This document shows positions 1 through 64,000 of a stretch of DNA of 64,000 nucleotides, piece by piece. The DNA is taken from contig OZ245817.1 in assembly GCA_965228475.1 (NCBI GenBank), positions 960,001 to 1,024,000 of the forward strand, read 5' to 3'. The translations under genes were made by a program, and so were the position numbers. Below the pieces are notes generated by a model that saw only the letters and a program-made list of their open reading frames with translations, searched no databases and was not told where the DNA came from. Source of the DNA: Myxococcota bacterium. GTDB lineage: Bacteria; Myxococcota_A; UBA9160; JAFDDA01. Every line of letters starts with the position of its first letter. The stretch's first letter is position 1.

Positions 1-573
1 GGGCCGGGCGACGTCGTGCTGATCCTCGGCCCCGGTCAGCGCGGGCTCGCGAGCGTGATTGCCGCGCGGGAGGCGGGCGCGGCGAAGATCATCGTCACCG
101 GGCTCGCGGCCGACGCGCGCAAGCTCGAGCTCGCGCGGGCGTTCGGGGCCGACGCCACCATCGACGTCGAGAACGAGGATCTGAAGCATCGCGTGCGCGA
201 GCTGACCGACGGCCGCGGCGCCGACGTCGTGGTCGAGGTGACGGCCTGGGCCACGGGCCCGGTGCGCGACTCGATCGACTGCGTCCGGCCCGGGGGCACC
301 GTCGTGCTGGCCGGCGTGAAGGGCTTCAAGCCGATCCCGGACTTCATCTCGGACAAGATCGTGCTCAAGGAGATCGTGATGCGGGGGGCGATCGGCGTGA
401 CCTCCTCGGGCTACCGGAGCGCGATCCGCCTGCTCGAGTCGGGCCGCGTTCCCGTCGAGCAGATGCACACCCACCGCTTCCCGCTGCGCGAGGCGGAGCT
501 CGCCATCCGCACGCTTTCTCGGGAGATCCCCGGCGAGGAGTCGATCCATTCATGCCTGATTCCCGAATCGTGA
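1..573 (+). CDS. Zinc-binding alcohol dehydrogenase (MDR family), 5'-truncated by window edge
   Basis: Frame open from base 1; Rossmann motif VVLILGPGQRG, GRGADVVVE, typical MDR C-terminal half. Confidence 0.85.
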   Translation, partial: GPGDVVLILGPGQRGLASVIAAREAGAAKIIVTGLAADARKLELARAFGADATIDVENEDLKHRVRELTDGRGADVVVEVTAWATGPVRDSIDCVRPGGTVVLAGVKGFKPIPDFISDKIVLKEIVMRGAIGVTSSGYRSAIRLLESGRVPVEQMHTHRFPLREAELAIRTLSREIPGEESIHSCLIPES

Positions 574-1436
574 GCGGTGTGAGCGGCGACGTGCGGAGCG
601 CGGTGGAAGCGGAAGTCGAGGGGGCGCCCTACGCCCGGCGCCTCGGCCTCGCGCTCGATGCCGCCCGGCCCGACGGGCTCCGCTTGACCCTCCCGTTCCA
701 GACCGAGAACACGAACCCCGGCGACGTGCTCCACGGCGGGGTGGCGGCCTCGGTCTCCGCGATCGGCGCGCGCGCCGTGGCGCGGAGCGCCTTCGAAAGC
801 GCGACGGCCCCGCTCGGCGTCGGCCAGATCCAGATCGCCTATCTCGCCGCCGCGAAGGGTGAGACGGTCGTGGCGGAGGCGCGTCTCCTGCGTCGCGGGA
901 AGACGCTCTGCTTCGTCTCGGTCACCACGGCGACCGAGGACGGGAAGCCCATCGCCGAAGCGCTCGCCACGGTGGTCCTGCGGCCCGACGCCCCGGCCGA
1001 GCGCGCCTTCCCGGTGGCCGGCGACGACGGTGCGGCGGACCCCGGACCCATGGGGCCCCACGTGGTGAAGACGCCCTTCATGAGCCGGCTCGGCCTGCGC
1101 ATCGAGAACATGCAGGGCGGGCGTTCGCGCATCGTCCTCCCGGCAACGCCGGAGAACGGCGACGCCCAAGGTCGGGTCCACGACGGCGCGCTCCTGGCGC
1201 TGCTCGACACCACGGGCGCCATGGCGTCCTGGGCCGAGACGGGCCCGGGCGCGTACCGGGCTTCGACGCCGAGCCTCCAGGCCCAGATCGTCGCGCCCGT
1301 GCCCCCGGGCGATCTCGTCGCCTATGGCCGGCTCGTGCAGCGCGAGGGCGACTGCTTCTGGGCCGACGTCGAGGTCGCGGGCGGCGGCGGCGAGGGCGTC
1401 GCCCGCGGCACCGTGCTCTATCGGATCGTTCCGTGA
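570..1436 (+). CDS. Double hotdog-fold PaaI-family thioesterase
   Basis: Two copies of the N-x2-G-x2-H-x-G motif (NPGDVLHGG, NGDAQGRVHDG); GTG overlaps upstream stop (GTGA). Confidence 0.85.
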   Translation: MSGVSGDVRSAVEAEVEGAPYARRLGLALDAARPDGLRLTLPFQTENTNPGDVLHGGVAASVSAIGARAVARSAFESATAPLGVGQIQIAYLAAAKGETVVAEARLLRRGKTLCFVSVTTATEDGKPIAEALATVVLRPDAPAERAFPVAGDDGAADPGPMGPHVVKTPFMSRLGLRIENMQGGRSRIVLPATPENGDAQGRVHDGALLALLDTTGAMASWAETGPGAYRASTPSLQAQIVAPVPPGDLVAYGRLVQREGDCFWADVEVAGGGGEGVARGTVLYRIVP

Positions 1437-2062
1437 GCGGGTCTCCCGACCGCGACGAGACGCTCGACGTCGAGCTCGCGCGCATCGGCCGCCGCGTGCG
1501 GCGCTGGCGCGAGGAGCGCGGGCTCACGCTCCAGGAGCTCGCGGCGAAGAGCGGCCTCGCGACGAGCACCGTGCACAAGGTCGAGAGCGTCCAGATGGTG
1601 CCGAGCGTCGCGGTGATCCTGAAGCTCGCCCGGGGGCTCGGCCGCCCGCCCGGCGACCTCGTCCACGACGGCGGCGAGGCGCTCGAGGCGGTGCACCAGC
1701 GCGCGGCGGATCGTCACCCGCTGGGCGTCGAAGGGGCGATGGTGGTCGAGCGGCTCTCGGCGGATCTCTTCGAACCGGCGCTCGAGACCTGGCGCGTGAC
1801 GGTGCACCCCGGCGTTTCCTCCGGCGACGCCATCTCCTACGACGGCGAGGAGCTCGTCGTGATGGAGGAGGGGGTGCTCTCCTTCCGCGTCGGCGAGGCG
1901 ACCCACGAACTCGCCGCGGGCGACACGCTGCACTTCAAGGCCGACGCCCCCCACCGCTGGAAGAACGAGTCCTCGGCGCCGGCGCGTTTCCTGGTGACGG
2001 GCACCCTCGCGCGACGCTTCCGCGAGAGCATGGAGGGCGCCGTCGCGGCGATCGCGCGCTGA
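1433..2062 (+). CDS. XRE-family HTH regulator with cupin domain
   Basis: N-terminal RRWREERGLTLQELAAKSGL HTH; C-terminal cupin GEELVVMEEG...GDTLHF..PHRWKN. Confidence 0.9.
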   Translation: MSGSPDRDETLDVELARIGRRVRRWREERGLTLQELAAKSGLATSTVHKVESVQMVPSVAVILKLARGLGRPPGDLVHDGGEALEAVHQRAADRHPLGVEGAMVVERLSADLFEPALETWRVTVHPGVSSGDAISYDGEELVVMEEGVLSFRVGEATHELAAGDTLHFKADAPHRWKNESSAPARFLVTGTLARRFRESMEGAVAAIAR

Positions 2063-2154
2063 GCGAAGCCCGGACCCGTGGCCCGTCCGGGGCGATGCCG
2101 GCCGGCTGCCGGCTCGCGCGCGGAGCGGACCGGTTTCGAGGTATCCTCTCCGCC

Positions 2155-3915
2155 ATGCCCGGACGCGCCCCGCTCTGCTGGATCGCCCTGCTTGCTGCGC
2201 TGTGGATGGCCCCTCCGGCCGCGGCCCAGGCGGTCGACGATGCGCTCCGGGAGCGGGTCGCCGAAGAAGGCCGCGTGATGGTGATCGTCGAGCTCGAGGA
2301 GCCGACGGTGCCCGAGGGCTGGATCGCCCGCCGCGCGGACCTCGACGGCCAGCGGCGCCGCGTCGCCACCCGCCAGATCGAGGCGATCTACGAGCTCGGC
2401 GGAACGGATGCCGGTCCGGTCCGTCCCTACGCACAGGTTCCGTTCCTCGCGGTGCCGGTCGGCCCCGAGGCCCTCGAGGCGCTCGCGCGCTCGCCGCGCG
2501 TACGCAGCGTTCGCGCATCCCGGGTCTTCGCACCGAGCCTCGCGGAGAGCCTGGAGATCATCCAGGCCGACCAGGCGCAAGCGATCGGGTTCGATGGAAC
2601 CGGGCAGACGGTCGTCGTTCTCGATACGGGGACGGACGGTGGCCATCAGAACTTCCCGCCCGGGAAGTTCGTCGATGAGGCCTGCTTCTCCGACGGCGCG
2701 ACCGCAGGCGGCGCTCCGCAGGGCGGCGGCTTCGGAGACTGTCCGGGGGGTGGCGACACGGCCTTCGGCCCCGCGGCCGCCGTGCCCTGCACCTACGCCG
2801 CTCACTGCTTCCATGGGACCCACGTGGCCGGCATCGCGGTCGGCTCCGGGCCGACCTTGCCCGGCGTGGCGCCCGGCGCAAGTCTGATCCCGATCCAGAT
2901 CGCCTCGGAGTTCCCGGGGTCGCACCCTTCCTGCGGCGGTTCGCCGTGCCCGCTCTCCTGGGAGCACGACACCGACGCGGCGCTTTCCTACGTCTACACG
3001 ACGTTGCGCCACTCCCACACGATCGCGTCGGTGAACCTCAGCCTGGGCGGCGCGGTCTACACTTCGGCCTGCGATGCCGCTTTCCCTGCGAAGAAGGCGA
3101 TCATCGACAACCTGCGCTCGGTCGGGATCGCGACGGTGATCGCGACGGGGAACAACGGTTGCTCCGGGGTCGGGTGTACCGACGCGATCTCCGCACCGAG
3201 CTGCATCTCCTCCGCCGTGAGCGTGAGCGCAACCCGGGACGAAACGGGCAACCCCGCAACCTTCGCCAACCGCGCCCCGTTCATGACGTTCTATGCACCG
3301 GGGCAGTCCATCCTGGCGCCTCAATACCAGACGGTCGATCAGTACCAGAACTCCTCGGGCACCTCGATGGCGGCGCCGCACATCGCTGGCGCCTGGGCCC
3401 TCCTTCAGCAGGCGGTGCCCGGAACGAGCGTCTCGTCCCTGGTGAGCGTTCTCGAGGCGACCGAGACCTACGCCAGCCCTGGCGCTGGCCGCCCGAACCT
3501 GCGCGATGCCCTCGGCCAGCTCGGCTACCCGGAGTGCGACGACGGGATCGACAACGACGGCGACGGCGCCGTCGACACGGCCGACCTCGGCTGCGACGAC
3601 GCGGCCGACCTGTTCGAGCGGTCCGACGCCCTCGCCTGTGACAACGGGCTCGACGACGACGGGGACGGCGAGATCGACCTGGCCGACCCGGGATGCGGAC
3701 ACCCGGGCTCCATCCGCGAAGACCCCGCCTGCGACGACGGGATCGACAACGACGGGGACGGCGGGATCGACTGGGACGGCTCGCCCGCGGACCCCGAGTG
3801 CCTCTCGGGCCACATCACCGCCGAGTCCCCGCCGGGCTGCGGGCTCGGCCCGGAGCTGGTCCTGCTGCTCCCCGCCCTGGCGGCCCGCTTCCGGCGACGG
3901 AAAAACATTTCCTAG
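2155..3915 (+). CDS. Secreted S8 (subtilisin-like) serine peptidase with Ca-binding repeats and C-terminal sorting tail
   Basis: Signal peptide from ATG 2155; triad motifs VVVLDTG, HGTHVAG, GTSMAAP; three CDDGIDNDGDG repeats; GCGLGPEL-hydrophobic-RRRK tail. The ORF-track start at 1324 is over-extended. Confidence 0.9.
   Translation: MPGRAPLCWIALLAALWMAPPAAAQAVDDALRERVAEEGRVMVIVELEEPTVPEGWIARRADLDGQRRRVATRQIEAIYELGGTDAGPVRPYAQVPFLAVPVGPEALEALARSPRVRSVRASRVFAPSLAESLEIIQADQAQAIGFDGTGQTVVVLDTGTDGGHQNFPPGKFVDEACFSDGATAGGAPQGGGFGDCPGGGDTAFGPAAAVPCTYAAHCFHGTHVAGIAVGSGPTLPGVAPGASLIPIQIASEFPGSHPSCGGSPCPLSWEHDTDAALSYVYTTLRHSHTIASVNLSLGGAVYTSACDAAFPAKKAIIDNLRSVGIATVIATGNNGCSGVGCTDAISAPSCISSAVSVSATRDETGNPATFANRAPFMTFYAPGQSILAPQYQTVDQYQNSSGTSMAAPHIAGAWALLQQAVPGTSVSSLVSVLEATETYASPGAGRPNLRDALGQLGYPECDDGIDNDGDGAVDTADLGCDDAADLFERSDALACDNGLDDDGDGEIDLADPGCGHPGSIREDPACDDGIDNDGDGGIDWDGSPADPECLSGHITAESPPGCGLGPELVLLLPALAARFRRRKNIS
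3535..3801 (+). repeat. Three coding repeats C-D-[DN]-G-x-D-[ND]-D-G-D-G-x-x-D
   Basis: Units start at 3535, 3637 and 3730; nucleotide-level near-identity tgcgacgacgggatcgacaacgacgg. Confidence 0.85.
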
Positions 3916-3958
3916 TCTGGGCAGCGGAATGCCTTCACGGGTGCGTGGGGCGGAATCC

Positions 3959-3971
3959 TAACTACCTGAAA
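3959..3971 (-). promoter_or_regulatory. Putative IHF-binding site
   Basis: TTTCAGGTAGTTA is one mismatch from WATCAR-N4-TTR, in an AT-rich patch just upstream of a sigma54 motif. Confidence 0.5.
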
Positions 3972-3996
3972 ACAAAGGGATCTCGCCCTGAGCGGG

Positions 3997-4013
3997 CTGG
4001 CATCCATCTTGCG
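3997..4013 (+). promoter_or_regulatory. Sigma54 (-24/-12) promoter
   Basis: CTGGCATCCATCTTGCG = TGGCA-N6-TTGC with exact GG-N10-GC spacing. Confidence 0.75.
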
Positions 4014-4023
4014 ATGTAATGAG

Positions 4024-4103
4024 GCGTACTCGGGGACCGCGCGCCGAGGCCGCCACCCGCTGGGAAGGGGATCGTGGCCAGAGCGCGCGGTCCCTTCTCT
4101 TTT
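4024..4103 (+). ncRNA. Putative sigma54-dependent hairpin small RNA (RNA-1)
   Basis: Starts about 12 nt after the -12 box; 12-bp stem GGGACCGCGCGC (4033-4044)/GCGCGCGGTCCC (4083-4094); inner stem GGCCGC/GTGGCC with a G-U pair; U-rich tail TTCTCTTTT. Confidence 0.6.
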
Positions 4104-4177
4104 GGCCCCTGGGCCCCTCCGAGAGCTTTATTTGCGTGTTGACGAGGCTTTCTTGCCCGCGGCGTGACACTTCTGCC

Positions 4178-4263
4178 GGGCCGAAGCCACTTCTCTATGA
4201 CAACACAACATCCCCTTCCCAGGGAGGCCCGGATCCGCTTGCGGATTCGGGCCTTTATCTTTT
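4178..4263 (+). ncRNA. Putative small RNA with C-rich seed (RNA-2); 5' end uncertain
   Basis: A/C-rich unstructured stretch ending in ATCCCCTTCCCAG, directly followed by a plus-strand intrinsic terminator; no credible CDS ends here. Confidence 0.5.
4225..4263 (+). terminator. Intrinsic terminator
   Basis: AGGCCCGGATCCG-CTTG-CGGATTCGGGCCT followed by TTATCTTTT; the G-U pair and U tract work only on the + strand. Confidence 0.8.
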
Positions 4264-4297
4264 CTGGGGAGCCTGACTGGCGGGCCTGCGATGCGGC

Positions 4298-5362
4298 TCA
4301 GTTGGCGAGGCCCGGCGCTTCCTCGGCCGCCTCGAGGGCGTCGAGGCGCGTCGTGTCGTCCCAGACCGGGATCTTCGCCTCGGCGAAGCGCTCGCGGCTC
4401 CGCTCCGTGACCGCCCCCACGCGGACGAGGGCCGGCATCATCAGCTCCCGGAAGGAGTGGATCTGTCCCGGCGGGAGCTCGGCCCGCAAACCGGCCGCCC
4501 CCGCTTCGAGGAGGCTCTTCAGGAAGTCCTTGGGCTCGATCCCGACCGTCGCGAGCATCTGCAGGAAGCCCGGGTCCGGCGCCCGCCGCCCCTGGCCCTT
4601 CGGGCCGCCCTGGGCGTCGCTCATGAGCTTCACCGCCTCGAAGGCGAAGTCCGCGATGTCCTCGCGGTCGTCCGCGTGCATCTGGGCGATGGCGTCGCTC
4701 ACGTAGACGTTGCCGAAGGCGACGTGCCGGGATTCGTCCTGGAGGACGTTGTGGGTGATCGTGCGCAGGAGGTCGCACGTCGTCGCCGCGCGCATGTTGT
4801 GGAAGGCGCCGAGGGCGAGCCCCTCGACCACCATGTTCATGCCGATCGCGATCTTCACCCAGTGGTCGGCCTGGAGCGTCACGTCGATCAGCTGCTTCAG
4901 CCAGGGCGAGATCGGGTAGACGACGGCGAGCTTGTTGATGTAGCGCTCGTAGACCTCGACGTGGCGGGCCTCGTCCATGGTCTGGGTCGCGGCGTACAGC
5001 TTGGCCTCGTAGTCCGGGACGGCGTGGGTGAGGGCGGCTGCGGTCATGAGCGCCCCCTGCTCGCCGTGCAGGAACTGCGAGAGCAGGTGGCAGGACATGT
5101 GCGCCGTGAAGGCCTCCCGCTGGGAGGGGGAGAGCGCCTGGATCACCGAGAGCCGGTCGAACAGGAACTGGCTCTCGTCGAGGATCGGCTTCGAGGGGTC
5201 GACCTCGGTGTCCCAGGCGATGTCGCGTGCCGCGTCCCACTGGTGGTTCTTGGCCTTGGTGTAGAGGTTGCGGAGCTTGTCGATGTCGATCGCGTAGTCG
5301 AACTGCCAGCAGACCTCCATCGGGGTCTTCAGGATGTCCGCCGTCTGCCAGTTGGTCGCCAC
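4298..5362 (-). CDS. Ferritin-like diiron protein (AurF/N-oxygenase-like)
   Basis: Diiron ligand motifs GEQGAL, DEARH, VEGLA, DESRH; GGAGG RBS before GTG. Confidence 0.8.
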   Translation of the reverse strand: MATNWQTADILKTPMEVCWQFDYAIDIDKLRNLYTKAKNHQWDAARDIAWDTEVDPSKPILDESQFLFDRLSVIQALSPSQREAFTAHMSCHLLSQFLHGEQGALMTAAALTHAVPDYEAKLYAATQTMDEARHVEVYERYINKLAVVYPISPWLKQLIDVTLQADHWVKIAIGMNMVVEGLALGAFHNMRAATTCDLLRTITHNVLQDESRHVAFGNVYVSDAIAQMHADDREDIADFAFEAVKLMSDAQGGPKGQGRRAPDPGFLQMLATVGIEPKDFLKSLLEAGAAGLRAELPPGQIHSFRELMMPALVRVGAVTERSRERFAEAKIPVWDDTTRLDALEAAEEAPGLAN

Positions 5363-5640
5363 GGGAGGCCTCCACGAGGCCGTCTCCGGGACGCCTCCAT
5401 CGAGTTGAACGCCCGTTCATTCTACCGGCGCGGGGAGGGCCGGAGGAAGCCCGCTTTCGGGGGCAAAACGACGCGCAAGAACGGCCCGCCCGAGCCGCAG
5501 GAAGGACCCGCATCCCGCCATTTTCGCGGGGTTCCCGTGCGGACGGGGCGTTATCCTAACGGCCCGCCGGGGCGCTACCCTGGCAGGCCGCAGCGCCGGA
5601 TCACCGGCCGCCGCGGGAACGCGACCAGGAGGCAAAGCGA

Positions 5641-6366
5641 GTGATGGCGAAGTACGGGCGGACGTGGGGAGCGCTTGGCGCTGGGATGTTGGGGCTGGCG
5701 CTCGCGGGCCTGGCCGCACCGGGAACGGCCCTCGCGGACAAGGGCGGCGATCACTACGACCGCGTCTCCCTGCGCGCGGAGCGCTCGCGCCAGGTCGCGA
5801 ACGACCGCATCCAGGCACAGTTCGGTTACACGCTCGAGGATCACGACTCCGTCGAGCTGCAGTACCGCATGAACGAGATCATGGGCTGGGCGACCGAGGT
5901 GGCGACGCACTACGAAGACGTGCGGGCCCAGACCGGCGGCTACCGCACCTTCCCGGTCTACGACAAGAACCAGCAGATCTCGCACTGGCGCGCGACCCAG
6001 GAGCTGCGCATCGAGAGCACCAACATGGACCGCATCACGGAGCTCGTGCGGGTGCTCCAGACGCGCGTGACGCTCCAGTCGGTGAACTTCTCGGTCTCGC
6101 CCGGCGAGCGCGAGCGGATCGAGAACGAGTTGATCGCGGAGGCGATCGGCGCCTTCAAGGCGCGCGCCGATCTCGTGCGCGAGGGCCTCGGCGCCGGGAG
6201 CTACAAGATCGTCCACCTCGACATCCAGACGAGCGGCACGGTTCCCTCGCCCCGTCAGATTCGCGCCATGGGCGCCATGATGGAGGCGAAGTCGGCGCCG
6301 GTCCTCGAGCCCGGCACGAGCACCGTCACCGTGGGCGTCGACGGGAAGCTGCAGCTCGGCAAGTAG
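5641..6366 (+). CDS. Secreted SIMPL (DUF541)-domain protein
   Basis: Signal peptide; VANDR..., SVNFSVS, EAIGAFKARA, EPGTSTVTVGVDG pattern; AGGAGG RBS. Confidence 0.8.
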   Translation: MMAKYGRTWGALGAGMLGLALAGLAAPGTALADKGGDHYDRVSLRAERSRQVANDRIQAQFGYTLEDHDSVELQYRMNEIMGWATEVATHYEDVRAQTGGYRTFPVYDKNQQISHWRATQELRIESTNMDRITELVRVLQTRVTLQSVNFSVSPGERERIENELIAEAIGAFKARADLVREGLGAGSYKIVHLDIQTSGTVPSPRQIRAMGAMMEAKSAPVLEPGTSTVTVGVDGKLQLGK

Positions 6367-6521
6367 CCCCAGGGCGTCCCGCGAGGCGCGGGCCGCCTCC
6401 ACTTCCAACCCGAACCGGGCCTCCGCTCCGGCTCGAGGCCTCGATGGCCCTCGGGCCCAGGAGTGGTAGAGTCCGCCCCCCGAGCGGGCCGAGGGCCGCG
6501 ACCTCGGCACAGGAGAGAACG

Positions 6522-6848
6522 ATGGCCGGACAGAGCTTCAGGAAGTTGCGCAACAAGACGACCGCGGAGCTTCGCGAGATGGCGAAGGGCCTCGAGGGAG
6601 ACGGCCTGCCCGGCTTCTCGAACCTCTCGCGCAACGAGCTCGTGCTCGGCCTCTGCAAGGCCCTCGACGTGCCGGAGACCCAGTACAAGCACGTCGAGGC
6701 GGGCGACCGCAAGGCGCTGAAGGATCGCATCGTGGCGCTCAAGACCGAGCGCGCTGCGGCCATCGACGCCAAGGATTCGGCCCAGCTCTCGCGCGTGCGG
6801 CGCAAGATCCACCGCCTGAAGCGCCAGCTGCGGGCCGCCGCGCTCTAA
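6522..6848 (+). CDS. Small basic protein with Rho N-terminal-like helical domain
   Basis: AGGAGAG RBS; KTTAELREMAK...SNLSRNELV matches the Rho_N pattern; basic coiled C-terminus. Confidence 0.65.
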   Translation: MAGQSFRKLRNKTTAELREMAKGLEGDGLPGFSNLSRNELVLGLCKALDVPETQYKHVEAGDRKALKDRIVALKTERAAAIDAKDSAQLSRVRRKIHRLKRQLRAAAL

Positions 6849-6875
6849 AGCGCCTTCTCTCGGCGAAGGACGAAC

Positions 6876-6917
6876 ACGAAAAAGGCCGGTGCCCCGAGAG
6901 GCACCGGCCTTTTTCGT
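6876..6917. terminator. Bidirectional intrinsic terminator
   Basis: 18-bp inverted repeat ACGAAAAAGGCCGGTGCC/GGCACCGGCCTTTTTCGT between convergent genes. Confidence 0.92.
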
Positions 6918-6936
6918 TTCGCTTCGGCTGCGAGCG

Positions 6937-7635
6937 CTAGGCGGTGAGCTTGCGCCGCCCGATGGCCGCCGCGGCGACGACCAGCACGCCGAGGCCCATC
7001 AGGCGCGCACTGTTCGGCTCCGGGATCACGCCCTCGCCGACGAAGACGAAGTCGGCCTTGAGCACGAGGTTGTCGGCGCCCGCTCCCACGATGCCGAGGT
7101 CCGCCGGCGAGATCTCGCCGATCGTCACGCCCTGAAGGAAGAGGGCCGACGCCACCGTGTCGAGGGAGATGAAGCCCGAGCCGTCGGTGTCGGTCGAGAT
7201 GGCGAGGTCGTCGATCACCTGGCCCCCGCCGTTCGACGCGTCGAGGTTGGCCGAGAAGTTCAGCGGATCGATCTGGTAGCTGTAGAGGTCCGGCGGGCCC
7301 GCCATGAGCAGGTTGAGCGCGCCCGGGCCGCCCGAGAGCGAGAGGTCCGTCAGGGTCATCGCCGTCAGGCCGAGGTAGCCGGGCGTGAGGGTGATGTCGA
7401 CGGGGCCGCTCGAGGTGAGGTCGAGGTCGTTCAGGACGCCGGCCTCGGCGTCGATCGTGACGCTCGAGCCGTCGAGCTGGGCCAGGTTCGAGAGCCCGAG
7501 CACCGAAGCGCCGGTGCTGGCCTCGACCCGGATCTGGCCGCTCTGGAAGACGTAGGTCATCGGAGCGGCCGTCGCGGTACCCGCGGCCACCACAAGGGCC
7601 AGGGCCATCGACCAGCTCATCGTGCGAATCTGCAT
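6937..7635 (-). CDS. PEP-CTERM surface protein
   Basis: Signal peptide; C-terminus VIPEPNSARLMGLGVLVVAAAAIGRRK. Confidence 0.85.
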   Translation of the reverse strand: MQIRTMSWSMALALVVAAGTATAAPMTYVFQSGQIRVEASTGASVLGLSNLAQLDGSSVTIDAEAGVLNDLDLTSSGPVDITLTPGYLGLTAMTLTDLSLSGGPGALNLLMAGPPDLYSYQIDPLNFSANLDASNGGGQVIDDLAISTDTDGSGFISLDTVASALFLQGVTIGEISPADLGIVGAGADNLVLKADFVFVGEGVIPEPNSARLMGLGVLVVAAAAIGRRKLTA

Positions 7636-7695
7636 CCGTTCTCTCCCGTCCGGCTCGGCCGGACCTTCAGCTTCAGCTCTCGGCCCGGGGGCCGG

Positions 7696-8340
7696 CTAGT
7701 TCAACGCCTTGCGGCGAGCGTACGCGAGGCCGAGGAGCCCCACCGTGAGCCCCATCACCGAAGCGCCGGGCTCCGGGACGGTGGCCGTCAGGTCGATCGT
7801 GTGGGGCACGTAGCGGGTCTCGGTGTTCGAGATGTCGATCGGGAAGGTCAGGCCCGCGATGATCACGCCGCACTTGTAGACGCTGACCGCCGTCTCCTCG
7901 CAGTCGACGTCGATGGCCGGGGCGAGGTTCAGCGGGACCGGGACCGTCAGGATCGTCGGCCCGAAGAGCTGGTAGTTCCCCACCGCCGTGCCGATGCCCG
8001 CGCCGTTGAAGTCCGTGAGCGAACCGTTGTGGGCGAAGCTCGCGGTGTAGGTGACGTCCTGGAAGGCGATCGAGCCGACCACTCCATCGAGACCGGCGAT
8101 CGTGGCGATGGACCAGAGCGGAATCTCGAGGGCAACGTCGATCGTGGCACCGTCCGTCGTGATCGTGCCGAGCACGTTCCCACCGGCGTTGAGCTCGTAC
8201 AACTGCGTGAAGCAGAAGGCGTCGGAGCAGCCTTGGGCGAGGTCCACGGAGCCTCCGGTCACGTTGAGAGTCAGCGCCTTCGCACTACCGGGTGCGATCA
8301 GCAACAGCGAGAGCAAGAGCAGGGAGCGCTTCCCGTGCAT
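7696..8340 (-). CDS. PEP-CTERM surface protein
   Basis: Signal peptide from MHGKRSLLLL; C-terminus VPEPGASVMGLTVGLLGLAYARRK. Confidence 0.85.
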   Translation of the reverse strand: MHGKRSLLLLSLLLIAPGSAKALTLNVTGGSVDLAQGCSDAFCFTQLYELNAGGNVLGTITTDGATIDVALEIPLWSIATIAGLDGVVGSIAFQDVTYTASFAHNGSLTDFNGAGIGTAVGNYQLFGPTILTVPVPLNLAPAIDVDCEETAVSVYKCGVIIAGLTFPIDISNTETRYVPHTIDLTATVPEPGASVMGLTVGLLGLAYARRKALN

Positions 8341-8436
8341 CGTCGTATTCCACCTTCGGCTGCCACGCCAAAGGCTCGATCGCACAGGAACGCGAAGAGA
8401 CCGCTGGCGCAGTCCCCTTCCCGTTGGATGTAGGTG

Positions 8437-8465
8437 ATCTTACGACGGGGGTTGGTGACTGTAAA
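8437..8465 (-). promoter_or_regulatory. Sigma70-type promoter for the PEP-CTERM pair
   Basis: TTTACA-17 nt-TAAGAT, preceded by an A-rich UP-like tract. Confidence 0.65.
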
Positions 8466-8670
8466 CCGCTGAAAATCGCAAACTTTTTCGTTTTTTTGTG
8501 GGTAGCGGGCTTCCACTTCTCGGCAGCGCGCTACCCACCCCACGGGCAACACACCGGCAGTCGCTCGACTCCCCGCGGGGAAGCGCGGGCCGCGAGGGAA
8601 CATCCTTGACGCCGGCCCGCGGAAGCCGCTTTTTTCACCGCCCGTGGCGCGAGCCACGTCAGGGGAGGGC

Positions 8671-10950
8671 ATGGCGAGAGTCTCGCGTTCAGCACGGTGG
8701 GTCCGGAGGTGCCTCCGCTTCCCCGCCGCCGTGCTCGCCCTCTGGCTCGGGCTGGCGGTGGTGGCCGCCTTCGGCGTCGTCCGGCTCGAGTTCGCGACGA
8801 CCCCGGCGAGCTTCCTCGACCGGGTGAGCGAGCCCTGGGCCTTCTACCAGTCGAGCCTCGACCGCTTCGGCGGGGACGAGATCATCGTGCTCGCCTGGGA
8901 TGCCCCTGCGCCCTTCGACGCCGCGACCCTCGCCGACGTGGAGGCGGTGACCCGCACGCTCGAAGCGATGCCGGGTGTCCGGCGCGTCGACAGCCTCGCG
9001 AGCGTGCCGGTGGTGCGGGGCGGCGCCGACGGCTCCCTTGACCTCTCCCCCGCCCTCCAGGCGGGCTCCGCCGCACCCGACGGCGTCCGCGCTGCGCTGC
9101 GCGGAGACCGCATCGCGCCGGCGAGCCTGGTTTCCGCGGACGGCAAGAGCTTCGCGGTGAACGTCCTGCTCTCCGCCGACAACACGGACGAAGAGAAGGA
9201 AGCGCTGGTCGCCCGGGCCGCTGCGCTCATGTCCGAGCGCGACGGCTCCGTCTCCGGCGTGCCGGTCTACGAAGACCGCGCCGCGCGCAGCACGCGTACG
9301 GAGATCCTGACCTTCGTGCCGGTGACGCTGCTCGTCGTCGGCCTCTTCCTCGCCTGGGTCTTCCGCAGCGGCGGCGCCATCCTCGTCCCGCTCGCGACGA
9401 GCGGCCTCGGCTCCTGGATCAACCTCGGCGTGATGGGCTTCATGGGGGAGCCGATCACGCTCACCGGGATGATGCTTCCCTCCGTGCTGCTGGCGCTCGG
9501 GACCGCCTACGTCATGCACGTGCTGGTGGCGGCGCGCGGGCTCCGCGAGACCGAAGACCTCGTCGACGCGATCGCGCCCGTGATCCCGCCGATCCTGCTC
9601 TCGGGCCTCACCACCGCCGTCGGCTTCTTCGCGATCACCACGATCCGCATCGATGCGATCCGCGCGCTCGGAGGGTACGGCGGGGTCGGCGTGCTGACGG
9701 TGCTCGCCGCGGCAGTGACGCTCGCCCCGGCGCTCCTGCGCTGGTTCCCGCTCCCGGCCCACGCCGGCGGGGGGGACCGCTTCCTGCGCGAGCGGTTCTC
9801 GCCCGGCCTCGTCGCCTGGCTCGGGCGTTTCCGCGTCCAGGTGGTCCTGGTGTGGGCGGTGCTGCTCGCCGTCACCGGCTTCGGCATCACGCGCGTGCAC
9901 GTCGAGACGGATGCCGTGCGCTGGTGGCCGCCCGGCTCCGAGATGCGCAACCACTACGAAGCCATCCGCGACCGTTTCTCCGGGATCAGCCCGATGAACG
10001 TGGTGATCGAGTCGCGCGACGGCCGCCGCGTCGTCGAGCCCGACGTCCTGGCGGCGATCGACGCCCTGGCCGCGCATCTCTCGGAATACCGGAACGTCGG
10101 CAAGGTGCTCTCGATGGCCGACCCGCTGCGCCAGCTCCACGGCGGCTTCGTCGAAGACCCCTCCCAGCCCCTGCCCGAGGGCGAAGACCTCGTCGCCCAG
10201 TACCTGCTGCTGCTCGAATCCCTCGACCATCTCCAGGACACGGTCACCTTCGACCGGCTCTCGGCCAACGTGCTCGTGCGCACCAACGACAACGGCTCGC
10301 GCGTGCTGCTCGACGTCGCCTCGGAGGCGGAGCGCTGGTGGGCGGCGAACGGGCCCGAGGACTTCTCCGCGCGCGCGACCGGCGTGATGTTCGAGTTCGC
10401 CCGTGCGGAGGAAGCCATCGCCTGGGGCCAGATCCGCGGCCTCACCCTCGCGATCCTCGCGATCGGCGGAATCCTGCTCCTGGTCTTCCGGACGCCGCTC
10501 GTGGCGGGAATCGCGCTCGTCCCGAACCTCGCGTCCCTCGGCATCATCTACGGCCTGATGGGCCTGCTCGGGATTCCCCTCGACGCCGGCACCGTGTGCA
10601 TGGGGACGCTCGCCCTCGGCATCGCCGTCGACGACACGATCCACGTGGTCGACGGCTACCGGCGCCGGCGCCACCCGAAGACGGGCTCGGGGGTGGGGCG
10701 CGCGGCGGCGCTCGTCGGCACCTACCAGCACGTGCTCCCGGCCCTCGTCTACACGAGCGTCGCGATCGCGGCCGGGTTCCTCGTGCTCGCGCTGTCGGAG
10801 TTCATGCTCACGCGCAACCTCGGCGGGGTCACGGCGGTCGTCGTGGTGATCTGCCTCGTCGCGGACACGACGCTCCTGCCCGCCGTCCTGCTCGGGCAGG
10901 ACGGGAAGGACGCGGCTTCACCGCGCGATTCAGGCGTCGGAGGCGGGTAG
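8671..10950 (+). CDS. MMPL/RND-family membrane exporter
   Basis: Two TM-loop-5TM halves; LALGIAVDDTIH motif; RFGG and RFSG loop motifs. Confidence 0.88.
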   Translation: MARVSRSARWVRRCLRFPAAVLALWLGLAVVAAFGVVRLEFATTPASFLDRVSEPWAFYQSSLDRFGGDEIIVLAWDAPAPFDAATLADVEAVTRTLEAMPGVRRVDSLASVPVVRGGADGSLDLSPALQAGSAAPDGVRAALRGDRIAPASLVSADGKSFAVNVLLSADNTDEEKEALVARAAALMSERDGSVSGVPVYEDRAARSTRTEILTFVPVTLLVVGLFLAWVFRSGGAILVPLATSGLGSWINLGVMGFMGEPITLTGMMLPSVLLALGTAYVMHVLVAARGLRETEDLVDAIAPVIPPILLSGLTTAVGFFAITTIRIDAIRALGGYGGVGVLTVLAAAVTLAPALLRWFPLPAHAGGGDRFLRERFSPGLVAWLGRFRVQVVLVWAVLLAVTGFGITRVHVETDAVRWWPPGSEMRNHYEAIRDRFSGISPMNVVIESRDGRRVVEPDVLAAIDALAAHLSEYRNVGKVLSMADPLRQLHGGFVEDPSQPLPEGEDLVAQYLLLLESLDHLQDTVTFDRLSANVLVRTNDNGSRVLLDVASEAERWWAANGPEDFSARATGVMFEFARAEEAIAWGQIRGLTLAILAIGGILLLVFRTPLVAGIALVPNLASLGIIYGLMGLLGIPLDAGTVCMGTLALGIAVDDTIHVVDGYRRRRHPKTGSGVGRAAALVGTYQHVLPALVYTSVAIAAGFLVLALSEFMLTRNLGGVTAVVVVICLVADTTLLPAVLLGQDGKDAASPRDSGVGGG

Positions 10951-13149
10951 GCCGGACCAGCTGTCGGCGGCCTGGGGCCCGGCCGCGGGCCGGACCTCGA
11001 CGGGGATGCCCGTCAGATGCGCCATCCCGGACACGCGCTCGAGCGAGTCGGGGCCGTCGGCTGCGAGCAGGTTCACGTTCACGCCGCTCGTCTTGCTCGC
11101 CACGGAGAGGCCGCGGGCGTGCTGATGCCCCCAGCCGTGGGGCATGGCGACCGTTCCCGGCAGGAGTTCGTCGAGGAGGCGCACCGGCAGGCGGACGGTC
11201 GCCGTCGCGGATTCGACGTCGGCGAGCGCGCCATCTTCGAGGCCGATGCGCTCCGCGTCCTCCGGGTGCACGTAGAGGTGGTTCGTGTGGAGCGTCCCCG
11301 AGACGAAGTGCTCGTGGTTGTGGGTCCAGCTGTTGTGGGTCTTCACGTGGCGCTTGGTGATGAGGCGCAGGCCGCCCGCATCGCGCTCTTCCTTCGCGAA
11401 GTCCGCCTCGAGCTTGCGGCTCTGTTCGACGAGCTCCGCCGGCGCGAGGTCGACCCGGCCGTCCTCGGTAACGACGCGCTGGCCGAGGAAGTCGCCGCCG
11501 TCCTGGCGGGGCAGGGGGCGGCCGTGCGGCTCGTCGGCCAGGCCCGCGAAGCTTCCGTTGCCGGTCATGCGCAGGATCAGGGAAAGGAGTGCCTTCTGCG
11601 GGATCGCGGGCGTCTCGCCCGGGTTGCGCCGCATGTGCCAGCGCTTCGCCCACCCGAGGAAGCGCTGCACCACGGCGGATCCGAACAGCGGCGCGCCGCT
11701 CGCCTCGGCGAGGTCGAGGTAGATCGTCGCCTCGTCGCGCTGCTCGCCGTCCGAGCGCACGACGCGCTCGGTCGCCTGGAGGTAGCGCCGGGACTGCATG
11801 CCCATGAAGAGCGGGAAGAGGAAGATCAGGTCGGGCCGCTCCATGGGCGAAGTCGCGGGCAGGACGTAGTGGGCCAGGGAGGCCGTCTCGTTCAGGAAGA
11901 TGTCGGTCACGACGAGGAGCTCGAGCTCCTGGAAGGCCTTCTTCAGCCGGCCCGCGTTGGCCATGGTGATGAGCGGGTTGCCGCCGGTCACGAACAGGGC
12001 GCGGATCCGCCGGTCGCCCGGCTCGAGGATCTCGTCGGCGAGGATGCCGCCCGGGAAGGCGTCGTTCACCTTCGGAAAACCGCCGACGCGCGAGCGGTCG
12101 TCCGCGACGCCGACGCCATGCTTCACGCCGAACTTCGCGAAGTCGAAGATGCCCTGGCCGACGAGCGTGCCGCCCGGCCGGTCGAGGTTGCCGGAGACCG
12201 CGTTGATGGCCTCCTGGAGCCAGAAGCAGAGCGACCCGTTGGTGCCCATGTTGACGCCGGTCGAGGAGTAGAGCGCGGCGCCGTCGGCCTCGCGGTAGGC
12301 CGTGACCATCTCGCGGAGCTTCGTCGCCGGCACGAGCGTCACGCCCTCCGTGCGCTCCGGCGTCCAGGGCGCGGCGAGCGCCGCGAGCGCGTCGTAGCCC
12401 CGCGTGTGCCGCGCGACGGTCTCCGCGTCGACGCCGCCCGAGGCGATCAGCTCCTGCAGGAACGAGAGGAAGAAGAAGACGTCCGTGTTCGGACGGATCG
12501 CGACGTGCTCGCCCGCCGCCTTCGCCGTTTCCGTCCGACGCGGGTCGAGGATGAAGATCCGGCCGCCGCGCTCCTCGATCTCCCGCAGCCGCTTCATCGG
12601 GTTCGAGACCTGGAGGAAGCTCCACTTCGAGACCACGGGGTTCGCGCCGGCGATGATCAGGCACTCGGTGCGGTCGACGTCCGGGAAGGGCTGGGTGAAG
12701 GGGAAGCCGTAGACCTGGCGGGCCACGGCGAACTTGTTCGCGCAGTCCTGGGTGGCCGAGGCGTAGATGTTCTTCGAGCCGATCCCGTCCATGAAGCCCT
12801 TGGCGAAGATCGGGTGGAGGACGCCGAAGCCGGCCGCGGTCCCCACGTACATGGAGATCGTGTCCGGGTGGATGCCGCGCAGCTTCCGGACCTTCTCCCC
12901 GATCTCCGCGAGCGCCTGCTCCCAGGAGATGCGCTCGAAGCCGTCCCCGACCCGCTTGAGCGGGTACCGGAGCCGGTCCGGGGATTGGTAGAAGTGGTGC
13001 TGCTTCAGGCCCTTCACGCAGGCGAAGCCCTCGGTCACGACGTGCTTCGGGTCGGGCTGGATGCCGGTGATCCGCTCCCCTTCGACCTCGACTTCGAGGC
13101 CGCAGAGGCTTTCGCAGATCCGGCAGAAGGTGTGGCGGGTTTCCGGCAT
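10930..13149 (-). CDS. Molybdopterin-dependent oxidoreductase (DMSO reductase superfamily)
   Basis: N-terminal CRICESLC...C 4Fe-4S motif; GANPVVS, DPRRTETA, GGNP, DIFLNETA; C-terminal VHPEDAERIGL dinucleotide-binding domain. Confidence 0.92.
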   Translation of the reverse strand: MPETRHTFCRICESLCGLEVEVEGERITGIQPDPKHVVTEGFACVKGLKQHHFYQSPDRLRYPLKRVGDGFERISWEQALAEIGEKVRKLRGIHPDTISMYVGTAAGFGVLHPIFAKGFMDGIGSKNIYASATQDCANKFAVARQVYGFPFTQPFPDVDRTECLIIAGANPVVSKWSFLQVSNPMKRLREIEERGGRIFILDPRRTETAKAAGEHVAIRPNTDVFFFLSFLQELIASGGVDAETVARHTRGYDALAALAAPWTPERTEGVTLVPATKLREMVTAYREADGAALYSSTGVNMGTNGSLCFWLQEAINAVSGNLDRPGGTLVGQGIFDFAKFGVKHGVGVADDRSRVGGFPKVNDAFPGGILADEILEPGDRRIRALFVTGGNPLITMANAGRLKKAFQELELLVVTDIFLNETASLAHYVLPATSPMERPDLIFLFPLFMGMQSRRYLQATERVVRSDGEQRDEATIYLDLAEASGAPLFGSAVVQRFLGWAKRWHMRRNPGETPAIPQKALLSLILRMTGNGSFAGLADEPHGRPLPRQDGGDFLGQRVVTEDGRVDLAPAELVEQSRKLEADFAKEERDAGGLRLITKRHVKTHNSWTHNHEHFVSGTLHTNHLYVHPEDAERIGLEDGALADVESATATVRLPVRLLDELLPGTVAMPHGWGHQHARGLSVASKTSGVNVNLLAADGPDSLERVSGMAHLTGIPVEVRPAAGPQAADSWSGLPASDA

Positions 13150-13233
13150 TCCGGCCGAGGATAGCCGCTGGGCCCGGCGGGGTTGCGCCGCGCCGCCGTT
13201 GGGGTACTGAATGGCCTCCCCAGGAGGAACCCC

Positions 13234-13440
13234 ATGGCTCGCGTCACCGTCGAAGACTGCATCGAGAAGGTGCCCAACCGTTTCGAGCTCGTGCACGTCG
13301 CCTCGCGGCGCACCAAGCAGCTCAAGCGCGGCGGCCGCGCCCTCGTCGAGTGCGAGAACAAGGAAGTCGTGACCTCCCTGCGCGAGATCGCCGACGGCCT
13401 GGTCGGCCCGGCTCGCGAGGAGGAGGAGGTCGAAGCGTAG
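13234..13440 (+). CDS. rpoZ: RNA polymerase omega subunit
   Basis: [20 protein letters not shown]...LREIA; AGGAGG RBS. Confidence 0.95.
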
Positions 13441-13515
13441 GCTTCGCCCCTCAAGGTCCCCTCGGGGAACTCATTTCCCTCCAGAAATACCTCAAATTCG
13501 GCTAGGCCCGCCTGC

Positions 13516-13545
13516 TTGACGCGGGGGAAAACCGGCACGTAGGAT
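13516..13545 (+). promoter_or_regulatory. Sigma70-type promoter, probably leaderless transcript
   Basis: TTGACG-18 nt-TAGGAT, 8 nt before GTG 13554. Confidence 0.65.
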
Positions 13546-13553
13546 CGGAAACC

Positions 13554-14192
13554 GTGAGTCCGCTTGCGGCCGATCGAGGCCCGATTTCTCCCACGCGCGC
13601 GGAGGTCCGCGCCCGGATCTACGAGACCTTCGTTGCGCGCGCCGCCCAGGACGGCCCGCGTGGGGTGGTGATGGCCGAGCTTGCCCGCGAACTCGGGATC
13701 AGCACGCGCACGCTCTACCAGCATTTCCCCTCGAAGGCCGAACTGGTCGCCGAGATCATGCGCCGCTGGGCGGCCGAGGTCGCCGAGAAGACCGAAGCCT
13801 GCCTGAAGAGTGGGCTCGGCCCCATCGAGCGGATGCAGCGATCCGCCGAGGCCTGGGTCGAGTCCCAGAATCGTTTCTCCCGTACCTTTTGGTTACAGAT
13901 CCAGCGGGACTACCCGGCTGCCCTCGGGGTGCTGGTCGGCCAGGTCAAACAGAGTCTGCGCGTGGGGCGGGAACAGCTGGGCGGCGAGCTCCGCGAGGAG
14001 CTTCACCAGAAGATCGCCTTCCAGACGCTGATCGCCGCGCTGCAGACGGCCGCCGACCCGGCGACCTGCGACCGGCTCGGCGTGTCCCGTGAGCAGGCCG
14101 TGCGCGAGGCGATCGAGATCTGGTCCCGGGGGGCGCTCCCGCAGGCGGGCGATGCGGCGCCGGCTCGGGCGGAAGAAAGGCGAGACGCGTGA
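13554..14192 (+). CDS. TetR-family regulator (paralog 1)
   Basis: MAELARELGISTRTLYQHFPSKAELV HTH. Confidence 0.88.
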   Translation: MSPLAADRGPISPTRAEVRARIYETFVARAAQDGPRGVVMAELARELGISTRTLYQHFPSKAELVAEIMRRWAAEVAEKTEACLKSGLGPIERMQRSAEAWVESQNRFSRTFWLQIQRDYPAALGVLVGQVKQSLRVGREQLGGELREELHQKIAFQTLIAALQTAADPATCDRLGVSREQAVREAIEIWSRGALPQAGDAAPARAEERRDA

Positions 14193-14800
14193 GTGAAGTC
14201 CTGGCCCTCGACCCGAAAGAACGAACCCGCGAGCGCATCCTCGAGGCCTTCATCGCGCGCGCGCGTGTGGACGGAACCCGAAGCGTGGTGATGGCCGAGC
14301 TCGCGCGCGACCTCGGCATGAGCACGCGCACCCTCTACCAGCACTTCGCCTCCAAGGCGGACCTCGTCACCTGCCTGATGGAGCGCTGGGTGGCGGACGT
14401 TGAGCGCGACCTCGACGCCAACCGCGCCAAGCAGCTTCCGCCCGTCGAGCACCTGATGCGCACGGCGGACATCTGGCTGGAAGGTCACTGCCGTTTCTCG
14501 CCGACGTTCTGGGATCAGGTCCACCGGGACTTCCCCGAGGCTTCCTCCGGCTTCCACGGGGCCATGCGGGCCCTGCTGCACGATGGCCGCGACCGCCTCG
14601 CAGCCTTCATCCGCGACGACGTCGACCCGGGCCTCGCCCACTCCTTGTTGAACGCGGCACTCGCCGCGGCTTCCGACCCGGATCGCTGCGACCGCCTCGG
14701 CCTTTCCCGCAGCCAGGCCGTCCGCCAGGCCATCGAGATCTGGGTGCGCGGCGTGCTGCGCCCGGAGCGTTCGCTCCACGTGGTGGCCGACCCCGACTGA
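14189..14800 (+). CDS. TetR-family regulator (paralog 2)
   Basis: MAELARDLGMSTRTLYQHFASKADLV HTH; GTGA overlap with paralog 1. Confidence 0.88.
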   Translation: MSEVLALDPKERTRERILEAFIARARVDGTRSVVMAELARDLGMSTRTLYQHFASKADLVTCLMERWVADVERDLDANRAKQLPPVEHLMRTADIWLEGHCRFSPTFWDQVHRDFPEASSGFHGAMRALLHDGRDRLAAFIRDDVDPGLAHSLLNAALAAASDPDRCDRLGLSRSQAVRQAIEIWVRGVLRPERSLHVVADPD

Positions 14801-14857
14801 GCTTCCGCTCGAAGCTCCCGGTTCGCCTGCGAGGTGGAGTTGGTACGCTCCGCCGCG

Positions 14858-15568
14858 ATGAACGTCATCGAGCTCGCCGGCGCCTCGAAGCGCTATGGGC
14901 GGCGCGACGCGCTGCTCGACGTCGATCTCGCCGTGCCCGAAGGGGCGACGGTCGGCCTGCTCGGCCCGAACGGCGCCGGCAAGACCACCGCGCTGCGCCT
15001 GCTCCTCGGTTTCAGTCGGCCGACGGGCGGCAGGGCCCGGCTACGCGGGCTCGACCCGGCCGAACCCGGGAGCCGCGTGGGCCTCGGCTACCTGCCCGAG
15101 CGCGTCGCCCTGCCGGCCCGGATGACGGTGCGCAGCGTGCTCGAACTCCACGCGGGCCTGGCCGGGCTCGCCGGCGCCGAGGCGGAGCGCGCGATCGACG
15201 CGGCGCTCGACCGCACCGGGATCGAGGACCGCTCGGCGGAGCGCGTCGGGAATCTCTCGAAGGGTCTCTTGCAGCGGGTCGGCTTCGCCCAGGCCCTGCT
15301 CGGGGACCCGGACGTCCTGCTGCTCGACGAGCCGACCTCGGGCCTCGACCCGATCGGAATCCGCGACGCGCGCGAGTGGATCGCCGAGGCGCGCGAGCGG
15401 GGCTGCACGGTGCTCGTGAGTTCGCACGTGCTCTCGGAGGTCGAGCGGGTGTGCGACCGCGTGGCGATCCTCCACGAAGGGCGGACGGTGGCCTCGGGCT
15501 CCGTCGACGAGATCGTCGCGCCCGGGGAATCCCTCGAGGACGCCTTCGTGCGTCAGGTGCGCGGATGA
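14858..15568 (+). CDS. ABC transporter ATP-binding protein
   Basis: Walker A GPNGAGKTT, signature LSKG, Walker B LLLDEP, SSH switch. Confidence 0.93.
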   Translation: MNVIELAGASKRYGRRDALLDVDLAVPEGATVGLLGPNGAGKTTALRLLLGFSRPTGGRARLRGLDPAEPGSRVGLGYLPERVALPARMTVRSVLELHAGLAGLAGAEAERAIDAALDRTGIEDRSAERVGNLSKGLLQRVGFAQALLGDPDVLLLDEPTSGLDPIGIRDAREWIAEARERGCTVLVSSHVLSEVERVCDRVAILHEGRTVASGSVDEIVAPGESLEDAFVRQVRG

Positions 15569-15617
15569 CGGGAGCGCGCGTACGGACGGGCCCGGTCGTG
15601 CGGCGGAGCGCCCGGCG

Positions 15618-16430
15618 ATGAGCGGCGTGCGATCCTTCCGCATCCTCGCCTTCGAAGCGGTCGCGGACGCCGTGCGCCGCCGGGCCGTCGCCGCGGTCGC
15701 CGCGGTCGCGGTGCTCTCGCTGCTCGGCGTCGACAGCTGCACGAGCTGCGCGGGCGGCCAGATCATGGTGAACGGCCAGCCGGCGCAGCTTCCCGAGGTG
15801 GCCGGCGCGACGGGCGTGGTCACCTTCACGGTGCTCGCCCTGTGGTGCATGGTGCTGGCCGGCGTGCTCGCGGCGGACCATCTCGTGCAGACCCTCGAGG
15901 ACGGCTCCGCAGGCCTGTCGCTCGCGCGCCCCGTCGGCCGCGGCACGTTCGCCTACGCCCGCCTGGCCGGCGCGCTCACCATCGCCCTGGCGACGGGGGC
16001 GGTCCTGCTCGGCGCGACGACGTTCCTGCTCGGGGCCCGGAGCGGGCTTCCGCCGGGCCCGGCCGTGATCGCGGGCGCAGCCTTCGCCTGCGGCGCACTC
16101 ATCGTGGCCGCCCTCGGCATGACGTTCTCGCTCTACGTGCCCCGCGTGGCCGGGCTGCTCGGCGTCTTCGCCCTCGTCGGGATGACCGCCCTGGCGAACG
16201 GCCTCTCCCTGGCCGGCCGCGCCGGCGACGGCTGGCTCGGCTGGCTCGACCGCCTCGGCCCGCCGCTCGCGAGCTCCGTCGTGCTCGGGCTTTGGGGATG
16301 GCTGCCCGAGGTCGAGATCACGGGGGAGCCCACCGACGTGCTCGCGCGGGTCTTCGCCTGGGTGGTGCTCTCGCTCCTGGCGTTGCGGGCGGCCTTCAGC
16401 CGGGTCGAGCTCGGCGGCCAGGCGCCGTGA
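15618..16430 (+). CDS. ABC-2-type permease-like membrane protein
   Basis: About 6 TM helices; EDGS...LARPVGR motif; follows the ABC ATPase. Confidence 0.7.
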   Translation: MSGVRSFRILAFEAVADAVRRRAVAAVAAVAVLSLLGVDSCTSCAGGQIMVNGQPAQLPEVAGATGVVTFTVLALWCMVLAGVLAADHLVQTLEDGSAGLSLARPVGRGTFAYARLAGALTIALATGAVLLGATTFLLGARSGLPPGPAVIAGAAFACGALIVAALGMTFSLYVPRVAGLLGVFALVGMTALANGLSLAGRAGDGWLGWLDRLGPPLASSVVLGLWGWLPEVEITGEPTDVLARVFAWVVLSLLALRAAFSRVELGGQAP

Positions 16431-16467
16431 GCCGGAGCTCGGCTCCCCGGGGCCGAGGGCGTCGCTC

Positions 16468-16668
16468 ATGGCCAAGAAGAAACGCCGGACGCGCCCGGGC
16501 TGCTGCGAGCTGGCCGGCCGGAACCTCGCCTGGTTCGACCGCGAGGAGGCCTGGCACCCGGCCTCTTTCGCCCGGGATCCCCGTCGCGACCGGCCGCCGT
16601 CGGCGCCTCTCTCGGCCTGCCCCTTCTGCGGGGAGAAGCTGGTGCCGCCCAAGGCGCGGCCTCGCTGA
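16468..16668 (+). CDS. Small Cys-rich putative zinc-binding protein
   Basis: 66 aa; CC near the N-terminus and CPFCGEKL near the C-terminus; fills the intergenic gap. Confidence 0.55.
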   Translation: MAKKKRRTRPGCCELAGRNLAWFDREEAWHPASFARDPRRDRPPSAPLSACPFCGEKLVPPKARPR

Positions 16669-16712
16669 CCCGGGGGAGTTGCACTAAACCGTCTGGACGG
16701 TACAGTCCCGCG

Positions 16713-17522
16713 ATGGCCGAAGCCCGCGTCGAAGATCAGATCGCCGCTCTCGAGCACCGCATCCGGGAGACCGCCGAGGAGCTCGGGGCGCTGCGCCGGA
16801 GGCTCCGTCCCGCCGTCCGCGCCCGGGCCGAGGCAGCCGAGATCCGCGACGCATGGGACGGCCTCTCGGGCCGCTGGCGCTTCGCGCTGCTCGCCGGCCT
16901 CGTGGCCTTCGTGCTCGCTGGATACCTCTTCTACATGAACCTCGGCTGGTACGCGGACCAGCGCTCGCTCCCGCCGAGCTCCGACTGGCTGCTCGACCGG
17001 CTCCCGCTCTTCAACCTCGTCTTCATGCTCTCGTGGGGCTGGCTCGCGCTGCACGCCTTCGCCGCCGGGGCTGCCGCGCTCTACGAGCCGCGCCGGCTCC
17101 CGTTCCTGCTCTTCCTGCTCGGGATCTACCTGTTCGTCCGCACGGTCTTTGTGTTCCTCTCGCCGATCGGCGCCCCCGTGGCCATCCTCGACATGCGCGA
17201 GTTCGACGCGCTGTTCGCCGCGGTCGCCGGCGAGTACACCTTCCAGAACGAGTTCATCTTCTCGGGACACACGGCGGTGCCGTTCCTGTTCGCCCTGTTC
17301 TTCCGGCGGCCCGCGCACCGCGCGGTGATGTTCGCCGGAAGCCTCGCCATGGCCGTCTCGGTTCTCGTCACGCGCAACCACTACACGGTGGACGTGATCT
17401 CGGCCTACCTCGTCGGCTACGCGATCTTCGCCCTGAGCGCGGCGCTCTGGGATCGCCTGGCGGCGTGGCTCCGCGGCGAGGGCGTGGCGCTCAGTCCTTC
17501 GGGGGACGCAGCGGCCGGATGA
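16713..17522 (+). CDS. PAP2-superfamily membrane phosphotransferase, sphingomyelin/IPC-synthase-like
   Basis: About 6 TM; FSGHT and HYTVDV motifs. Confidence 0.75.
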   Translation: MAEARVEDQIAALEHRIRETAEELGALRRRLRPAVRARAEAAEIRDAWDGLSGRWRFALLAGLVAFVLAGYLFYMNLGWYADQRSLPPSSDWLLDRLPLFNLVFMLSWGWLALHAFAAGAAALYEPRRLPFLLFLLGIYLFVRTVFVFLSPIGAPVAILDMREFDALFAAVAGEYTFQNEFIFSGHTAVPFLFALFFRRPAHRAVMFAGSLAMAVSVLVTRNHYTVDVISAYLVGYAIFALSAALWDRLAAWLRGEGVALSPSGDAAAG

Positions 17523-18369
17523 GCCCTTCCTGGGCCACGGAGGCCAGGAGCTGCCCGTCGCGCGAGAAGAGGCTTCCGCGGGCGAAGCCGCGCGCGCCGG
17601 CCGCGCTCGGGCTGTCCTGCTCGTAGAGCACCCAATCGTCGGCGCGTCCGTCGCGGTGGAACCAGATCGCGTGGTCGAGGCTCGCGGCCATGACGTGGCG
17701 GAAGGCCGGGCCGGGGACGTGGCGGCGGGTCATCGCGTCGAGCAGCGCCATGTCCGAGGCGTAGGTGAGCAGGCAGCGGTGCAGGAAGGGATCCTCGGGG
17801 AGGGTTCCCGTCGCGCGCAGCCAGATGCGGAGCTGGCCGTCGCGGCCCGCGCTGCCGAAGAGTCCGCCTTCCCCGGCGGTGGAGCGGAACTCGATGGCGT
17901 GTTCGCGCTCGAGCCAGGCGCGGAACTCCTTCGGCACCTTGTCCCCGAGCTGCGCCGCCCGCTCGGCCCAGGTGGGCAGGCTCTCGGGGTCCGGCAGGTC
18001 CCGGGGCATCGGGGCCCCGTGTTCGAAGCCGGGCTCGATCTTGTGGAAGGAGACGCCCATGCTGAAGATCGCCTTGCCGTGCTGCTGGGCGACCACGCGG
18101 CGCGTGGTGAAGCTCCCGCCGTCGCGGATCGGGTCGACGGTGTAGACGACGGGGTGGGCCGGGTCGCCGCCGCGCAGGAAGTAGGCGTGGAGCGAATGGG
18201 GCGGCCGCTCCCCCTCGACGGTGCGCCCGGCCGCGACCAGCGACTGCGCCGCCACCTGGCCCCCGAACAGGCGACCGCGGCTCGTGTCCTCGTTGCGTCC
18301 GCGGAAGATCGTGGTGTCGATGCGTTCGAGGTCGAGGACGGAGACCAGGTGATCGAGAGCTTTCCCCAT
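17491..18369 (-). CDS. tesB: Acyl-CoA thioesterase II
   Basis: LFGGQVAAQS, HSLHAYFLR, RDGGSFTTRRV, YASD, ASLDHAIWFH, SVAQEG. Confidence 0.92.
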   Translation of the reverse strand: MGKALDHLVSVLDLERIDTTIFRGRNEDTSRGRLFGGQVAAQSLVAAGRTVEGERPPHSLHAYFLRGGDPAHPVVYTVDPIRDGGSFTTRRVVAQQHGKAIFSMGVSFHKIEPGFEHGAPMPRDLPDPESLPTWAERAAQLGDKVPKEFRAWLEREHAIEFRSTAGEGGLFGSAGRDGQLRIWLRATGTLPEDPFLHRCLLTYASDMALLDAMTRRHVPGPAFRHVMAASLDHAIWFHRDGRADDWVLYEQDSPSAAGARGFARGSLFSRDGQLLASVAQEGLIRPLRPPKD

Positions 18370-18463
18370 GCCGTCTGTGCTTAGCACGCCCGCCGACGAG
18401 CGTGCGCGCGCCCCGGCGTGCGCCGGGAGATCGCGCCCGCCGAAGTGGTAGGATCCGCCGGTC

Positions 18464-19291
18464 GTGAGCCGATTCCGCTATCCCCGTCTGGCCAAGCGCT
18501 ACGTCACCTCGGCGTGGTCGCAACGGCGCCACCGCAAGACCTTCGAGACGGTCGAGACCGTGGCGCTCTTCGTGGGCTACCGGCGGAGCGGGCACAGTCT
18601 GGTCGGCGCGCTCCTCGACGCGCATCCGGACGCGGCCCTCGCCCACGGCCTCGACGTGTTGCACCACGTCCGGTACGGCTTCTCGCGCGGGCAGATCTTC
18701 TCGTTGATCCTCGGCAACAGCGAGGAGCGCGCCGCGCAGGGCCGCGTCGTGACGGGCTACTCCTACGCCGTGCCGGGCGGCTGGCAGGGGAGGGTGCGCC
18801 GCCTGCGCGTGATCGGTTCGACCCGCGGCGGCGCCACGGCGCGCACCCTGCGCGAGCGCCCGGAGCTCGCCGAACGCGTGGAGCAGCACCTCGGCCACCC
18901 CGTCCGCTGGATCCACGTCCTGCGCAACCCCTTCGACGTGATCAGCACGCTCGCGCTCCGCGGCCGGCGCAACGACATCGAGTCCGCGATCGGCGACTAC
19001 TTCCGGCTGGTCGAGGGCGTGGCCGAGCTGCGCGAGCGCGTCGAGCGCGGCCGCATGCTCGACCTCCGCCACGAAGACCTCGTCGCGGACCCGCGCGCGA
19101 CCTTGCGTCGCCTCGCGACCTGGCTGGGTCTCGATGCACCCGACGACTGGCTCGATGCCTGCCAGGCGATCCTCTTCGAGAAGCCGAACCGCTCCCGCAC
19201 GGACGCGCCGTGGAAACCCGAGCAGATCGAGCGGGTCCAGAAGCGTGTGGCCCGGTACCCCTTCCTCTCCGGCTACCGCTTCGACGCCTGA
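18464..19291 (+). CDS. Sulfotransferase-family protein
   Basis: 5'-PSB-like FVGYRRSGHSLVGALLDAHP; RNPFDVIST; RHEDLVADP. Confidence 0.8.
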   Translation: MSRFRYPRLAKRYVTSAWSQRRHRKTFETVETVALFVGYRRSGHSLVGALLDAHPDAALAHGLDVLHHVRYGFSRGQIFSLILGNSEERAAQGRVVTGYSYAVPGGWQGRVRRLRVIGSTRGGATARTLRERPELAERVEQHLGHPVRWIHVLRNPFDVISTLALRGRRNDIESAIGDYFRLVEGVAELRERVERGRMLDLRHEDLVADPRATLRRLATWLGLDAPDDWLDACQAILFEKPNRSRTDAPWKPEQIERVQKRVARYPFLSGYRFDA

Positions 19292-19312
19292 AGGGGGCTA
19301 CTCTCCGAGGCC

Positions 19313-20875
19313 ATGACGATCCTCCGCGCGAGCCTCCTCCACGCCCTGGTCCTGGCCTTCGTGTTCTCGCCCGCTCGAACCGGCGCCTACCCGCTCGACG
19401 GCTACGCCCAGACGGGCATCGCCCGCCTCGAGCACCAGCGCCTCATCCAGGAAGGGGAGCTCAAGGGCAAGCGCCGGCCGGCCGGCGAGCTGCTGCCCCT
19501 GGACCGCGTCGACCTCCGGCTCGCGGACCGTCCGAACCTCGGGCTGCCGAAGAGCGATCCTGCGCTGACGAAGAAGCTCCGCCGCCTGCTCGGCGCCTCC
19601 GCCTCGCGCTACGGGGTCGCCCTGCTCGACGTGACGAACCCGGACGCGCCCGCCTACGGCGAGTGGAACGGCAACCAGCTCCAGAACCCCGGGAGCGTCG
19701 GCAAGGTGCTCGTGGCGCTGGCGATCTTCCAGGCCCTGGCGGACCTCTACCCGCGCAACATCGAGGCGCGCAAGCGCATCCTCCGCGAGACGATCATCGA
19801 AGCGGACGTCTTCAGCGTCTACGACCACCACACGGTGCGTTTCTTCGATCTCGGGACCCGCGCGCTGAAACGTCGGCCGATCCACAAGGGGGACCGCGGC
19901 TCGCTGTGGACCTACCTTGATTGGATGATGTCGCCGAGCTCGAACTCCGCGGCCGGGATGCTCCAGAAGCACCTCATGCTGATCGCCCACTTCGGGAAGC
20001 GCTACCCGGTCTCGGCCGCCGAGGCGGACGCGTTCTTCAAGGACACGCCCTACAAGGAGCGTTCGAAGATCTTCCTCGACGCGATCGTCGGGCCGCTCAC
20101 GCGCAACGGTCTCCACCCGGAGAAGCTCCGCCAGGGGAGTTTCTTCACGCGCGAGGGCAAGAAGCGCGTCGGCGGGACGTCGAGCCACGCGACGCCGCGC
20201 GAGCTCCTGCGCTTCATGCTCAAGATGGAGCAGGGGAAGCTCGTCGACGTGTGGTCGAGCCGCGAGATCAAGCGCCTCCTCTACATCACCGAGCGGCGCA
20301 TCCGTTACGGCTCCTCGGGCGCGCTCCGGGACTCGGCGGTCTACTTCAAGTCGGGCTCGCTCTACAGCTGCGAGCCCGAGCCGGGCTTCACCTGCAAGAA
20401 GTACCACGGCAACAAGCGCAACTACATGAACTCGATCGCGATCGTCGAGACGCCCGCCGGCCAGGACCGGCTCTACTACATGGTGGCGGTGCTCTCGAAC
20501 GTGCTGAAGAAGAACTCGGCCCAGGACCACCGGGATCTCGCCCGCGCCGTCCACTCCATGCTGCTCGCGCGGAATCCGGCGAAGCCCACTCCGGCCGGTT
20601 CCCGCGCGGCTTCGGCGACCTTCGGGGAGGGCTTCATCGGCTACGAGGCCGAGCGATCCTCGATCCGGCTGAAGCTCGAGGTCCAGGAGGCGCTCGTCGC
20701 GCTCGGCTACGAGATCGGCGAGATCGACGGGCGCATCGGGCCGAATACCCGGAAGGCGATCCGCGTCTATCAGAAGGAGCACGGGCTCGCCGCGGACGGC
20801 GCCGCGACCCCTTCGCTGCTGAAGCACATGCGATCGACCGGCCAGAAGCGAGGCGTGATCCGGCCGGGCGCCTGA
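19313..20875 (+). CDS. Secreted serine hydrolase (class A beta-lactamase fold) with C-terminal peptidoglycan-binding domain
   Basis: Signal peptide; SVGK (SxxK), SSN (SxN), KSG motifs; VQEALVALGY...IDGRIGPNTRKAIRVYQKEHGL..DG. Confidence 0.8.
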   Translation: MTILRASLLHALVLAFVFSPARTGAYPLDGYAQTGIARLEHQRLIQEGELKGKRRPAGELLPLDRVDLRLADRPNLGLPKSDPALTKKLRRLLGASASRYGVALLDVTNPDAPAYGEWNGNQLQNPGSVGKVLVALAIFQALADLYPRNIEARKRILRETIIEADVFSVYDHHTVRFFDLGTRALKRRPIHKGDRGSLWTYLDWMMSPSSNSAAGMLQKHLMLIAHFGKRYPVSAAEADAFFKDTPYKERSKIFLDAIVGPLTRNGLHPEKLRQGSFFTREGKKRVGGTSSHATPRELLRFMLKMEQGKLVDVWSSREIKRLLYITERRIRYGSSGALRDSAVYFKSGSLYSCEPEPGFTCKKYHGNKRNYMNSIAIVETPAGQDRLYYMVAVLSNVLKKNSAQDHRDLARAVHSMLLARNPAKPTPAGSRAASATFGEGFIGYEAERSSIRLKLEVQEALVALGYEIGEIDGRIGPNTRKAIRVYQKEHGLAADGAATPSLLKHMRSTGQKRGVIRPGA

Positions 20876-20956
20876 GGCGAGGAACCCCCCGGACTCCGTC
20901 GGCATCCATTCAAGAGACGCGCCCGTCGAAGAACCCCCGAGGCCAGCACTGCCGCG

Positions 20957-22546
20957 ATGACGACTCCCCAGGTCGTGAACGAAGCCAGCGAAACGAACGA
21001 GGCCGGCGAGGGCTACGGCCTGAGCCTCGAGCCGTATCCGCGCCACGTCCGGGTCTTCTTCGACGGCATCGCCGTGGCCGATACCGAGAACGCCATCCTG
21101 CTGCACGAGACGCGGCACACGCCCGTCGTCTACTTCCCGAAGGCCGACGTACGGATGGATCTCCTCCAGCCGACGGCGCACCGGACCCACTGCCCCTTCA
21201 AGGGCGACGCGAGCTACTGGAGCGTGACCGTCGGCGAGCGCACGGCCGAGAACGCCGTCTGGGCCTACGAGGAGCCGATCGAGGAGGTCGAATCCCTCGA
21301 CGGCTACGTCGCCTTCTACCGCGACCGGATGGACGAGTGGCTCGAGGAGGGCGACGCGCCGGAGCCGGCCCCGGAGCCGCCGCCCCACGCGGCGGAGAAC
21401 CCGCTCGTCGACTGGCTCATGCGCGAGGCCTGGCGCGTGGATCGCGTCGACGATCTCGTCCTGGCGCTCGGCCGCCGGCTCGACGCCATGGGGATGGGCA
21501 TCCATCGGCTCAACCTGATCGTGCGGACGCTGCACCCCCAGGTGATGGGCACGATCCATCTGTGGGAACGCGCGAGCGACGCGGTGGAACGCGTCGAGCT
21601 CTCCCATGCCGGCGGGAAGGAGGAGCGCTTCCTCGCGAGCCCCTTCATCCACATCTTCGAGGGACGCGGCGGGGTGCGAAGGAGCCTGCGGGGAAGCGAC
21701 GCGAAGCTCGACTACCCGATCCTCGAAGACCTGCGCAACGAGGGCGTCACGGACTACGCGGCCATGCCGATCGCGTTCTCGGACGGGCAGATCCACGCGC
21801 TCACGCTCGCGACGCACGCGCCCGGCGGCTTCCGCACGAGCGACCTCGGCCACCTCCACGAGGTGCTCCCCCTGCTCGCGCGCCTGGTCGAAGCCCACGC
21901 GATGCGCACCACCGCGCGGACGCTGCTCGATACCTACCTCGGGTCCGGAACGGGGGGCCGCGTGCTCGAGGGTCTCGTGCGGCGCGGCGATGGCGACGTC
22001 ATCAACGCCGTCGTGTGGTGGGCGGACCTGCGCGGCTCGACGCTCTTCGCCGAGCGCCTCCCGCGCGACCGCTACCTCGAACTCCTGAACCAGTTCTTCG
22101 AGTGCACCGCCGGCGCGGCCCTCGCCCACGGCGGCGAAGTGCTCAAGTTCATCGGCGACGCCGTGCTCGCGATCTTCCCGCTCGGCGACGACCCGCACGC
22201 CGCGGATCCCGCGCTGGCCGCCGCCGAGGAGGCGCTCGAGCGGATCGCCCGGGCGAACGAGACGCTCGGGGAAGACGAGCAGCTCGCCGTGGCCCTCGCG
22301 CTCCACCGGGGCGAGGTCAACTATGGCAACATCGGCGTCGAAGGGCGCCTCGACTTCACCGTGACCGGCCCGGCCGTCAACCAGGTCGCGCGCCTCGAGC
22401 GGCTCTCGAAGAGTCTCGACGAAGCGATCGTCGCCTCTCGGGCGTTCGCCGAGCTGGTCGGTTCCCCCATGCGGAGCCTGGGCGAACACGCCCTGCGAGG
22501 TTTCCAGGAGCCGGTGGAGGTCTTCACCTTGGGAGAAACGTCGTGA
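20957..22546 (+). CDS. DUF427 domain fused to class III adenylate/guanylate cyclase
   Basis: N-terminal LHET..TPVVYFP..DV, THCPFKGDASYW, AVWAY; C-terminal ADLRGST, KFIGDA, DFTVTGPAVN..ARLE. Confidence 0.85.
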   Translation: MTTPQVVNEASETNEAGEGYGLSLEPYPRHVRVFFDGIAVADTENAILLHETRHTPVVYFPKADVRMDLLQPTAHRTHCPFKGDASYWSVTVGERTAENAVWAYEEPIEEVESLDGYVAFYRDRMDEWLEEGDAPEPAPEPPPHAAENPLVDWLMREAWRVDRVDDLVLALGRRLDAMGMGIHRLNLIVRTLHPQVMGTIHLWERASDAVERVELSHAGGKEERFLASPFIHIFEGRGGVRRSLRGSDAKLDYPILEDLRNEGVTDYAAMPIAFSDGQIHALTLATHAPGGFRTSDLGHLHEVLPLLARLVEAHAMRTTARTLLDTYLGSGTGGRVLEGLVRRGDGDVINAVVWWADLRGSTLFAERLPRDRYLELLNQFFECTAGAALAHGGEVLKFIGDAVLAIFPLGDDPHAADPALAAAEEALERIARANETLGEDEQLAVALALHRGEVNYGNIGVEGRLDFTVTGPAVNQVARLERLSKSLDEAIVASRAFAELVGSPMRSLGEHALRGFQEPVEVFTLGETS

Positions 22547-23127
22547 TCGGAAAGACCTGCTGTGTGCGGGCCCTGCTCGCGGCCTTCGTCGCCTTGGCCG
22601 CGCTCTCGCCGGCCCGCGCCGCGGAGGTGAAAGGGCAGGTCTTCGAAGAGCGCGCGTCGGTCGACGGGACGAGTCTCGAGCTCTGCGCCGTGAGCCTGCT
22701 GCGCTGGAAGTGGGTGCTCGACGTCTACGTGATGGGCCTCTACCTCGAGAGCTGCGACGACCTTCCCAAGAAGCCCCAGGGCGAGACCGCGCGGCGTCTC
22801 GAGATCGCCTACCTCCGCGGCTTCAGCGGGCCGCAGTTCGCGGACGCGGCGGATCAGGTCCTCGAGCGAACCTTCGACGCAAAGACCCTGGAGCCGCTGC
22901 GCGAGCGGATCGCGAAGCTGCACGCGGCCTACCAGGCCGTCGAGAAGGGCGACCGCTACGCGCTGACCTTCACGCCCGGGCGCGGCACGGAGCTCGCGAA
23001 GAACGGGAAGGCGCTGGCGGCCGTGCCCGGGGCCGACTTCGCCGACGTCTACTTCGACATCTGGCTCGGCGACGATCCCGCCGACGGCGGGCTCCGCGAC
23101 CGGCTGCTTCGGGGCGAGAGGAAGTAG
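22543..23127 (+). CDS. Secreted chalcone-isomerase-like (fatty-acid-binding fold) protein
   Basis: Signal peptide; DVYVMGLY, V.KGDRY.L...PG.G, F..IWLG..P. Confidence 0.75.
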   Translation: MIGKTCCVRALLAAFVALAALSPARAAEVKGQVFEERASVDGTSLELCAVSLLRWKWVLDVYVMGLYLESCDDLPKKPQGETARRLEIAYLRGFSGPQFADAADQVLERTFDAKTLEPLRERIAKLHAAYQAVEKGDRYALTFTPGRGTELAKNGKALAAVPGADFADVYFDIWLGDDPADGGLRDRLLRGERK

Positions 23128-23219
23128 CTCCCAGCGACGGCGCTCTCCCTGCGGCGCCGAGTTCGGCCCCAACGGGGCTTCCGCGCGGTGTAGGATGACG
23201 GCCCCGAACTGGAGGTCCG

Positions 23220-24422
23220 ATGCTGCCCGTTGCGCCGCTTGCCCGTCTCGTCTTCTCGACCGCGCTCCTGCTCTTCCTCGCCGCCCCCGCGCAGGCCGAT
23301 TTCCCCGGCGGCATCGGCGGGCCGCTCCTCGACCCGGAGGCGCCCGGTCCCTTCGACGTCGGCCACATGACCCTCTCCGAGACGGACGAGTCCCGCGGAC
23401 GCACCTTCCAGGTCGAGGTCTGGTATCCGGTCGACCCCGAGGACGCCGCCGGCGCCCCGGTCGCCGCCTACGATCTGCTCTTCGCGGACCTGCCCTCGGA
23501 GTTCGCCGTGAGCGGCGTCGCCCCCTCCGACTTCGGACCCTTCTCGTTGATCGCGTTCTCCCACGGGAACAACGGCATCCGCTTCCAGTCCTTCTTCCTG
23601 GCCGAGCAGCTCGCGAGCCACGGCTTCGTCGTCGCGGCGCCGGACCACGTCGGCAACACCGCCGTCGACGTGCTGATCCCGGGGCCGCCCTTCACGACGA
23701 CGGACCGCCCGCTCGACATCTCCTACACGATCACCCGCATGCTCGAGCGCAGCGCCGACCCGGCGGACCTGCTGTTCGGTGCGATCGACCCGGCGCGCAT
23801 CGGCGTGGCCGGCCACTCCTTCGGCGGCTTCACCGCCCTCGCCATGGCGGCGGGCTTCGCGGAGGTGCCGCCGGACCCGCGCGTGATCGCGATCGCGCCG
23901 ATCTCCCCGGTGTCCACGAGCTTCACCGAAGCCGAGCTCGCCTCGATCGATCTGCCGACGCTGATCCTCGGCGGCACCGAAGACATCACGACGCCGGTCG
24001 TGCCCCAGAGCAGCCGGGCCTTCGAGTTCATCTCCGGCCGTCCGCTCTATCGCGTCGACGTCGAGGGGGCCGGGCACAACTCCTTCACCGACATCTGCGA
24101 TCTCGTCGACGCCCTGGCCGACGTCGGACTCCCGCAGAACATCCTCGACTTCCTGTTCTCGAACGCCGACGAGGGCTGCTCGCCGGATCTCGTCCCCCTC
24201 GACTTCGCCCACCAGGTCTCGAACCGCTACCTCGTGTCCTTCTTCAAGGCCGAGGTCGCCGGGGACCCGCGGTACGGCGACTACCTCGTCCCGGGCGGCC
24301 CGCCGAAGAAGCACAAGGGCGCCCTCCTATGGGTGGCGGCCGATTGCGGCGATGCGGGCCTCGCGGCGTTCGCTTTCGTGGCGTTCCTGGCCTTCCGGAC
24401 GGGCAGGCTCCGAAAGCGCTAG
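23220..24422 (+). CDS. Secreted alpha/beta hydrolase (dienelactone hydrolase/PAF-AH-like) with C-terminal TM tail
   Basis: Signal peptide; FSHG, LASHGFVVAAPDH, GHSFGG nucleophile, GAGHNSFTD; tail DCGDAGLAAFAFVAFLAFR..RLRKR. Confidence 0.85.
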   Translation: MLPVAPLARLVFSTALLLFLAAPAQADFPGGIGGPLLDPEAPGPFDVGHMTLSETDESRGRTFQVEVWYPVDPEDAAGAPVAAYDLLFADLPSEFAVSGVAPSDFGPFSLIAFSHGNNGIRFQSFFLAEQLASHGFVVAAPDHVGNTAVDVLIPGPPFTTTDRPLDISYTITRMLERSADPADLLFGAIDPARIGVAGHSFGGFTALAMAAGFAEVPPDPRVIAIAPISPVSTSFTEAELASIDLPTLILGGTEDITTPVVPQSSRAFEFISGRPLYRVDVEGAGHNSFTDICDLVDALADVGLPQNILDFLFSNADEGCSPDLVPLDFAHQVSNRYLVSFFKAEVAGDPRYGDYLVPGGPPKKHKGALLWVAADCGDAGLAAFAFVAFLAFRTGRLRKR

Positions 24423-24466
24423 CCTCCGGGCTCCGGCGCCTCCGCGCCGACGCGGGAGGCCACTGC

Positions 24467-25045
24467 ATGGGACGATGGATCGCCGAACTCTTCCTCCGCC
24501 TGACGGGTTGGGAGAGTGAGGGGCAGGCGCCCGTCGCGAAGAAGATCGTCCTGATCGCGGCTCCCCATACTTCGAACTGGGACCTGGCCTACCTGCTGGC
24601 CCTGCAGTTCCGCTTCGGGCTCTCGCCGCGCTGGATGGGCAAGCACACGCTCTTCCGCGGGCCCATGGGGCCGGTGATGCGGATGCTCGGCGGCATCCCG
24701 ATCCGCCGCCACCTGCGCGAGAACGTCGTCGACCAGATGAAGCGCGCCTTCGACGAGAACGAGACGCTCTGCCTGACGATCCCGCCGGAGGGGACGCGGG
24801 GGCGCACGAAGTTCTGGAAGTCCGGCTTCTACCACATCGCCCACGGCGCGGGCGTTCCGATCGTGTTCGGCTATCTCGACTTCGCACGCAAGCGCGGCGG
24901 CCTCGGCCCCGAGTTCACGACCACCGGCGACATCAAGGCCGACATGGACGTGATCCGCTCCTTCTACCGCGACATCCAGGGCAAGGATCCGCAGAAGTTC
25001 GGACCGGTCCGATTGAAGGAAGAGTCGGAGCAGGAGCCGGCCTAG
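24467..25045 (+). CDS. PlsC-like lysophospholipid acyltransferase
   Basis: APHTSNWD (HX4D), GGIPI, PEGTR, WKSGFYHIA; GGGAGG RBS. Confidence 0.9.
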   Translation: MGRWIAELFLRLTGWESEGQAPVAKKIVLIAAPHTSNWDLAYLLALQFRFGLSPRWMGKHTLFRGPMGPVMRMLGGIPIRRHLRENVVDQMKRAFDENETLCLTIPPEGTRGRTKFWKSGFYHIAHGAGVPIVFGYLDFARKRGGLGPEFTTTGDIKADMDVIRSFYRDIQGKDPQKFGPVRLKEESEQEPA

Positions 25046-25070
25046 GCCACCTCGCTCGCACGTCCGCGCG

Positions 25071-26147
25071 CTAGCGCTTTCCCAGCACGCGCCTGCGAAA
25101 CCTCTGGATCACCGGCAGGCGATCGAGCCAGGCCGACGCGTCCGCGCGGTCCGGGTCGACCGTGCTCGGCGGCCCGGCGAAGCCTTCGGGGATCTGGGTG
25201 TGCAGGTGGTCCCCGTCCATGAAGTGGTACTCGAAACCCGGCACGAAGACGTCCTCGTCGGCCTCGACGTCGATGGTGCGCAGGCCGTAGGTCGTGAGCT
25301 CGGTGGTCGTGGCCTGGGGCGGGATGATCCAGGCGTGGTTCGGCCCGGCCATGAACAGGTACTGGATCTCGCGGTTGCGCGAGAGGATGCGGAAGCGCCG
25401 CAGCCGCCCGCCGTACAGCCGGCTCTTGGCCGAGGACTTCTCGAGCACGCCGCGCCCGAAGTCCGGCTCGTACCCCGGCGCGAAGCGCAGGGAGCTCGGG
25501 TCGCCGGCCCGCGTGAAGCGCGCCACGGAGCGCCCGCCGTTCACCAGGTTGGCCCGCACCGAGCGCGCCCGCTCGCGGGGCGCGACGAAGTCGCGGTAGG
25601 GCTCGATGCGGCCGTCGGGGGCCCGCCGCAGGATCCGCTGGAGCGCTCCGAGATCGATCGGGATCGTCTTCGATCGGCGCAGGACGTCTTCCAACGCGTC
25701 CTGGATCTCGAGCGGCAGGTCCGTCGTCGTTTCCTTGGACGTCGTGATCTCGACGCCGTCCTCGATCTCTTCGACGACTTCGCCCTTGCCGATCCACCAG
25801 TCGCCGCCGAGCCGTGTCAGGTGGGAGGCGCAGCGCCAGACGAGCGAGACGTCCTTGTAGAAGAGCCGCGGCCAGGCGCGCTCGCCCTGCACGACGTAGG
25901 CGACGAAGAAGCGGACGTAGTCGTTCTGGCGGACGTCGGCGACGTAGAAGGTCGTGTCGAAGAGGTCGAAGCGGTGGCGGGGCGCGTAGGGGCCGGAGAG
26001 CAGGCGGCGCGGTGCGCGCCGGGCGGTGCCGGCGGGCAGGATCTCGAGGCCCGCATCCACGCGCCGGCGGAACTCCGCGAGGATGCGCGCCGGCGGACGG
26101 GGATCCGGCCGGGCGGCCGGGACGATGCGCTTCTCGATGGGCGGCAC
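25071..26147 (-). CDS. Hypothetical protein
   Basis: Strong GC3 codon bias, aromatic-rich globular sequence; GTG start chosen 6 nt after a CATACT -10 box. Confidence 0.7.
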   Translation of the reverse strand: MPPIEKRIVPAARPDPRPPARILAEFRRRVDAGLEILPAGTARRAPRRLLSGPYAPRHRFDLFDTTFYVADVRQNDYVRFFVAYVVQGERAWPRLFYKDVSLVWRCASHLTRLGGDWWIGKGEVVEEIEDGVEITTSKETTTDLPLEIQDALEDVLRRSKTIPIDLGALQRILRRAPDGRIEPYRDFVAPRERARSVRANLVNGGRSVARFTRAGDPSSLRFAPGYEPDFGRGVLEKSSAKSRLYGGRLRRFRILSRNREIQYLFMAGPNHAWIIPPQATTTELTTYGLRTIDVEADEDVFVPGFEYHFMDGDHLHTQIPEGFAGPPSTVDPDRADASAWLDRLPVIQRFRRRVLGKR

Positions 26148-26241
26148 CTGCGGAGTATGGCGGCTCCCGGCCGAAAAGGGGCGCTCAGCGGCTCCTGATT
26201 CGTCACTATGAGACAATTCAAAATTAATGTACCATTCGGCC

Positions 26242-27447
26242 ATGGCGAGACCGACGACCCCGGAGGCCCGCTTCGAGCCCTGCGGCGGCGAGCGCTGGCG
26301 CGACCCCTTCCCGATGTACCGGGCCCTCCGGGACCACGACCCCGTCCACCACGTTCCGGACAACGGCGAGGGGCAGGACTACTGGGTCGTGTCGCGCTTC
26401 CGGGACGTCTTCGAAGCCGTGGTCGATGCGGAGCGCTTCTCGTCCGCCGAGGGGCTCACCTTCTCCTACGGCGAGAAGGAGAAGCTCGGGATCGAGGCGC
26501 CCATCGTGATGATGGACCCGCCCGAGCACACCCACCTCCGCAAGCTCGCGATCAAGAAGCTGACACCGCGCCAGGTCGCCGAGCTCGACCCGATGATCCG
26601 GGAGTTCGTGGTGGAGCGCGTCGAGCGCCTGCGCGAGCAGGGGGAAGCCTGCGTCGTCGAGGGGCTGCTGAAGCCGCTTCCGAGCCGGGTCGTCGCACAC
26701 TTCCTCGGCGTCCCCGTCTCCGACCGCGAGCACTTCGACCGCTGGACGGCGGCGATCGTCTCCGCGAACGCCGCGGGCAACGTGCTCGGCGCCCAGGAAG
26801 CGGTCGGCGAGATGTTCGGCTACTTCGCCGCGCTGATGGAGCGCCGGCGCAGCGAGCCCGGGGACGACATGATCTCCGCGCTCGTGCACGGCAGCCTGCC
26901 TGAGGGAGAGGCCGTTTCGCCCGCCAAGATCCTCGGCTTCGGGTTCACCATGGTGACCGGCGGCAACGACACGGCGACCGGCCTCCTCGGCGGTGCGCTC
27001 GAGCTCCTGACCCGGCATCCCGAGCAGCGCGCGTTCCTTTGCGAGGATCCGGCACGCATCCCGAACGCGGTGGAGGAGTTCCTGCGACTCTCGTCTCCGG
27101 TGCAGGGCCTCGCCCGCATGACGACCGGTGACGTGGAACTCGCGGGGCAGGCGATTCCGAAGGGGAAGAAGGTCCTGCTGCTCTACGCCTCGGCCAACCG
27201 CGACGAGCGGGAGTTCGGCGACGACGCCGAAGCCTGCGACGTCGAGCGACGCATCCGCCGCCACCTTTCCTTCGGCTACGGGCCGCACCACTGCATCGGC
27301 GCCGCCGCGGCGCGCCTGCAGGCGCGCATCGCCCTCGAGGAGCTCCTGGCGCGCTGTCCCGACTTCCACGTCGACGCCGAGGCAGGGCGCTACGCGCCGG
27401 GGCCCTTCGTCCGCCGCTTCGAAACCCTCCCGTTCCGCGCGAAGTGA
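26242..27447 (+). CDS. Cytochrome P450, CYP130-like
   Basis: FTMVTGGNDT I-helix, EEFLR (ExxR), FGYGPHHCIG heme motif; PMYRALRDHDPVHHV recalls M. tuberculosis CYP130. Confidence 0.93.
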   Translation: MARPTTPEARFEPCGGERWRDPFPMYRALRDHDPVHHVPDNGEGQDYWVVSRFRDVFEAVVDAERFSSAEGLTFSYGEKEKLGIEAPIVMMDPPEHTHLRKLAIKKLTPRQVAELDPMIREFVVERVERLREQGEACVVEGLLKPLPSRVVAHFLGVPVSDREHFDRWTAAIVSANAAGNVLGAQEAVGEMFGYFAALMERRRSEPGDDMISALVHGSLPEGEAVSPAKILGFGFTMVTGGNDTATGLLGGALELLTRHPEQRAFLCEDPARIPNAVEEFLRLSSPVQGLARMTTGDVELAGQAIPKGKKVLLLYASANRDEREFGDDAEACDVERRIRRHLSFGYGPHHCIGAAAARLQARIALEELLARCPDFHVDAEAGRYAPGPFVRRFETLPFRAK

Positions 27448-28070
27448 GCCCGGCACGCCGGAAGGGTTCGGCCGCCGCAGCAGCGGAGGAGGCCTGGGGC
27501 CGCCTCGACGAACCGGAGCGGGCGATCGCGCGCATCCTCGACGCGGCCGAACGAGCGATCGCGCGGGAAGGCGTTTCCGCGGTCGGCATGGCCGAGGTCG
27601 CGCGGGAGGCCGGCTGTTCGCGGGCGACGCTCTACCGCTACTTCCCTTCGCGCCACGCGCTCCATCTGGCCTACGTGGACCGGGCGGCCGCCGAGGTCGT
27701 CTCGCGCGTCCGCGAACGCGCCGCGGGTCTCGAAGACCCGCTCGAGCGCACCGTCGAGGCGATCATGGTCTCCGTCGCGGAGGTTCGCGCCAGTCCGGGC
27801 ATGGCCTCGTGGTTCGCCGCCGGGGATGCCGGGTCCGCCGCGCGGATGTCCCGCGCTTCGGAGGTGGTGGCGCGGCTGACCGAGGGCTTCGTCGCGGGGC
27901 TCTTCGACGGCGGGCCGCGGGGGCAGGGCGCCTCCGACCCCGCGAACCGCCTGCGCGCGCGGTTCATGGTCCGCATGATCCTCTCGCTGCTCTCGCAGCC
28001 GGGGGACGACGCCGCCGAAGAGCGGGCGCTCGTCGAGCGCTTCGTGGCGCCGGCGGTGCTCGCCGGCTAG
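27444..28070 (+). CDS. TetR-family regulator, Rv1255c-like
   Basis: RILDAAER...GM.EVAR.AGCSRATLYRYF; GTGA overlap with the P450. Confidence 0.88.
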   Translation: MSPARRKGSAAAAAEEAWGRLDEPERAIARILDAAERAIAREGVSAVGMAEVAREAGCSRATLYRYFPSRHALHLAYVDRAAAEVVSRVRERAAGLEDPLERTVEAIMVSVAEVRASPGMASWFAAGDAGSAARMSRASEVVARLTEGFVAGLFDGGPRGQGASDPANRLRARFMVRMILSLLSQPGDDAAEERALVERFVAPAVLAG

Positions 28071-28088
28071 CGCGGGAAGGCAGCGCTC

Positions 28089-28337
28089 CTAGAGGAAGCG
28101 CTGGGGCATGGCGCACAGGCAGGCGTACACGCCGAAGGCGATGCCGCCGAACAGGCCCGCGCCGGCCGGTGCGTCGGGGAAGAGCGTGTGCGCGACGACG
28201 GGCCCGGCAATCACGAAGGCCACCAGGACGACGTAGGCGAAGCCGTGCTCTCGCAGCTCCCGCACCGTCCACTGGGCCCAGGTGAGCTTGGCGGACTCGA
28301 TCGGGGTGACGTTGCTCTCGGATTCGTTCTCGCCCAC
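28089..28337 (-). CDS. Small 2-TM membrane protein
   Basis: GGAGGAG RBS; two hydrophobic helices; typical codon usage. Confidence 0.65.
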   Translation of the reverse strand: MGENESESNVTPIESAKLTWAQWTVRELREHGFAYVVLVAFVIAGPVVAHTLFPDAPAGAGLFGGIAFGVYACLCAMPQRFL

Positions 28338-28375
28338 GGGGGTCTCCTCCGGCGCTCCCGGGAGGATATCGCCGG

Positions 28376-29482
28376 TCAGGAGGCGTCGCTCGTTTCGGCG
28401 GCGTCGCCGTCCTCGGCCGGGCCGGCTTCGCCTCCGTCCTCGGCGCCCGCTGCATCGGCCTCCTCGGGCTCCGCCTCCGCCGAACCCTCGGTCGCCGCCT
28501 CGGCGGCTCCACTTCCGCCGAGGTCGAACCGCGAACGGATCTCGTCGAGGTCGTAGGGTTTCGCGAGAACGGTGTCCGCGCCGTGGCGCAGGGCGAGGGT
28601 GACGCGCCGGCGGGTCGGGTGCCCCGCGACGAGCGCGATGCGCTTCCTGCGCGTGGTCGGGTGGGAGCGCAGGGCCTGGAGGAGCTCGAGGCCCCCGTAC
28701 GCACCCAGCTCCCAGTCGATGAGGATGCCGCGCGCATCCGCCAGTTCATCGAAGCCGGCCACGACGATCTCCGAGGGATCGATCGCCCACACGCCGAGCC
28801 CGAGGTCGTCCTCCATCTCTTCGATGGCGTCGCGCGCTTCCGCGTCGGCATCCACCACGACGAGGGTGGTGCCCTCGCCGTCGTCCTCGTTCGAGCCGGC
28901 GGCGCTGGCACCGCCCGAGATCTCGCCGACCTCGTCGCCGAACCACTCCTCGAGCGTCGCCGCGGGGACCAGCAGGTCGAGGGTGGCGGTGCCGTAGGGG
29001 TCGAGGGTCGCCGTCCAGCGGGCGCGCCGGCAGGGCCCCTTCGGGATCCAGCCCGCGTCGAGGCTCGGGTGCTCGGTGATCGCGAGGTCTCCGGGCGCCA
29101 CGGCGGGCGCGCCGACGGCCTCGCCGGTTCGTCCAAGGATCGCGGCCGTCGTCTTCATGACTTCGCCGATGGCGCCGCGCAGCTCCTCGTCGGGCTCCTG
29201 CTCCCGCCGCTCCTTGATCTGGGCTTCTTCGAGGGCGAGCAGGAGGCCGGCGAAGGTCGCCGCGTCCGGCCGCGGAACGGCCAGCCAGAACCCCTGGCCG
29301 TCCGCGCCCTCGGGCGTACACGGGATGGAGACGAGCGGCGTCTCCTCGCCGGTCTTCTGAGGGTCGATGGCCTCGACGTCCGGTCCGCGCAGCCGCAGAT
29401 CCACGCCGAGCAGCGCCGCCACGTCGTTCTGGAAGGAACGCGCGAACTCGACGCAGAGCTTCTGGTAGTCGGCTTTGGCCAT
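28376..29482 (-). CDS. CheC/CheX-like domain fused to a response-regulator receiver domain
   Basis: AATFAGLLL...AIGEVMK helix; receiver VVVDAD, ILIDWEL..YGGLELL, GADTVLAKPY; acidic tail. Confidence 0.7.
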   Translation of the reverse strand: MAKADYQKLCVEFARSFQNDVAALLGVDLRLRGPDVEAIDPQKTGEETPLVSIPCTPEGADGQGFWLAVPRPDAATFAGLLLALEEAQIKERREQEPDEELRGAIGEVMKTTAAILGRTGEAVGAPAVAPGDLAITEHPSLDAGWIPKGPCRRARWTATLDPYGTATLDLLVPAATLEEWFGDEVGEISGGASAAGSNEDDGEGTTLVVVDADAEARDAIEEMEDDLGLGVWAIDPSEIVVAGFDELADARGILIDWELGAYGGLELLQALRSHPTTRRKRIALVAGHPTRRRVTLALRHGADTVLAKPYDLDEIRSRFDLGGSGAAEAATEGSAEAEPEEADAAGAEDGGEAGPAEDGDAAETSDAS

Positions 29483-29658
29483 GGTGCTACGCGGGGCGCA
29501 ACTCGGGTGCCCCAGGAATGGGTCGGCTGGTCGAGAACGGGGCATCCCGGGTTTTTCTTCGGGATCTCTCCACGCATGCGCGCGTCGACGCTTGTTGCCG
29601 GTCCCCTGCGCTCGCGTTGCCGCCCGGCGAAACGCGGCTGCCGCTCGGCACCGTCGGG

Positions 29659-30672
29659 CTAGGCCGATCCGAGCGCGTCGACGATGTCCGCGTAGAGCGC
29701 CTCGTCCGGAGCGAAGGGCGCGACGAGCGCGAGGCGATCGACGAGGCCTGCGTAGCGGTCGCGCAGGCGCGCCGCGATCTCGCGGCGGGGGCCGACCACG
29801 GCGATGGCCTCGAGCAGGTCGTCGTCGATGCGGCCGGCCATCTCGAGCCACTTGCCTTCCTTCGAGAGCCGGCGGAGCTCCGTCTGGAGCTCGCCCCGGC
29901 CGAGCTGGTCGAGGACCGGGCGGTAGGCCGGCGTCGATCCGTAGAAGGAGATCTGCGCGCGGGCGCCGTCTCGGGCGCGTTCGATCTCTTCGTCGGTCTC
30001 GCCCGTCGCGAGGATCACCTGCCCGGCGATCTCGATCGCCTCTCGTGCGCGCCCGCCCCGGGCCGCGCCGCGCTCGAGCGCGGGGAGCGTCTGCTCGCGC
30101 AGGAACTCCGTCGTGTGGAAGGGATGCACGAAGAAGCCGTCCGCGACCTCGCCCGCCACCTCCGTCATGCGCGGCCCGACGCCCGCGCAGAAGATGCGCG
30201 GCAGTCCGAAGGGGTTCGGCCCGGGGTCGAACACCGGCGTCATCAGGGTGTGTTCGTAGAACTCGCCACGGAACGCCAGCGGTGTCCCATTCTGCCAGCG
30301 GTCCCAGATGGCGCGGACCGCCAGGATCATCTCGCGCATGCGCGCGGCCGGGCGCGACCACGTCATGCTGTAGCGCCGCTCGACGTGGGGCCGGATCTGG
30401 GTTCCCAGGCCGAGGATGAAGCGGCCTCGGGAGAGCAGCTGAAGGTCGTAGGCCGTGTTCGCGAGGGTCATCGGGTTGCGGGCGAAGGCGACGGCGATGG
30501 CGGTCATCAGCTCGAGCCGCTCGGTCTGCTGCGCGGCGACGGCGACGGGCAGGAACGGATCGTGGCGGCCCTCGAAGGTGAAGGCGCCCCCGTAACCGGC
30601 GGCTTCGAGCCTCGCGGCCAGGGGGCCCGCCTCGGCCGGGTCGTCGACCAGCATGGCTCCGTCGATCTTCAT
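29659..30672 (-). CDS. LLM-class F420-dependent oxidoreductase (TIGR03617-type)
   Basis: EGRHDPFL, TAIAVAFARNPM, GRFILGLGTQIRPHVERRYS, FYGSTPAY. Confidence 0.9.
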   Translation of the reverse strand: MKIDGAMLVDDPAEAGPLAARLEAAGYGGAFTFEGRHDPFLPVAVAAQQTERLELMTAIAVAFARNPMTLANTAYDLQLLSRGRFILGLGTQIRPHVERRYSMTWSRPAARMREMILAVRAIWDRWQNGTPLAFRGEFYEHTLMTPVFDPGPNPFGLPRIFCAGVGPRMTEVAGEVADGFFVHPFHTTEFLREQTLPALERGAARGGRAREAIEIAGQVILATGETDEEIERARDGARAQISFYGSTPAYRPVLDQLGRGELQTELRRLSKEGKWLEMAGRIDDDLLEAIAVVGPRREIAARLRDRYAGLVDRLALVAPFAPDEALYADIVDALGSA

Positions 30673-30721
30673 CGCTTCTCCTCGCGCCGGTCGGCACGCA
30701 ACGTCGGTATGATCAACCCGC

Positions 30722-31549
30722 ATGTTCGAAGACATCCGCTTCGAAGTCGAGTCGGGCGTGGCCACGGTCACGCTCGACCGTCCCGGCCAGCGCAACGCCT
30801 TCAGTGGCCGCATGGGGGAGGAACTCGGCGAGGCCTTCACGCGCTGCGACGCGGACGACGCGATTCGCGCCGTCGTCCTGACCGGCGCCGGTGACGCCTT
30901 CTGCGTCGGCGCCGACATGAGTGCGGGGGCCGAGACCTTCGCGAAGCAGGACGCGAGCGGCTTCAGCGCTACGCCCGTCGCGCCCGCGCCGTGGGACGTG
31001 CGCAAGCCCGTCATCGCGGCCCTGAACGGCCACGCCGTCGGACTCGGCCTGACCCTCGCCCTGCAGTGCGACGTCCGCATCGTCGCCGACGAAGGCAAGT
31101 ACGGCGTTCTCCAGGTGCGCCGCGGGGTCATGCCCGACGCCTGCGCGCACTTCACCCTGCCGCGCATCGTCGGCTTCGAGCGAGCGGCCTGGCTGCTGCT
31201 CACCGGCACGAAGGTCGGCGGCGCCGAGGCGGCCGCGCTCGGCCTGGCCCTGCGTTCGCTGCCGGCGGGGGAGGTGCTCGCCGCGGCGCTCGAGATGGCC
31301 CGGGACGTCGCCGCGAACACCGCTCCCCTCTCGGTCGCCGTGACCAAACGCCTGTTGTGGCAGAGCCCCGGCCTGAGCCGTGCGGAGGTGGAGCGCTTCG
31401 AGACGGAGCTTCACCACCACCTGATGGGTGGCCCCGACGCGCTCGAGGGTGGGAAGGCCTACTTCGAGCGAAGGCCGCCGGAGTTCACCGGTTCGCCCAC
31501 GAAAGACTGGCCGGTCTGGCCCAAGCCGGATCGCGGGCGGCATGGTTGA
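30722..31549 (+). CDS. Enoyl-CoA hydratase/isomerase family protein
   Basis: TLDRPGQRNA, AFCVGADM, KPVIAALNGHAVG, FERRPPEF. Confidence 0.9.
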   Translation: MFEDIRFEVESGVATVTLDRPGQRNAFSGRMGEELGEAFTRCDADDAIRAVVLTGAGDAFCVGADMSAGAETFAKQDASGFSATPVAPAPWDVRKPVIAALNGHAVGLGLTLALQCDVRIVADEGKYGVLQVRRGVMPDACAHFTLPRIVGFERAAWLLLTGTKVGGAEAAALGLALRSLPAGEVLAAALEMARDVAANTAPLSVAVTKRLLWQSPGLSRAEVERFETELHHHLMGGPDALEGGKAYFERRPPEFTGSPTKDWPVWPKPDRGRHG

Positions 31550-31615
31550 CCGTCGACGTGGCGGAAGCGTATGTAGGGCAGTCGGAGTCATCGTGAACCT
31601 CGAGCCGGAGTCCGC

Positions 31616-33721
31616 GTGAGCCTCGAATCGACCGACGTCGCCTGGGCCTGGTTCCTCGCGACCCTCGTCTTCCTGATCCTGCTCGGGACGGGACGGGTCC
31701 TGCGCGGGAACTTCCTCGGCGAGCTGCCCTTCGGCGGCGGCGTCGTGCTCTCGGCGGCTCTCGGCATCTTTGTCTACTCGATGCTCTGGATGGGGCTCGG
31801 CCACTTCGGTGCGCTCCACGCGCCGTGGCCGTGGGCGGTCTTCGGGCTGGGCGTGCTGCTCGCCTTGCCGGGCCTCCTCTTCACGCTGCGCGACGCACGC
31901 GCGCCGGCCGCGGGTCTCGAGCCCGGCTTCGGCCCCCGGTGGTTCGCCGGCGGGGCGTGGTTCTTCCTGCTCGCCTCGCTGCTCGTTTCCGTGCTCTGGA
32001 TCTCCGGCGTCACGAGCTACGGCGGGATCGGCTTCCTCTTCGAGCGCGCCGGTCTCGACTACGCCGCCGGCCACACCTTCTACGATGCGGGCTTCCCGCG
32101 CGATCCCTTCCTCGGAGACGAACCGCTCGACCTCTGGCTCTTCGGCCTGGGTGCGCCGCTCGCCTCGCTCGCGCTCTCCTGGTGGCTCGGCGTCGCGATC
32201 CTGTTCGGGGTGTGCGGCCTCGGCTGGAGGCTCCACCACCACGCGGCCGGGCTCGCTGCGGCGGGGGTCCTCGCGCTCGTCCTGTTCGCCTCGGACCGGC
32301 CGCTCTTCTTCGGGCCGGCGCTCCCCGCGGCCGTCGCGCTCGTCGCGGTCCTCGTCCTCCTGGTCGAGAGCCGCGGTGCGCCGCACCTCGGGCGCACGCT
32401 CACCGCGGGCGGGCTCGGAGGGTTCGCGCTGATCTCGGACCTCGGCGCCCTCGCGGTGTTGCTGCCGCTCCTCTTGTTCGGTCCGCTCTGGTGCAAGACG
32501 CTGCCGGGCGCTTCCGTCGACGGCGCAGGCAAGTGGGGCACGCCCCTGCGCCACACCGGGCTCGGTCTCCTCGCGCTCTTGATCCCGCTCCTGCCGTGGA
32601 TGGCGCGGAGCGCGGCCTGGACGGGGGACCCGTGCTTCGGCTTCGACCCGGAGTTCGTGGTCGAATCCGACTACCGCTTCTACGACGCCGACCGCGAGCT
32701 CGACGGCTTCCAGCCGAGCTTCCGTTTCGGCCGCCAGGAGATCGAGGAGCTCGTCCGCCCGCGCATCCGCATCGACGAAGGGGAGGGCGAGGACGCGGGC
32801 GAGAACCGGACGGCCCTCGTGACCGAGGACCTCCGGGACCTCGTGAGGCCGCGGCTCCAGATCGATCCGCTCTTCGTCGACTACGACGTCGACTTCGGCG
32901 CGGCCGTGCTCGACGACACCGACTTCTTCGACGGCTACCTGTGTGCGACGGAGTGGGGCCTCGGGATTCTGCTCGCCGCCCTGCTCGCGCCGTTCACCGT
33001 GCTCGGGCCCCGGCGGCGCGAGCGGTTCTTCCAGATCCTGCCGGCGGTCGGAGGCTACGCCGCCGGCGCCTACCTGGGCGACTTCGAGACCACGACGCCC
33101 GCGGCGCTCGCCTTCCTTTCCGTCGGTGCCGGCCAGGCTCTCTACGACGTGCGCGGATGCGGATCCACCGGGCGCAACCTGACCTACGGCGGCACGCTCG
33201 CGACCGGAGGGCTCGCCCTCGGGCTGAGCGGCGCCCACGACTGCGGCTACTGGCCGAGCTGGGGGGACTACCCGAACTTCCCGCAGTTCGAGTTCGTCCA
33301 GCTCGAAGACGAGCCGCAGCGCGTCGGCCTCGACGGCTACGAGCTCCGCCTCCGCTACTACTGGGACGAGAACTACGGCGAGGACCTGCCCGCTGCCGAC
33401 CCGCAGGTCGCGCCCCCGACGCTCGGAACCGACGACGAAGAGCCGGAGATCGATCTCGGTGTCGGGCTGAAGTACGACTACGACCGAGGCCTCGACCTCA
33501 AGGGGCAGTATCGCGACGACGCGGTCGACGCGACCGGCACGTCCCCCACGCCGGAGACGCTCCCGAATCAGGGCGCCCGGCCCGGTCCGAAGGTGCCGAC
33601 CTTCCGCCCCGACCCGAACGTGCAGCCCAACCTGCAGCCCGCACCCAAGATTCCGGTGCAGCCGCGGAACATGCCGCAGCAGAACCCCGGCTCGAAGTCC
33701 TATCCGGGGCCGCGGAACTAG
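31616..33721 (+). CDS. Multi-pass membrane protein (GT-C/ArnT-like topology) with acidic loops and Pro/Gln-rich tail
   Basis: More than 10 hydrophobic segments; PW..R....TGDP motif; low-complexity C-terminus. Confidence 0.6.
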   Translation: MSLESTDVAWAWFLATLVFLILLGTGRVLRGNFLGELPFGGGVVLSAALGIFVYSMLWMGLGHFGALHAPWPWAVFGLGVLLALPGLLFTLRDARAPAAGLEPGFGPRWFAGGAWFFLLASLLVSVLWISGVTSYGGIGFLFERAGLDYAAGHTFYDAGFPRDPFLGDEPLDLWLFGLGAPLASLALSWWLGVAILFGVCGLGWRLHHHAAGLAAAGVLALVLFASDRPLFFGPALPAAVALVAVLVLLVESRGAPHLGRTLTAGGLGGFALISDLGALAVLLPLLLFGPLWCKTLPGASVDGAGKWGTPLRHTGLGLLALLIPLLPWMARSAAWTGDPCFGFDPEFVVESDYRFYDADRELDGFQPSFRFGRQEIEELVRPRIRIDEGEGEDAGENRTALVTEDLRDLVRPRLQIDPLFVDYDVDFGAAVLDDTDFFDGYLCATEWGLGILLAALLAPFTVLGPRRRERFFQILPAVGGYAAGAYLGDFETTTPAALAFLSVGAGQALYDVRGCGSTGRNLTYGGTLATGGLALGLSGAHDCGYWPSWGDYPNFPQFEFVQLEDEPQRVGLDGYELRLRYYWDENYGEDLPAADPQVAPPTLGTDDEEPEIDLGVGLKYDYDRGLDLKGQYRDDAVDATGTSPTPETLPNQGARPGPKVPTFRPDPNVQPNLQPAPKIPVQPRNMPQQNPGSKSYPGPRN

Positions 33722-33750
33722 GGGCGTCGCGAGGGCGCGGAGGCCGCCGG

Positions 33751-34656
<906 letters not shown>

Positions 34657-34724
34657 GCCCGGAGTGTGGCACGGACCGCTCGCGATGGGGAGTCGGAAAC
34701 GCCGTGGCTCCGGGCCTTCCGGCG

Positions 34725-35819
34725 CTAGGCCCCGTCGAAGGCGATGACCGAGCGGGCGACCTCGCCCTTCTTCATGGCCTCGATGGCCTCGTTCACACCG
34801 TCGAGTTCGATGCGCCGCGAGATCATCTCGTCGAGCTTCAGGCGGCCGTCGAGGTAGAAGTTCACGTAGGTCGGCATGTCGATGCGGAAGCGGTTCGAGC
34901 CCATCATCGAGCCGAGGATGCGCTTCTCCTGGAGAACGAGCATCGCCTGGTGGAACTCGAGCATCTGCCCGACCGGAGCGACGCCGACGCACACCGCGGC
35001 GCCCCCGGCCCGCACCATGTTGACGGCCTGGTTCACGGTGGGCTTCAGACCAATGCACTCGAAGGCGTAATCGGCACCGCCGCCGGTGGCGCCGAGCACG
35101 GCCATGGTGGGGTCGCCGTCGGCGGCGTTCACGACGTCCGTGGCGCCGAGCTTCTGGGCGAGCTCGAGCTTCCAGCTCTCCGTGTCGACCGCGAAGATCC
35201 GGCTGGCCCCTGCGATGCGGCAGCCCTGGATGGCGGCCAGGCCGACGCCGCCGCAGCCGATTACGACGGTCGTGCTGCCGGGCTCGACGCGCGCCGTGCG
35301 CAGGGCCGCTCCCAGCCCCGTCGTCACGCCGCAGCCGATCAGGGCCGCGCGGTCGAGGGGCATCTCGGGCGAGATCTTCACGAGCGCGCGCTCGTGGGTG
35401 AGCATCTGCTCGGCGAAGGAGGAGAGGTTCGCGAACTGCGGGATGGCCTCGCCGTCCTTCGAGAGCCGGGGCGCTTCCTCGGCCGAGCGCTGCAGGGAGT
35501 CGGCGTTCTGGCAGAGGTACGGGCGCCCCTTCATGCAGGATTCGCAGCTTCCGCAGAACGCGGAGAGGCAGCCGATCACGTGGTCGCCGGGTGCGAAATC
35601 GCGCACGTCGCTGCCCACGGCCTCGACGACGCCGGCCGGTTCGTGGCCGAGCACCGTCGGCGGCGGCATCGGCAGGTTGCCCTCGATGACGTGGAGGTCG
35701 CTGTGGCAGATGCCCGAGGCCACGGTGCGAAGGAGCACCTCGTTCGGGCCGGGCTTGTCGATTGCGATGTCTTCGATTTCGAGCGGGGCGTGGTTCGCCC
35801 GCATCACGGCGGCTTTCAT
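34725..35819 (-). CDS. Zn-dependent alcohol dehydrogenase (class III-like)
   Basis: GICHSD, LGHE, CGSCESC..G...C, GCGGVG. Confidence 0.93.
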   Translation of the reverse strand: MKAAVMRANHAPLEIEDIAIDKPGPNEVLLRTVASGICHSDLHVIEGNLPMPPPTVLGHEPAGVVEAVGSDVRDFAPGDHVIGCLSAFCGSCESCMKGRPYLCQNADSLQRSAEEAPRLSKDGEAIPQFANLSSFAEQMLTHERALVKISPEMPLDRAALIGCGVTTGLGAALRTARVEPGSTTVVIGCGGVGLAAIQGCRIAGASRIFAVDTESWKLELAQKLGATDVVNAADGDPTMAVLGATGGGADYAFECIGLKPTVNQAVNMVRAGGAAVCVGVAPVGQMLEFHQAMLVLQEKRILGSMMGSNRFRIDMPTYVNFYLDGRLKLDEMISRRIELDGVNEAIEAMKKGEVARSVIAFDGA

Positions 35820-35857
35820 CGGTGCCTCTCTTCGTCGGTGGGAACCCGACGCGCATT

Positions 35858-36886
35858 CTATCCCGCCGCGTCCCCCTTGTGTTTCCAATCCGCGACGACG
35901 TCGGCCCAGAAGTGGGGGTCCGGGCAGCGGTTGTGGGTCACGCTCACGCCGTCGGCGATGCCCTCGAGCCGGGCGCGGAGCTTGCCGGCGATCTCCCGCC
36001 GCTCTCCGACGACGGCGAGGGTCTCGAGGATCTCGTCGTCGATCAGCTCGGCCATCTCGTCCCAGCGCCCCTCCTTGGACATCCGATTCAGGCGCGGGTG
36101 GAGGCCCTCCCAGCCGTGGCATTCGAGGGTGCGTGCGTACGCCGGGGTCGATCCGTAAAAGGCCAGGTGCTTGCGCGCGGCGAGCTTCGAGCGCTCGAAG
36201 GCCTCTTCGTCGTCGGCGGTGACGACCATCGTCGCGCACACGAGTTCGAGCTGCTCGCGGGATCGGCCGCTCTTCGCGAGGCCGCGCTCGAGCGCCGGCA
36301 GGGTCTGCTCGAGCAGCGACTGGCGGCTCGTGAACGGGTGGCCGAAGAAGGCGTCCGCGACCTCGCCGGCGACCTCCGTCATGCGCGGCCCCACGCCGGC
36401 GACGGCGATGGGCGGCGGGCCGAAGGGGTTCGGCCCGGGGTCGAAGGCCGGGATCATGATCGTGTGGGTGTAGTACTCGCCGCGGTGCTCGAGCGGCGTC
36501 CCCTCCTGCCAGCGCGCGAAGATCGCGCGCACCGCCTGGACGATCTCCCGCATGCGCGAGGCCGGCTTGCCCCAGGGCATGCTGAAGCGCTTCTCGACGT
36601 GGGGGCGCACCTGGGATCCAAGCCCCAGGATGAAGCGGCCCCCGCTGATCGACTGGAGCCCCCAGGCCAGGCTCGCCAGGTTCATCGGGTTGCGCGCGAA
36701 GGCGATCGCGATCGCCGTGCCGAGGCGCAGGCGCTCGGTGTTCTCGGCGGCGAGCACGAGCGGCAGGAAGGGGTCGAGCTTCGCCTCGAAGCTGAAGGCG
36801 CCGTCGTAGCCGATCGCCTCGAGCTTGCGGAAGGACTCGCGCGCGTCGCGCGGGTCCTCCATCGGAGCGGTGGTGTAGATCTTCAT
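35858..36886 (-). CDS. LLM-class F420-dependent oxidoreductase (TIGR03617-type), second paralog
   Basis: EAKLDPFL, TAIAIAFARNPM, GRFILGLGSQVRPHVEKRFS, FYGSTPAY. Confidence 0.9.
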   Translation of the reverse strand: MKIYTTAPMEDPRDARESFRKLEAIGYDGAFSFEAKLDPFLPLVLAAENTERLRLGTAIAIAFARNPMNLASLAWGLQSISGGRFILGLGSQVRPHVEKRFSMPWGKPASRMREIVQAVRAIFARWQEGTPLEHRGEYYTHTIMIPAFDPGPNPFGPPPIAVAGVGPRMTEVAGEVADAFFGHPFTSRQSLLEQTLPALERGLAKSGRSREQLELVCATMVVTADDEEAFERSKLAARKHLAFYGSTPAYARTLECHGWEGLHPRLNRMSKEGRWDEMAELIDDEILETLAVVGERREIAGKLRARLEGIADGVSVTHNRCPDPHFWADVVADWKHKGDAAG

Positions 36887-36902
36887 GCGGAGGAGGTCGT
36901 TC

Positions 36903-37856
36903 TCAGCCGCCGAGGAACCGGTTCATCCCCTCGACGCCGTCGGAGCTCCGATCCTCGGAGTACTGGTACTCCGGGTCGAGCAGCTCGTTGATGTGGTCCA
37001 TCACGACGTCGGTCATGGCCTGGAACTTCTCGCGGTGGATGCCGGCCTCGAGCGTGAAGGGATGGAAGGCCTCGCTCACCCGGTGCGCTCCGAGCTCGGG
37101 GCCTTCGAGCGCGAGCGGCCGGCCGATGCGGTAGACGATGCGGCCGCCGGAGGCGAAGGGGCTGTTGCCCGGGTAGACCTTGTCCGAGCCGTTGCAGCCC
37201 ACCGGCACGACGTCCACGCCGAGATGCTGTGCCACCTGGGCGACGCCGATGTGGCCGCGCGAGAGATGGATCGAGCGCGTTCCCTGCGGAAAGACGAGCA
37301 GGTGCTGGCCGAACTCGAGGGCGAGCCGGTTGAGCCGCATCACCTCCTCGATCATTCGCTCGAAGAGGGCCGAGAAGTCCCGCAGGAAGCCCTTCAGATC
37401 CCCGACCGCGGCGACGAGGGCTTCGGGGGCTTCCTCGGTCTTGCCGTCGGCCAGGTCGCGCAGGGCGCGGTACTCGTCGCCGTCCGGGGCGCGGCCGGCC
37501 ACGCGGCGGAACTCCGTCGAGATCACGTAGCCGCGCGAGGGCAGGGGGATGTTGTTCATGGCATCCATGAACGCGCCCATGGCGGCGTTCTCGTAGTACT
37601 TGCCCTTGACCCAGGTGGCGGTGTAGCCGAGCCGCTGGCGGTAGAGCTGGTACTGGAACGGCCAGTAGTTGTACCGGTCCGTGTGGTTCATCGCGAGGAC
37701 GTAGCTCTTGCCCGGGGCGAGGTTCTCGGTGCCCTCGAGGACGATCTCGGTCTTGCGCGGGAAGGCGTAGTCGAGCCGCAGGATCTCGGCCATGAAGCGC
37801 TGGCCCCAGGGAATCCGTCGGAGCTTCACGCGTTCGAGACGGGCAAGGTCGAGCAT
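36903..37856 (-). CDS. Lysophospholipid acyltransferase-family protein
   Basis: NHTDRY (variant HX4D block), FPQGTRS, VVPVGCNGSD. Confidence 0.75.
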   Translation of the reverse strand: MLDLARLERVKLRRIPWGQRFMAEILRLDYAFPRKTEIVLEGTENLAPGKSYVLAMNHTDRYNYWPFQYQLYRQRLGYTATWVKGKYYENAAMGAFMDAMNNIPLPSRGYVISTEFRRVAGRAPDGDEYRALRDLADGKTEEAPEALVAAVGDLKGFLRDFSALFERMIEEVMRLNRLALEFGQHLLVFPQGTRSIHLSRGHIGVAQVAQHLGVDVVPVGCNGSDKVYPGNSPFASGGRIVYRIGRPLALEGPELGAHRVSEAFHPFTLEAGIHREKFQAMTDVVMDHINELLDPEYQYSEDRSSDGVEGMNRFLGG

Positions 37857-37863
37857 GCCCCCA

Positions 37864-37892
37864 ATGTTGCGGCCTGGGCGAAGGCCCGTCAA
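37864..37892 (-). promoter_or_regulatory. Sigma70-type promoter, probably leaderless transcript
   Basis: TTGACG-17 nt-CAACAT, 7 nt before ATG 37856. Confidence 0.65.
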
Positions 37893-37937
37893 ATTTCCCG
37901 GGTGCCGCGGGAGCGGGGCGCTTCACGGGAGAACACC

Positions 37938-38282
37938 ATGGCCGGCCGGAAGATCGACTTCTACTACACGCGCAAGGGCTGAACGTCCTGCACCCGAGCG
38001 TCCAAGTTCCTGGACGCCAACGAGATCGAAGCGAAGGAAACCGTGCTGGCGAGCAAGAAGCTCGGCAAGAAGGATGCGGCCGCCATGGCCAAGGCCGCCT
38101 CCCGGGTCGTCGTTGCGAAGGGCAAGAAGGTCAGCGAGTTCAAGCCGGGCGGGAAGGCCGGTGCGGACGTCGTCGCCGCCATGCTCGGCCCGACGGGCAA
38201 CCTGCGCGCCCCGACGATCCGCCGCGGCAAGACCGTGCTCGTCGGCTTCAACGAAGAGGTGTACTCGGACGCGCTGCTCTAG
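37938..38282 (+). CDS. ArsC/Spx-like thioredoxin-fold selenoprotein (UxxC; in-frame TGA at 37980-37982)
   Basis: GGGAGA RBS and ATG; MAGRKIDFYYTRKG-U-TSC continues in frame into ...MLGPTGNLRAPTIRRGKTVLVGFNEE; hairpin downstream of TGA. Confidence 0.85.
37998..38017 (+). promoter_or_regulatory. Bacterial SECIS-like hairpin
   Basis: GCGTCCA-AGTTCC-TGGACGC; 22 nt between UGA and loop; GU near the 5' side of the loop. Confidence 0.7.
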
Positions 38283-38300
38283 CGGCGGGCCGCCGGTCCC

Positions 38301-38717
38301 ATGCCGGATTTCGAACTCGACGCGCGCCTCGAGGGCGACACGCACTTCGTCGGCGACTGGCCCGTCTGCCGCGTCCTGCTGATGGACGACGCCCGCTTCC
38401 CGTGGCTGATCCTCGTGCCGCGCGTGGCGGGGGCGCGTGAACTCCACGCGCTGCCGAGCGCCGTCCGCGCGGTCGTCTTCGGCGAGATCACCCGGGCCAC
38501 CGCCGCGCTCGAACGCGCGACCGGCGCGGAGAAGATGAACGTCGCGGCGCTCGGCAACATGGTTCCCCAGCTCCACGTCCACGTGATCGCACGCCACGCG
38601 GGCGACGCGGCCTGGCCCGGGCCGGTCTGGGGCGTCGAGGGACGAGAGGCATGGGAAGGGGATGCACGCCGCGCGCTCCTCGAGCGCTTCGAGACCGAAG
38701 CGCAGCGCGAGGGCTGA
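38301..38717 (+). CDS. HIT-family protein
   Basis: KMNVAALGNMVPQLHVHVIAR, DAAWPGPVWG. Confidence 0.92.
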   Translation: MPDFELDARLEGDTHFVGDWPVCRVLLMDDARFPWLILVPRVAGARELHALPSAVRAVVFGEITRATAALERATGAEKMNVAALGNMVPQLHVHVIARHAGDAAWPGPVWGVEGREAWEGDARRALLERFETEAQREG

Positions 38718-38833
38718 CGCCGGCCTGCGTCGAATTCGCCAGCTCCGCGTTGCCGCCGACTTGACGTTCTGCGGGGCCGTTCGCGATCCTCGTCTCCCCC
38801 CTTGCGAGTTCGGCTCGCATCAAAGGGGGCTCC

Positions 38834-40444
38834 GTGAAGTCGACCAAGATCGTCATCGCCGCCTTGGTTCTGTCCACGATCGCTGAACAAGCCTTCGGAG
38901 ATGGCGCGGAACTCCGGCTCGTCCTGGACCGCCGCGACGTCATCGGCCCGGCCAAGACCCTCGAAGAGTTGTTCTGGCCTCCCCGGGCAGCCGAGGGTGG
39001 ACGCCTCGCTTTCTTCGAAACCGATTCGGGCCCGGTCTACGCGTGGGTCGACGGCGTCTTGCAACGGGTCTCCGACCGGGGCGGCCCAGCGCCCGACGAT
39101 CCGAGCCTCCGATTCTCCCGCTACGCCGAGCTGGCCTGGGATGGCGAGACATTGGTCTTCGACGCCTCGACCTACCCGGGCCTCAACGACGGTCTCTACG
39201 TGTACCGAGCGGGCTCCTTCCAGAAGATCTTTCGCGAGGGCGAGATGGTTCCCGGTTTGGACGAGCCCATCGGCAGCCCCCGCGGCGTTTCACTTCGCGA
39301 TGGTGCAGTCGTATTCGGAGCCTCGGGCCGGATTTGGGAATGGCAGGATGGAAACTTTGCGGTGCTCGTCGGCCCGGAGACTCCGCTCCCGCATACGGAG
39401 GGGACATTCGGGACCGTCTCGAGCCCCGTTTCCCGCGGCAATCGAACGGTCTTCTGGGCCTCAGGGGAGGCGGGGGTCGCCGGTCTCTACGAAATTTCGG
39501 AGGGAAGGATCTCCCTTCTTCTGCTCCAAGGCACACCCTACCCAAGCGAAGGGCCGATCCAGGGAACCACGCCGAGGGCATACTGGTTCGATTTTCACGG
39601 CCGAACCCTCGCCTTCATCGGGCCGAGGCGTGCGCTGTTCTCTCTCGTCGATGGGAGGCTGGAGAAGGTCGCCGACAAGGCGGTTCGAGCGGCCGTCGGG
39701 CGACGCAAGGTCGCTTTCTCCTACTGGCCCAATCTGTTCGGCTGGGAGCCGGGGGGGTCGGTGTTCGCCATCGGTGAGTCCGGTTCCGTCGTTGAGGGTT
39801 CGGTGGTTCATGTCTTCGAGATCGAGGCGGGAGCCTTCGCAGGGGGCGAATTCTTCCTCGGCGGGGCGGCCGTGGGCCAGGGCCCGCCGCCCATCGAGTT
39901 TCACTCGGCTCACTACGCGGCTCGGTTCGTGCCGGATTGCGAGGATGGCGTCGACAACGACGGCGACGGGCTCGCGGACTTCCCGGAGGATCCGGAATGC
40001 GAACACGCGGCGGACAACTCGGAGCGCGTTGCCATCCGGGTACGCCACCGGGGCCGGAGGCCGATCGCGACGGTCGCGATCCTGAGCCGCGAAGGCGCCG
40101 AACCGGATGCGATCGATCTCGATTCTCTCGCTTTCGGCCCGGAAGAGGTCCGGCCGCTCCTGCCGTTCTGGCACTTCCTCCACCGGAGGGACGTGGATGG
40201 AGATGGCTCTCTCGATCAGATCCTGTACTTCCGGGTCGATGGCGAAACCTTCGGGTCGCGCGAGACCGCTTGCCTGAACGGCCGGATCGAGGACCAGCCG
40301 TTCGAAGCCTGCGCCGAGATCGCGCCGCGACTGGGCTGTGGCCTCGGGGGAGAAGCTGGGTTGGCAGCGGCTTGCCTGGTGTTCGCAAGGAGAGCTTGGA
40401 CGCAGGGACGCTCGCGCAAGACCGCACGCTCGCTCACGCCTTGA
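38834..40444 (+). CDS. Secreted beta-rich protein with Ca-binding repeat and C-terminal sorting tail
   Basis: Signal peptide; CEDGVDNDGDGLADFPEDPEC; DVDGDGSLD; GCGLGGE-hydrophobic-RR tail. Confidence 0.7.
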   Translation: MKSTKIVIAALVLSTIAEQAFGDGAELRLVLDRRDVIGPAKTLEELFWPPRAAEGGRLAFFETDSGPVYAWVDGVLQRVSDRGGPAPDDPSLRFSRYAELAWDGETLVFDASTYPGLNDGLYVYRAGSFQKIFREGEMVPGLDEPIGSPRGVSLRDGAVVFGASGRIWEWQDGNFAVLVGPETPLPHTEGTFGTVSSPVSRGNRTVFWASGEAGVAGLYEISEGRISLLLLQGTPYPSEGPIQGTTPRAYWFDFHGRTLAFIGPRRALFSLVDGRLEKVADKAVRAAVGRRKVAFSYWPNLFGWEPGGSVFAIGESGSVVEGSVVHVFEIEAGAFAGGEFFLGGAAVGQGPPPIEFHSAHYAARFVPDCEDGVDNDGDGLADFPEDPECEHAADNSERVAIRVRHRGRRPIATVAILSREGAEPDAIDLDSLAFGPEEVRPLLPFWHFLHRRDVDGDGSLDQILYFRVDGETFGSRETACLNGRIEDQPFEACAEIAPRLGCGLGGEAGLAAACLVFARRAWTQGRSRKTARSLTP

Positions 40445-40498
40445 TCGAGCACGCTCGAAACGACCGAAGCGCCCGACTCCAGTCGGATCGGGACGCCG

Positions 40499-41041
40499 CT
40501 AGGGCGCCGCTGGCTGCGGCGTCCGGTTGAGCTTCTCGAGGTCGAAGCCCTTGGCCTCGATTCGGGCCAGCACCCGTTCGTAGCGCTCCGGGTCCATCGT
40601 CGGTGTGCGCGAGAGGATCCAGAGGTACTCGCGCGAAGGGTGGCCGACCACGGCGTGGCGGTAGTCCGGGTCGAGATCGATCACCCAGTAGTCGCCGGCG
40701 AACGGCCAGAAGAACTGCACCTCGAGCTTGGCCGTGCTGTCCTCCGGGTCCGTGACCCAGGCGACGCCTTCGATCTGGCTCAACTCGCCGTCGAAGGTTT
40801 CCTTGCGGCAGGCGTTCTCGACCTTGATCCGGCCGTCCTCGCGCAGGGAGTAGTCGGCGGTCGTCGCGACGCAGCCGCGCTGGAAACGCTGCGGGAAGCT
40901 CGCGATCTCGTACCAGCGGCCCAGGTAGCGGTCGATCTCGACGTTCTCCACCACGGCGAGCGGCGGGTGCGGCGTCTGGCAGCCGGCCGTCCACACGAGC
41001 GCGGAGAGGCAGAGGGCTCGAAGCCAGCGCGATCGCTTCAC
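40499..41041 (-). CDS. blc: Bacterial lipocalin lipoprotein
   Basis: Lipobox TAGC; RYLGRWYEIA, V.FFWPF.GDYWVI, YLWILSRTP. Confidence 0.9.
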   Translation of the reverse strand: MKRSRWLRALCLSALVWTAGCQTPHPPLAVVENVEIDRYLGRWYEIASFPQRFQRGCVATTADYSLREDGRIKVENACRKETFDGELSQIEGVAWVTDPEDSTAKLEVQFFWPFAGDYWVIDLDPDYRHAVVGHPSREYLWILSRTPTMDPERYERVLARIEAKGFDLEKLNRTPQPAAP

Positions 41042-41511
41042 CGCATCGTCCTTTCGGCGACGGCGCGGCCCGCGTCGCCCATGCGTTCGCTGAAGTCCCA
41101 GGAGACGATCTCCCGGGGCGCGATGGCGATCGCGGTCTCCTTCGAGGCCCGGGCCAGCAGGGACTTCGCGAGCTTCGAGGAGTCGTCCCCGAGGTAGCGG
41201 TCGATCGCGGCGCGGAGGATCTCTTCGCCGCGGTCCTCGTGGAGCGTCGCGATCGCCGGCCCGCGGACGCCGCGGTAGGGCGGCGCTTCCACCGAGACTT
41301 CGAAGGCGCAGGCCGGGTCGCGGGAGAGCAGTGCCGCGACGCTCGCCGAGCACTGGGTCGCGCACCAGAGCAAGCCGTCCTTCGGAACGAACCACAGCGA
41401 CGCGAGAACCGGGTGACCGGCGGCTCCGTTGCAGGCGAGACGGACCGGAATCCGCGTCGCTTCGAGGAACGCTTCGATCTGCGAGGTGGACCACGGGCCT
41501 TTGACGTTCAT
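41038..41511 (-). CDS. Pyridoxamine 5'-phosphate oxidase-like (split-barrel flavin/F420-binding) protein
   Basis: PVRLAC...G.PVLASLWF, PPYRGVRG, SWDFS. Confidence 0.75.
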   Translation of the reverse strand: MNVKGPWSTSQIEAFLEATRIPVRLACNGAAGHPVLASLWFVPKDGLLWCATQCSASVAALLSRDPACAFEVSVEAPPYRGVRGPAIATLHEDRGEEILRAAIDRYLGDDSSKLAKSLLARASKETAIAIAPREIVSWDFSERMGDAGRAVAERTMR

Positions 41512-41518
41512 GGGCGGA

Positions 41519-42424
41519 CTATCCCTCGTTCGTTGCCGCGAGCAGCATGACCTGCTGTTCCACTTCTTCGAGACTCGTGATGACGAGCGCCCCCTCCGGG
41601 CACTCGACCTCGCGCGCCCCGGCGCCGCCGAGCCAGAGCCGGACCTCGCTCGGCAGGATGGCATGCAGGCCGGCGACCCAGCGTGTCGCCTCTTCTGCCG
41701 GCATGGCGACGAGGCCCAGCGCGAGCACCGAAGCCTCGCTCTCGTCGGCCGCGGCGGCCAGGTCCTCGGCCGGAAGGTCCGTCCCGAGGTAGAGGACGTT
41801 CGCTCCCGCGCCGGCCGCCGTGAGCGCCGCCATCAGCAGGCCGAGCTCGTGGCGCTCACCCGAGGGCGTCGCGAAGACGATGCGGGGGCCGATCAGGGAC
41901 TGGGCCGTCGGTTGGAGCGCGCCGCCGAGCAGCGAGCGCAGGACGCCGCTCGCCAGATGTTCCTGCGCCTTGCCCATGCGTCCGTTCACCCAGCGCTCTC
42001 CGATCTCGCGCACCAGGGGCAGGGCGACGTCGCGCGAAAAGGTCACCGGGCCGAGCGCGGAGAGCTGAGCCGCGAGGAGGCGCTGCGCTTCGGCGGCATC
42101 GAGCCGTTCGAGCGCGGCCAGGATCGCGGTCAGGCGATCGCCCGCCGGAGCTTCGGCGACCGCGGCGCGCCGCTCGAGCTCGTCGTCCGTCAGGCGGGCG
42201 ACTTCGCCGATCCGGTGTCCGGCGTCGACCGCCGCCTTCACCCGCTTGAGCCGAGTGACGTCCGCCGCGCGGTAGCGCCGGGTACCGCCGGGGGTCCGCA
42301 GCGGCACGACCACCCCATGGCGGCGCTCCCAGGCCCGCAGGGTTTCCGGCGACAGGCCCGTCAGCCGGGCGGTTGCCCGGAGGGGGTAGGTCATCTCGAG
42401 CGCGTCGGGAGCGGGCTTGGACAT
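41519..42424 (-). CDS. carH: MerR-family B12-binding photoreceptor/regulator (CarH/LitR-like)
   Basis: TLRAWERRHG...RTPGGTRRY; W-x9-EH (WVNGRMGKAQEH); ExHxxG (ERHELG). Confidence 0.85.
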   Translation of the reverse strand: MSKPAPDALEMTYPLRATARLTGLSPETLRAWERRHGVVVPLRTPGGTRRYRAADVTRLKRVKAAVDAGHRIGEVARLTDDELERRAAVAEAPAGDRLTAILAALERLDAAEAQRLLAAQLSALGPVTFSRDVALPLVREIGERWVNGRMGKAQEHLASGVLRSLLGGALQPTAQSLIGPRIVFATPSGERHELGLLMAALTAAGAGANVLYLGTDLPAEDLAAAADESEASVLALGLVAMPAEEATRWVAGLHAILPSEVRLWLGGAGAREVECPEGALVITSLEEVEQQVMLLAATNEG

Positions 42425-42430
42425 CGCCGT

Positions 42431-42506
42431 AACTTATACGGGATTCCAAAAACGTCCAGATTTTTTCTGGACAAAACTCGAACGCGTACCAATCTGCGCT
42501 CATACG
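42431..42506. promoter_or_regulatory. Back-to-back promoters and probable CarH operator
   Basis: Inverted repeat GTCCAGA-N5-TCTGGAC (42454-42472); minus strand TGGACG-16-TAAGTT; plus strand TGGACA-16-CAATCT; YnnACR hexamers in 11-bp phase. Confidence 0.5.
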
Positions 42507-42520
42507 AGAGAGGAGGCCCC

Positions 42521-42991
42521 ATGGCCCGCTACATCGAAGCCATCGATCTCCCCCTGCCGCTCGAGGCCGCCTTCGAGTACATGGCGGACTTCAGCCGCAC
42601 GGCGGAATGGGATCCGGGGGTCGCCGAGGCGCGCCGCATCACACCGGGGCCCGTCCGCCGCGGCAGCCGCTTCCACGTGAGCATCGCCTTCCTCGGCACG
42701 CGCACGCCCTTCGAGTACCGGATCGTCGAGTTCGAGCCGCACTCGCGCATCGTCTTCGAGGGGGGCGATGCGTCGATGCGCTCGATCGACGAGCTCACCT
42801 TCACGCCGCGTCCGGGCGGCACGCGCGTCACCTACGAAGCGCGCATCGAACTGCTCGGCCTCCGCCGCTTCGCCGACCCGCTCTTCGACCTCGTCTTCCA
42901 GACGATCGGGCAGCGGGCGGTGGCCGGCCTGCGCAAACGCTTTGCCAAGACGACCTATCGCGCCGACCCCGACGAATATCGCGCCGCCTAG
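42521..42991 (+). CDS. SRPBCC (polyketide cyclase-like) protein
   Basis: AGGAGG RBS; AFEYMADFS...EWDPGV, G.RF.V, GTRVTYEA. Confidence 0.85.
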   Translation: MARYIEAIDLPLPLEAAFEYMADFSRTAEWDPGVAEARRITPGPVRRGSRFHVSIAFLGTRTPFEYRIVEFEPHSRIVFEGGDASMRSIDELTFTPRPGGTRVTYEARIELLGLRRFADPLFDLVFQTIGQRAVAGLRKRFAKTTYRADPDEYRAA

Positions 42992-43049
42992 TTCGCGCGC
43001 AGCCGGTTTCGAACACTCGATCTTCGAACGCCCAACAAGGAGAACCACC

Positions 43050-43283
43050 ATGAACGTCCACGTCGAACACCGGCCCACGGCCCGCGCCGTCGCGCGCCGC
43101 GAGGTGATCCCGGGAGTCAGCATGCCCAAGGCGCTGTTCATCCTGGCCGCCGGCCTCTCGTTCCTGCTCTCGGTTTCGCTCTTCTTCACCGGGAGCCGTG
43201 AGCAGGGCATCTTCGTCGGCATCTGGGTGCCGTCGATCCTCTCCGCGGGAGCGCTGCTGCTCGGGAGGGACGGCCGTGAGTGA
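43050..43283 (+). CDS. Small 2-TM membrane protein
   Basis: AAGGAG RBS; LFILAAGLSFLLSVSLFF and GIFVGIWVPSILSAGALLL helices. Confidence 0.7.
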   Translation: MNVHVEHRPTARAVARREVIPGVSMPKALFILAAGLSFLLSVSLFFTGSREQGIFVGIWVPSILSAGALLLGRDGRE

Positions 43284-43455
43284 TGCGAACCTGTTGACAC
43301 TCGGTGCGGCGGTGAGCTTCATCGCCCTCGCCGGAGCCTACGCCTACCTGCGCGAGTGCTTCCTCGAGGGGCAGACCGATCGTCGCGTGCAGCCCGTGCG
43401 GGTGGAGACCGATCGGTCGCGCCCGGCGGCGCACCGCGCCCGGGATGCAGCTTGA
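43276..43455 (+). CDS. Small single-TM protein
   Basis: GGAGG RBS; overlaps both neighbours; LLTLGAAVSFIALAGAYAYL helix. Confidence 0.6.
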   Translation: MSDANLLTLGAAVSFIALAGAYAYLRECFLEGQTDRRVQPVRVETDRSRPAAHRARDAA

Positions 43456-44516
43456 GCTCGGAGCAGACGCCGAGGGAACCGAAGGGCAGGGCGCCCGGCA
43501 CCGCGCCCTCGCCCGCCTCCTCGTCGGTTCCCTGGACGGCCCTGGGGTCGGCGCAGTACTGGCTCGGGCGAACGCTCGGCCGGCTCGTCGACCCCTTCGT
43601 CGTCTCCTCCTTCGATCGGACGGGGTTCCGGATCCACAGCCTGACCTTCCGGGAGGGGGACCTCGACGTCGACCTCTCGGAGCGGCGCTGTCTCGTCACC
43701 GGTGCGAACTCGGGCATCGGGTACGAGACGGCGCGGGCGCTCGCCGAGCGCGGGGCCGACGTGGTCCTGCTGTGCCGGAGCCTCGAACGGGGCGAGCGCG
43801 CGGCCAAGCGGATCCAGCAGGCGACGGGGAACGGGCGCGTCTCCGTCGAGGAACTCGACGTCTCGGATCTTTCTTCCGTGCGGCGCGCGGCGCGTCGCCT
43901 CTCCAAGGCGCCCGTCGATGTCCTCGTCCACAACGCCGGGGTGCTCCCCGCCGAGCGGATCGAGACGGAGGACGGCCTCGAATCCACCTTCGCCACGAAC
44001 GTCGTCGGCCCCTTCCTGTTGACCCGGCTCCTGAGCGAGCCGCTCGAGCGCTCGCCCGAAGGCCGGATCGTCTGGGTCTCCTCGGGCGGCATGTACACCC
44101 AGCGCCTGAATCTCCGCGATCCGAACTGGGCCGCGCGCGCGTACGACGGCGTCGTGGCCTACGCCGAGACCAAACGCGCGCAGGTGGTGCTCTCGGAGCT
44201 CTTCGCCGAATCCTTCCGCGGAACCTCGGTGGTGGTGAACGCCATGCACCCGGGCTGGGCGGACACGCCCGCCGTGCGGAGTTCGCTCCCGCTCTTCCAT
44301 CGCATCACGCGGTGGATCCTGCGGACGCCCGCCGAGGGCGCCGATACCGTCGTGTGGCTCGCCGCGAGCCGCTCGGGGCGCGAATCGACCGGCCGCTTCT
44401 TCTTCGATCGCGAGGCACGGCGAACGCACTGGCTCCCCTTCACGCGGGAGACCGAAGCCGACCGCCGGGCGCTTTGGGCGCTGTGCGAACGCGCGAGCGG
44501 TCTGGCGCCCTCGTGA
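43452..44516 (+). CDS. SDR oxidoreductase (DHRS12/retinol dehydrogenase-like)
   Basis: TGANSGIG, HNAG, SSGGMY, YAETK, MHPGWADTP; TTG start inferred from TTGA overlap. Confidence 0.88.
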   Translation: MSSEQTPREPKGRAPGTAPSPASSSVPWTALGSAQYWLGRTLGRLVDPFVVSSFDRTGFRIHSLTFREGDLDVDLSERRCLVTGANSGIGYETARALAERGADVVLLCRSLERGERAAKRIQQATGNGRVSVEELDVSDLSSVRRAARRLSKAPVDVLVHNAGVLPAERIETEDGLESTFATNVVGPFLLTRLLSEPLERSPEGRIVWVSSGGMYTQRLNLRDPNWAARAYDGVVAYAETKRAQVVLSELFAESFRGTSVVVNAMHPGWADTPAVRSSLPLFHRITRWILRTPAEGADTVVWLAASRSGRESTGRFFFDREARRTHWLPFTRETEADRRALWALCERASGLAPS

Positions 44517-44543
44517 GCGGTCGCGACGCGCCGGCGGGTCGCG

Positions 44544-45302
44544 ATGAGCGCCCCGCGCACGGCGCTCGTCCAGGGCGCGAGCCGGGGGCTCGGCCTCGCC
44601 TTCGTTCGCCGGCGCCTCGAAGGCTCCGAGTTCGAGCACGTCATCGCGACGTCCCGGGCTCCCGAGGAGAGCGTCGAGCTGCGCGCGCTGCGGGCGGAGC
44701 ACGGCGCTTCGCTGAAACTCGAGCCCCTGGACGTTCTCGACGAAGCGTCCGTCGAGGCGGCGTCGAAGCGGATCGCGGCAAGGCACCCGGCGCTGCACCT
44801 GCTCGTGAACTGCGCGGGGCTTCTGCACGAGGCGGGGCGCGTTCGGCCCGAGAAACGGCTCGAGGCCATCGAGTCGGCGGCGCTCCGGCGCGTCTTCGAG
44901 ACGAACGCGTTCGGCCCGCTCCTCGTGGCGAAGCACTTCCTGCCGCTGCTCGCCCATCCCGAACGCGCCGTGCTCGCGAACCTCTCCGCGCGCGTGGGCA
45001 GCATCGGCGACAACCGGCTCGGCGGGTGGTACGCCTATCGCGCTTCCAAGGCGGCGCAGAACATGTTCATCCGCACGCTCGCCATCGAGCTCGCGCGGCG
45101 CGCGCCTCAGGCGATCTGCGTTGCGCTCCATCCGGGTACGGTGGATACGGACCTCTCGCGCCCGTTCCAGCGCGGCGTTCCGGCCGAGCGGCTCTTCGAC
45201 GCCGACCGCGCCGCGCGCCAACTGCTCGGCGTCATCGGGAACCTGACGCCCGGCCAGAGCGGCGAGTTCCTGGCCTGGGACGGATCTCCGATTCCCTGGT
45301 GA
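44544..45302 (+). CDS. SDR oxidoreductase (CsgA/C-factor-like)
   Basis: GASRGLG, PEKRL, SARVGSIGDNRLGGWYAYRASKAA, LHPGTVDTDLS. Confidence 0.9.
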   Translation: MSAPRTALVQGASRGLGLAFVRRRLEGSEFEHVIATSRAPEESVELRALRAEHGASLKLEPLDVLDEASVEAASKRIAARHPALHLLVNCAGLLHEAGRVRPEKRLEAIESAALRRVFETNAFGPLLVAKHFLPLLAHPERAVLANLSARVGSIGDNRLGGWYAYRASKAAQNMFIRTLAIELARRAPQAICVALHPGTVDTDLSRPFQRGVPAERLFDADRAARQLLGVIGNLTPGQSGEFLAWDGSPIPW

Positions 45303-45348
45303 ATCCTCGCGGCACGCGATCGTCGTTCGCTGCTCGGCTTGGCTGCCG

Positions 45349-46131
45349 TCAGGGAGCGCCGCAGACCCGCTCGTAGGCGCCGCGCACGTCGTACCGGCCT
45401 CCGAGGCCACCCAGGTGGTCGTAGAGGGCGGCGAGGGTGCAGCCGAGGGCCAGGAAGTTCGGGTGGAGCGAGACGCCTGCATCGCGGCAGCGGACGAACA
45501 CTTCGTGGAACGAGGACTGGAAGCGCTTCGCGTCGAACTCGACCGCCCGCTGATCCCCGTCGCCGAAGTGTTCCCGGAAGGCGTCGCCGGCGACTTCGAG
45601 GTCGAGGAGGGCGAGGGCGTGTTCGAAGCGCTCGTCGTCTCCGGAATAGAAGCCGGCGTAGAGGCGGCGGACGCCGTCGAGGAACGCCGGGTCCCAGCGG
45701 ATCCAGTACGGCCCGGGGTGCCAGGCGAGGTCGTCCCCACCGCCGAGGAAGCGATCGAGCCGGAGGTCGATCGCCGTCGCCTCGAGCCCGTCGAGCTGGG
45801 CGAAGTAGATCTCGAGAACCCGCTGACCTCGCGCGCGCCGGGCGGCGTCGGCGAGGGTGGCGTGCGCATCCGGGTCCGCGGCGTCGGCGGCCGCCTGCAC
45901 GGCGACCGGGATGCCCCGGGCCTCGAAGAGCCGCTCGAGCTCCGCGGTCACCTCGCGGAATCCCGACGCGTCGGAAGCGTTGCCGAGCAGCTCGCGCCCC
46001 TGGCGCAGGAGCGTCCGGGCCGGGATCACGTCGAAGAAGCTCGGGGAGATGAAGTCCGAGAGCTGTTCCCATTCGGCTCCGCCGAGCGTGCGGCGGATCA
46101 AACCCTCGGCGCTGCGGGCCCAGCGGAACAT
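45349..46131 (-). CDS. Hypothetical protein
   Basis: Good codon bias; GAGG upstream; no decisive motif. Confidence 0.7.
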   Translation of the reverse strand: MFRWARSAEGLIRRTLGGAEWEQLSDFISPSFFDVIPARTLLRQGRELLGNASDASGFREVTAELERLFEARGIPVAVQAAADAADPDAHATLADAARRARGQRVLEIYFAQLDGLEATAIDLRLDRFLGGGDDLAWHPGPYWIRWDPAFLDGVRRLYAGFYSGDDERFEHALALLDLEVAGDAFREHFGDGDQRAVEFDAKRFQSSFHEVFVRCRDAGVSLHPNFLALGCTLAALYDHLGGLGGRYDVRGAYERVCGAP

Positions 46132-46321
46132 CCTCGTAGGGTTCCTCGCGCCCGGGCCGCGTCAAGCGAGGCTCGTTCCGGCCGAAGCGCGCACCGGACA
46201 CAGACCAGTTCGACAATATCGAAACGAGTCACAGAAACTTTCTATTTGTGGAATCCGGGATCCCTCCCGATACTGATCTCGAGCCCGTCGAGCGCCCATC
46301 GGACGGGAACGGAGGTCGAAC

Positions 46322-46840
46322 ATGCGGATGGCAAGATCGGGATGGCGACCGAGGGCCCGCCGGCACCCGGCGGTCGCGGCTCCGCCGCACATTGCACGAC
46401 AGATCGAGGTGGCGAGCCGGCTGGCTCCCGCAGAGGCCTACCAGAGCCGCTCCGCGTTGCTGCTCTGCTGCCGGGACGCGGACCCGGAGCGCGCGGAGGA
46501 GTCCCTGCGCGCGGTCGGAGGCGTGGACGAGGTCCACCCGCTGCGCTGTCCGATCGGCTCCTGGGCGGACGCCCTCGAAGCGCCGCGCGGCACCGAATCC
46601 TGGCTGCGCCACTACGTGATGCGCGCGTTCCATCGCAGGGCTCCGGACCTGCTCGCCGTGCTCGATTCGAGCGAGCCCCGGGGCGAGCCGCGCGGCCAGG
46701 AGCTCATCGCCATGCTCCGGAGCTGGGGCGTGACGTGCCCGGTGGCGGTGCTGCGGGTTCGTGCGAGTCAGGGCGCCGAGCCGTCCGTGGCACGATCGAG
46801 GGTGCGCAGCGTCGAGCCGCCGGCGAGCCGGACCGGCTGA
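46322..46840 (+). CDS. Hypothetical protein
   Basis: GGAGG RBS before ATG; fills the gap between flanking genes. Confidence 0.5.
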   Translation: MRMARSGWRPRARRHPAVAAPPHIARQIEVASRLAPAEAYQSRSALLLCCRDADPERAEESLRAVGGVDEVHPLRCPIGSWADALEAPRGTESWLRHYVMRAFHRRAPDLLAVLDSSEPRGEPRGQELIAMLRSWGVTCPVAVLRVRASQGAEPSVARSRVRSVEPPASRTG

Positions 46841-46848
46841 GCGGGCGA

Positions 46849-46923
46849 CTAACCCGCGAACAGGAGGATCGGCGGCTAGCCGGCGAACAGGTCGATCGGT
46901 GACTAGCCCGCGAACAGGTCGAT
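46849..46923 (-). repeat. Three tandem 27-bp repeats of the hemerythrin gene 3' end, each ending in TAG
   Basis: CTA at 46849, 46876, 46903 (exact 27-nt period); minus strand reads IDLFAG* SPIDLFAG* PPILLFAG*. Confidence 0.9.
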
Positions 46924-47355
46924 CGAGATTGGATCGTCCCGCACCACCCGCTCGTCGAGGAAGGCGGACTCCTCGTCGTCCATGTCGGCGCGGAGCAGGG
47001 CCACGAAGTCGATCACGTTGCTGGCTACCACGGACTCGGGCTTCGAGCCGTCGTGCAGCTCGCGCAGGATGTACTCGAGCAGTTCGCGCTGCTCGCGATG
47101 TTCCTCGTCGAAGCGCTCGACGCGCACGTCGCCCCAGCTGTCCGCCTCGCGCAGCACGGGCACGAGGTAGCGATCCTCCCAGCTCATGTGGATGGCGAGG
47201 CGGTCGAGGAAGGACTCGGCCTCCTCGCGCAGGCCCGTCCGCTTGCGGCTCCTGGCGGCGGCGGCGGCGCGGGCCAGCTCCTCGAGGCGGTCGAGGCGCT
47301 CGTGCAGCTCGGTGTGGTCGTGGAGCACGCGTTCGCGGATCTCACTCGGTCGCAT
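46903..47355 (-). CDS. Hemerythrin-like (HHE) domain protein
   Basis: DH, HMSWE, EEH and DMDDEE ligand pattern in a four-helix sequence; GGAGG RBS. Confidence 0.75.
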   Translation of the reverse strand: MRPSEIRERVLHDHTELHERLDRLEELARAAAAARSRKRTGLREEAESFLDRLAIHMSWEDRYLVPVLREADSWGDVRVERFDEEHREQRELLEYILRELHDGSKPESVVASNVIDFVALLRADMDDEESAFLDERVVRDDPISIDLFAG

Positions 47356-47391
47356 GGGGGGCCTCCGTTCGCGGGTTCTGCCCAGGCAGAT

Positions 47392-47408
47392 TGCAAGATG
47401 AGGGCCCG
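47392..47408 (-). promoter_or_regulatory. Sigma54 promoter for the hemerythrin gene
   Basis: CGGGCCCTCATCTTGCA, GG-N10-GC; shares CATCTTGC with the 3997 promoter. Confidence 0.55.
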
Positions 47409-47445
47409 GGGGCGGCCGCGCGTGGGCGCCCCTCCGCGTCCGAAA

Positions 47446-47464
47446 GCGAGACAGATGGTCTCAC
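47446..47464. promoter_or_regulatory. Palindromic activator (UAS) candidate
   Basis: GCGAGAC-N5-GTCTCAC between two divergent sigma54 motifs. Confidence 0.5.
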
Positions 47465-47529
47465 TCTTCGCCCCGACGGGACGGTGCGACACGCGGCGCG
47501 GCGCGGCGCTGCACACGGACGTGGCGCCG

Positions 47530-47545
47530 TGGCCCGGTTTTTGCT
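47530..47545 (+). promoter_or_regulatory. Sigma54 promoter for the cytochrome c operon
   Basis: TGGCCCGGTTTTTGCT, GG-N10-GC. Confidence 0.7.
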
Positions 47546-47566
47546 CTTTTCCCGGGCGGGGGGCCC

Positions 47567-48790
47567 ATGAAACGAGATCGCATCCAGTTCGCCGCGATGA
47601 CCCTCGCGGCGGCCGTCTTCTTCGGCGGAGTTTCGCCGGAGGCCGCCACGGCCGAGTCCGAAGCCGCCGCTTCGCCGGCCGCCGAGACCACGGCCGACAC
47701 CCGCACGCTCATGCGCGAGATGTTCGGCGCCTTCGCCAGGCTCGTCCATCACACGGGGGACCCGGAGGCCTTCGCCTCCCGCGCCGCGCGCGAAGAAATC
47801 GTTCGGTCGCTCCAGCTGCTGCAGCGCAACGCCGGCCGGCTCGAGGGCCACGTCGGCCACGGCAGCCTGACCTCTGCCCACGAGGCCGTCGGCCGTTCCT
47901 TCACGCGCAACGTCGCCACGGCCCTCGACCGCTACATCGTCGGCCAGTACGAGAGCGCGCGGTTCCTGACCGATCAGCTCGTCGAGAACTGCTTTGCCTG
48001 CCACACGAAGCTTCCGGCCAGCCACCGCTTCGAGTTCGGGGCGCAGCTTCTTGCCGAGGAGCCGATCGCGAGCCTTCCGCCGGACCGCAAGGCGCGCCTG
48101 GCCGTCGCGGCGCGCCAGTTCGATACGGCGCTCGAGCTGCTCGAGGCCTACCTGGCGGACCCGCAGAACTCGGCGGTGGACGTGGCGCTCTCGGGCGCCT
48201 TCGAGTCCTACCTGAAGATCGACCTGCGCGTGCGCGGCGATCGTTCCCGGGCGATCCGGACCTTCGAAGCCTTCCGCACGCGCACGGACCTGCCGTTCTA
48301 CCTGCGCGGCGAGATCGACGCCTGGCTCGAGGCGCTGCGCACGCTCGATCCGGCCGCGCCGCCGGGCAACCGCCTCTCGAGCGCCCGCAAGCTCGTGGAG
48401 ACCGCGCGCGCCGTGACGGCCTACCCGGGCGACCGGCGCGGCCTCGTCCACTTCGTCGTCGCTTCGCGCTGGCTGTACGAGCACGCGAGCGGCGCGGAGC
48501 TCAGCCGCGAGGAGCGTGCCGAGACGCTTCTCTGGCTCGGTCTCTGCGAGGTGCACGTCGCCTCGTCGCTGTGGGTCTCCGAGGCCGAAGGCTTCCTCGA
48601 GAGCGCGATCCACACCGCACCGGAATCCGGCTTTGCGCGCGAAGCCTACGGCGTGCTCGAAGCGGTGTACGTCGAGGGGTACACGGGCTCGGCGGGGACG
48701 CACCTGCCGCCCGAGGTCGAGCGTCGCCTGGCCAGCCTGCGCGAGCGGGTGGGCCTCGAGGCCGCAACGGAGGAGATCACCGAGCCATGA
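47567..48790 (+). CDS. Exported c-type cytochrome (single CxxCH) with long helical/TPR-like extension
   Basis: Signal peptide; CFACH at the end of a helical N-terminal domain. Confidence 0.75.
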   Translation: MKRDRIQFAAMTLAAAVFFGGVSPEAATAESEAAASPAAETTADTRTLMREMFGAFARLVHHTGDPEAFASRAAREEIVRSLQLLQRNAGRLEGHVGHGSLTSAHEAVGRSFTRNVATALDRYIVGQYESARFLTDQLVENCFACHTKLPASHRFEFGAQLLAEEPIASLPPDRKARLAVAARQFDTALELLEAYLADPQNSAVDVALSGAFESYLKIDLRVRGDRSRAIRTFEAFRTRTDLPFYLRGEIDAWLEALRTLDPAAPPGNRLSSARKLVETARAVTAYPGDRRGLVHFVVASRWLYEHASGAELSREERAETLLWLGLCEVHVASSLWVSEAEGFLESAIHTAPESGFAREAYGVLEAVYVEGYTGSAGTHLPPEVERRLASLRERVGLEAATEEITEP

Positions 48791-49236
48791 AGCGAACCGC
48801 CCTCGCCGCCCTCGCTGCGGCCTTCGTCCTGCCGGGTTCGGCGTGCGCCGAAGCCGAAGACCCGATCCTCTCGGAATCCGGGCGCGCCTCCTACAAGCGC
48901 CACTGCAGCGCGTGCCACGGGATGGATGCCCAGGGCAAGGGCGTGCTGACGGCGGTCTTGACGATCCCGCCCCCGGACCTCACGCGCATCGCCGCCCGGC
49001 GCGGCGGCGTGTTCCCCACCTCCGAGATCGCCGCCTACATCGACGGCCGCGAGAGCGTCGCGGCGCACGGCCCGCGCGAGATGCCCGTCTGGGGACGCGT
49101 CTTCGCCCAGCCCATCGGCGAGGGGTCGACCGGCGAGGAGGTCGTGCGCGGGCAGCTCCTGGTGCTGGTCGAGTACCTGAAATCGATCCAGGTCCCGGTG
49201 GAGAAGAAGCCCGCGGAGGCTCCCGAAGCGCCCTGA
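48787..49236 (+). CDS. Class I cytochrome c
   Basis: Signal peptide; CSACHG, PPDLTRIA, AHG.REMPVWG; ATGA overlap. Confidence 0.9.
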   Translation: MKRTALAALAAAFVLPGSACAEAEDPILSESGRASYKRHCSACHGMDAQGKGVLTAVLTIPPPDLTRIAARRGGVFPTSEIAAYIDGRESVAAHGPREMPVWGRVFAQPIGEGSTGEEVVRGQLLVLVEYLKSIQVPVEKKPAEAPEAP

Positions 49237-49299
49237 CCCGGGCGCCATCCGTTCTACACTGCAGCTCGGGCCCCGCGGCCGAGCGGGGTGGAGGGCGGG

Positions 49300-50367
49300 A
49301 TGACGCATCGGGTGGTCGTTTGGGGAACCGGAAACGTCGGGCGGCCGGCGCTGCGGGCCGTGCTCACGCACCCGGAGCTCGAGCTCGCCGGCGTCGTGGT
49401 CTCGAGCGCGAGCAAGGCCGGCCGTGACGCCGGGGAGCTCTGCGGTCTGCCCGAAACCGGCGTCGTCGCCACCACCGACGCCGCGGCCGCCCTCGCACCC
49501 GACGTCGACGCCGTGGCCTACACCGCCACGGCCGACACGCGCCCCGCCGAAGCCATCGACGAAGTCCTGCGCTGCCTCGCCGCGGGCAAGAACGTCGTCT
49601 CGACCTCCCTCTACGGCCTGCTCCATCCGCCGTCTTTCGAAGGCCCGGGCGCAAAGCTCTTCGAGGAAGCCTGCGGCAAGGGCGGCGCTTCGATCTTCGT
49701 CTCCGGGATCGATCCGGGCTGGGCTGTCGACGTCCTGCCGCTCGTGCTGACGGGCGCCGTCTCGGACCTCGAAGAAGTGCGCAGCCAGGAACTCTTCAAC
49801 TACGCGCTCTACGATCAGCCCGACGTCGTCCGCAACGTGGTCGGATTCGGCCGGCCCATGAGCGAGCTGCCGGTGATGCTGCACGACGCCGCGCTCACCA
49901 TGGTCTGGGGGCCGATGATCCGCATCGTCGCCGACGGCCTCGGGGTCGAGCTCGAGCGCATCGACGTCTCCGTCGAGCGGCGGCCGCTCGAGCGCTCCAT
50001 CGAAGTCCCGGGCATGGGCACCTTCGAGGCCGGGTCGCAGGGGGCTTTCCGCTTCGAGGTGAGCGGCATCGTCGGCGGAAGGGCGCGCATCGTCGCCGAG
50101 CACGTGACGCGCATCGACGACGCCTGCGCTCCCGAGTGGCCGCTCCCGCCCGAGGGCCAGAGCATGCATCGCGTGCTGCTGCGGGGCCGGCCGAACCTCG
50201 AGGTCTCGATCCACGGAAGCGACCCCGGCGAGACCGGCGCGGGTGCCGGAGGCAACGCCACCGCCGCCAACCGGATCGTGAACGCGCTTCCGGCGGTCTG
50301 CGCGGCCGCGCCCGGGCTCCTCTCGCCCCTCGATCTGCCGACGATGCGGGGCGCCGTCCGCTGGTGA
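49300..50367 (+). CDS. NAD(P)H-dependent amine dehydrogenase / dihydrodipicolinate-reductase-like protein
   Basis: WGTGNVG, K.GRDAGEL, GKNVVSTS, SGIDPGW, ATANRIVNALPAVCAAAPG. Confidence 0.8.
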   Translation: MTHRVVVWGTGNVGRPALRAVLTHPELELAGVVVSSASKAGRDAGELCGLPETGVVATTDAAAALAPDVDAVAYTATADTRPAEAIDEVLRCLAAGKNVVSTSLYGLLHPPSFEGPGAKLFEEACGKGGASIFVSGIDPGWAVDVLPLVLTGAVSDLEEVRSQELFNYALYDQPDVVRNVVGFGRPMSELPVMLHDAALTMVWGPMIRIVADGLGVELERIDVSVERRPLERSIEVPGMGTFEAGSQGAFRFEVSGIVGGRARIVAEHVTRIDDACAPEWPLPPEGQSMHRVLLRGRPNLEVSIHGSDPGETGAGAGGNATAANRIVNALPAVCAAAPGLLSPLDLPTMRGAVRW

Positions 50368-50855
50368 AGGACAACGTGACCCTGATCGGGATGCCGGGCG
50401 TCGGGAAGAGCACCGTCGGCGTGCTCCTCGCGAAGGCGACGGGCCGCAGCTTCCTCGACACGGACCTCCTCATCCAGGAGCGCGAGGGGGACCGCCTCCA
50501 GTCCCTGATCGCGAAGCACGGCGCCGAGGAATTCTGCGAGCGGGAGAACGAACTGATCGCCGCGCTCGATTGCGCCCGGACCGTCATCGCGACGGGCGGG
50601 TCGGCGGTGTACGGGGAGCAGGCCATGGAACACCTGCGCGCGACGAGCCGCGTGGTGCATCTCGCGCTGCCGCTCGCCGACCTCGCCGATCGCCTCGAGA
50701 GCCTCGCGGTGCGCGGCGTCGTCATGCGGCCGGGACAGTCGCTCGAATCCCTCTACGCCGAACGCGAGCCGCTCTACCGGCGCTACGCCCACCAGACCCT
50801 GCCGACCGCCGGCCTCGACCAGGATCAGATCGTGGCGGCCCTGCTCGACGTCTGA
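50364..50855 (+). CDS. aroK: Shikimate kinase
   Basis: LIGMPGVGKST, FLDTD, VIATGGS, REPLY; GTGA overlap. Confidence 0.85.
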   Translation: MKDNVTLIGMPGVGKSTVGVLLAKATGRSFLDTDLLIQEREGDRLQSLIAKHGAEEFCERENELIAALDCARTVIATGGSAVYGEQAMEHLRATSRVVHLALPLADLADRLESLAVRGVVMRPGQSLESLYAEREPLYRRYAHQTLPTAGLDQDQIVAALLDV

Positions 50856-50938
50856 ACGAACGCCAGCTTGCCTGAAACGCAACGGGAATCTCGCGCATCG
50901 GATCGCACGCTCCATTGGACCATCGCCAGGAGGACGCC

Positions 50939-52555
50939 ATGAAGAAAGTTCGCATCGCCACCTTCGCCGAGCTCGAACCGGAGAAGCCCGCGGGGGCGCT
51001 CGTGGCCGGCGTCGACCTCGTGATCGTGCGCTGGCCGGACGAGGACGAGGTCTCGGTCCTCTACGGCCGCTGCCTGCATCGCGGCGCCCTGCTCGTGGAC
51101 GGCGAGATCCGCGGCGAGGACCTGATCTGCGGCGTCCACCAGTGGGACTACCGCTTCCGCACCGGCGTGAGCGCCTACAACAACGCCGAGCGCCTGGAGC
51201 GGTTCACGCACTTCCTCGAGGACGGCGGCGTCTTCGTCGACGAGGACGAGATCCGCGAGTGGGAGCGCTCGAACCCGCAGCCCTTCGATCGGAGCGCCTA
51301 CCAGGGGGCCTACGCCGACCCCCACGGAACCCCCGACGAGCCCTACAACCACTGGATCCAGGAGATGGCCGAGCACGGGCTCGAGCGCGTCGGTCACCAC
51401 GGGCGCGTGGACGCGATGGGCGTGCCGCGCGCGCAGCTCCCGAGCTGGGAGGCGATCCAGCTCCTGACCGCGCAGCTCCACCGCGTTCCGCTGCTCGACG
51501 ACGAGCCCGTGGCGAGCGAGCTCGTGATCGGCCCCGAGACGAAGCGGCCCCTGGCTCTGGAGATTCCGCTCTTCGTTTCGGACATGAGCTTTGGCGCGCT
51601 CTCGCTCGAGGCGAAGGTCGCGCTCGCCAAGGGTGCGGAGGAGGCGGGCACCGGCATCTGCTCGGGGGAGGGCGGCATGCTGCCGGAGGAGCAGCAGGAG
51701 AACGCCCGGTATCTCTACGAGCTGGCGTCGGCGAAGTTCGGCTACTCGCTCGAGAAGCTCTCCGCGGTGCAGGCCTTCCACTTCAAGTGCGGCCAGGGTG
51801 CGAAGACCGGCACGGGCGGGCACCTGCCCGGCCACAAGGTGAAGGGCCGCATCGCCGAGGTGCGCGGGCTTCCCGAGGGCCAATCCGCGATCTCGCCTTC
51901 GCGCTTCCCGGACCTCGAGAGCGTGGCGGACTTCCGGCGCGTGGCCGACGAGGTGCGCGAGGCGACGGGCGGCATCCCGATCGGCTTCAAGCTCTCGGCG
52001 CAGCACGTCGAGCGCGACGTCGAGGCCGCCTGCGAGGCCGGCGCGGACTACATCATCCTCGACGGGCGCGGCGGCGGTACGGGCGCCGCGCCGCTCATCT
52101 TTCGGAACAACATCAGCGTGCCGACGATCCCGGCCCTCGCGCGGGCGCGCCGCAAGCTCGATGCGCTCGGCCGCCACGACGTCACCCTGATCATCACCGG
52201 CGGCCTGCGCGCGCCCTCGGACTTCGTGAAGGCCCTGGCGCTCGGCGCCGACGGCGTGGCGCTCTCGAACGCCGCGATCCAGGCGATCGGCTGCCTCGGT
52301 ATGCGCGCGTGCCACACGAACAACTGCCCGGTCGGCATCGCCACCCAGAAGGACCACCTGCGGGCCCGGCTGCAGGTCGATCTGGCGGCGAAGCGGCTCG
52401 CGCGCTTCATGCGCTCGGCCACCGAGCTCATGCGGGTGATGGCGCGGGCCTGCGGGCACCGGCGCCTCGCCGACTTCACGCCCGACGATCTTTCGACCTT
52501 CGATCGCGACATGCACCACCTCGCCGGCATCTCATGGGCCGGGGTCACGCAGTGA
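50939..52555 (+). CDS. Rieske [2Fe-2S] domain fused to FMN-binding glutamate-synthase-like domain
   Basis: CLH...CGVH Rieske ligands; DMSFGALS, SGEGG, GQGAK.G.GGHLPG.KV, DGRGGGTGAAP, CLGMRACHTNNCPVG (3Fe-4S). Confidence 0.88.
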   Translation: MKKVRIATFAELEPEKPAGALVAGVDLVIVRWPDEDEVSVLYGRCLHRGALLVDGEIRGEDLICGVHQWDYRFRTGVSAYNNAERLERFTHFLEDGGVFVDEDEIREWERSNPQPFDRSAYQGAYADPHGTPDEPYNHWIQEMAEHGLERVGHHGRVDAMGVPRAQLPSWEAIQLLTAQLHRVPLLDDEPVASELVIGPETKRPLALEIPLFVSDMSFGALSLEAKVALAKGAEEAGTGICSGEGGMLPEEQQENARYLYELASAKFGYSLEKLSAVQAFHFKCGQGAKTGTGGHLPGHKVKGRIAEVRGLPEGQSAISPSRFPDLESVADFRRVADEVREATGGIPIGFKLSAQHVERDVEAACEAGADYIILDGRGGGTGAAPLIFRNNISVPTIPALARARRKLDALGRHDVTLIITGGLRAPSDFVKALALGADGVALSNAAIQAIGCLGMRACHTNNCPVGIATQKDHLRARLQVDLAAKRLARFMRSATELMRVMARACGHRRLADFTPDDLSTFDRDMHHLAGISWAGVTQ

Positions 52556-52574
52556 TCGCGAGAGGAGGTCCACG

Positions 52575-53429
52575 ATGAGTGAATCGAGCTGGGAAGATCT
52601 CGGCGCCACGGCGCCGAAGGATCTGATCGACGCGCGGCTCCAGCTGCACCACGCGGCGCAGCTGGTCTCGGCCGTCGGAAAGACGCTGCTCGAGGCGAAG
52701 CCCGACGACAGCCACCCGAACCTCGGCTGGCGCACGCCCGAGCGGGCGCTGGGGAGCCACCCGATCCCCGGCGAGTCGACCTTCCAGGCCGCGCTCCGCC
52801 CCGAGGGCCTCGAGCTGCTGCTGATCGACGGCGCCGGCGACGTCGTCGACGCGCATGGGCTCGAAGGCGAGACGCAAGCCTCCGGCGCCGCCTGGCTCTC
52901 GGCCGCGATCGAGCGCCACTTCGCGCGGCCCCTTCCCCAGGGACTCACGTTGCCCGGTTACGAGATCCCGAGCCACGGGGTCGGTGCGGGCGAAGTCTTC
53001 TCGGCGGACGGCGCGGCGCTCGCCGAGCTCGGCCGCTGGTTCGGCAACGCGGACGCCGCGCTCGGCGAGCTGGCCGCGCACACCGAGGGCGCCTCGGACG
53101 TGCGCTGCTGGCCCCACCACTTCGACCTCGCGACGCTCGTCGCCGTCGAGATGGGCGCGGACGGTGCGGCGACGAAGACCGTCGGCCTCGGCTTCTCGCC
53201 CGGCGATGACGGCTACCCCGAGCCCTACTGGTACGTCTCGCCGTGGCCCTACCCGGACGCATCGCTCGAACTCCCCGAACTCCCGCCGGGCGCGCACTGG
53301 CACCGCGAGGGCTACACCGCGGCGATCCTGCCGGCGAGCGCCCACGTGGCTGCCACGGACCAACGCGCCTGCCTCGCCGACTTCCTCGCGACGGCGCTCG
53401 CCGCCGGCCGCCGCATCCACGGCCACTAG
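52575..53429 (+). CDS. Conserved hypothetical protein (DUF5996-like)
   Basis: LHHAAQLV, WPHHFDLA, GFSPGD...EPYWYVSPWP. Confidence 0.65.
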   Translation: MSESSWEDLGATAPKDLIDARLQLHHAAQLVSAVGKTLLEAKPDDSHPNLGWRTPERALGSHPIPGESTFQAALRPEGLELLLIDGAGDVVDAHGLEGETQASGAAWLSAAIERHFARPLPQGLTLPGYEIPSHGVGAGEVFSADGAALAELGRWFGNADAALGELAAHTEGASDVRCWPHHFDLATLVAVEMGADGAATKTVGLGFSPGDDGYPEPYWYVSPWPYPDASLELPELPPGAHWHREGYTAAILPASAHVAATDQRACLADFLATALAAGRRIHGH

Positions 53430-53458
53430 ACCCGAACCCCCGTTCCCTGGAGAGACCC

Positions 53459-55423
53459 ATGTCGAACGAACTCCGCTGGTACAAGGCCCTCGACCGCGAT
53501 GAACTCCCCGAGGGCCGGGTGAAGCCCGTGACCTGCGGGCTCGCCACCGTCTGCATGACCCACCACGAGGGCCAGTACGCCGCGCTCGACAACAAGTGCC
53601 CGCACCAGGGCGGGCCGCTCGGCGAGGGCTCCATCGAGAAGGGCCTCCTGCGCTGCCCGTGGCACGGCTGGGACTACGATCCGATCACTGGCCGTTCGCC
53701 CGGCGCTTTCGACGACGGCGTCGACACCTACGAAGTCGAGGTGCGCGAGGACGGCGTCTACGTCGGACTGCCCGCGGAGCCGGAGCACGTGCGCACGGTG
53801 AGCGACGTCATGGCCGAGACGCTCGTGAACTGGGACGTCACGGCCGTCTTCGGCATGGTCGGCCACTCGAACCTCGGCCTGGCGGACGCGCTCCGCCGAC
53901 AGGAGGAGGCGGGCAAGCTCCGCTACTTCGGCATCCGCCACGAGGGCGGCGCCTCCTTCGCCTGCTCGGCCTACGGCAAGCTCACCGGCCGCCCCGCCGC
54001 GTGCTTCGCCATCGCCGGCCCCGGCGCCACGAACCTCCTGACCGGCCTCTGGGACGCGAACGTCGACCGCGCGCCGGCGCTCGCACTCACCGGCCAGGTC
54101 AACACCCAGGTGCTCGGCCCCGGCGCCTTCCAGGAGGTCGACCTCCAGGCCGCGTTCGGCAAGGTCGCCCAGTGGGCGCAGCCCGTGCTCCACTCGAGCA
54201 AGCACGCCGAGCTGGTGAACCTGGCCTGCAAGTCCGCGATCCTGAACCGCGGCGTCTCGCACCTGATCTTCCCGGACGAAGTCCAGATGCTGCCCGCGGC
54301 CGAAGGCGCGAAGGCCGGCCGGCCCGAAGGCCGCATGGCCTCGCGGGCGATCGCTCCGCCGGCGGACGCCGTCGACGCCGCCGTCGGCCTGCTCGAAAAG
54401 GCGAAACGTCCGGTCATCATCGTCGGCCACGGCGCGCGCTTCGACATGCCCGCGATCCTGGAACTCGCGGACGTGCTGCGCTGCCCCGTCGTCACCACAT
54501 TCAAGGGGAAGGGGCTCGTTTCGGACCGGCACCCGAGCGGCTGCGGCGTGCTCGGCCGGAGCGGGACGCCCATCGCCAGCCACTTCATGAACGAGAGCGA
54601 CGTGCTGCTCGTCTTCGGCGCGAGCTTCAGCGACCACACGGGCATCACGCCGAAGAAGCCGACCATCCAGGTCGACTTCGACGCCATGCAGCTCGGCCGG
54701 ACCCACGCCGTCGACGTGCCCGTGTGGGGCGAGATCGCCGCCACCGTCGGCGCCCTGAAGCCGCGGCTCGAGGGGCGGGCGGCCGCCGAGGATCAGCGCC
54801 CCGAGATCGCCCAGCGCTGGGAGATCTGGCGCGCGGAGAAGGCGAGCCGGCGCGCCGACGACCGCGGCAATGGCGTCAACTCGGCCACGATCTTCGAGGC
54901 GCTCACCCGCCACGTGCCCGAGGACGCGATCCTCGCCGTCGACGTCGGCAACAACACCTACTCCTTCGGCCGCTACTTCGAGTGCGAGCGCCAGGCGGTG
55001 CTGATGAGCGGTTATCTCGGCTCGATCGGGTTCTCCCTGCCCGCTGCGATGGGCGCCTGGGCGGCGACGCAGGAGTCAGATCCGCGCTTCGCCGGCCGCA
55101 AGGTCGTCTCCGTCTCGGGCGACGGCGGCTTCGGCCAGTACATGGGCGAGCTGCTCACCGCCGTGAAGTACGGCATGAACATCACCCACGTGCTCCTGCG
55201 CAACGACCAGCTCGGCAAGATCAGCAAGGAGCAGCGGAGCGGGAACTGGGAGGTGTGGCAGACCTCGCTCCACAACCCGAGCTTCGCCGAGTACGCGCGC
55301 ATCTCCGGCGCCCTCGGCATCGAGGTGCGCGAGGCGAGCCAGCTCGACGCGGCGCTCGCCGAAGCGCTCGCGGCGCCAGGGCCGAGCCTGGTCGAGATCG
55401 TTTCGGACGCAGAGCTGATCTAG
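53459..55423 (+). CDS. Rieske [2Fe-2S] domain fused to ThDP-dependent pyruvate-oxidase/acetolactate-synthase-like enzyme
   Basis: CPHQGG...CPWHGW; IRHEGG, AGPGATNL.TGL, GDGGF...N ThDP motif. Confidence 0.9.
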   Translation: MSNELRWYKALDRDELPEGRVKPVTCGLATVCMTHHEGQYAALDNKCPHQGGPLGEGSIEKGLLRCPWHGWDYDPITGRSPGAFDDGVDTYEVEVREDGVYVGLPAEPEHVRTVSDVMAETLVNWDVTAVFGMVGHSNLGLADALRRQEEAGKLRYFGIRHEGGASFACSAYGKLTGRPAACFAIAGPGATNLLTGLWDANVDRAPALALTGQVNTQVLGPGAFQEVDLQAAFGKVAQWAQPVLHSSKHAELVNLACKSAILNRGVSHLIFPDEVQMLPAAEGAKAGRPEGRMASRAIAPPADAVDAAVGLLEKAKRPVIIVGHGARFDMPAILELADVLRCPVVTTFKGKGLVSDRHPSGCGVLGRSGTPIASHFMNESDVLLVFGASFSDHTGITPKKPTIQVDFDAMQLGRTHAVDVPVWGEIAATVGALKPRLEGRAAAEDQRPEIAQRWEIWRAEKASRRADDRGNGVNSATIFEALTRHVPEDAILAVDVGNNTYSFGRYFECERQAVLMSGYLGSIGFSLPAAMGAWAATQESDPRFAGRKVVSVSGDGGFGQYMGELLTAVKYGMNITHVLLRNDQLGKISKEQRSGNWEVWQTSLHNPSFAEYARISGALGIEVREASQLDAALAEALAAPGPSLVEIVSDAELI

Positions 55424-55432
55424 ACGGCCGAG

Positions 55433-55643
55433 CTACTCGCGCCCCTGGGAGATCTCCCACTCGAGCTCGAGGCGGCGCTGTTCGCGCTCTTGTTCGTAGA
55501 GGTCCTCGAGCCGCCGCTCTTCGTCGGCTGCGTGCAGCCACGGCGTGAACTCCGGCGAATCTGGAAGCCGGTGTGGCGCAGCCCGCGGCCAGCAGACCCG
55601 CGAGAACGGCGGCCAGGGTTCTTTGCGATCTCGTCGTGGGCAG
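55433..55643 (-). pseudogene. Probable frameshifted small lipoprotein
   Basis: LAAVLAGLLAAGC lipobox in one frame; PDSPEFTPWLH...ELEWEISQGRE* in the next frame; no canonical start. Confidence 0.4.
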
Positions 55644-55788
55644 GAGACTCCGCCTTTCGTCGACCCGTTTCGATGCCGTCTTGGGTGGGCGGGTTTCGTT
55701 CAGGGTCGCGGAAAGAATAAGCGACCTCGTCCGAAACCTCACGGTTTCGCTGGCGTCGAAGGGTCTCATTCATGGGAGGACAATCGAG

Positions 55789-56178
55789 ATGTCCGGTTCA
55801 CTGCTCGAGAAAACGGTGCGAATGATCGAGGGTCTGAAGGAGGGGCGGTTCATCGAAGGGATGGAGGAGTTCTACGCGGATGACGCCATCAACGAAGAGC
55901 CGACGGGTGCACGCATCGTCGGCAAGAGCGCCATCATCGAGAACGAGCGAGAGGTTCTTGCGAACGTCGCCACTTTTCACGGTGCCGAGATCCGCTCGTT
56001 CGGCGTCGGGGAGGACGATGGGAACGGAAACGGCACCACCTTCGCCGAGTACAAGCTCACGGTCGACATGAAGGACGGCAGCCGGTTCAACCCCGACCAG
56101 GTCCAGGTCACGCGCTGGCGAGGCGGCAAAGCAGTCCACATCAAGTTCTACTACGACCCGTCTTTCCCGGCTCAATAG
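55789..56178 (+). CDS. SnoaL/NTF2-like protein
   Basis: GGGAGG RBS; FYADDA...EP....VGK.AI, QVTRWRGGK...KFYY. Confidence 0.75.
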   Translation: MSGSLLEKTVRMIEGLKEGRFIEGMEEFYADDAINEEPTGARIVGKSAIIENEREVLANVATFHGAEIRSFGVGEDDGNGNGTTFAEYKLTVDMKDGSRFNPDQVQVTRWRGGKAVHIKFYYDPSFPAQ

Positions 56179-56270
56179 ACTCGGGGCTTCGAGGGGCGGC
56201 GAAGGGCGTGAAACCGCCGGGGTCGGTGGCTCGTACTGGAAGCAAGGCAACGAAACGAAAGGAACGAACC

Positions 56271-56675
56271 ATGCTTCCCAAGCTCATCGCCATCGTCCTG
56301 CTGCTCGCTACGCCCGCCGCCCTGGCGGAGACCCACGCTCGCAACGGCGAGTTCTACGCCGCGGAGAAGCGGCGGGCCGCGGGAGGGGCCGCCGTCGTGA
56401 AGACCGCGGAGGGCGCCTATCAGGTGCAGCTCTCCGAGGACTTCAAGAGTGCGAGCGGCCCGGATCTCTACGTCGTCCTGATCAAGGCCGACGCCCCGAA
56501 GAAGGGGCGTGACGTGCGCAAGGCCGGCTACGTCCGGCTGGCCCGCCTCGAGAAGAACCGCGGCGCCCAGAGCTACGCGATCCCCGCGGAGATCGACGTG
56601 GCCGACTACTCGGCCATCGGGATCTGGTGCGAGGAGTACAGCGTGCTGTTCTCCGCGGCCTCGCTCGGCAGCTAG
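56271..56675 (+). CDS. Secreted DM13-domain protein
   Basis: Signal peptide; GPDLYVVL, G.Q.Y.IP, IWCEEYSVLF. Confidence 0.85.
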   Translation: MLPKLIAIVLLLATPAALAETHARNGEFYAAEKRRAAGGAAVVKTAEGAYQVQLSEDFKSASGPDLYVVLIKADAPKKGRDVRKAGYVRLARLEKNRGAQSYAIPAEIDVADYSAIGIWCEEYSVLFSAASLGS

Positions 56676-56699
56676 CCCGCCCGGCCGGGGCTCCCGGCC

Positions 56700-58745
56700 T
56701 CAGTCCACCAGATTTCCGAACAGGATCAGGTGTCCGGACGCTCCGCCGTGGCGGAGCGTCCGGACGGCGTCGATGCGCTTGCCCTCCAGAGTCGGAAGGG
56801 GGAAGGACTGGACGGCGGCATCGAGTGCATCGGTGATCGTGCCTTCCAGCAAACCGCCATCGGCCAGCAGGAAGAGATCGATCAGATTCGGTCCGATCGC
56901 GGGGTTGTCGAAGTCGGTGAAGACGGTCGTCACGTCGAGGCTCGGGCTGCAGGGCTGGCCGGGCTCATCCGGCGCGCACAGGAAGACGTTGATGCCGAGG
57001 CGGGCTTCGCCATCGACGTCGACCGAGACGAGGTCGTAGCCGGCCTCGAAGACCACGGCGATCCGGACCACGAGCTTCGAAGAGCCCGAGACTCCCTGCC
57101 GCGCCGGGTCGGTGCGGACGTCGACGTTCAGCTGGGCGACGAGGTCGCCCATGGCGTTCGCGATGCCGTTCCCACCGCGCGAGACGATGGGCAGGGTCGG
57201 GTAGTACTGGATCTGGAGGAAGTCCTCGCAGTCGACCCCGAGCGCGGTGCAGAGGAAGGGGTCGTTCCCGAGCAGGCACTTGTAGGTCAGGTCCGGGCCG
57301 TCGAACGGTTCGCCGTCCGGGGCGTAGGTGCGGCACGAGTCCATCTCCGTCACGCGCCCCGAGAAGTGGCCTTGCGCCGCCATCTCCTTGAAGAGCGTGC
57401 TGAAGGCGGTGTCGCTGAAGCCGACGGCGAGGTCGTAGGGGAGGGCGTCCGGGGTCGGGAGCACGTCGGTCAGGTCCGTGGGTGCGGAGGTCGGCACGAT
57501 GTAGGTGTCGCGGCCGAGCAGGGGACAGAGCCTCGGGTGGTCCTCGAAGGGTTCGCCCGGGTCGCAGCGGGTCGCCGTGGCTTCGGGGAAGATCCCCGCT
57601 ACGACCGTGATGCCGTCGACGTCCTCGGGGACCCGGTCGATCGCGGCGTGGAGGTCGACGTCGAGGGACGTCCCCACACTCTGGGCCAGGCCGATCCCGG
57701 CGAGGGCGCCCTCGAAGGCCTGTGCGATGGGCTTGTCGTCGCCGTTCAGCGCATCTTCGACCGCGGTCTCGAGCGTGTCGGTGACGTCGGGGGAGGCGAT
57801 CCAGGAGATCAGCGTTCCGAGGAGCCCGCCGACGAACCCGGCGCAGTCGAGATCGGTCGTGCTCCAGGGGACGTCGACGATGGCGTCGCCCGCTTGCTCG
57901 ACGCGGACGTGGGCCGGATCGCTCGGGTCGTCGTGGAGCCGGTAGGCGCTGTCGACCCAGAACCCGGGCGTGTCGACGGCGACGTCGCAGGTGAAGCCGA
58001 TGCCCGAGAGCCGGCCGACGACCCGCAGCGTGAGATCGACGCCGTCGACGTGGATGTCCGAGTGCACGTGGTTCGTCTGGGAGTCGAGCGCGACGGAAAT
58101 CTCGCCGATGTCCTCGTCCCAGAGCTGGACGCTGTTGATCCGGAAGAGGCACGTCCCGAAGGGGCCGCCCTGGAGGCAGGGCTCCGCCCCGCCGAGCAGG
58201 TCGCTGCTTCCGACGATCTGTCCGAGATCCAGCTGGGCCGACGCGATGGTCGAGATGCTCGGCTCGAGTTCGTCGATGCCGGAATCGTTCACGCGAACGA
58301 GGACCGTCTCCTCGTCGCCGTCGCCGACGTGGGCCAGCGTCTCCGCGACGACCAGCGTGTGGAGCGCCCGCAGGACCTGGGCACCGCCGCCGCCGTACCG
58401 GGCCTCGGCGACGATCGGGTAGTAGACCTGGTTGGCGCCGGCAGGCAGCGTGAGGGTTGCGGAGTACGCGCCGGTCACCGGATCGAGGGTGGCGACCACG
58501 GCACTCTGGGGCGTGCCGACCTCGTTCCACCAGAGGCGGACGGTGGCCGTCGTGAGGTCGACGTTTCGCAGGGCGCCCTGCACGGACACCGAAGAGCCCT
58601 GGGCGCCGCTGAAGTGGAACGCGCCATGCGTCGGCGACGTGATGACCAGGGACGGCGGGCTTCCGCAGCCGGCACCCGTCGCGAACAGCGCGCTCCAGCC
58701 ACACAGGATTCCGATCCAAACGGATCTCTTGACATTGCAGGCCAT
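56700..58745 (-). CDS. Large lipoprotein, Ig-like N-terminus plus BPI/LBP-like region (paralog A)
   Basis: Lipobox GAGC; GAGGAGG RBS; VLVRVNDSGIDEL and YDLAVGFSDTAFSTLF..MAAQGHF motifs. Confidence 0.7.
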   Translation of the reverse strand: MACNVKRSVWIGILCGWSALFATGAGCGSPPSLVITSPTHGAFHFSGAQGSSVSVQGALRNVDLTTATVRLWWNEVGTPQSAVVATLDPVTGAYSATLTLPAGANQVYYPIVAEARYGGGGAQVLRALHTLVVAETLAHVGDGDEETVLVRVNDSGIDELEPSISTIASAQLDLGQIVGSSDLLGGAEPCLQGGPFGTCLFRINSVQLWDEDIGEISVALDSQTNHVHSDIHVDGVDLTLRVVGRLSGIGFTCDVAVDTPGFWVDSAYRLHDDPSDPAHVRVEQAGDAIVDVPWSTTDLDCAGFVGGLLGTLISWIASPDVTDTLETAVEDALNGDDKPIAQAFEGALAGIGLAQSVGTSLDVDLHAAIDRVPEDVDGITVVAGIFPEATATRCDPGEPFEDHPRLCPLLGRDTYIVPTSAPTDLTDVLPTPDALPYDLAVGFSDTAFSTLFKEMAAQGHFSGRVTEMDSCRTYAPDGEPFDGPDLTYKCLLGNDPFLCTALGVDCEDFLQIQYYPTLPIVSRGGNGIANAMGDLVAQLNVDVRTDPARQGVSGSSKLVVRIAVVFEAGYDLVSVDVDGEARLGINVFLCAPDEPGQPCSPSLDVTTVFTDFDNPAIGPNLIDLFLLADGGLLEGTITDALDAAVQSFPLPTLEGKRIDAVRTLRHGGASGHLILFGNLVD

Positions 58746-58905
58746 GGCTTCGTCCCCTCCTCGACGCGTCGACGGCAGTGTCTCGGGCGTCCGATTCGAG
58801 TTCTCTACTGCCTGGCTTTGCGGGCGGGCAACCCAGTCTCCGGCCCGGAATCGGTTGCTCACCTCGGGAACGGATCGATAGAAGGCATCGATCAGGAGGA
58901 ACACC

Positions 58906-60963
58906 ATGCCCGCGCCCAGCCCTCGAAGCCTTCTCGTGCTCGTCGCCATCGCCTTCAGTGGAATCGGGGGGGCCGCGTGTCAGCCCGGGCCGCCGATCCA
59001 GCTCACCTCGCCCGGCAACAACGCATTCCACGAGCTCGGCGCGACGGGCGACAAGCTCGAGGTGAAGGGGTGGGTCGACCGGAACGCCGTCGATCTCTCG
59101 ACCGCGCTCGTGACGCTCCACCTGAACGAGGTGTCGCTCTTTGGAACGCCGATTCCCGTCACGCTCGACAGCCAGGGGAAGTTCTCGGTCCTGGTCGACG
59201 TGGACTACCGCGTCTCCGGCGCATCGACCCAGCGCGGCCTGAACACCGTCTTCGCCCGGCTCCGAATCCAGGGCGACCCGCTCTACGACCGCCGGGCCGC
59301 GGCCACGTTCGTGCTCGGCGAGGAAGCGAACGTCGAGTGGGGTGATGCCGCCGACCCCGCCGTGGCGCTCCGCCTGAACGAAGCAGGGCTGAACGAGGTC
59401 GCGGGCGCGGTCTCGGGCACGCTCGAGCAGGGCGTCGACATCGCGGCCCTGATCGGCGAGGACGGAGCGGGCAACCCGCGCCAGATCCTGGACGACCAGT
59501 GCATCCCGGCGAGCAGCTGCACCTTCGAGGTGGACGGCTTCGTCACGCTGGTGAGCTACGGGACGCTCGGCGTGGATCTCGACGCGCGGGGCCCCTCGAG
59601 CCCGACGCCCTCGCAAACGCTGCTCGGCGTCGACATCTCGAATCTCGCCATCCACTTCGAGGCCTACGACGTGGCTCCGCCCTTCGCGAACGTCTACTGC
59701 TCGGGCACGATCCGCGCGAACCCGCTGCGGATGGAATCCTTCCTCGATCAGGCGCCGGCGGGGCAGGGCGTCGCGGTCAGTCAGCTCGCCGTGCAGGCGG
59801 GCCTCGCGAACTTCCAGCTGACCTTCGACGGCGACCCGCAGGACCCCCAGCTCTGCGGCTATCCGCCGCTCACGAGCTTCCTGCAGACCACACTCGCGCC
59901 CCAGCTCGAGGCGCTCGCCACGCAGCAGATCGCCGCCGCGCTCGAAGACCCGGACGGCACGGGCCCCGGCCGCCCGCTCATCGAGGAGGCCGTCGAGGAC
60001 GCGATCAACGGCCTCGCGCTGCAGCAGCAGCTCGAGCCGGACCTGCGCATGGACCTGAACGGCACGTTCACGCGCATCGAAGAGGACGACGACGGGATCA
60101 CGTACTGGACCCGGACGACGCCCATCGTCACCGCGACCGACTGCGACGACGGCGAACCCTTCCCGGGGGCGTGTCCCACGCTGGGCACTTCTTCCTACCT
60201 CGTTCCGCTCTCTTCGAACACGCCCGTGGCCCAGGCGACCGCGCCCAACGGCACGGCCTACGACCTCGGCGTGTACCTGAGCGAAAGCTTCCTCGGGCAG
60301 ATCGTCCGCGGCTTCGCGGAGGCCGGGGGCCTCTCCGGCGTGATCGATTCGCTGCCCGATTGCCCGCTCTACACGCCGGTGGGTCAGCGCGTGCTGAGTG
60401 CCGGCTGCCTGTTCCAGGACGATCCGCAGCTGCTCGCGGCCACCGGGCTGGTGGCCACGGACATCCTCGAAATCCGCCACCGCCCCACCGCGGCGCCGGT
60501 CTTCCCGGGCGGCGCCGGGCCGCTCGGTTCCCACGCGGCGCTGCAGCTCGGCGGACTCGTGCTCGACCTGCGACACCCCGCGGCCGCGAAGCCCCTGCTC
60601 ACGCGGATCCTGATCCGGCTGAACGGCGGGCTGAGCCTCGTCTTCGATCCGGTCAGCGAACGGCTCGCCTTCGAGATCGAGTACTGCACCGATCCGACGA
60701 CCTGCACGCCCGATTCGACGGCGACCGCCCTTTCTTCCGCCTTCCCGAGCCCCACGGTGTCGCCCGCGCTGCTCGATCTCGTGGTCAACGGAACCATCCT
60801 GCCGGACGTGATCCTGCCCACCCTGACCGAGGGGATCGCCTCCTTCGCGGTGCCGACCCTGCTCGGGCTCGAGCTCGACGAGGTCCAGACCACGCCGGAC
60901 CAGGGCTTCCTCGGCCTGTTCCTCGACCTCATCCCGCCGCCGCCGTGCGTGGGCTGCCAGTAG
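58906..60963 (+). CDS. Large lipoprotein, Ig-like N-terminus plus BPI/LBP-like region (paralog B)
   Basis: Lipobox GAAC; AGGAGG RBS; VALRLNEAGLNEV and YDLGVYLSESFLGQIV..FAEAGGL motifs. Confidence 0.7.
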   Translation: MPAPSPRSLLVLVAIAFSGIGGAACQPGPPIQLTSPGNNAFHELGATGDKLEVKGWVDRNAVDLSTALVTLHLNEVSLFGTPIPVTLDSQGKFSVLVDVDYRVSGASTQRGLNTVFARLRIQGDPLYDRRAAATFVLGEEANVEWGDAADPAVALRLNEAGLNEVAGAVSGTLEQGVDIAALIGEDGAGNPRQILDDQCIPASSCTFEVDGFVTLVSYGTLGVDLDARGPSSPTPSQTLLGVDISNLAIHFEAYDVAPPFANVYCSGTIRANPLRMESFLDQAPAGQGVAVSQLAVQAGLANFQLTFDGDPQDPQLCGYPPLTSFLQTTLAPQLEALATQQIAAALEDPDGTGPGRPLIEEAVEDAINGLALQQQLEPDLRMDLNGTFTRIEEDDDGITYWTRTTPIVTATDCDDGEPFPGACPTLGTSSYLVPLSSNTPVAQATAPNGTAYDLGVYLSESFLGQIVRGFAEAGGLSGVIDSLPDCPLYTPVGQRVLSAGCLFQDDPQLLAATGLVATDILEIRHRPTAAPVFPGGAGPLGSHAALQLGGLVLDLRHPAAAKPLLTRILIRLNGGLSLVFDPVSERLAFEIEYCTDPTTCTPDSTATALSSAFPSPTVSPALLDLVVNGTILPDVILPTLTEGIASFAVPTLLGLELDEVQTTPDQGFLGLFLDLIPPPPCVGCQ

Positions 60964-61119
60964 GCCGGGCGCGTTTGCGGCGCTTTCGGGACGCGATTCA
61001 TCACGTGCGTTCTGGATTGCGCGTCGCTCGTCGACCTCGCGCCCTTCCAAGCAAGCCGATTCGGTTGAGGGCCCCAATCCCTCGCCGTAAACCGATCCTG
61101 CGAAACCGGAGAAACGCAG

Positions 61120-64000
61120 ATGCCCAAGCCCCATCGACACGAGACTCGCAACGTTCGCCGCTACGCGGCGGTCTTCTCACTCGCCGTGCTCGGCGCCCTG
61201 GCCGCCGGGCCGAAGTGCGGGAAAGGTCCGCCGAGCCAGCTCGACGTGGGTCGTGTTCCCGCGATGAGCGGCGTGACGTCGCAAGGCAGCGCGAGCTACG
61301 AGATCCCGATCACGGTTCCCCCGGGCACCCAGTCCATGGTGCCCTCGCTCGCGCTCTCGTACGACAGCGCTTCGGGGACCCGGTGGATGGGCGAGGGGTG
61401 GTCCCTCACCGGTCTGAACGAGATCGCGCGCTGCAATACCACGATTCCCGTCGACGGCTTCGTCTCGGGGCCGGACCACGGCGCCGACGACGTGTACTGC
61501 CTGAACGGCGGGCGTCTCGTCGAGGTCGGGCCGTCCGGTTCCGTCCAGGAGTTCCGGCCGGAGCTCAACCCGGAGATCCGCGTCCGGGCGACCTGGGGCG
61601 TCGTCCCCGCGATGAACGGCCCGGTTTACTTCGACGTCGAGCTTCCCGACGGCACCAACATCCGATTGGGCGACACGGCCGATACGCGACTGGTCCAGGC
61701 CAACGGGCCCTTCGACATCGCCCACCGCTGGGTCGAGCGGGAGCGCTCCGACGCCTCCGGGAACTACTTCGTCGTCACCTGGGCGAGCGACGGCGAGACC
61801 GTGATCTACCCCACCGCCATCCACTACACCGCCAACAAGCGGACCGGCCTCGGCGCCTACAACAGCGTGCACTTCGATTGGGTCAACCGGCCCGACGACC
61901 CCGACGTCCATTGGCTCGGTTCTTCGGGGACCCGCTCCGTCCGTCTCGAGGGGATCCGGACGCTGGCCCACGACGACCCCGATCCCGTGGCCACGTATCA
62001 GCTGCGCTACGAAACCTCGGGTCTTTCGCGCGTGTCTCGGGTCGTCGGCGTCACCGTCTGTGAGGCCACCGGCGTCTGCCTGCCGGAGACCACCTTCGAG
62101 TACTCGGACCGCGCCTTCGCGGCCTTCGAGCCGGTGCACTCCCCGGGGACCGTCCGTTCGGCGGTGATCGGTCCGGCCAACACCTACGGCCGCTGGGTCG
62201 ATTGGAACCAGTTCTTCAACGGCGTCTCGAGCATCGTGACTTCGTTCTTCCCGCCCAACAACATCGCCTCGGGCGCGTACGGCGTGTATCTCGCCGTGAG
62301 CTCGTTCAAGTCCTATCACAAGCCCGTCGACATGGGCACGAGAGCGCCGGTCGATCTCAACGGCGACGGCTTCATCGACACCGTGTTCGTCCTGCGCGGC
62401 GATTGGAACGGGCCCGCCTTCGACGAGGATCCTCGGACGACCGTAGGACCCATCATCTGGCACGTCGCGCTCAGTGCGGACGCATCGAGGCAGGTCACCA
62501 CCCGGATCGTCGGGTCCCCGATCTACGCTCCGCTGCTTCATCCCGACGACGACGACATCCAGTTCCGCTACCAGACTTCCCTCGGCGACTTCGACGGCAA
62601 CGGCCGCACGGACATCATGACGCTGCAGATCTACGACCACGCCGATGGTCAGAGCGGCGATTCGTCCCATGGTGAGATCCGCTACCACGTGAAGTTCGAC
62701 GACAACCAGCAGCGTGGCAATACGATTCCCACCAACTGCGCGCGTCACGCCTGGTGCGGCGTCTCCTGGCTCGATTACAGCGGGGACGGCAACGACAACA
62801 AGATCATCATGCCCGGCCAGTACGACGGCGACGGCCGCATGGACCTGATGGTGCTCGGCGACGACTACTTCGCCGATGGGAACAACGCGAACCTGAACGC
62901 GCGCATCTACACGTCGAACGGGACCGACATGGTCCACCGCTCCATCACCTTCGACCTCGGCTGGTTCCAGTACCCCCAGGCCGAACTCTGCCGCAAGCCC
63001 GTGGATTGGAACTGCGACCCGACCCCGACCCGCAACGTCTTCTTCAGCGGCGACTTCGACGGCGACGGTCTCACGGACCTCGCGATCCGCGAGCAGTACC
63101 AGGGCTTCTTCCAGCAGGGAGCGCCGCTGTACCACCCCGCGGGCCCGGACCGCGTTGCGCTGTTCGCGACCGAGATGCGACCCGACGGCGCCGGACATCG
63201 CCCGGAGGTGGAGTTCGTCGGCCGCTTCACGATCGCGTCCGTCGACGGCGCCTACCAGCGCCTGTTGACGATGGACGTGAACCGCGACGGGCTCGACGAC
63301 ATCGTCGAGCTCTACCCCGAGTATCCGGACAAGGAGAAGGCCGTCATCTGGCAGTCGACCGGGAGCGGACTCGCCCGAGCAAACGCCGTCGCGCAGGATC
63401 TCGGCGGCTGGGGCGAGCTGGCCGCGCGCGAGGGGCACTTCGGCTACACGGTGGGCAATTTCACCGGCAAGGGACCGGGCATCGTCAAGATGTGGTGGTG
63501 CCGGCAGGCCGGCAAGGACTGGTGCGCCGAGGTCTGGAACGCCCACGGCGACGGCGCCGGCTTCTACCGCAGCTCCAACGACCCGCTCGTCTATCCCCTG
63601 GCCAACGCGACGGCCGACGATCTCGACACCTTCATGGCACTCGACATGGACGGCGACGGGCTCGACGACATCGTCGCCCTCCGGAACGCGCCGGCCCTTG
63701 CCGAGCGCCGGAGGACGACGAACTTCGATCTCCGCGCCGACGTGATGTTCAACGACGGCTCCGAGATCCCCGATCTGTTGCTGGCCGCGACGGACGGTTT
63801 CGGGAACCGCGTAGAATGGGGCTACGAGTACGGCGCGACCGAAGGCGTTCACCGGCTCATCGCCCCTTCCGCGAACGACCCGTTCCATGTGGGAGCGCTC
63901 GCGGCCGGGACCGTCGCGACCACCGACCACGACACGCGTCCGCGCCGCGCCCTGGTCGCCGAGCGGATGCTCTTCGGTGCCGACGACCTGGGGACCCCGC
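61120..64000 (+). CDS. SpvB/TcB-like toxin-shell protein with FG-GAP repeats (probable RHS protein), 3'-truncated by window edge
   Basis: Missing from the ORF track because it has no stop; GGAGA RBS; GSASYEIPITVPPG...PSLALSYDS...GEGWSLTG, CLPETTFEY, six DxxxDGxxD-type repeats, PDLLLAATDGFG. Confidence 0.88.
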   Translation, partial: MPKPHRHETRNVRRYAAVFSLAVLGALAAGPKCGKGPPSQLDVGRVPAMSGVTSQGSASYEIPITVPPGTQSMVPSLALSYDSASGTRWMGEGWSLTGLNEIARCNTTIPVDGFVSGPDHGADDVYCLNGGRLVEVGPSGSVQEFRPELNPEIRVRATWGVVPAMNGPVYFDVELPDGTNIRLGDTADTRLVQANGPFDIAHRWVERERSDASGNYFVVTWASDGETVIYPTAIHYTANKRTGLGAYNSVHFDWVNRPDDPDVHWLGSSGTRSVRLEGIRTLAHDDPDPVATYQLRYETSGLSRVSRVVGVTVCEATGVCLPETTFEYSDRAFAAFEPVHSPGTVRSAVIGPANTYGRWVDWNQFFNGVSSIVTSFFPPNNIASGAYGVYLAVSSFKSYHKPVDMGTRAPVDLNGDGFIDTVFVLRGDWNGPAFDEDPRTTVGPIIWHVALSADASRQVTTRIVGSPIYAPLLHPDDDDIQFRYQTSLGDFDGNGRTDIMTLQIYDHADGQSGDSSHGEIRYHVKFDDNQQRGNTIPTNCARHAWCGVSWLDYSGDGNDNKIIMPGQYDGDGRMDLMVLGDDYFADGNNANLNARIYTSNGTDMVHRSITFDLGWFQYPQAELCRKPVDWNCDPTPTRNVFFSGDFDGDGLTDLAIREQYQGFFQQGAPLYHPAGPDRVALFATEMRPDGAGHRPEVEFVGRFTIASVDGAYQRLLTMDVNRDGLDDIVELYPEYPDKEKAVIWQSTGSGLARANAVAQDLGGWGELAAREGHFGYTVGNFTGKGPGIVKMWWCRQAGKDWCAEVWNAHGDGAGFYRSSNDPLVYPLANATADDLDTFMALDMDGDGLDDIVALRNAPALAERRRTTNFDLRADVMFNDGSEIPDLLLAATDGFGNRVEWGYEYGATEGVHRLIAPSANDPFHVGALAAGTVATTDHDTRPRRALVAERMLFGADDLGTP

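Follow-up and report, generated by a model that had tools for sequence, protein, structure and literature searches.

What do two neighbouring RNA-like units of a Myxococcota genome have to do with each other, when each carries a 13-mer that is the exact reverse complement of the other on the same strand? The two stretches, CTGGGAAGGGGAT in the unit termed here RNA-1 and ATCCCCTTCCCAG in the unit termed RNA-2, lie close together in a 64-kb stretch of DNA (the window). An earlier note, made from the letters of the window, had taken RNA-2 for a regulatory small RNA and RNA-1 for its dedicated decoy or, failing that, both for the halves of a single transcript that switches between two folds. Here the two units are followed through the genome carrying the window (G000; 5,006,157 bases, 70.5% GC), a genome of the same genus (G001), a genome of the same family (G002), and further genomes of the order and the phylum.

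An exact complementarity within a larger arrangement

Both 13-mers were found where they had been reported (Table 1). Within the window, the 13-mer has its two exact sites and one further site with a single mismatch at 38651, inside a coding frame; shuffled windows are expected to contain 0.04 matches, and three or more were reached in none of 100 shuffles. In the whole of G000, the exact 13-mer occupies three places, namely the RNA-2 copy of the window (copy A), a second RNA-2 copy (copy B) and, as the complement, RNA-1. The complementarity is real and unique within G000, and both of its partners sit inside RNA-like units that have their own terminators. It is also the visible tip of a larger arrangement, which extends across the order.

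Table 1. Features of the RNA-1/RNA-2 locus (window positions unless a genome position is given).
Feature	Position	Strand	Basis or remark
Upstream palindrome GGAAAAACATTTCC, likely enhancer-binding-protein site	3899..3912	.	kept in 7/7 RNA-1 loci
Second, degenerate site GGAATGCCTTCA	3926..3937	.	aligns with GGAA..TTCC sites of the six other RNA-1 loci
A/T-rich TAACTACCTGAAAAC between upstream sites and promoter	3959..3973	.	partly conserved in the seven RNA-1 loci
Sigma-54-type promoter TGGCATCCATCTTGC, -24 GG / -12 GC	3998..4012	+	correct spacing in 7/7 RNA-1 loci
RNA-1, gene-less leader-like unit; transcript predicted at about 80 nt	4023..4103	+	start from promoter, end from terminator
RNA-1 hairpin doubling as terminator	4032..4095	+	-50.7 kcal/mol, z -3.55
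Anti-seed (G-box) CTGGGAAGGGGAT	4060..4072	+	apical loop of RNA-1 hairpin
RNA-2 promoter motif: TGACAC (4165-4170), 16 nt, CCACT (4187-4191)	4165..4191	+	fixed spacing across instances
RNA-2 copy A, predicted small RNA of about 65 nt	4199..4263	+	order-wide conservation, covarying terminator
RNA-2 seed ATCCCCTTCCCAG	4210..4222	+	A/C-rich stretch directly 5' of terminator
Terminator of RNA-2: CUUG-loop hairpin (4226-4253), then T-run (4254-4263)	4226..4263	+	distal stem pairs changed on both sides
RNA-2 copy B seed	genome 4270932-4270944	-	exact 13-mer match

RNA-2, a predicted small-RNA family of one order

The wider of the two distributions is that of RNA-2. A BLAST search with positions 3960-4280 matched 39 of 61 relatives, always across the RNA-2 part, and the core CCCCTTCCCAGG was exact in all 30 of the loci found in this way that were examined. 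Of 193 genomes of the order, 118 contain the 20-base pattern CCCCTTCCCAGGRAGRCCCG, whose backwards control has no hit; in a sample spread evenly over the phylum, 37 of 64 genomes of the order contain the pattern versus 0 of 337 outside it. These genome counts are a lower bound, given that copy B of G000 differs by one base and escapes the pattern. Public genome contigs hold at least 120 stretches with RNA-2; among the matches listed, nearly all come from Myxococcota or Deltaproteobacteria bins, and tandem arrays exist, such as the four copies about 184 nt apart at locus L056.

Of the 130 distinct listed instances, 98 were aligned. The alignment, which retains a few rows that are not members (such as L035, L036, L062, L083, L090 and L098), has an invariant seed region and an invariant terminator base, and at the distal pairs of the terminator 17-45 rows are changed on both sides. 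The invariance of the seed means that the covariation test between the two 13-mers, which had been suggested as a check, cannot work. The terminator stem comprises 12-13 bp (the fold prediction spans 4223-4256) and is followed by a T-run, in agreement with the earlier description of a seed in an A/C-rich stretch before a CUUG terminator. A small-ORF reading of RNA-2 was rejected, as the 5' ATG or GTG is missing in many families and frames are not kept between loci. With a promoter motif of its own, a single-stranded conserved seed, an intrinsic terminator and no coding potential, RNA-2 presents the anatomy of a trans-acting, base-pairing small RNA, as had been supposed.

At a permissive threshold, no Rfam family came near its gathering score for RNA-2, the best being AgvB (RF02702), with 22.6 versus 56 bits, and Pxr (RF01812), with 16.3 versus 80 bits. 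The predicted RNA-2 is a new small-RNA family, outside Rfam and confined to one uncultured, GC-rich Myxococcota order. In most families it lies downstream of a gene for a small secreted protein, and so does copy B of G000; copy A follows an S8 peptidase gene instead. Hfq was not found in G000. The sole match in RNA libraries is a 101-nt contig of depth 2, which covers 4208-4258 and then runs on past the terminator into unlike sequence; this contig therefore derives from a relative and is uninformative on transcript ends. Both units are predicted to be transcribed.

The promoter motif of RNA-2 and an ECF sigma factor

A scan for the sigma-70 consensus between positions 3700 and 4600 returned no site, and the boxes initially guessed for RNA-2 (TTGACG at 4139 and GACACT at 4166) gave way to another pair, TGACAC and CCACT, whose 16-nt spacing is conserved. 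A simple pattern of TGACAC, 16 or 17 nt, and (C/A)CAC(T/A) describes the conserved blocks 5' of RNA-2 in 114 of 155 listed instances, and an A/T-rich stretch lies 5' of these blocks. In G000, the relaxed form of the motif has 12 sites versus 1 for a backwards control, and the strict form has 8 versus a mean of 2.4 (maximum 12) over 30 letter-permuted controls.

The motif sites of G000 precede both RNA-2 copies, the genes of three PEP-CTERM proteins and of a DUF11 surface protein, and, at genome positions 3095080-3095751, the gene of an ECF sigma factor, identified by the Pfam models Sigma70_r2, r4_2 and ECF. Orthologues of this sigma factor from many families have the relaxed motif upstream in 20 of 30 cases and the strict motif in 14 of 30, usually preceded by a conserved GGTGACA and an A/T-rich element. 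This ECF sigma factor is probably self-regulated, and the common motif suggests that RNA-2 belongs to its regulon.

RNA-1, a hairpin behind a candidate sigma-54 promoter

RNA-1 has a much narrower distribution. Among the 159 listed RNA-2 instances (L001-L150), the 9-mer GGGAAGGGG is found within 350 nt upstream only in G000 and G001, and G002 is without RNA-1 at the corresponding place. Five further loci (L151-L155) came from a metagenome scan whose pattern combined the RNA-2 core with GGGAAGGGG and a T-run, so that their anti-seed, T-run and adjoining RNA-2 are present by construction. A covariance model of RNA-1 (R1) scores 72 bits in G000 and 82 bits in G001 and has strong matches nowhere else among 151 genomes of the order, its weak matches being terminators or short hairpins with a G-box. 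RNA-1, as modelled here, is restricted to one small clade.

Within that clade the unit is well kept. The anti-seed 12-mer is identical in all seven RNA-1 loci, the search pattern having demanded 9 of its bases in five of them. G000 and G001, the pair free of this bias, are identical at 26 of 52 and 16 of 32 positions in the flanks of RNA-1 and at 12 of 12 in the anti-seed, and the longest exact block that they share in the intergenic region 5' of the RNA-2 promoter is CCGCTGGGAAGGGGA, a 15-mer that includes the anti-seed. Over the seven loci, the mean pairwise identity is 0.56 and 0.65 in the flanks and 0.39 in the spacer between RNA-1 and RNA-2, the least conserved part. The consensus structure from the seven-locus alignment contains 24 pairs, and compensatory changes occur at 4 of these; the anti-seed occupies the apical part of this hairpin, as first described, with TTCTCTTTT directly 3' of the hairpin and a T-run at 4095-4103. 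Reading frames in RNA-1 differ between loci by inspection, and a small-ORF reading was discarded, which upholds the original view that neither unit is coding.

Upstream of RNA-1, several elements that the search pattern did not demand are present in all seven loci: TGGC-N7-TTGC, 20-24 nt 5' of the hairpin; about 100 nt upstream, the palindrome GGAAAA-N-TTTTCC together with another site of the form GGAA..TTCC; and an A/T-rich TAACT..TGAAAA stretch. In the window, the palindrome overlaps the S8 peptidase gene at the gene's end, and its GGAA-N6-TTCC type is found also, in tandem, upstream of the sigma-54 PEP-CTERM promoters of G000. The A/T-rich TAACTACCTGAAAAC, a putative IHF-like site, has a counterpart in GTAACTnnnTGA, located upstream of sigma-54 RNA-3 units (short hairpins starting with GGGAAGGGGAT) in other families. 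G000 has an rpoN gene and some 21 strong sigma-54 activators, with no activator gene within the 64-kb window. Its GG and GC elements stand at the canonical 12-base offset, palindromes lie about 100 nt upstream and the genome has rpoN; TGGCATCCATCTTGC is a well-formed candidate for a sigma-54-dependent promoter of RNA-1, as the earlier note had proposed.

The G-box in sigma-54 PEP-CTERM leaders

The weak R1 matches led to the short hairpin RNAs that begin with GGGAAGGGGAT. Within the order, the combination of GGGAAGGGGAT, 8-30 nt and TCCCCTT was located 8 times, in 6 of the 193 genomes (control, 0). Five of the eight units have a GGCAC-N5-TTGC promoter 13-15 nt upstream, with the promoter elements of L169 one base closer than canonical, and three have sigma-70-like boxes. 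No hairpin of this RNA-3 type was found in G000.

A broader pattern, in which GGC-N7-TTGC is followed after 8-22 nt by the G-box GGGAAGGGGA, has 80 places, distributed over 52 of the 193 order genomes, versus 4 control places. In the phylum sample, it was found in 15 of 64 genomes of the order (22 places, 2 in the control) and in 9 of 337 outside it (9 places, 4 in the control), these last mostly without GGCAC; enrichment of the combination of sigma-54 promoter and G-box is thus limited to the order with RNA-2. For the first 30 of the 80 places, an ORF (with its start chosen heuristically) lies within 260 nt in 28, two of these ORFs running off the locus. A simple pattern detects a PEP-CTERM-like tail in 24 of the 26 complete ORFs, and one more, at L192, was recognized by eye. 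The two places with no ORF include L190, which ends in a terminator.

The same picture emerges from the promoters of G000. Requiring two GGAA-N6-TTCC-like sites 18-26 nt apart and 40-170 nt 5' of GGC-N7-TTGC selects 8 promoters, 6 of them upstream of PEP-CTERM genes. An exact GGGAAGGGG follows within 76 nt at four of the eight (857099, 4302091, 4199543 and 3009228), and near variants follow at two. Counting both strands, G000 has 115 copies of the 9-mer, so that four exact boxes in eight 76-nt windows are, by estimate, far above chance. A crude genome-wide count of GGGAAGGGG before start codons, since replaced by this analysis anchored on promoters, had yielded 5 plausible sites, with related 9-mers not clearly less frequent. 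The RNA-1 promoter shares its first upstream site with the PEP-CTERM promoters and misses the filter because its second site, GGAATGCCTTCA, is degenerate.

Across the order, the RNA-2 20-mer is present in 41 of 52 genomes with the G-box versus 77 of 141 without it, in a hand count over related genomes that are not independent; the association is modest, and one large genus has RNA-2 with the exact G-box almost absent. On these patterns, the G-box is a common element of the predicted leaders of the sigma-54-dependent PEP-CTERM genes of the order, and RNA-1 is one bearer among several.

Predicted pairing of RNA-2 with RNA-1 and with leaders

Folding of whole-RNA duplexes was abandoned as a test, as shuffled GC-rich partners give similar energies, and was replaced by the opening energy of the sites together with the energy of the seed duplex. 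The 12-bp seed duplex of RNA-1 and RNA-2, with 12-13 contiguous pairs, amounts to -23.9 kcal/mol. Opening costs 5.8-10.4 kcal/mol for the RNA-1 site over the seven loci, where part of the anti-seed is engaged in pairs within the loop, and 2.65 kcal/mol for the RNA-2 site, leaving a net energy of -10.8 to -15.5 kcal/mol. The energy check that had been suggested for the pair comes out favourably by this measure but not by cofolding, in which the gain is only 0 to -3.6 kcal/mol and contact between a loop and a strand cannot be modelled.

The first 29 nt of RNA-2 were also paired with 150-nt leaders, with 3000 random windows of G000 as background (mean -17.9, 1st percentile -27.4, minimum -33.7 kcal/mol). 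The predicted duplex with RNA-1 has -33.9, and those with four PEP-CTERM leaders have -35.1, -32.0, -29.6 and -27.6; the background was not beaten by 2 of the 6 PEP-CTERM leaders, 4302091 (0.12) and 2698166 (0.08), and the duplexes with two leaders of other genes were unremarkable. In the leaders 857099 and 3241519, the C/U seed would lie over the ribosome-binding site, with the 5' GACAACA of RNA-2 pairing just past the start codon, a placement that favours translational repression. The contiguous match to RNA-2 is longest in RNA-1, with 13 nt in the window and 12 nt in all seven loci versus 10-11 nt in mRNA leaders.

RNA-2 probably targets the sigma-54 PEP-CTERM leaders, as these predicted duplexes suggest. 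As for RNA-1, being a gene-less leader-like unit with the longest match makes it a likely decoy. The claim made at the outset, of a dedicated decoy, is supported in part: many leaders have the complement in common, so that it is no specific feature of RNA-1.

A proposed mechanism

The joint reading is that RNA-2 regulates the PEP-CTERM leaders with a G-box by pairing and that RNA-1 acts as a competing decoy target; we regard it as an even call. The ECF sigma factor would drive transcription of RNA-2, whose invariant, single-stranded, C/U-rich seed UCCCCUUCCCAG would pair in the cell with the G-box. In the single-gene PEP-CTERM transcripts that depend on sigma-54, this box marks the 5' leader or the ribosome-binding site, and a block of translation would be the most likely outcome there. 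RNA-1 is built as a PEP-CTERM leader is, with a -24/-12 promoter preceded by tandem GGAA-N6-TTCC sites and an A/T-rich spacer. It departs from that plan in having no gene, a strong terminator and the G-box in a hairpin loop, and in its place directly upstream of a duplicated RNA-2 gene. When the sigma-54 activator is on, the PEP-CTERM genes and RNA-1 would be induced together, and RNA-1 would titrate the RNA-2 made from both copies, relieving PEP-CTERM repression. We infer the negative sign of this regulation from the position of the predicted duplexes, and the decoy role from the build of RNA-1.

A more general version, offered tentatively and with more doubt than confidence, is that an order-wide RNA code governs the PEP-CTERM/exosortase exoprotein programme. 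One invariant, ECF-driven small RNA would read a G-box common to the sigma-54 exoprotein leaders, either masking ribosome-binding sites or competing with the cis CUUCCC arm of attenuator-like leader hairpins. Decoys would have arisen repeatedly from gene-less leaders: RNA-1 here and, in other families, the hairpin RNAs beginning with GGGAAGGGGAT, under sigma-54 or sigma-70-like promoters.

Alternative explanations

The alternative that fares best holds that RNA-1 is an orphan or vestigial PEP-CTERM leader, its gene lost or its transcript attenuated to a stub, in which the G-box is inherited and has no selected decoy role, even if RNA-2 may still bind it. The promoter architecture of RNA-1 is that of the PEP-CTERM genes of G000, gene-less units with a G-box occur sporadically elsewhere (L190; L169-L176), and the limitation of RNA-1 to one small clade would suit a relic. 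A relic, however, would not be expected to retain hairpin, promoter and box in seven loci whose flanks have diverged to the identities given above. Nor does it account for a match to RNA-2 that exceeds those of the mRNA leaders, for the shift of the box from the 5' end into an exposed loop, or for the constant presence of an adjoining RNA-2 gene (which the search pattern required in 5 of the 7 loci). We consider this reading unlikely, while giving it more credit than any of those that follow.

Less probable still is that the G-box binds a protein, CsrA or another, or acts at the level of DNA or of the initial transcribed region, with RNA-1 and RNA-2 not pairing at all. The box lies at a fixed 13-15 nt after TTGC in most leaders, as such an element might, but the box of RNA-1 is in a loop, some 50 nt past the promoter. 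CsrA is encoded in G000 and the box contains GGA motifs, yet RNA-1 is a single hairpin, whereas CsrA sponges have multiple hairpins. A further point for this reading is that in many leaders a CUUCCC stretch lying downstream pairs with the box in cis. Against it stand the invariant seed of RNA-2, which is its exact complement, the confinement of both to the same order, and the several genes in which the box itself is the ribosome-binding site.

The second proposal of the earlier note, taken here as a read-through transcript from the sigma-54 promoter in which the anti-seed masks the seed, as a self-inhibited precursor or a two-state switch, is improbable in our view. One part of it stands: the minimum-energy structure of 4020-4265 pairs both 13-mers (-116.5 kcal/mol, z -3.57). 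The centroid structure of the same stretch, however, consists of two separate hairpins, and during transcription the stable RNA-1 hairpin with its T-run would form first. RNA-2 has, moreover, a conserved promoter of its own between the units, and the spacer is the segment of lowest identity. Finally, the complementarity could be a coincidence of two hairpin regions rich in GC, as G-rich and C-rich runs are common at this GC content. This reading can practically be dismissed: no shuffled window reached the count, the 13-mer occurs nowhere else in G000 and it is conserved in G001.

Significance

What is new here is the RNA-2 family with a plausible decoy, linked, as the predictions suggest, to the control of PEP-CTERM exoproteins. 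In the parts of the literature available to us, control of the PEP-CTERM/exosortase system is described at the level of sigma-54 transcription only (PMC1569441, PMC3333781), and in the available text of papers naming both "PEP-CTERM" and "sRNA" none connects the two. If the joint reading is true, a post-transcriptional layer would join two alarm systems, those of the ECF sigma factor and of the sigma-54 activator, at the exoprotein mRNAs, and RNA-1 would be a rare case of a decoy RNA whose descent from a target leader is legible in sequence. The RNA-2 family would also offer a testable target set in a phylum with few characterised small RNAs, and in a lineage in which Hfq was not found.

Comparison with known systems

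The protein sponges of the CsrB/RsmZ type carry many GGA-bearing hairpin loops. RNA-1 is a single hairpin and differs from them in this respect, CsrA being present in G000. Among small RNAs, AgvB (anti-GcvB) bears a weak local likeness to RNA-2 in the CA-rich ACAACACAACA and the terminator, below the gathering score, and Pxr a weak likeness to the terminator stem; RNA-2 is a member of neither family.

In enterobacteria, the sigma-E-dependent small RNAs RybB, MicA and MicL repress the synthesis of envelope proteins. RNA-2 would resemble them in being driven by an ECF-type sigma factor and in having mRNAs of exported proteins as predicted targets. It differs in that these would be PEP-CTERM exoproteins rather than outer-membrane proteins, in the lack of an Hfq detected in G000, and in a promoter assigned from the common motif only.

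The control of PEP-CTERM genes by sigma-54 has been described for the PrsK/PrsR/PrsT system by Haft et al. (2006) and for DVUA0057 of Desulfovibrio vulgaris (PMC1569441, PMC3333781). As far as the available portions of those reports go, the operons resemble the present ones in the single gene, the long leader, the -24/-12 motif and the upstream activator site, and differ in that neither a leader G-box nor a small RNA is described. A further difference from the system of Haft et al. is that G000 falls short of the cut-off of the PrsR model TIGR02915 (best score 418.5 versus 502.6 bits).

Sigma-54-dependent small RNAs are known in Qrr and GlmY/GlmZ, GlmY being a decoy (PMC10162802, PMC3045617, PMC7073468). 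To the extent covered by the accessible text of these sources, RNA-1 would share with them a sigma-54 promoter with activator sites. GlmY, in contrast, is a decoy for the protein RapZ and not for a small RNA, and has no similarity to RNA-1 in sequence or structure.

The closest functional case appears to be that of RosA and RoxS, together with RsaI and RsaE of Staphylococcus. According to the available part of its description (PMC8216469), RosA of Bacillus subtilis is a stand-alone, separately regulated sponge whose G-rich regions bind the C-rich seed regions of RoxS; RoxS masks ribosome-binding sites, and B. subtilis is without a known RNA-hub protein. Compared with what is given there, RNA-1 has no sequence relation to RosA, carries one G-box rather than two, and would be driven by sigma-54 whereas RosA is repressed by CcpA. 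It also stands in tandem with the gene of its small RNA, resembles a target leader without a gene, and is known from sequence alone. The likeness lies in the arrangement: as in B. subtilis, which has no known RNA-hub protein, Hfq was not found in G000, and the G-rich loop of RNA-1 would face the C/U-rich seed of RNA-2 much as RosA's G-rich stretches face the seeds of RoxS.

Leader of a PEP-CTERM gene

In G000, the genome containing the window, one sigma-54-dependent PEP-CTERM gene has a leader in which a hairpin and a T-run lie upstream of the ribosome-binding site, in an attenuator-like arrangement. The ribosome-binding site is itself a variant of the G-box, the anti-seed element common to the hairpin RNA-1 and such leaders, and the first codons of the gene (UGUUGUC) exactly complement nucleotides 1-7 of the small RNA RNA-2. 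Inside the window, a further copy of the anti-seed, differing by one mismatch, is probably a chance match. The PEP-CTERM-like tail of the flanking subtilase gave no Pfam detection at E 0.001.

Features of the window and of the G000 genome
Feature	Location	Strand	Remarks
Anti-seed copy, 1 mismatch	window 38651-38663		ATGGGAAGGGGAT; within open frame 38301-38717 (+)
S8 subtilase (flanking gene)	window 1324-3915	+	DNDGDG-type repeats, PEP-CTERM-like tail
AurF-like di-iron oxygenase (flanking gene)	window 4298-5362	-	
Sigma-54 leader of PEP-CTERM gene	G000:C1:3241519-3241680	+	hairpin, T-run, ribosome-binding site
Second RNA-2 copy	G000:C1:4270886-4270991	-	locus L184

Hairpin RNAs and the region before ECF sigma genes

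Short hairpin RNAs starting with GGGAAGGGGAT were found elsewhere in the order at eight places (L169-L176) in 6 of 193 genomes (G012, G140, G086, G143, G052 and G057), the control giving 0 matches. They end in (A/G)TCCCCTT followed by a T-run, and the box pairs in cis with a seed-like arm, the copies differing in the inner stem. Their promoters are of the sigma-54 type in five cases and carry sigma-70-like boxes in three.

In front of orthologues of the ECF sigma gene (L221-L250), a conserved GGTGACA and then an A/T-rich stretch directly precede the TGACAC-N16/17-CCACT promoter motif, and may constitute an additional regulatory site.

Copies of RNA-2 and a similar RNA

The second RNA-2 copy shares the 13-nt seed with the window copy and differs from it in the terminator stem. 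It keeps the ancestral position, downstream of a small secreted-protein gene conserved across many families of the order. RNA-2 genes also occur in tandem, with two to four per array (L056, 601-1173; G168:C10; G175:C3; G174:C14), spaced by about 184 nt in L056 and more widely in the others.

At window 4195-4259, the CA-rich 5' part of RNA-2 (ACAACACAACA) is similar to the anti-GcvB RNA AgvB, with a low score of 22.6 bits, a likeness that is probably convergent.
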